From IMG/VR virus record IMGVR_UViG_3300031847_000001: DNA of 20,000 nucleotides; one strand, written 5' to 3'. Made by a program: the position numbers and the translations under genes. The notes beneath the pieces are model-generated. The model saw only the letters and a list, made by a program, of their open reading frames with translations, had not been told where the DNA came from and did no database searches. Below are positions 1 to 20,000 of this stretch, piece after piece. The stretch comes from an uncultured virus (IMG/VR IMGVR_UViG_3300031847_000001). Taxonomy: Duplodnaviria; Heunggongvirae; Uroviricota; Caudoviricetes. Positions within the stretch are counted from its first letter, which is position 1. Every line of letters starts with the position of its first letter.

Positions 1-119
1 GTGCGCAGCGCCTGGGTGATCATCAGTTCAAAGCCGCGCGCTTTGACGGCCGCCATCAATTTGACGATCAGCGCGGCGAAATCAGGTTGCAGTTGTTTCA
101 ATTTCTCTTCGTCGGTCAC
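1..119 (-). CDS. Partial (5' end) M15-family metallopeptidase / endolysin-like protein
   Basis: Not in the ORF track. GTG at 119 after GGAG and directly after the upstream TAA. Reads MTDEEKLKQLQPDFAALIVKLMAAVKARGFELMITQALRT, resembling the N-terminus of M15 peptidases (L-x-P...G-x-x-L-x-I-T-Q-x-L-R-T). Runs off the window, so catalytic residues are not seen. Confidence 0.65.
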   Translation of the reverse strand, partial: MTDEEKLKQLQPDFAALIVKLMAAVKARGFELMITQALR

Positions 120-120
120 C

Positions 121-549
121 TTATCTCTCCTCTCTGGCAATGGTCTTTAATGCGGCCCGGCAGATATGCAGGCAGAACGCCTCCGTCTTGAGAAACACCC
201 AATGCCAAGGCGTCTCATTGATATAGCGGTCGGCAAATTCCTGGCCTAAACCCTTCTTGATCATTTCGTGTTTTACCTTCCAAGCTGCAGCAATGTCGGT
301 TGAGTAGTCAGGGACAGAGGTTTCCTCGTCGTATAGGCCATCAATGGGCATGGTGACTATGCCATCCCACAGCATAAATGCCGGGTTCGCAGTGCGGTAA
401 ACATCAGGTTCGCAAAGCCACCTCCGCCATGGTAATCCAGGCTTAGAGCTATCGCGGCTGGCTATCCACTTCCAGCCCATCACCTTCTCGGCTATCAAGG
501 CATCCATTTCGCGCCCGGCCTCCATTCCGTCAATTTCTTCGTCGCTCAA
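121..549 (-). CDS. Phage ABA-sandwich domain (BC1872-like) protein
   Basis: Motifs GREMDALIAEKVMGW and PDYSTDIAAAWKV, ICRAAL. AAGGAG RBS upstream of a TTG start. Confidence 0.8.
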   Translation of the reverse strand: MSDEEIDGMEAGREMDALIAEKVMGWKWIASRDSSKPGLPWRRWLCEPDVYRTANPAFMLWDGIVTMPIDGLYDEETSVPDYSTDIAAAWKVKHEMIKKGLGQEFADRYINETPWHWVFLKTEAFCLHICRAALKTIAREER

Positions 550-572
550 TTGGATCTCCTTTTATAGAGAAG

Positions 573-602
573 CGGGGCGTCGGGCTCTCCATCCCACGCC
601 CC
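573..602 (-). other. GC-rich stem-loop (possible terminator or processing hairpin)
   Basis: Minus strand GGGGCGTGGG-ATGGAGAG-CCCGACGCCCC. The U tail is weak. Confidence 0.4.
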
Positions 603-680
603 ACTTCAAATACCCGACACGAAGACGTCACCCTCACGCAATCCACGTCTCCGCGCCAGGCATTGATAGACCACGAGGGC

Positions 681-830
681 CTACCATCCGATAAGGCCGG
701 ACAGACATCCGACCACGTAAGTCGAATACACGATCGCTCCACCTCCAAGCAGGGAAGCGACCGTAACCAATCTGATCTCCGATTTGTGCTCAGCCGTTGC
801 GGCGATGGCGGTTTTGAATCTCTCAAACAT
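681..830 (-). CDS. Small 49-aa membrane protein
   Basis: Below the ORF-track cutoff. AAGGAG RBS, then ATG; MFERFKTAIAATAEHKSEIRLVTVASLLGGGAIVYSTYVVGCLSGLIGW with a hydrophobic C-terminal half. An extended -10 lies just upstream. Confidence 0.6.
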   Translation of the reverse strand: MFERFKTAIAATAEHKSEIRLVTVASLLGGGAIVYSTYVVGCLSGLIGW

Positions 831-851
831 GGGACAACTCCTTTGTTGTTA

Positions 852-876
852 ATTATAGCAGCGTTTGAGGCTGCAA
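852..876 (-). promoter_or_regulatory. Extended -10 promoter (TGCTATAAT) overlapped by operator-like CCTCAAACGCTG
   Basis: TGnTATAAT at 852-860. The 15-nt TTGCAGCCTCAAACG (862-876) is identical to 15849-15863. Confidence 0.55.
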
Positions 877-1002
877 AGTGAGGCAAATTTTTTAGGGCGT
901 GTTGTTTGGCCGGATGCGCGAACCCCCGCTATCTCACTATTCGTCCATATGGACCCACGCAGAATCCTGCCGCTGGATGTTCTTGGCCACAAGTCTCACA
1001 TT

Positions 1003-1203
1003 TCACCTGGCATCACCTCCTTCCCGTTTCTTCTCACTTGTTACCTCCTCAAGCTGAGCAATGCGGGGCTTTAATTCAGTGTTGGCATTGGCTTCAGCCT
1101 CTTTATCCCATGACCAAAATGGCTTAGATTCCGAACTGCAACCCCTGTCTCTCCAATGGATTCTATTACAACTCGGACAGTGGCCATAAATATCTGCGTA
1201 CAT
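1003..1203 (-). CDS. Hypothetical Zn-binding protein (CPxCxRxH...C)
   Basis: ORF with GAGGTG RBS; GHCPSCNRIHWRDRGC motif. Confidence 0.6.
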   Translation of the reverse strand: MYADIYGHCPSCNRIHWRDRGCSSESKPFWSWDKEAEANANTELKPRIAQLEEVTSEKKREGGDAR

Positions 1204-1209
1204 TTTGTA

Positions 1210-1449
1210 TCACCTCTTTTTCTTTCGTTCCAATTCTTCAACTTCATGCGGCCCGGGGCCATAAAGCCGCCCATTCGGATCAACCATAAGGTCATAGCTG
1301 AATGCCTTATACCCTTCATAGGCGCCGCTAACGCGCATAACGACAAGGCCACTCCGCTTGTCCAGCGAGATCGAAAAAGATTCATAGTTCTCGTCTAGGG
1401 CTTTGAGAAAGCGGCTCCGGATCTCATCAAGGATTTGGTCTTTGCTCAT
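1210..1449 (-). CDS. Hypothetical protein
   Basis: 79-aa ORF with AAGGA RBS; its ATG overlaps an upstream TGA (ATGA). Confidence 0.65.
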   Translation of the reverse strand: MSKDQILDEIRSRFLKALDENYESFSISLDKRSGLVVMRVSGAYEGYKAFSYDLMVDPNGRLYGPGPHEVEELERKKKR

Positions 1450-1598
1450 TTTCCTTGTCTTTTCCTTTCCGCTTCAATTTCTGCCGTGATGTGGGCACAA
1501 TTGCGATGATCGTGATGGAAGCGTTTGCAGTTTGGGCAGACTCCAATCCAAGGCTCGGGTTTATAGTGCTGCCGATTTCTCTTTTGTTCTTCGGTCAG
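1446..1598 (-). CDS. Small Zn-binding ORF with no canonical start (possible CTG start or 5'-truncated remnant)
   Basis: Open frame (L)TEEQKRNRQHYKPEPWIGVCPNCKRFHHDHRNCAHITAEIEAERKRQGK*. The stop overlaps the next ATG, and the motif parallels that of ORF 1003-1203. Confidence 0.45.
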   Translation of the reverse strand: MTEEQKRNRQHYKPEPWIGVCPNCKRFHHDHRNCAHITAEIEAERKRQGK

Positions 1599-1658
1599 TT
1601 TTCGGTGTCGTTGTTCTTGTTGGCGCTCATGGTTTTCTCTCTTTTTCGGCCACCACCA

Positions 1659-2579
1659 TCAACCAGTGCAAACCGCCCCTAAATCGGGGACGTTTGGCTC
1701 GCAGCAACTACCACAACCCCCGCCCGAACAAGCAGGCGAGGTGTTGATCTTTCGGCGACCTGGCTTGCCGGGGTCAACTATCTCTAAAGATGGTCTGAAG
1801 TAGGTACAGGTGGCCGACTGGCAGCCAGCAGCCGGCGAGCAACTACGAGTGGATCCGGTGCGGGGAGGTGGTGGCACGGTGTAGCAAAAGGTTTGAGCCG
1901 ATTTGCCGACAAACGACTTCTTGTAGAATCCAATCTGCGTCTCGCCCTGTGTGGCCTTCTTGATCCGCTCGTTTAACTTCTTCTCTTTCTCCTTGTTCTT
2001 TTCCCAAACGTCGCCCTTTTTATCGAAGTCGAATCCCCGATCCCACGCGCGGCTTTCAAATTCAACGGCGTAGAGTTCGAGAATCCCCTTGTCCCATATC
2101 TTCTGGTCGTATGGCGATGACTTCTTGAAGTGTTTGAAAGCCTCGAAGGCCAAAGGGTTATTAGAGTTAAACGTGATCACTGCGCTTTCTTTCTTGCCAA
2201 TCTTCCTCTCCTCAACGTCGGGGTTGTTCTCGATCTTGAAGACCTCATCTTTGCCGTAGCCAATCCGAAACCTCTTCACCATCTCCTCGCCGTTGTGGAC
2301 GATAGGGAAGTCGAGCGTGAAGGAAAGATACTTAATCTCCTCGTCCGTCTTGTTCGTGACGAAGATTTGCAGATCTCCGATCCAATCATCGCCTGCCTGA
2401 AATGGCACGCCGGATTTGATTTTCTTGCCGTTCAAATAAACCTCGATCTGCAACGGCGATTCAAGAACGGGGTCGTCTTGGATCGTCAGCACTTTTGTTC
2501 CCGCTTGCTCCTGTGCCGATGCCGACAAGCAGAGAAACAGGGTGATTGATGCGATTGTGAATTTCAGGGCTGATTTCAT
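1659..2579 (-). CDS. Secreted protein with Cys-rich C-terminus (moron-like)
   Basis: Sec-type signal peptide MKSALKFTIASITLFLCLSASA|Q, Lys/Glu-rich middle, Cys/Gly/Pro-rich tail, and its own promoter upstream. Confidence 0.8.
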   Translation of the reverse strand: MKSALKFTIASITLFLCLSASAQEQAGTKVLTIQDDPVLESPLQIEVYLNGKKIKSGVPFQAGDDWIGDLQIFVTNKTDEEIKYLSFTLDFPIVHNGEEMVKRFRIGYGKDEVFKIENNPDVEERKIGKKESAVITFNSNNPLAFEAFKHFKKSSPYDQKIWDKGILELYAVEFESRAWDRGFDFDKKGDVWEKNKEKEKKLNERIKKATQGETQIGFYKKSFVGKSAQTFCYTVPPPPRTGSTRSCSPAAGCQSATCTYFRPSLEIVDPGKPGRRKINTSPACSGGGCGSCCEPNVPDLGAVCTG

Positions 2580-2629
2580 CCGGTGTCATGCTCCTTGGTT
2601 AGTGGTTGAGTTTTGCCGAGATCGGCGCG

Positions 2630-2658
2630 AGTATGATCCCGACGTGAATTAGAGTCAA
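2630..2658 (-). promoter_or_regulatory. Sigma70-like promoter for the secreted-protein gene
   Basis: TTGACT-17nt-CATACT, preceded by a GC hairpin at about 2661-2685. Confidence 0.65.
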
Positions 2659-2695
2659 TCGCCCCAGCCTGCGCGCCGGGTGGGGTTATGCGGTG

Positions 2696-2965
2696 TCAGT
2701 CCTTTATCGCTCCAGGCATGCGGACATTGCTAGGTAGCGGATTGTCGGGGTCGTAATTCGGAGTGACAGCGATAGGTGCGCCCTTGTACAAATCCATCAG
2801 TTCGCACCGGATGTCGTCGCCGCCACATGTGCCGCAATACCAAAAGTCTAACACGGCGCACTGCTCCTCCTTCCTCTGATGGCGCTCTAATCGCAACTGC
2901 ATGCGCTCAAGCATCAATCTGGACTTACGGCCCGGCCCGTCAGGTTCATCATTCATTCTGTTCAT
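2696..2965 (-). CDS. Hypothetical protein (CxxC)
   Basis: Strong GAGGAGAGGAAG RBS; 89 aa. Confidence 0.6.
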   Translation of the reverse strand: MNRMNDEPDGPGRKSRLMLERMQLRLERHQRKEEQCAVLDFWYCGTCGGDDIRCELMDLYKGAPIAVTPNYDPDNPLPSNVRMPGAIKD

Positions 2966-2998
2966 CTTCCTCTCCTCTTCGCCCGTGCGGCGGGGCGG

Positions 2999-3562
2999 TT
3001 ATGCGACATCGTACATTGCCGGATTGCTCGGCGTGACTACTGCCCCACGTTGAATCATCAGCGATGGAGCCCATTCTTGCTCAACGAATCTTTCAGCCGC
3101 TTCGCGTGGCCACGGTTCGCCCTTGTCCCAATACGTGCCTTTCGTGGCGAGATAATCAATCAACTCTTCCTTCGTGGCGAACGCGGGCGTTACCGGCGTC
3201 CCTTCGCTGACCGTCTCATAGACGGCGAAGCCTAATTCTGCGCCTTCCGGCCAACGTGGGCGGTAGTACTTAGGGTCAGGTGGTTCGCCATCCCAATCGC
3301 AAAAGGATTGGTATGGTTCATCGAGTTTGTACCCATGCTCTGGATGTTCCTCGATAGCCTTTGCCAGTTCGCCCGCTTTCCATTCCTCGAAGCCTTCCAT
3401 CCAGTCCGCCCATGCCGTTTCGGCGTCCCTGTCGTAAAGCGGCTGATAACACTTGCCGCCGTTGCGTTTCGCATCATCGCATCCACCTGCCCAAGGTGAA
3501 TGCCGGCAATCTCGTCTTGGATGCTCCCAATTCAATGCGACTCTTCTGATTTCTCGTCCCAT
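2999..3562 (-). CDS. Phage hypothetical protein
   Basis: 187 aa with AAGGAG RBS. MGREIRRV...YETVSEGTPVTPAFAT looks like a recurrent phage family of unknown function. Confidence 0.8.
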   Translation of the reverse strand: MGREIRRVALNWEHPRRDCRHSPWAGGCDDAKRNGGKCYQPLYDRDAETAWADWMEGFEEWKAGELAKAIEEHPEHGYKLDEPYQSFCDWDGEPPDPKYYRPRWPEGAELGFAVYETVSEGTPVTPAFATKEELIDYLATKGTYWDKGEPWPREAAERFVEQEWAPSLMIQRGAVVTPSNPAMYDVA

Positions 3563-3598
3563 AATGTTCTCCTTTGGTTGTTATATCACGCAATAGAA

Positions 3599-3772
3599 TC
3601 AACCCTTTGTTGAACTGGCTTTCTTGCGCCGCTTGCCGCCGTGCGCCAGCGGTTCAAGCCCAGCGCATTTGCGGAAGTAGTTTGAGATAGATAGCCCGGC
3701 GTCTTTGGCGAGTCGGGCTATCTGCGCTTTCTCAGCGCGGGATTTGAATGTGATGTGGGTTTGGATGGCCAT
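3599..3772 (-). CDS. Ribbon-helix-helix (CopG/MobC-like) DNA-binding protein
   Basis: QTHITFKSRAEKAQIARLAKDAGLSISNYFR shows a beta-strand followed by a helix-G-x-S-helix pattern. Start reassigned to ATG 3772. Confidence 0.65.
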   Translation of the reverse strand: MAIQTHITFKSRAEKAQIARLAKDAGLSISNYFRKCAGLEPLAHGGKRRKKASSTKG

Positions 3773-3776
3773 AGTA

Positions 3777-4037
3777 TTAGGCGAGGGCCGCGCGAGCAAC
3801 GCAAGCCCTGCAAGTTAAATCTACCGACTTGTCGCACTCGCAGAATCCAGCGCCGTTGCTGTCCTCATACCAATCAAGCATGCCCTGAAGGGCGCTGCGG
3901 GTCGCGGCAAGCCGCTCCTGAATCTCGTTGATTTCTGCGACTGCGGTGGTAAGTTCTCCATGCAGGACGCCTGCATTGGAGAACCATCCGCCCGCCTGGT
4001 ATTCGTTGTTCCTGTCGCGCAATAACTTGATGCTCAT
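3777..4037 (-). CDS. Hypothetical protein with C-terminal CxC...CxxC
   Basis: 86-aa ORF tightly packed in the operon. Confidence 0.65.
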   Translation of the reverse strand: MSIKLLRDRNNEYQAGGWFSNAGVLHGELTTAVAEINEIQERLAATRSALQGMLDWYEDSNGAGFCECDKSVDLTCRACVARAALA

Positions 4038-4038
4038 T

Positions 4039-4224
4039 TCACTCGCCTCTTATGACTGTCATTTCCCAGCTTTTCTGAGTGACGATGTTCGAGCCGTCGT
4101 GAAATGTAATCTGAATCTCGCCAGCCTTGCCGAACTCCCAAGGCTTAACGCTCGCAACCGTCTTTCGGTATCCGATAATCCAATCGCCAGTTTTGATTTC
4201 CGTAGTGCTGATTCTGATTGTCAT
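4039..4224 (-). CDS. Small beta-rich hypothetical protein
   Basis: GGAGG RBS; first gene after the promoter at 4270-4298. Confidence 0.7.
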   Translation of the reverse strand: MTIRISTTEIKTGDWIIGYRKTVASVKPWEFGKAGEIQITFHDGSNIVTQKSWEMTVIRGE

Positions 4225-4269
4225 AGTTTCCTCCGGTTCGTTTCGTTTTCAATTCCAGCTGACAAGCGC

Positions 4270-4298
4270 ATACTATCAAGTAGGCTACTTGAAGTCAA
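4270..4298 (-). promoter_or_regulatory. Sigma70-like promoter with a perfect palindromic operator as its spacer
   Basis: TTGACT-TCAAGTAGCCTACTTGA-TAGTAT. The 17-nt spacer is an 8-1-8 inverted repeat. Confidence 0.75.
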
Positions 4299-4321
4299 GA
4301 GGAAATTACAGGCAGATGGCG

Positions 4322-4507
4322 TTATTCGGCGGTGGTTGCAGTATGCTCTAATTCCTCCACCTCGCTTATCCAATCGTCAATATCAACCATTGCTCGCTGA
4401 AGCGCCGCGCGTTCATTGGGAAGCATTCCTTTTATCAGACGTTTGCCCTCGTCTTCTTCTTTCTTCAGCGCGGCAATCAGCAGGTTCGTTTCCGTAAAAT
4501 CTGACAT
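4322..4507 (-). CDS. Hypothetical protein
   Basis: AAGGAG RBS before ATG 4507 (MSDFTET). Confidence 0.6.
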   Translation of the reverse strand: MSDFTETNLLIAALKKEEDEGKRLIKGMLPNERAALQRAMVDIDDWISEVEELEHTATTAE

Positions 4508-4519
4508 GTTCTCTCCTTC

Positions 4520-4555
4520 AATAATGCACACTAACGGTTATTAGTGTGCATTATT
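4520..4555. repeat. Perfect 15-bp intergenic inverted repeat
   Basis: AATAATGCACACTAA-cggtta-TTAGTGTGCATTATT. Confidence 0.9.
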
Positions 4556-4574
4556 TCTGACGGGAATAAAGGGG

Positions 4575-4769
4575 TTAAAGCTCCGCTTGTAGCTCAGCGC
4601 CTACGAGTCCAACCGCTAATGCCCCGACCGGAAACCCCGCTTCTTTCACCATTCGCCTTATGTGCTCGGCCAGCTCGTTGCAGCGTTCCTCGTGTTCGGG
4701 CGGTAATTCAGATATTGCGCCCTTGATTGCCAGGATTGTTATTTGCTCTTCAGTCAATTCTTTGCTCAT
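4575..4769 (-). CDS. Hypothetical protein
   Basis: GAGGAG RBS; ATGA overlap with the upstream ORF. Confidence 0.7.
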   Translation of the reverse strand: MSKELTEEQITILAIKGAISELPPEHEERCNELAEHIRRMVKEAGFPVGALAVGLVGAELQAEL

Positions 4770-4927
4770 ATTCTCCTCACCTCTTCAACCGGCTCAATGC
4801 TGAATTCACTTTCTGGATATTTAGCTTCGTTGTGCTTCCATACCTCAATTGCCTCGTCGTACGTCATCGCGAAAGTGGACTCGATGCCGTCCACGATTAA
4901 CACATAAAGCATTTCAGTTTCGTTCAT
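4766..4927 (-). CDS. Small acidic hypothetical protein
   Basis: AAGGAG RBS before ATG 4927 (MNETEML). Confidence 0.6.
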   Translation of the reverse strand: MNETEMLYVLIVDGIESTFAMTYDEAIEVWKHNEAKYPESEFSIEPVEEVRRI

Positions 4928-4934
4928 ATTCTCC

Positions 4935-4977
4935 TTTCCAGCCGCCGCCATGCCCAGTCGCGTGTGCGTGGGGCCAT
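4935..4977 (-). repeat. 43-nt intergenic direct repeat, copy A
   Basis: 41/43 identical to 6460-6502; followed by AAAGGAGAATATGA (RBS plus start). Confidence 0.9.
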
Positions 4978-5420
4978 TACGCCGCCTCCCACAATGTCTT
5001 CTGTACAGTTGGCGCTTTGTCTACTCTCGGCCGACTCGGTTTATTCCACGACCCGCCCCCGGCAAGCCCGACCTCTTTCCACCCCGCAGCTCGCAGAGAC
5101 GCGCCGCCTTCATCCGGCAGTGTGTAGGACACCATTCGCCTATAGCCCAACGCCTTCGCCGCTCGCCACGCCGCAGCCCATAGCTTGCTCGCCGCGTTCG
5201 GGTGTCCTTCAATGACGCAAAGCCGCGTCACTTCCAGCGTCCAGCCGTTATCGAAATGGCGCGACACCGGACGGCCAACGATGGCGACTCCGACGATGTT
5301 TTCACCGTCGTTCACCGCGACACCGAATTTCCATCCCTGACTTGGCGGGTGATGTCGGTGATGCTTGCGAATGAACTCGCATGCCTCGTCCCATTCAATT
5401 GGCTGTAGTTGCAGTGTCAT
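4977..5420 (-). CDS. XF1762-family / Mom-like GNAT-fold DNA-modification protein
   Basis: HHRHH, VGVAIVGRPVSR, TLEVTRLC, SYTLPDEGGASLRAAGW motifs. Start reassigned to ATG 5420, which overlaps the upstream TGA. Confidence 0.8.
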   Translation of the reverse strand: MTLQLQPIEWDEACEFIRKHHRHHPPSQGWKFGVAVNDGENIVGVAIVGRPVSRHFDNGWTLEVTRLCVIEGHPNAASKLWAAAWRAAKALGYRRMVSYTLPDEGGASLRAAGWKEVGLAGGGSWNKPSRPRVDKAPTVQKTLWEAA

Positions 5421-5629
5421 CTTCCCTCGATGATTGCGTCTTCCGTCTCCCATAGCTCGTCGTAAATCTCAAAGTTCGCGTAATACCCGTATGCGAGCCG
5501 AAACTTTTCACATTTTCCTTGAGGCATCGGCGCGCCGTGGCCAAGCCCGTTCAGATTGCACGCGCCGCCTTCGGGATGTTCCTTGCGATAGTCGCCGCAG
5601 TGACAAATATCTTCAGGATGTTCTTTCAC
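5417..5629 (-). CDS. Small Zn-binding hypothetical protein
   Basis: GTG start after GAGGGAG; CHCGD..H...C...C..F motif. Confidence 0.6.
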   Translation of the reverse strand: MKEHPEDICHCGDYRKEHPEGGACNLNGLGHGAPMPQGKCEKFRLAYGYYANFEIYDELWETEDAIIEGR

Positions 5630-5813
5630 CGTCTCCCTCCAAGCGACTGAATGGGTATTGTCGCATCTCAAGACACTTAGCTAAGTGGAGCAACTTTCGG
5701 ATAATCTCTTCATCCTTCTCGACAATTAACGCATCGGCGCTTGATGGAACGCTGAAGTCAATCGCGTTATCGGATGGATTCCAAGTGATTTCGATTAGCT
5801 TTATTTCTTGCAT
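5613..5813 (-). CDS. Hypothetical protein
   Basis: GGAGG RBS preceded by a small hairpin. Confidence 0.6.
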   Translation of the reverse strand: MQEIKLIEITWNPSDNAIDFSVPSSADALIVEKDEEIIRKLLHLAKCLEMRQYPFSRLEGDGERTS

Positions 5814-5848
5814 GATTCATCCTCCCTCGCGCCGCCGGTTAGCGCGGG

Positions 5849-6151
5849 TTAAATAGTCTCACTGAGCTCGCGGATTTCTTCGTAGTCCTTAAACTCCAGG
5901 TCGTCCGTCGCGATCCCGGCCATTTTGTAGTAGTCGCTCGCCTCGTTCAGCAGGTCGCAGATGTCTTCGTTCAGGTAGAACAATGCCTTCTTGCAGTCGT
6001 AATCGGCGCTCAGTGTCTGCGTCCGCTCGTGCAACTCCTGGAGCGCGGCGAGCGCGGTCTTGTCGTCGACCACAAACTTCTTGACTGCTTGAGCGAACTC
6101 GCCCCGTATTCGCGCAGCCTCGTATTGCTTGTCAAATTCTTGGTCTGTCAT
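5849..6151 (-). CDS. Hypothetical protein
   Basis: 100 aa; GGAGGT RBS. Confidence 0.7.
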   Translation of the reverse strand: MTDQEFDKQYEAARIRGEFAQAVKKFVVDDKTALAALQELHERTQTLSADYDCKKALFYLNEDICDLLNEASDYYKMAGIATDDLEFKDYEEIRELSETI

Positions 6152-6203
6152 ATTGTTTTACCTCCGTAAGTAGAGACGGACAACCGTTTGATAATGTGCA
6201 AAA

Positions 6204-6437
6204 TTATTCTCGCTCGCCGCTCGGCTTCCATTTCCTCGCGCATGTCGTACACAGGTGTACATACTTTCTGGCTCTGGAGTTTACGCGCCATCCCATGTCG
6301 TAGATGAATTTCTGCGTTTGTGAGCGTACCGGCATTGTGACCATAGTAAACGCCTTGCACTTGTCGCATTCAATCTCGAATGTCCACGCGCTTGCGATGT
6401 TTGTTCCCAAGTCTTTCAGTTCGTCTTTCAGTATCAT
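6204..6437 (-). CDS. Zn-ribbon protein (CxxC...HLCxxC)
   Basis: IECDKC...GWRV...HLCTTC. Start probably ATG 6437. Confidence 0.65.
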   Translation of the reverse strand: MILKDELKDLGTNIASAWTFEIECDKCKAFTMVTMPVRSQTQKFIYDMGWRVNSRARKYVHLCTTCARKWKPSGERE

Positions 6438-6459
6438 TGGCTCATATTCTCCTTTCGTT

Positions 6460-6502
6460 TTTCCAGCCCCCGCCATGCCCAGTCGCGTTTGCGTGGGGCC
6501 AT
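6460..6502 (-). repeat. 43-nt intergenic direct repeat, copy B
   Basis: 41/43 identical to 4935-4977. Confidence 0.9.
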
Positions 6503-6509
6503 AATGTAT

Positions 6510-6755
6510 CTACGCCCCGTAATACGCCCGCTCTCTCCGCTCTGTCCTTCTGTTCGCTCGACGTAGCGCCTCAGTGCTGCGCTGAAACTGTTCGGGGTCA
6601 ACCCGCGCGAACGTCGCTGCCCGTTTTGTCAGTCGGCCCATTAGCTCAGTCGCCTCTCTTAGCAGTCGCCCCCGTCGTTTCAATTCGGCACAGCCGAGCG
6701 TTGCTTGATACTTCTTGATGTATTCGTGTAGTTCGAGTTCTTCTTGTACGCTCAT
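6510..6755 (-). CDS. Hypothetical protein
   Basis: ATGA overlap with the upstream ORF; RBS present. Confidence 0.65.
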   Translation of the reverse strand: MSVQEELELHEYIKKYQATLGCAELKRRGRLLREATELMGRLTKRAATFARVDPEQFQRSTEALRRANRRTERRERAYYGA

Positions 6756-6958
6756 ATTCCCCTCTCCCCGCTCGCCGCGATTGGCGCGGGTGTTGTGGCG
6801 GGCGGTTGCGGCTCAACAAAGACTTCCTTAGCAATCCAGAGCGCGTTATTGATTTGCTCCTCCAACATTCCCAATTCGGCCTCAGTGAGCGGCGACGGCA
6901 GCACAAGTACACCCTGCCTTCCATTGGGTAGATACAGTGGAAACCGCTCCCTACTCAT
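6752..6958 (-). CDS. Hypothetical protein
   Basis: ATGA-coupled on both sides. Confidence 0.6.
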   Translation of the reverse strand: MSRERFPLYLPNGRQGVLVLPSPLTEAELGMLEEQINNALWIAKEVFVEPQPPATTPAPIAASGERGI

Positions 6959-7677
6959 TCCCCTTCTCCTTCCTGCGTCGGCGCGGTGGATTCGGCGGCT
7001 GCTTTTGCGGCCAGTTCAAACTCCGCGACTTTCGTTGAGTATTGATAGGCGGCACACTCGGCAATCTCTCTTGCGTCGTTCGCCTCGGCCAACTGGCGCT
7101 CAAGCTCACCGCGTTCAACCTGCAGTCGCTTCAGTCCGTCGCCCGCGACTCGTATCTGCGCCTCAAGTTCCGCGATTCGCATGATGGCGTCAGCCTTTTC
7201 CTTGAACAGTAGAGCGTTGCGGGCATCCGCCATCTCGGCGCGCCGCTTCATTCCGGCGAATTCCTGCGCCAATCTCCGAACAGCTTGAATGGGGTCACAG
7301 ATTTGGTCGTATCCGAGCGCGTCTTGAGCCAGGTCTTTTATCTCGCGCATTACGGCTTTGAATAGCTCCTCAATGCTCGGCTTTCGCGGTTCAAAGCCGT
7401 CACACCCGCAGGCCGATACACAGCACGGGTCGTGAGTGTCGGCGCTGTGGCCGCATTCACAAATCAGTTCCGCTGCGCCGCTTCCCGCCTCGGCTGTGAA
7501 CGCTTCAGCATCCGCCCGAATCGTAGCCCTCGCGTGTGCAATGGCTTCCGCGTCGGTTGGGGGTTGCTTGATAAACTCAACGCTTTTCACGCCTGCCGCG
7601 TCCATCTCGTCGGCGTCAATTACGAGATTTCCGTTGTCGTCAATGTGTATTCCCGGTATGTAAACTGGCATTGTCAT
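6955..7677 (-). CDS. Coiled-coil protein with internal Cys/His Zn motif
   Basis: CECGHSADTHDPCCVSACGCDGF followed by heptad-rich helices; AGGAGGT RBS. Confidence 0.75.
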   Translation of the reverse strand: MTMPVYIPGIHIDDNGNLVIDADEMDAAGVKSVEFIKQPPTDAEAIAHARATIRADAEAFTAEAGSGAAELICECGHSADTHDPCCVSACGCDGFEPRKPSIEELFKAVMREIKDLAQDALGYDQICDPIQAVRRLAQEFAGMKRRAEMADARNALLFKEKADAIMRIAELEAQIRVAGDGLKRLQVERGELERQLAEANDAREIAECAAYQYSTKVAEFELAAKAAAESTAPTQEGEGE

Positions 7678-7910
7678 TGAGATACCTCCTGTTTCCGTTT
7701 CTCGAAATGCTCTCTCGCCTCGGTGTACGCTTCCTCGTATCCGTGGCCGAAGCGCTGATATAGCATTGATCGCAGACGCCCCGGCAGCGTGTTGTAGTGA
7801 GCGCGGCAGAACGTCTGCTGAGTGACCTTCTTAGCGCCGCAAAAGCATTTAGCGAGCGCCAGTTCGCGCAGGATGCGCAGGCGTTCGTCGTTGGTTAGTT
7901 CGGTGGTCAT
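7674..7910 (-). CDS. Zn-finger hypothetical protein
   Basis: CFCG...FCRAHY. Start MTTELT at 7910 overlaps the upstream TGA. Confidence 0.65.
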   Translation of the reverse strand: MTTELTNDERLRILRELALAKCFCGAKKVTQQTFCRAHYNTLPGRLRSMLYQRFGHGYEEAYTEAREHFEKRKQEVSQ

Positions 7911-8101
7911 TGATTCCCCTTCCGTCGTAATGAGAAATGAATGGGCAAACACGGCAGCAGACAGAGCCAAATGTGGAAATGCCTATCGCCTCCGTCCTTC
8001 TCCCATGTCCAATACGCCCCGATCCAGCAGTCGGCAAGTTTGAATTCCAGGGCGATCCACCATGCGTTATCCCGTCGCATTGTTATTAGAGTTTGTGACA
8101 C
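7907..8101 (-). CDS. Trp-rich hypothetical protein
   Basis: DCWIGAYW...WLCLLPCLPI; GGAGG RBS and GTG start. Confidence 0.6.
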   Translation of the reverse strand: MSQTLITMRRDNAWWIALEFKLADCWIGAYWTWEKDGGDRHFHIWLCLLPCLPIHFSLRRKGNQ

Positions 8102-8143
8102 TTCTTGCCTCCTATGCCGCGTCGGTCTGCGCGGCGGTTTCGT

Positions 8144-8344
8144 TTACATCTTTGCCCGCTTCCGCCTCAATTGCGCGGCAGCCGCCATCGCCTTGTGTGG
8201 CTCGCAATACGCGCCCCTCGGGCCTCTTGCGTGGCGACGTTCGCTAAGCGCCGCCAAATTGCCGCAGATGATGCAGTTGCCCAGTTCGCGCTGCCGTAAC
8301 TGCCATTGCCTCTGCCTGCTTACTTTTTCAGCCATAATTACCAT
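8144..8344 (-). CDS. Small basic Zn-finger protein
   Basis: GNCIICG...YCEPH, Arg-rich. Confidence 0.6.
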   Translation of the reverse strand: MVIMAEKVSRQRQWQLRQRELGNCIICGNLAALSERRHARGPRGAYCEPHKAMAAAAQLRRKRAKM

Positions 8345-8547
8345 AGCAGTCGAAGGATCATTCCGGCGCCGCCGAACACCAGGGCGACCGTGAAGGCGAG
8401 AAGAAGGACCGCGAACATTCGCGCCCTGGCGGATGTCTCAGGCTCCGACTCTTCGACGTATCGCTGCAGGGCGTCGTCGTTCAGCGGATCGGGTTGTTCG
8501 TCTGCGCGCCTAGCAATGATGATGCCGTTTGGGTTGTTGTTGAACAT
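8338..8547 (-). CDS. Small membrane protein
   Basis: C-terminal TM helix MFAVLLLAFTVALVFGGAGMILRLLW; GGAGAGG RBS. Confidence 0.65.
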   Translation of the reverse strand: MFNNNPNGIIIARRADEQPDPLNDDALQRYVEESEPETSARARMFAVLLLAFTVALVFGGAGMILRLLW

Positions 8548-8550
8548 CGT

Positions 8551-8775
8551 TTAAACCTCTCCGTGAATCTCCGGCCAATATCCGCGGCGTGCGGCGCGAT
8601 CGGCCGCGTTTCTGGCCCTTCGGCGCCTGTCGTATTCCGGCCCCAGCCTCGCCTTTCGCCTTGCGCGCTGTCGTCGGCATTGCGCGCAGCGGCGATAATG
8701 TCCAGGTGAACGCTCGCCGCATTGCAAGCAAAGGCCGAGTTCGATGCAGCGCAGTTGGAATTTGCTGTAAGGCAT
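8551..8775 (-). CDS. Small basic Zn-finger protein
   Basis: GLCLQCG...RCAQC, Arg-rich; GAGGT RBS. Confidence 0.6.
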   Translation of the reverse strand: MPYSKFQLRCIELGLCLQCGERSPGHYRRCAQCRRQRARRKARLGPEYDRRRRARNAADRAARRGYWPEIHGEV

Positions 8776-8791
8776 TCAGGTGACCTCTCTA

Positions 8792-9103
8792 TCAGTCAAG
8801 CAAACTCTCCAAAGGTTGGTCGATTAGGTCTCGCCAGAGTACATAGCGACAATGCTTGCTGTGGTAATCCTTGATGTCCTCATCGAATCCCGTTTTGTCC
8901 TTGCACTTACAGAGCAACGAGAACGCCTCCGACTTGCGAACATCGGGCGCGATCGTTTCCAGCCTTTGAACCAGCGTAGGGCGATCCTTTGGCCGGATGT
9001 TGTCCGCGCGCGCCGCGCCTACGCTTAGGAGCACGCATGTAACGGACGCTTGCGACAATCCACGGTTCAATGCAATCTCCGCAATCTCTCTTTCAAAAGT
9101 CAT
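8792..9103 (-). CDS. Hypothetical protein
   Basis: 103 aa; AAGGAG RBS. Confidence 0.7.
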   Translation of the reverse strand: MTFEREIAEIALNRGLSQASVTCVLLSVGAARADNIRPKDRPTLVQRLETIAPDVRKSEAFSLLCKCKDKTGFDEDIKDYHSKHCRYVLWRDLIDQPLESLLD

Positions 9104-9109
9104 TTGTCG

Positions 9110-9475
9110 TCAATCTCCTTGCGCTCGTCGAAACTCTATAAACTGCGCCAGGTACGGGTGTTTCTCGACCAGCATTCGGCCGAGGTGCGAGGTGTACGAA
9201 TTATTGATCCGGAAGCCTTCTTCGTCCTTCTCCCAACTGGCCATCACTTGCCACCTTACCCTTTCGGCCAGAGCCTTCATCCCGAATCGCCGATCCCGTT
9301 CCGCCATCTCGAGCGCGAACTTTTCGAAGAGTTTGAAAACTTCCGGATGTTCTCTCGCCCACTCTTCCGCCTTTTCGCGGTAGGTGCGCTCTACACTTTC
9401 GCGATATGCGCGCTGTGCGGCTTTGTCGCCAGCGGCTCTGGCTTCTGCTTCCTCAATACACTCCAACAAAGTCAT
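9110..9475 (-). CDS. Phage hypothetical protein
   Basis: HPEVFKLFEKFALE...ALAERVRW...FRINNSY looks like a recurrent phage family. Confidence 0.75.
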   Translation of the reverse strand: MTLLECIEEAEARAAGDKAAQRAYRESVERTYREKAEEWAREHPEVFKLFEKFALEMAERDRRFGMKALAERVRWQVMASWEKDEEGFRINNSYTSHLGRMLVEKHPYLAQFIEFRRAQGD

Positions 9476-9480
9476 ATCGC

Positions 9481-9981
9481 TTACCTGCTGGCCACTTGCG
9501 CCAGGATTTCTACATATCCCTTAACCTCCGACGTCGCCGGCGCGTCAAACAGCGCCTTGACCCCACGCCGGCGCATCAACCGATGCACTTTTTCCTGATA
9601 TGTCCCATATCCAAATTCCCTTATAAACATCATCCGCGCTCGCTTCTTCTGAATCGGCGTCGCGCGCAAGATGGCGTCGCTGGGCTCGATGGGGGCGCCA
9701 GGCTCGACGTAATCGCGCTCGCTGGCGTGGATGAGGGCGCGAATGATGATGCCGGGACGCCACTCCTTTGAGCCGGGCTTGTTGCGGTACTGGTACCACC
9801 AGAGGGCAGTCCAGATGTTGACCTTGTTCAGACCGTAAACCTCAGACCAGAGCCGATCTGCGCGTGGCCAAAACTGCATGGCCGCCACCCATTCATCAGG
9901 GGTCCAAACGCCTTCAATCTGGACTTGCGCGAGGTAGGCGCGGACGGTGGCGAGTTGCTGTTTGGTGAATTCAGTTTGCAT
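9481..9981 (-). CDS. Hypothetical protein
   Basis: 166-aa ORF overlapping the end of the MTase gene. Confidence 0.7.
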   Translation of the reverse strand: MQTEFTKQQLATVRAYLAQVQIEGVWTPDEWVAAMQFWPRADRLWSEVYGLNKVNIWTALWWYQYRNKPGSKEWRPGIIIRALIHASERDYVEPGAPIEPSDAILRATPIQKKRARMMFIREFGYGTYQEKVHRLMRRRGVKALFDAPATSEVKGYVEILAQVASR

Positions 9982-11176
9982 TGCTTTCGAAATGGTTGAT
10001 CATTCGGCCTAAGACTTCCGCGCATTGCGGAACAACGGCATTACCCAAAGCCTTCAGCGCGGCCACTCGACGCCTTCCAGCCAATCGGGCGGAAACCCCA
10101 TTAATTGAGCCACCCACTTGTGATTGAGCCTCAATGACGCGCGGTTCTTCCCATTCGCGCTGGGGTTCTCCGGGTCGTGCCGGCCAACTTGCTCGGACAA
10201 TGGGCGCGAGTTCTTCGAGTATGTCGCCTCGCTCGCGTGAATGCTCTTGTGATCGCGCGCCGTTGGGGTTGCCCAGGGCAACCCCTGAACTACGGCGGTC
10301 TGAAGATTCAGACCGCCGTCCCTTCCCTGGTGGCCCGCCCCCGTTGAGCAATTCGCATGTGGCGTCGGCCACTGCTTCACCGCGAAATTCAGATCCACCT
10401 GGCGCTTCTTCCCGTCCGGCGTTTGACCTGTCAGATCCATTCCGCCCTTGGGTTGCCGTCCGCCGCTCGGAAGGGTCGGGGTTGGCCACATCTGAACCGC
10501 AGACGGCAGCATCAAGTCGCCCTTGCTGCCCCGCTGATTCGGCCCACCCTTTGAGCCGTCCGTTGCTCGTGGTGATGGCCAGGCCATCACCACGCCTTTC
10601 AAGTTCGTGCCGTGTTTGCCGCTCCGTTCGTGATTCGTCGGCGCTGTCGCGTTCTGTCCGCCCGTGCTGGCCGTGACGCATGGCCACGAACCACACTCGC
10701 TCTCTTCTATGCGGCGCGCCAACGTCCTCAGCAGCCAGTTCGATGGGCAGGAGGTCGTAACCTCGATTCGCAAACTCACGCGCAATCCACTGGCTGAATT
10801 CCACTCCCTCAACGTCAATGCTAAGGACTCCGCGAGGGTTCTCGGCCAACACCCACATGGGACTGATTTCAGACACCAGGCGCAAAAAGTGAGGCCAGAG
10901 CCAGCGATCATCGGCGGCGCCTCGTCGTTGTCCGGCAACGCTGCTTGGCTGGCAGGGCGGGCCTCCGACGAGTGCGTCAATTCGTCCGCAGTGATCAGAA
11001 ACAAGTTGCCCTGTGAGTGTTTTGACATCGTTCCATCTCCAAATCTCCGGCCAGTGTTTTTCAAGTACGGCATTGCAAAATGGCTCAAGTTCGCATTGAC
11101 CAACGCATTGCCAATTCGCCCTTTCGAGTCCCAGATCAAAACCGCCGATCCCGCTGAATGTGCTGAAAAATCTCAT
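9971..11176 (-). CDS. DNA (cytosine-5) methyltransferase, alpha polypeptide
   Basis: Motif I FSGIGG, motif IV GGPPCQ, motif VI ENP, motif VIII PHRRERVWFVA, motif X ALGNAVVPQ. No motif IX in this frame. Confidence 0.92.
   Translation of the reverse strand: MRFFSTFSGIGGFDLGLERANWQCVGQCELEPFCNAVLEKHWPEIWRWNDVKTLTGQLVSDHCGRIDALVGGPPCQPSSVAGQRRGAADDRWLWPHFLRLVSEISPMWVLAENPRGVLSIDVEGVEFSQWIAREFANRGYDLLPIELAAEDVGAPHRRERVWFVAMRHGQHGRTERDSADESRTERQTRHELERRGDGLAITTSNGRLKGWAESAGQQGRLDAAVCGSDVANPDPSERRTATQGRNGSDRSNAGREEAPGGSEFRGEAVADATCELLNGGGPPGKGRRSESSDRRSSGVALGNPNGARSQEHSRERGDILEELAPIVRASWPARPGEPQREWEEPRVIEAQSQVGGSINGVSARLAGRRRVAALKALGNAVVPQCAEVLGRMINHFESNAN
10054..11028 (-). CDS. Overlapping-frame beta polypeptide of the C5 MTase (WPTP repeats + motif IX-like segment)
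   Basis: Alternative frame open over 1 kb inside the MTase. GGAG RBS before ATG 11028. Five W(P/A)(T/S/C)(P/V) repeats; ends LNHKWVAQLMGFPPDWL. Confidence 0.75.
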   Translation of the reverse strand: MSKHSQGNLFLITADELTHSSEARPASQAALPDNDEAPPMIAGSGLTFCAWCLKSVPCGCWPRTLAESLALTLREWNSASGLRVSLRIEVTTSCPSNWLLRTLARRIEESECGSWPCVTASTGGQNATAPTNHERSGKHGTNLKGVVMAWPSPRATDGSKGGPNQRGSKGDLMLPSAVQMWPTPTLPSGGRQPKGGMDLTGQTPDGKKRQVDLNFAVKQWPTPHANCSTGAGHQGRDGGLNLQTAVVQGLPWATPTARDHKSIHASEATYSKNSRPLSEQVGRHDPENPSANGKNRASLRLNHKWVAQLMGFPPDWLEGVEWPR

Positions 11177-11294
11177 CGTCTTTCATTGCGAGACGGACGG
11201 CCTCGATCGCACCCACAATCTTGACCGTCCGTCCGCCCATCAGCGCCCCTCGAACGCTCCCCCTTTTGCCAAGAGGCGCCGATAACTCAATTCG

Positions 11295-11549
11295 TTAAAC
11301 TTTCCAGCCATTAACAACGACGCAATGGCCTTGCGGCTTTATCAGCAAGGCTTCTTCGCGTTCGAGTCGAGCCAGCGCCTGCCCTTTGCGCTTTGCCAAC
11401 TGCTTCGCGTAGTCGTGGCAGAGTTCGGCTTGCTCCGGGTTCTCATCGGCTTGCTGATTGGCCCAGGCAATCCCCTTCTCTAAACTGGCTATTTCGGTTC
11501 TGAGTTCATCGGCTGTTGTTTGCATTGGCTTCTCCGTGGCTTGATTCAC
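11295..11549 (-). CDS. Hypothetical helical protein
   Basis: First ORF after promoter 11573-11600. The start may be ATG 11525 after GGAG. Confidence 0.65.
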   Translation of the reverse strand: MNQATEKPMQTTADELRTEIASLEKGIAWANQQADENPEQAELCHDYAKQLAKRKGQALARLEREEALLIKPQGHCVVVNGWKV

Positions 11550-11610
11550 CGTGTAACATCGAATGAGGCTACATTATAGGGGACAAAAATAGAGCGTCAA
11601 GCGTTTTCTT
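11550..11610 (-). promoter_or_regulatory. Sigma70-like promoter with downstream operator
   Basis: AAGAAAACGC-TTGACG-16nt-TATAAT, followed by CCTCATTCGATG-TTACACG. Confidence 0.75.
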
Positions 11611-12082
11611 ATTGCACCCCCAAAATATGACGCTGCGCGATCATTCCATTGTCCAGATAGGCCTCAATGACCATCTTGGCGCTTTCCCATCCCACGCAGA
11701 CGCAGGCGTAATAACCCTGGGCGGTGAGATCCTTGATCCATTTGCCTTGTGAGTCGCTTGGCTTCCCGCCAGGCGCCTTGAGTTCGATGTACAAACCGTG
11801 AAACCTACCGCGCGCAACTGGCATGCAAATATCTGGTACGCCAGCCTTGACGCCTTCGGCTTTAAGTTTGCCAGCCGTCGCCTTGTTGCGTTTGCCACCG
11901 TTGGGGATCGCGAACAAAAGCGCGAGTTCGGGGACTCTCTTTTCTCGCATCCTTGCCCACTTGAAAAGCGCGACCTGCTCCTGGTGTTCCCTGTCGGATG
12001 ACGGCTTTCTTTTCGGTTTCAGATCGGCGGCGGTAAGTCGCCGCCAATTAGGTTCATCCTGGCTTTTAATTACTATTGGCAT
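11609..12082 (-). CDS. VRR-NUC domain nuclease
   Basis: EHQEQ...FAIPNGGKR...GVKAGVPD...LYIELK...Q..W PD-(D/E)xK pattern. Start reassigned to ATG 12082 after GAGGG. Confidence 0.9.
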   Translation of the reverse strand: MPIVIKSQDEPNWRRLTAADLKPKRKPSSDREHQEQVALFKWARMREKRVPELALLFAIPNGGKRNKATAGKLKAEGVKAGVPDICMPVARGRFHGLYIELKAPGGKPSDSQGKWIKDLTAQGYYACVCVGWESAKMVIEAYLDNGMIAQRHILGVQ

Positions 12083-12458
12083 GTTCCCTCTCGTCTTCGG
12101 TGATGTTGGCGCGTTCCGCATCCGCTTTCTGCATGGAAATAATCAGATTCTCGAAATCTGTCGCCCTCTGTTCTTTCGTCGAGAGAACATCAAATAAACC
12201 GATCATTGCGCACATACCCTCCGGGCTGAGATTAAAAGTGATTGAATCCCTTCCCTTCGGGTTCTCCGGGTTGATAAAGTTGCAATGCCAGATTCTCTCG
12301 AAGTGAGCCACTAAGAGAATCCGGCCGCCGCTGAGCAATATATTGCCGCAGTGATGAAACCTGCCGTAAAACTCTTCCATCTTCTCGACCCAGCCCAGCA
12401 TTTCTGGAAATTCTTCGAGAAATTCCTCGCGCGTTTTGCCTTTCTTCTCTATTTTCAT
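12066..12458 (-). CDS. Hypothetical protein
   Basis: 130-aa ORF, packed in the operon. Confidence 0.65.
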   Translation of the reverse strand: MKIEKKGKTREEFLEEFPEMLGWVEKMEEFYGRFHHCGNILLSGGRILLVAHFERIWHCNFINPENPKGRDSITFNLSPEGMCAMIGLFDVLSTKEQRATDFENLIISMQKADAERANITEDEREHANSN

Positions 12459-12476
12459 TATCTATTCCCTTCTGTA

Positions 12477-12827
12477 TCACCAAATCGTCATATCCTTTGC
12501 TCGGCCGCTTCCGTAGCAAGACGAGCAACGAACGTACTCGCCCTCGCAGTTGTTAATCGGGTCGTCTTCGTATCCGTCCACGTACCCATCGCCAGAGCAA
12601 TGCCAGCAATCACCATTGCCTTCGCAATCATCGTTCTCGTAATAATCGTCACTGTCGTAATCCTCCCAGGGCGCGCAGTCGAAGGCGTAGAACGTATCGC
12701 ACTTTTTGCATTCGGTTCCGTAATACGTTTCAATCCATCGGTGTTGGCAGTTGTGCGTGCGTATGTATTCCGTTTGCTGCGCTTTCCTGCGACGTCGTTG
12801 ATTCAATACTCGCCATCGTGTCGCCAT
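12477..12827 (-). CDS. Cys-rich protein with DnaJ-type CxxCxGxG repeats
   Basis: CWHCSGDG and CSSCYGSG. AAGGAG RBS and TAATG coupling at 12827. Confidence 0.7.
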   Translation of the reverse strand: MATRWRVLNQRRRRKAQQTEYIRTHNCQHRWIETYYGTECKKCDTFYAFDCAPWEDYDSDDYYENDDCEGNGDCWHCSGDGYVDGYEDDPINNCEGEYVRCSSCYGSGRAKDMTIW

Positions 12828-12931
12828 TACCGATTCTCCTTTTTGGCAGCGTCCTTCTCGTCCAGCCATATGCCGACGTTGACGACTACGCCAGCGATCA
12901 ATATGCAAAGTAAGAATTCCAGTTCCGACAT
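12827..12931 (-). CDS. 34-aa single-TM peptide
   Basis: Below the ORF-track cutoff. AGGAG RBS; MSELEFLLCILIAGVVVNVGIWLDEKDAAKKENR*; the stop overlaps the next ATG. Confidence 0.6.
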   Translation of the reverse strand: MSELEFLLCILIAGVVVNVGIWLDEKDAAKKENR

Positions 12932-12940
12932 AGAAATCTC

Positions 12941-14137
12941 CTAAAGGCTAAAAAGCGTCGCCTCTTCCTCTTTGACCAACGGCAAAAACAGATCGCCGTA
13001 AGCCTGGCGCTCGGCCTCGAGCAAACGCGTTTCAGCGCTCAAGCAGTCCTTCGGGTTCACCTCAATCCCGACATACTCGCGCCCCAACTTGAGCGCGGCT
13101 TCACCAGTCGTTCCCGTGCCGGAAAAGGGATCAAGCACAACGCAGGGCACAGGGTCGCCGATAGCACAGCCACAAGACGGACCCCAGCCCTTCGTAAGGG
13201 TCTGAACTGTTCGGGGTTGTTGCCCGACGGCAGACAGTCCATTGACCGCCTCGAGCGTTTTGCCCTTAGCGAACGAGCTGCCGTTGAAACTCTTTGGCTC
13301 GCCCTTCACCCTCTCGATGATTCGCACATAAGGCCGGCCGCACACGGAGCAGCATCCGCGCTCGCTTGTGCCTGCCTGAATACAAACAGTCGGAAGCGCT
13401 GACGGGAAAGCGGCGTAATGGAGTGCGGGATTTGGCTCCGACGGTATGGACCAGACCGCGCGCAGGTTGCGCATTTCGGGGTAATAGCGCCCATTCGTTT
13501 CCATATAGGCGCTGAGCCGTTCGCCGGCTGAGCTATTGCCGTCGCCCTTTCGTGGGTTTGTTTTTACCGTCAGAGTCTTTGGTGAGCATGGTTGCTTCAC
13601 CGCCTCGGCGTCGTAGTAGTAATGTGGGCGCTGAGTGAAAAGAAAAACCTTCTCGTAGTCATTCGAGGGCCGATCTCGAACGCTCTCGGGCTTTTTCGTC
13701 GGGTTGTGCCAGATGATTTCGCTGCGGAGAATCCAGCCATCATCCTGCATCGCGATCGCGAACCGGGCCGGGATCATCATCAGGCTCTTCGGCGGGAGTC
13801 CTGTGCGGCGCTTCGTGCGTTGACCCTGGTATCCGCCGGCGGCGCTATCTGCATTCTTGTTGCCCGATTTGCCGCCCCACTTCGTATCGTTCGCGTAAGT
13901 GTCGCCAAGGTTTACCCATAAGGTTCCGTCTAGCCTGAGCACGCGCCGGATCTCGCCGAAGACCTTGACCAGTTTGGCAATAAATTCTCCAGGCGTCGCT
14001 TCAAGCCCGATCTGACCATCAATGCCATAATCCCGCTGCCAAAGGTACGGTGGCGAGGTCACGACGCAATGAACCGACGCGTCTGGCAGCCGGCGCAGCC
14101 CTTCGATTACGTCCGCATTGATGATCTGAAAGTTCAT
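12941..14137 (-). CDS. Site-specific DNA amino-methyltransferase (beta class, N4C/N6A)
   Basis: Catalytic TSPPY precedes SAM-binding LDPFSGTGTT. HYAAFP and a CCSVC...SCGC insertion are also present. Confidence 0.92.
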   Translation of the reverse strand: MNFQIINADVIEGLRRLPDASVHCVVTSPPYLWQRDYGIDGQIGLEATPGEFIAKLVKVFGEIRRVLRLDGTLWVNLGDTYANDTKWGGKSGNKNADSAAGGYQGQRTKRRTGLPPKSLMMIPARFAIAMQDDGWILRSEIIWHNPTKKPESVRDRPSNDYEKVFLFTQRPHYYYDAEAVKQPCSPKTLTVKTNPRKGDGNSSAGERLSAYMETNGRYYPEMRNLRAVWSIPSEPNPALHYAAFPSALPTVCIQAGTSERGCCSVCGRPYVRIIERVKGEPKSFNGSSFAKGKTLEAVNGLSAVGQQPRTVQTLTKGWGPSCGCAIGDPVPCVVLDPFSGTGTTGEAALKLGREYVGIEVNPKDCLSAETRLLEAERQAYGDLFLPLVKEEEATLFSL

Positions 14138-14141
14138 TCGC

Positions 14142-14753
14142 TTAACCTAAAGTGATAATCTCCACCTTTTTGCATTCCTTCGGCTCCGGCTCGAACAGAT
14201 ACGCATTCTGCTCAAACACCACCGCGACGATGCGATCCGAGTTCCGAAAGCCGTCCTCGTCGTACAGTTTCCCCACCTGATAGACGCCCCAGACATCGCC
14301 GTTCGTGCTACGCTCGCACGCGCGCACAATGGCGTCGTTGAGAACCGTGAATCTCTCGTTCGAGTCGCCGCCGTGCCAGCCGTCGAGAAGCGTGCCGTTG
14401 TAGAACTCGCGTTCGTAGTCTTCGTCGCATTCGAAGGGAAAGGCGGTTGACTGGGAGGTTTCGGTGATACTCTCGGCAGTCATCCCGGTTTGCATCCGCA
14501 GGGATGTTTCCGCGTCGAACGGTTCGACTGTGAATTCGTCGGCCTTGTGTGGGTTGGCGCATCTATCGGAGCAAAGAAAGTCGAGATAGCCTTGCGTCTC
14601 TTCCTGTGACATAAACCTATAAAATCCCTGCTCCGGTTGCTCGCTCATGGGATGCCAGAATCCGAGCCCCAGAAATTCACCTTGAAATACGCCCCATTCT
14701 TTGTGGCGCAGCTGATAGCCTTCGATTGCCTTATCTGCATATGCGGACGTCAT
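14142..14753 (-). CDS. Hypothetical protein
   Basis: Start probably ATG 14753 (MTSAYADK) after AAGGA. Confidence 0.7.
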   Translation of the reverse strand: MTSAYADKAIEGYQLRHKEWGVFQGEFLGLGFWHPMSEQPEQGFYRFMSQEETQGYLDFLCSDRCANPHKADEFTVEPFDAETSLRMQTGMTAESITETSQSTAFPFECDEDYEREFYNGTLLDGWHGGDSNERFTVLNDAIVRACERSTNGDVWGVYQVGKLYDEDGFRNSDRIVAVVFEQNAYLFEPEPKECKKVEIITLG

Positions 14754-14997
14754 ATTGCTTTTCCTTTCTAGGCTTCTGTTGTCTCTGGTCGCGCTTGGCC
14801 AAGTATTCCGCGCGTTGCTTGTTGCTCTCCCGCCAGCGCCTTCTCTGCTCGAGTCGAAGCGGGCAAACTGGATCTTCCACCCCCACGCAGTCGTCGAGCG
14901 CGCAACACAGGCATATCGGATCACGCTCGACGACTTTCATGCTGATGTTCACCAGATCACCAGCGCGCAGGGAAATTGATTCGCAAAGTTTGGGCAT
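14731..14997 (-). CDS. Cys-containing basic hypothetical protein
   Basis: ICLCCALDDC...CPL followed by an Arg-rich helix. Start uncertain. Confidence 0.5.
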   Translation of the reverse strand: MPKLCESISLRAGDLVNISMKVVERDPICLCCALDDCVGVEDPVCPLRLEQRRRWRESNKQRAEYLAKRDQRQQKPRKEKQYDVRICR

Positions 14998-15443
14998 TTG
15001 AATCTGTTCGACATCGCCAGGGCGGGCGATTTTGAGCAACCAAAACCAGCGCTCGCCCCGGCGCTTTGGCCAGTTTTTGAGACCGGCCAAACTTAAAATT
15101 GGCGGCGCGGAGGCGCTTCCGGGCTTTACGCGGTTGCTGCCTTTGGCCAGTCCCTCCACTGCCGCCAAGGTGTTTTGGCCGCCGGCGGGTTCTCCCGCTC
15201 GCGCCGCTCATAGGGATTCATCCGGTATAGAGAGTCTGCCCTTTCGGGTAGAGTTCAATCGCACGGAACAGGTTCCCAACGGCGGGAAGTGCTAAAAAGC
15301 CTCCGCAGCCAAACTTGGAAGGGAGCAATACGCCCCGGTCGCAGCCGTTCCCATGAACCGGAAAACCGCTCTGGCCATTCGGCGCGGACTTTAATTCTTT
15401 TCCGCGAGGGCGTCCGTTTTGCTGTGGCTCGCTCCCTATAACT

Positions 15444-15479
15444 GTTCAAAGATCATTGCCGGTCTCTCCCGGCTGTCAC
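15444..15479 (-). promoter_or_regulatory. Hairpin + boxA-like element (nut-like), copy 2
   Basis: GTGACA-GCCGG-GAGAGA-CCGGC-AAT-GATCTTTGAACA. Confidence 0.6.
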
Positions 15480-15605
15480 GCGAACGGTTGTCGGCTACTG
15501 GCAGGACATCGCGTATCTGCTCTTCGCCCCGTGCCGACTTGAGCGCACGCTATTTCGACGTTACGTGCGGGATGTCGCGCCATTGCTGGCGGGCCGAATC
15601 ATCGA

Positions 15606-15641
15606 GCTTGAAAAGATCGTTGCCGTCTTTCCGGCTGTCAC
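15606..15641 (-). promoter_or_regulatory. Hairpin + boxA-like element (nut-like), copy 1
   Basis: GTGACA-GCCG-GAAAGA-CGGC-AAC-GATCTTTTCAAG. Confidence 0.55.
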
Positions 15642-15838
15642 AGGTGCTCTTCCCTGTCGTCAAGACTGCTTATCCTTGTTTGGTGTAGGAGCATGAAAGC
15701 AGTCGCGAAACGTCGCCCCTAGATTGCTGGCGAGTCGCACCCTTTCTTTTAGGGTCTATTGAATCCCCTGGCCGCGTTTCGTTTCCTCGAACCGGAAGGC
15801 TTGCACGGCATTGCGACTCGCCAAGTTGTAGAATATCG

Positions 15839-15863
15839 CGTGTAACCTCGTTTGAGGCTGCAA
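15839..15863 (-). promoter_or_regulatory. Operator-like palindrome CCTC-AAAC-GAGG + TTACACG
   Basis: Same motif as at 859-870, 11557-11568 and 16189-16200. Confidence 0.65.
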
Positions 15864-15877
15864 GACTGAACAAAAAA

Positions 15878-16165
15878 TTAGTACAGATACTGATTCCACG
15901 TTGCGCTCGCCAGCGTCACAAACCGACGCCAACCGAGATCCGGGAAGAATGCGTAGTTGCCGATGATGCGCGTTGAGCAAGAGATTGATTGACGTCGCAC
16001 TGCGGCTACGACCGGAAGGTCGTTCAGTCCGTTGATCTCAACGATCTGGGCGCCGCAGGACTGGCAGTCGCAATCGTTGCGATGTTTGAATTGGAATTTG
16101 GCCTCACAGTTAAGGCAGAGGATCGAATCTCGAAGATTTTGTTTTTGGCATTCGGCACAGTTCAT
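15878..16165 (-). CDS. Multi-CxxC hypothetical protein
   Basis: GGAG RBS; first ORF after promoter 16206-16233. Confidence 0.65.
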   Translation of the reverse strand: MNCAECQKQNLRDSILCLNCEAKFQFKHRNDCDCQSCGAQIVEINGLNDLPVVAAVRRQSISCSTRIIGNYAFFPDLGWRRFVTLASATWNQYLY

Positions 16166-16181
16166 AAAGTGGCTCCGTATT

Positions 16182-16243
16182 CGTGTAACATCAAACGATG
16201 CGCTGAGTATACTCTCACTTTACACAGCGTCAAGCGTTTTCTT
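16182..16243 (-). promoter_or_regulatory. Sigma70-like promoter with downstream operator
   Basis: AAGAAAACGC-TTGACG-16nt-TATACT, followed by CATCGTTTGATG-TTACACG. Confidence 0.75.
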
Positions 16244-16805
16244 CTGTCTCGTTGGAAATATTCTCTTCACCCTTCGGTGGATGCTTTTCGAGCCAGTTTT
16301 TTGCGTTTGTAATCATTGCCAAGGCGTTGCCAGCGGGGAACATCTGCATGGCCTGATCCGGTGAAACAGTGGAGATGTGATCAACTTTGAAGAGCCGGCG
16401 CAGGGCCTCCCGCGCTCGGTCCTTGAGCGGCTTCTCCAGGATGTCTGGATTTGCGTCAATTACGGCCTGGATCGTTTCTTTTACCCCGGCGCAGTGCTGG
16501 AAGTGGTCCACGTACAAAAGGCGGCTCCAGAAGTGATTCCAGGGGCCAGCGGGTTGCTTTGGCGGCTTCTTCTGCCTCGGTGCTTTCTTTTCTGGAATGA
16601 TTCCGATCTCGGTTATCCAGAAAACCATCTCGCCCATTGCGGTTCGCGGGACCGTCTTCATCCAGCCCCATGTCTCTTCGTCGATCTCCAGTTCGAGGAA
16701 ATGGAACATTTCGCCTTTCTCGTTTTCCTTCGTCCGGATGCGGCGATTGTTCCAAGACAGTTCGATCGGTTGGTTTATTTGGGCTATGCCGTCTTTGTCG
16801 CTCAT
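16230..16805 (-). CDS. Hypothetical protein
   Basis: Start reassigned to ATG 16805 (MSDKDG), with GGAGG upstream and an ATGA overlap. Confidence 0.7.
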   Translation of the reverse strand: MSDKDGIAQINQPIELSWNNRRIRTKENEKGEMFHFLELEIDEETWGWMKTVPRTAMGEMVFWITEIGIIPEKKAPRQKKPPKQPAGPWNHFWSRLLYVDHFQHCAGVKETIQAVIDANPDILEKPLKDRAREALRRLFKVDHISTVSPDQAMQMFPAGNALAMITNAKNWLEKHPPKGEENISNETEENA

Positions 16806-17017
16806 ATCTCTGTTGCCTCCGTTAGTTGTTCGATAAACCAGTCCCATTGTTCGGGCGTCAGGTCGTATAGTTCTTTGACCGCCTGCTTTGCCGGTTCGTA
16901 GACCTCTGACCACTTGTCCAAGGTGGGATCTTTCGCGAGGCGCGCGAATTGTTGGATAACGCGCTCGACGCCGGCGGCGATTTCGGCGTCCGCGATTGGG
17001 GCTACTGCGGTTGGCAT
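16802..17017 (-). CDS. Hypothetical protein
   Basis: AAGGAG RBS; its stop overlaps the next start. Confidence 0.65.
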   Translation of the reverse strand: MPTAVAPIADAEIAAGVERVIQQFARLAKDPTLDKWSEVYEPAKQAVKELYDLTPEQWDWFIEQLTEATEI

Positions 17018-17301
17018 GTGGTTGCTCCTTTTGCTTTTGCCTTAAATTCATTATGAATGCGTCCGAGCTCCTTGCGCCTTGCTTCCCATCCGGTGAGTGG
17101 ATTATCGGAGTCGCCGAGCCGCCAGAGTGGGTGCGCAAACTCCTGGCAATTTCTACACTTGCCGGATTGATCCGTTGAATGTTTGCCCTCCTTGCCGCCA
17201 CGCGGACAATCCGCGCATTCAACCAGCGTCCATCCGGCTTCTATAAGCCACCAACCAAGTGTGCCATCGCGGTATTGATGCCCTGTTTTAGTTTTCGACA
17301 C
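17002..17301 (-). CDS. Hypothetical Zn-binding protein
   Basis: CADC...CRNC; GTG start after AAGGGG. Confidence 0.6.
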   Translation of the reverse strand: MSKTKTGHQYRDGTLGWWLIEAGWTLVECADCPRGGKEGKHSTDQSGKCRNCQEFAHPLWRLGDSDNPLTGWEARRKELGRIHNEFKAKAKGATTCQPQ

Positions 17302-17313
17302 GATGCCCCTTTC

Positions 17314-18687
17314 TCACTGCGCTAGTTGCGTGTACACATCTTCAAACCTCATCACTTGCTTCAGGAAGACAATCTCGATCGTGCAAAGCGGCCCGTTGCG
17401 ATTCTTGAGTAGGATGAGTTCGGCGATGTTCTGTTTGTCCGTGTTTGGGTTGTAAACCTCATCCCGGTAGAGGCCGATGAGTAAATACGCGTCTTGCGCT
17501 ATCTGGCCAGAGTCTCGAAAGTCTGAGAGCATTGGCCGCTTGTTTTGTCGGTGTTCGAGCTCGCGGTTGAGCTGCGAGAGCGCTATCACAACGCAGTTGT
17601 AATCCTTGGCGATTTGCACCAAGCCGCGGCTTATCTTCGCGACCTCGGCCTCGCGCGTCTCGCCCTTCTGCCGTTCGCCGTCGCTGAGCTGTAGATAGTC
17701 CACGAAGAGAATATCCACCCGCCCCTCGTCGTTCTTCATCTTCCGCACGGCCTCGCGCATCTTGCGAGGCGACAGCGCGGCGCGATCGTCGAAGTGTACG
17801 CGCCAGCCGGCCAGGATGTTCGTCGCCTCGGCCACGCGGCGCCATTCGTCCTTGCTCAAGTAACCAGTACGCAGCCGCTTCAGATCCATACGCGCAAGGC
17901 TGGACAGAAGGCGCTGCGCTTGCTGTTTCGTCGGCATTTCCATCGAGAACCAGCCGATAACCGGCGGCCGGCCGTCAATGAAGTTATCCGGACACTGGGA
18001 CATATGCGTCGTCATCGAGAGCGCGAGCCCAGTCTTGCCCATCCCCGGCGCCGCGCCGATCACAACCACCGTGCCGCGCTCAAGTCCGTCCGTCACGTAA
18101 TCCAGATCCCGAAAGCCCGTTGAGAAGTCCAGTACGCTGCGGTTTGAATCGCCGCGCGCCTCGGCCTCTGTCATCACGTCGAAGGCCACGCCGGCGATGT
18201 CGCGCCAGTGTCCTTCGCCGCAGTTGGCGCCGATGAGCGCTAGATCCTGCTCGGCCTGGCGCAATTGCTCGTCAATCGTCTCTTCGCCGTCAAAGGCGCG
18301 CGCCGTGACTGAGGCGCCGAAGTGAATCAGCCGGCGTTCCCGCGAACTGTCTTTCACGAGCCGCACGTAGTTTTCGATGTTTGAGAATCGCGGTACGCCG
18401 TCGAAGAGCGACGCGATGTAGGCCGGGCCGCCGACTCGCTCGAGGTTGCCAGCCCGCCGCAGTTCTTCCTGCAGGGTAAGCGGATCAATGGCCTCACCGC
18501 GACTATGCAGCGCCAGCATCCCGGCGTAGGTGAGACGGTTCGCCATCGAGAAGAAATCATTCTCGTCGAGTACGGACAGCGCTTGCTCAAAAACGCCGTT
18601 GTCGAGAATCCCGCAGCCCAGCACAGTCTGCTCGGCTTCGAGGTTTGTTGGCAGTGGTTTTTCTAAAATCACGTTTGGCTGTCGCAT
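17314..18687 (-). CDS. dnaB: Replicative DNA helicase, DnaB family
   Basis: EAEQTVLG N-domain, Walker A APGMGKT, FSMEM, VDYLQL, ALSQLNR, SDFRDSGQIAQDA, KNRNGP. Confidence 0.96.
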   Translation of the reverse strand: MRQPNVILEKPLPTNLEAEQTVLGCGILDNGVFEQALSVLDENDFFSMANRLTYAGMLALHSRGEAIDPLTLQEELRRAGNLERVGGPAYIASLFDGVPRFSNIENYVRLVKDSSRERRLIHFGASVTARAFDGEETIDEQLRQAEQDLALIGANCGEGHWRDIAGVAFDVMTEAEARGDSNRSVLDFSTGFRDLDYVTDGLERGTVVVIGAAPGMGKTGLALSMTTHMSQCPDNFIDGRPPVIGWFSMEMPTKQQAQRLLSSLARMDLKRLRTGYLSKDEWRRVAEATNILAGWRVHFDDRAALSPRKMREAVRKMKNDEGRVDILFVDYLQLSDGERQKGETREAEVAKISRGLVQIAKDYNCVVIALSQLNRELEHRQNKRPMLSDFRDSGQIAQDAYLLIGLYRDEVYNPNTDKQNIAELILLKNRNGPLCTIEIVFLKQVMRFEDVYTQLAQ

Positions 18688-19622
18688 GTGTCCCCCTTGT
18701 CCTTGAGTTTCGGTTGTCGGTAGTTCGCCGGCGCCGAGACCACCGGCGGCGTTACGTGTGTCCCGTTTCCGTTGGCGGCTGGACTGGCGCGGCCGTTCTC
18801 GCCTATCGGCTTGTTGAACCGATCAATCGCGTGCGGCCAGAACGTCGAGAATCGCTCGCACAGGTCCGCCAGCGTGTGTGTGGCCAGATCGCTCGCGAAG
18901 TAGTGTTCGGCGGCGCGCTTGAAGCGTTCGAGGGTGATTTCCCAGGGTTTGGGTTGCGCCTTCGCGTACTTGTCGCGCAGTTCGGAGAGTTTCACGAAGT
19001 CTGCGGGCTTGTAGGCGTAAGGCTGTCCCTCGTGAGTGGTTTCGAATTGCGAGCAGAACTCGTGGAAAAGCGGATCTGGCTTTCGTCCGGAAGGTTTCTC
19101 TACTGGTGGTTCAGCAGGTTCGGTTAGCGCGCCAGCGCCAGAGATTACGTTAGTAATCTCTGTATTTGTATGTATGTCTGTATGTTTGTTTGGCATAGCA
19201 GTGCTTTGCCGTGCTTTGCGCTGCTTAGCTGTGCTTTGCACTGCTATTTTAGGTTGAGCATCGCTATCCTCTGGCGGCGGTTGCTTTGCTTTGCTTTCGT
19301 TCCCTTTCCATCTCTGGGCGGCTGCATTTGCTTTCTTTTCAGCAAATTCCACGCGTTCCATAATGACGTCCTCGGCGAAGTCGATGTAGAGGCGTCCGCC
19401 TTCACATCTGCCGAGGAATTCGAAATATGGACGTAGGGCCTGGATGTCTTCTATCGGAAGTCCGGTGAGGAATGCGAGTTTGGGGTCGCTGTCTGGTAGT
19501 CCACCATCGTCAAGGTAGGTCACTATCAGCAGCGTCATATCTGCGCGCATTCGTCCAGTCGGTAGACTTGAGACGAGCGAGCGCAGTTTGCTTGGCCAAA
19601 TTTTGAACCAGTTATTGTCCAT
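18669..19622 (-). CDS. Phage replication initiator (YdaU/DUF1376-like N-terminus)
   Basis: Directly upstream of dnaB. LPDSDPKLAFLTG...KKANAAAQRW pattern and an internal repeat-encoded low-complexity linker. Confidence 0.7.
   Translation of the reverse strand: MDNNWFKIWPSKLRSLVSSLPTGRMRADMTLLIVTYLDDGGLPDSDPKLAFLTGLPIEDIQALRPYFEFLGRCEGGRLYIDFAEDVIMERVEFAEKKANAAAQRWKGNESKAKQPPPEDSDAQPKIAVQSTAKQRKARQSTAMPNKHTDIHTNTEITNVISGAGALTEPAEPPVEKPSGRKPDPLFHEFCSQFETTHEGQPYAYKPADFVKLSELRDKYAKAQPKPWEITLERFKRAAEHYFASDLATHTLADLCERFSTFWPHAIDRFNKPIGENGRASPAANGNGTHVTPPVVSAPANYRQPKLKDKGDTCDSQT
19141..19298. repeat. Putative replication origin: iteron-like repeats + AT-rich tract
   Basis: Tandem 10-mers GTGCTTTGCC GTGCTTTGCG CTGCTTAGCT GTGCTTTGCA CTGCTA (19201-19246), TTGCT x3 (about 19282-19296), TGTA-rich tract 19161-19190, and inverted repeat GAGATTAC-gtta-GTAATCTC (19141-19160). 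Confidence 0.65.
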
Positions 19623-19642
19623 TGGGATTAAGGCAACGGTTA

Positions 19643-20000
19643 TTAGTCCATTGTTTCGCGTTCTTTGGTTATCCAGTTATAGAACTTTTGTTTTTCGGAT
19701 TCGGATAACTTGAGATACGCCTTTGTAGCTTTTTCCAGGGGCGTAGCTTCTCGAACGATTCCGGCGTCCTTGGCGGCGGCCCGGACGGATTTGTATTCGC
19801 CGGCTTTCATTCGTTCGTGGATGTCGGGACGGTCGCGGGCGATGCGGGCGGTGAGGTATTCGGGATTGGTTCCCCACTGTTTCAAGGTTATATTATCACC
19901 TTGATTATCAACCTTATTATATAAGGTTGATTTACGATCCCCGCCATGGTTGCCGAGTTTTCGTTCCTCCAGAGTCCCCTTTACCTCCACAAGCGACAGA
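19643..20000 (-). CDS. Partial DNA-binding (HTH-like) protein, 3' part
   Basis: HGGDRKS...GTNPEYLTARIARDRPDI...KSVRAAAKDAGI. The frame is open to the window edge. Confidence 0.7.
   Translation of the reverse strand, partial: LSLVEVKGTLEERKLGNHGGDRKSTLYNKVDNQGDNITLKQWGTNPEYLTARIARDRPDIHERMKAGEYKSVRAAAKDAGIVREATPLEKATKAYLKLSESEKQKFYNWITKERETMD

Follow-up and report, generated by a model that had tools for sequence, protein, structure and literature searches.

A modular non-coding gap with conserved elements in the early/replication operon of a soil phage

Introduction

What fills a long stretch without genes in the early/replication operon of a tailed phage? The question arose from a first-pass annotation of a 20,000-nucleotide stretch of an uncultured virus of the Caudoviricetes (IMG/VR IMGVR_UViG_3300031847_000001; hereafter the window), which described positions 15060..15825 as a densely base-paired non-coding region of about 800 nt and proposed that it might encode one undescribed large RNA or a multi-domain regulatory leader. 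Outside model phages, to our knowledge, few non-coding RNAs of phages have become known. Our analyses show that the gap is real, non-coding and modular, and we tentatively interpret it as a series of short elements rather than as a single molecule.

Extent and coding status of the gap

The gap extends over approximately 15001..15877 on the minus strand, between an ORF of 95 aa coding for a zinc-ribbon protein (15878-16165) and another of 88 aa (14731-15000). Both flanking ORFs are encoded on the minus strand, which defines the operon sense, and the gap sits within an early/replication operon, with DnaB/primosome genes on one side and DNA-modification genes on the other. The non-coding stretch originally delimited as 15060..15825 thus exists but is longer than proposed. 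As had been noted, it lacks a credible ORF: not a single one of at least 90 aa is entirely contained in 15060-15825 on either strand. A longer ORF (14731-15168) overlaps the left end of the gap, with a homologue only for the part starting at the ATG at 15000.

The non-coding status was borne out by the lack of coding signal, by mixed in-frame stops and by the absence of any Pfam or PHROGs match for the six gap ORFs tested. The codon log-likelihood does not exceed 6 bits per 120 nt across 15150-15870, whereas the adjacent genes reach 7-24 bits. Read in frame with the 88-aa ORF, the gap contains six stops (TAA, TAG, TAG, TAA, TAG and TGA), a mixture that rules out stop-codon reassignment, and the analysis of ORFs, frames and codon scores likewise ruled out a frameshifted gene. 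The conserved parts of the gap show 1-nt indels and no synonymous bias. The GC content is 0.52-0.60, with no AT-rich stretch, and, besides the two motif copies R1 and R2 described below, the only repeats are short and two-copy, with no iteron array.

The whole window gave no match at gathering score in Rfam 15, whose families include GOLLD, ROOL, HEARO, tRNA, tmRNA and YrlA, and a permissive Rfam search of 14700-16250 retrieved two chance-level matches only (radC, E 1.1, and H19_2, E 2.7). The radC RNA motif (RF01754), the best sub-threshold match, overlaps module C (see below) at 15121-15256 on the plus strand; it was rejected, since it reaches 17.5 bits where the gathering score is 40, and it was absent from the module C homologues in L006 and L007. 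A blastn search of 14900-16000 against phages found no match. The flanking 95-aa protein has no match in viral contigs, DnaB retrieved one locus in viral contigs and nothing in genome contigs, and a 203-aa flanking protein found nothing in viral contigs, by tblastn against phages or in a metagenome scan, its three relatives occurring as proteins on short contigs only.

Base pairing and folding

All nine stems named in the first-pass annotation are present with the proposed complementarity, including the perfect 12-bp inverted repeat 15728-15739/15812-15823. The description of the region as densely base-paired was not confirmed as it stood: the region contains 23 perfect stems of at least 6 bp, versus 18.5 ± 4.4 in 60 dinucleotide shuffles, and 6-bp stems are therefore at chance level. 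Stems of at least 8 bp number five, versus 1.45 in the shuffles, none of which (0/60) contained a 12-bp stem. Terminator-like sites detected by consensus scan total 5, versus 2.9 ± 1.8 in shuffles.

The folding excess anticipated for the whole region is present, with a z of -2.56 on the minus strand, matched or beaten by 1 of 80 shuffles, and of -3.02 on the plus strand, where none of 80 shuffles did as well, but, since these values are similar, it is not strand-specific. Five coding segments of the window, each of 766 nt, served as controls and had z values of -0.21, -0.52, -3.30, +1.01 and +0.14, one of the five (-3.30) folding as well as the gap. In sliding 160-nt windows on the minus strand, z is clearly negative only over 15000-15320 (-2.0 to -2.7) and 15720-15879 (-3.3); it is -1.4 for 15320-15479 and near zero or positive for windows starting at 15240, 15400 and 15480. 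Coding windows of this length reach -3.3 and -4.4. The GNRA loops (GCAA and GAAA) do form on the minus strand, as claimed. The G-U wobbles, said to work on that strand only, do so for 15065-15091 but not for 15236-15251, where it is the plus strand that has the G.U pair, the minus strand having an A.C mismatch.

Domain H (15728..15823, minus strand), a 96-nt three-way junction closed by the 12-bp helix, is the only structure named in the first-pass annotation that stands out from shuffles: its z is -4.32 (minus strand) and -4.02 (plus strand), and none of 200 shuffles folded as well. A contig from sequencing run X2 covers 15753-15837 with 4 differences; a 28-mer of domain H had no match in viral contigs. 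At the opposite end, the 3' hairpin region (15038..15170, minus strand) includes, besides a long imperfect hairpin (~15098-15170), one of 10 bp (15065-15091) and one that is weakly terminator-like, with a U run (15065-15038). Its folding z values are -2.31 and -1.95, and an X2 contig covers 14875-15094 with 6 differences in 220. This region probably either closes the non-coding unit on its 3' side or serves the 88-aa gene as a leader.

Conserved modules

Modules B and C of the gap are conserved in other sequences. Module B (15477..15619, minus strand) is a 143-nt non-coding piece found nearly identical in three further soil metagenome runs. In contigs of two of them (X4 and X5) it shows 2 differences, and the flanks are unlike; in the third (X3) there are 4 differences, and 1 nt is inserted after 15515. 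B, the best-conserved piece and the most widely found module, shows no folding excess (z +0.14 and +0.81), which counts against reading the gap as a series of structured RNAs. Two predicted proteins, P0005 and P0006, are spurious ORFs that read module B in different frames, P0006 switching frame with respect to P0005 and the window at the same place as the insertion in X3. A module B peptide alignment had no match in viral contigs, and its 20-23-mers found nothing in genome contigs; 20-23-mer matches in L002 and L003/L004 (inside an unrelated ORF) did not extend and were read as chance.

Module C (15171..15320, minus strand) is a 147-nt element whose predicted consensus fold, of 42-44 pairs, is a four-way junction with a closing helix P1 (UUUGGCYG/CGGCCAAA), a small hairpin, a long GNRA-capped arm and a 3' hairpin. 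It was detected on contigs of X3 and X5 and also in G001 and G002, two complete phage genomes with direct terminal repeats that otherwise have almost no DNA in common with the window. Compared with the window it is 86.4% identical in G001 (147 nt aligned) and 89.9% in G002 (148 nt aligned), making it the highest-identity DNA shared with either genome, and it is also the top segment between G001 and G002 (88.9%, the next best of 14 segments reaching 83%). Something thus constrains nearly every base. Conservation starts with CAAGUUUGG and ends with CGGCCAAA, the two strands of P1, such that the limits of the module coincide exactly with its closing helix. From the upstream motif to the start of module C, by contrast, the relatives cannot be aligned. 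The homologues of C do not keep a reading frame, which would have spoken for a protein: in a six-frame test across the three genomes, each frame either has stops in at least one genome or shows 26-30 non-synonymous versus 2-10 synonymous codon differences. The antisense open frame over C and the adjacent tRNA-like element of G002 (see below) has no protein in a set of 5.8 billion.

With only three full sequences of C at hand, nearly all pairs are invariant and covariation amounts to one pair: among 42 pairs, one shows a compensatory change, one a half change, and three are broken. The compensatory pair, C-G in the window and U-A in both G001 and G002, belongs to P1, which also contains one U.G versus C-G pair that works in operon sense only. 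The apical loop changes from GAAA to GCAA, remaining a GNRA loop in operon sense. Other details argue against an RNA: the three broken pairs all occur in G001, two of them in the 3' hairpin, and the central hairpin has a conserved A.C mismatch in operon sense that is a G.U on the opposite strand. Folding energy does not favour either strand, with z values of -2.66, -0.46 and -1.66 in sense and -2.75, -1.98 and -2.36 in antisense, and alignment folds of -48.8 (sense) versus -53.6 kcal/mol (antisense). A covariance model of C found one partial match in L017 (17.9 bits). Matches to an 18-mer of C lie in G001 and G002 and in L020, this last one being rejected as a 21-nt stretch inside a tape-measure-like ORF (by eye) with no extension.

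Punctuation, module order and a tRNA-like element

A hairpin followed by GATCTTT(T)SAA is enriched and punctuates the modules. It occurs on the minus strand as R2 (15606..15641; GTGACA, hairpin GCCG-GAAAGA-CGGC, then GATCTTTTCAAG) and R1 (15444..15479; GTGACA, hairpin GCCGG-GAGAGA-CCGGC, then GATCTTTGAAC). The window, G001 and G002 each contain two copies of the string GATCTTT(T)[CG]AA, all of them on the operon strand, where 0.04-0.15 copies are expected (0.04 in the window), and in all three genomes one copy is located 134-195 nt upstream of module C. Because its U run is short and interrupted, and lies 3-11 nt from the stem, the motif would be a poor intrinsic terminator; the consensus scan flagged R1 as both promoter-like and terminator-like. 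In the flank of the X4 contig, the hairpin is kept with another stem sequence and followed by GATCT.

The arrangement of the modules varies among relatives. Module A (15681..15732, minus strand; 52 nt) is present in record 9 of X3, with 4 differences and two 1-nt deletions, after C and not before B as in the window. In operon sense, the window order is A, B, 176 nt, C, versus B, 51 nt, C, 86 nt, A in the X3 contig; B and C are also adjacent on the contig of P0006. G001 and G002 have module C without the other gap parts, at another genome position. Linker element L (15321..15436, minus strand), of 116 nt and closed by a 7-bp helix (GGGAGCG/UGCUCCC), has a non-significant z of -1.18, and its sequence is not conserved in the relatives.

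In the place of L, G002 has a 182-nt tRNA-like element that starts 5 nt after the GATCTTT motif and whose ACCA is directly followed by module C. A 7-bp acceptor-like helix can be drawn, with a GAAGG-UUCGAUU-CCUUC arm abutting its 3' strand, followed by the ACCA. The likeness, deduced from reading the sequence and from a minimum-energy fold, appears to concern the ends only, and ARAGORN, even when introns were allowed or tmRNA mode was used, called no tRNA in the window, G001 or G002. A homologue of this element, read in antisense, makes up the C-terminal half of P0005, where it abuts module B directly.

Discussion

Our preferred reading, which we advance tentatively, is that the gap is a cassette of short non-coding RNA elements in the early/replication operon of a soil phage and not one large RNA. 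In operon sense, self-closed modules would follow one another in the order H (96 nt), A, B (143 nt), L (116 nt), C (147 nt), with the recurring hairpin and GAUCUUU(U)SAA signal separating them. The region would be transcribed together with the operon, the punctuation signals acting as terminators or processing sites, and, in relatives where the tRNA-like element is joined to a module, tRNA-processing enzymes might cut there. Release of the modules, and of C in particular, would yield small, stable, structured RNAs with a role in trans. Part of the original claim of an undescribed RNA survives here, namely the lack of an Rfam family and the presence of discrete folded elements conserved in other phages, but not the single unit. 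If module C is an RNA, it would define a new RNA family; C, its tRNA-like neighbour and the shared motif would then point to modular non-coding RNA cassettes in phage early regions. A bolder generalization, which we hold to be improbable as it stands, is that soil phages carry interchangeable small structured RNA cassettes (C, B, H and the 182-nt tRNA-like element) that are shuffled between genomes and delimited by hairpin-GAUCUUU signals, with tRNA mimicry setting the ends of the neighbouring RNA; this would be a phage non-coding RNA array without described counterpart, with module C as the founding member of its family.

Among the alternatives, we regard as rather unlikely that the modules are selfish or recombination-spread non-coding DNA (MITE-like elements or mosaic boundaries) carried from one soil phage to another by transposition or homologous recombination and devoid of RNA function. 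Module C has sharp ends with near-perfect terminal inverted repeats (TTTGGCCGTGG / CCAACGGCCAAA), and the compensatory change in P1 would be equally expected if such repeats bound one transposase, which weakens its value for an RNA. C lies ~2 kb downstream of DnaB in the window and ~6.6 kb upstream of it in G002, the module order is permuted in X3, and module B, without a fold, is 98-100% identical between samples though its flanks differ. However, C occurs as one copy in each of the three genomes, the covariance model detecting no further one in them, and no target-site duplication is visible by eye at its ends in three alignments. Its orientation is that of the flanking operon genes in all three, and G001 and G002 hold it in a common neighbourhood, upstream of the same HTH gene. 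At 86-90% identity, and with differences scattered evenly along it, C looks more like a sequence under long-standing constraint than like one that spread recently.

It also seems unlikely to us that the elements act in cis, either as put-like antiterminator or attenuator RNA made from the hairpin-GAUCUUU signals or as DNA sites for protein binding or priming/origin function. The location of the gap, between DnaB/primosome and DNA-modification genes, would suit such a role, as would the constant operon orientation of C, which follows a terminator-like motif and, in the window, precedes further hairpins and a terminator-like site. The equal folding excess on both strands is what DNA hairpins or cruciforms would produce. 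Nevertheless, C has one gene downstream of it in the window and another in G001/G002, at distances of 170 to 1100 nt, which also makes a leader of one particular downstream gene unlikely. The distance to DnaB in G002, and the lack of an AT-rich stretch and of an iteron array, also speak against a role in cis, and loops and stems are conserved alike over 147 nt, beyond what an operator typically needs. Should module C be mobile or cis-acting DNA, it would be a useful marker of soil-phage recombination; whether its role is played as RNA or DNA, the claim of a single structured RNA of 800 nt needs scaling down.

That claim, whether as one structured RNA of ~800 nt, comparable in size to GOLLD and ROOL, or as a single multi-domain leader, now appears very improbable. 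The whole-region z of -2.6 to -3.0, the contiguous chain of closed domains and the adjacency of B and C in X3 and the P0006 contig fit it, but C occurs in G001 and G002 without the other parts, order and spacing vary in relatives, the middle of the region (including B) lacks folding excess, the excess found is equal on both strands, no Rfam model matches, and among the five coding controls one shows equally strong folding. Least probable of all are decayed or unrecognised protein genes, such as the plus-strand open frame 15442-15693: GC is 3-periodic across 15410-15650, fitting a plus frame open for 84 codons, and gene finders used by others called P0005 and P0006 proteins, but this frame has no ATG, GTG or TTG before 15565, scores only +1.7 to +4.2 bits in codon usage and has no Pfam or PHROGs match, X3 carries its 1-nt insertion, tblastn against phages found nothing, and those two proteins, the only matches among 1.84 billion representatives, are singletons by cluster look-up that read different frames of the DNA.

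Comparison with known systems

MITEs and the conserved boundary sequences of mosaic phages are short, non-coding and sharply bordered; they have inverted ends, sit at variable positions and are highly identical between genomes that are otherwise unlike. Module C resembles them in that its ends pair over 9-12 nt, as terminal inverted repeats do, but differs in being single-copy per genome, with no target duplication seen and constant orientation. The put RNAs of phage HK022, cis-acting antiterminators of ~70 nt with two stem-loops near a promoter, share with it the setting of a folded element in an early phage operon, in operon orientation; in contrast, module C has 147 nt and a four-way junction, and no promoter was mapped in the gap.

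GOLLD and ROOL are phage- or prophage-associated non-coding RNAs with many stems, each being one conserved RNA of several hundred nucleotides with curated Rfam models (10.1101/2024.12.08.627333; PMC5737381). The gap is likewise non-coding phage DNA with many stems, but it has no Rfam match and its pieces of ~50-150 nt are separate and reordered in relatives; a unit of at least 500 nt conserved whole and with fixed domain order, as expected for that class, is not what we found. The radC RNA motif is similar only as the sub-threshold match mentioned above. Another non-coding RNA, YrlA, is known in some phages. It is described as a bacterial Y RNA-like molecule with a tRNA-mimicking end (PMC4201824). 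It resembles the element of G002 in being non-coding with a tRNA-mimicking end; it differs in that no Rfam match was obtained here and that the gene for Ro60 (TROVE) is absent from both G001 and G002 (0/2; the control search found it in 2 of 14 genomes).

A parallel for the arrangement in G002 may be small RNAs derived from tRNA transcripts. The tRNA operons of E. coli yield spacer-derived sRNAs, and phage T4 reportedly encodes stable RNAs within its tRNA cluster. The G002 element differs from these in not being a callable tRNA, the window has none, and processing is put forward here by analogy. The likeness lies in the position of module C, which directly follows the ACCA of a tRNA-shaped element, so that tRNA processing could set its ends.

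Results

In minus-strand sense the window reads as a phage-type early/replication region, in which genes for a primosomal-like protein (18669-19622) and a DnaB helicase (17314-18687), a set of small ORFs and a 95-aa zinc-ribbon ORF (15878-16165) lead into a gap at about 15001-15877. An 88-aa ORF (ATG at 15000, end at 14731) follows, then a 203-aa ORF (14142-14753) and, on the same strand, a DNA-modification and nuclease cluster comprising an N6/N4 methylase (12941-14137), a VRR-NUC nuclease (11609-12121), a C5 methylase (9971-11176) and a Mom-like protein (4977-5453). The first-pass annotation saw no credible ORF in the gap and this is borne out, protein coding being excluded as far as the data allow. 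Between 15150 and 15870, codon scores trained on genes of the window never exceed 6 bits per 120 nt, while the adjoining genes score 7-24 bits, and GC periodicity appears only across 15410-15650. The frame common with the 88-aa ORF meets six stops of all three kinds within the gap, so that recoding would not rescue it. The plus-strand frame 15442-15693, open over 84 codons, was also rejected as a gene: its first start codon comes no earlier than 15565 and it has no family match. Searches with this frame, first of 5.8 billion proteins and later of 1.84 billion, returned two singleton ORF calls, P0005 and P0006, which read the same DNA in different frames; the switch lies near 15515, where a near-identical copy in the soil metagenome run X3 carries a 1-nt insertion.

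All nine stems listed at first pass are present in the sequence. In a count of all perfect stems, those of 6 bp are at chance level (23 versus 18.5 ± 4.4 in 60 dinucleotide shuffles), stems of at least 8 bp number 5 against 1.45 in shuffles, and a 12-bp stem arose in none of the 60 shuffles. The whole region folds moderately better than 80 shuffles per strand, but on both strands alike (minus strand, z -2.56, 1/80 equally good; plus strand, z -3.02, 0/80; 20-shuffle versions were also computed). Equal-length coding controls (n = 5) gave z values of -0.21, -0.52, -3.30, +1.01 and +0.14; the segment 10200-10965, inside the C5 cytosine methylase gene, lies as far below its shuffles as the gap does (z -3.30, 0/32). 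Scanning by 160 nt located the folding excess at 15000-15320 and 15720-15879, with values near zero or positive from 15240, 15400 and 15480, and -1.4 for 15320-15479. Of the folds in the gap, only that of module H, the domain at 15728-15823 that the 12-bp helix closes, is clearly unusual (z -4.3 and -4.0 on the two strands, 0/200 shuffles), in a test biased by the choice of the domain for that very helix. Wobble pairs, put forward as an argument for the minus strand, favour it at 15065-15091 but favour the plus strand at 15236-15251. The lowest value of the scanned region (z -4.36, minus strand) belongs to 14840-14999 (160 nt). The 88-aa ORF contains a 12-bp inverted repeat (14889-14900/14924-14935) whose arms match perfectly around a 23-nt loop; run X2 covers this repeat, differing at 14923 alone. 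Repeat D1 consists of two hairpins, 83% identical, of the form UUCC-GGUUCRW-GGRAA (operon sense), one at 15346-15363 in the linker described below and one at 15780-15797 in module H; read by eye, their loops hold UUCA/UUCG as in a T-loop, but out of register.

The gap as a whole is absent from two related phage genomes, G001 (68,079 nt, complete, direct terminal repeats, reached through a 22-mer from the gap) and G002 (59,508 nt, complete, direct terminal repeats, reached through its 82% identical DnaB protein). One piece, module C (15171-15320), is present in both, at 86.4% and 89.9% identity to the window copy, respectively, and is the highest-identity DNA common to the window and either genome. 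Between G001 and G002, module C is 88.9% identical and 13 other common segments, all in or near genes, reach at most 83%. A covariance-model search recovered a single copy from each of the window, G001 and G002, in every case oriented like the flanking genes. In the window the copy follows DnaB by about 2 kb, in G002 it lies about 6.6 kb upstream of DnaB, and in both G001 and G002 it is found upstream of a homologous HTH gene (137-138 aa). In the three-copy alignment, conservation starts at CAAGUUUGG and stops at CGGCCAAA, two ends that pair as helix P1; upstream, as far as the next landmark, the sequence is not alignable. In the consensus fold, four helical parts meet in a four-way junction: P1; a short hairpin; a long arm with a GAAA cap, replaced by GCAA in G002; and a 3' hairpin adjoining the 3' strand of P1. 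Nearly all of the 42 pairs are invariant across the three sequences: one is compensatory (C-G to U-A), one varies between U.G and C-G and is workable in operon sense only, three are broken in G001, and there is a conserved A.C mismatch in operon sense. In operon sense the copies have fold z values of -2.66, -0.46 and -1.66; the opposite strand gives -2.75, -1.98 and -2.36. No conserved reading frame was found, every frame having stops in at least one genome or a non-synonymous excess (26-30 non-synonymous versus 2-10 synonymous codon differences). These conservation data imply that module C is a discrete, constrained, non-coding element, and a candidate RNA for which either strand is possible.

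One soil metagenome run contains the DNA of the window in its entirety and may be where it comes from; four others (X2-X5) were compared. A closer relative is represented in X2 by short contigs over 14875-15094, 15753-15837 and flanking genes. Module B (15477-15619) recurs in X3, X4 and X5 with 2-4 differences and dissimilar flanks, and module C in X3 and X5. A 24-kb X3 contig has the order B, 51 nt, C, 86 nt, A (A being 15681-15732), the window A, B, 176 nt, C; given this changed order and spacing and the dissimilar flanks, the pieces behave as separate modules. The small zinc-finger gene directly upstream of module C and its motif in G002 (47525-47748) has an 80% identical counterpart in G001 (10654-10877), about 20 kb from module C, another sign of module shuffling. 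After module C, G001 has an ORF-poor stretch of about 850 nt (31128-31980; about 1647-2500 of its locus, L007), at whose downstream edge, running into the next ORF, lies a sub-threshold Rfam match on the opposite strand to the alphaproteobacterial sRNA ar7 (L007 2383-2542; 27.6 bits, gathering threshold 60; E 0.017). Exact matches to C (21 nt, L020 1749-1769) and B (23 nt, L003 810-832) at other loci fall inside unrelated ORFs, one of them tape-measure-like by eye, and are read as chance because neither extends.

Module B shows no folding excess (z +0.14, +0.81). On either side of it lies a 36-nt unit (operon sense, 15641-15606 and 15479-15444) in which GTGACA is followed by a purine-looped GC hairpin and then by GATCTTT(T)SAA. 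The core, GATCTTT(T)[CG]AA (10-11 nt), has two copies in the window and two in each of G001 and G002 (expected 0.04-0.15), all on the operon strand, with one copy upstream of module C in each (134, 135 and 195 nt). In the printed sequences, as read by the author, five of the six cores have a hairpin ahead of them, the exception being the G002 copy at 48579; the 30-nt flank beside B in X4 has a hairpin of other stem sequence, then GATCT. In two copies the ORF upstream takes its stop codon from the TGA within the motif, and a consensus scan found the copy at 15444-15479 both promoter-like and terminator-like. We lean, weakly, towards a terminator or processing signal.

Between motif and module C, G002 has a 182-nt element (47501-47320, minus strand) that begins 5 nt past the motif and whose ends are tRNA-like. 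Its terminal helix is acceptor-like and 7 bp long (CGGACUG/CAGUCUG, with one G.U pair); besides this it has a D-arm-like stretch with a GG, about 110 nt in place of an anticodon arm, and a GAAGG-UUCGAUU-CCUUC hairpin with a T-loop-like UUCGAUU adjoining the 3' strand of the terminal helix; ACCA and then, immediately, module C follow. ARAGORN made no call on it, with introns allowed or tmRNA mode included, and Rfam gave no match. Over its second half, P0005 translates the antisense strand of a homologue of this element; the homologue abuts B directly, and here too the frame differs from that in G002. The window has at the same position a 116-nt linker (15321-15436) closed by a 7-bp helix, GGGAGCG/UGCUCCC, the first-pass GGGAGC/GCTCCC pairing being indeed present; the linker lacks a T-arm, and its fold is not significant (z -1.18).

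Discussion

A cassette of short non-coding elements fits the gap better than the single large RNA of about 800 nt first proposed, whose pieces separate in relatives and differ there in order and spacing. We favour small RNAs derived from the operon transcript and delimited by hairpin-GAUCUUU signals, because of the operon orientation, the sharp helix-bounded conservation, the kept GNRA loop, the U.G pair and the tRNA-like neighbour. Such RNAs would be cut from the transcript with these signals marking their limits, tRNA-processing enzymes might cut where a tRNA-like element adjoins, and the strongest candidate for a stable RNA acting in trans would be module C. Strand-symmetric folding, the conserved A.C mismatch in module C, the near absence of covariation and the unfolded module B count against an RNA reading; that the modules are mobile or recombination-spread DNA, or that they are cis-acting sites, are both serious rivals to the small RNAs that we favour.

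As to known systems, no Rfam family applies to the gap or to its module C homologue loci. The gap elements do not share the size class and unity of GOLLD and ROOL. The nearest functional analogies are the small stable RNAs linked to tRNA precursors and the tRNA-mimicking Y-like RNAs; membership of the gap elements in either is unsupported. Neither G001 nor G002 has a Ro60 gene. Set beside the literature on GOLLD/ROOL and on tRNA-like phage ncRNAs, the gap holds a candidate for a phage ncRNA or for a conserved non-coding element.
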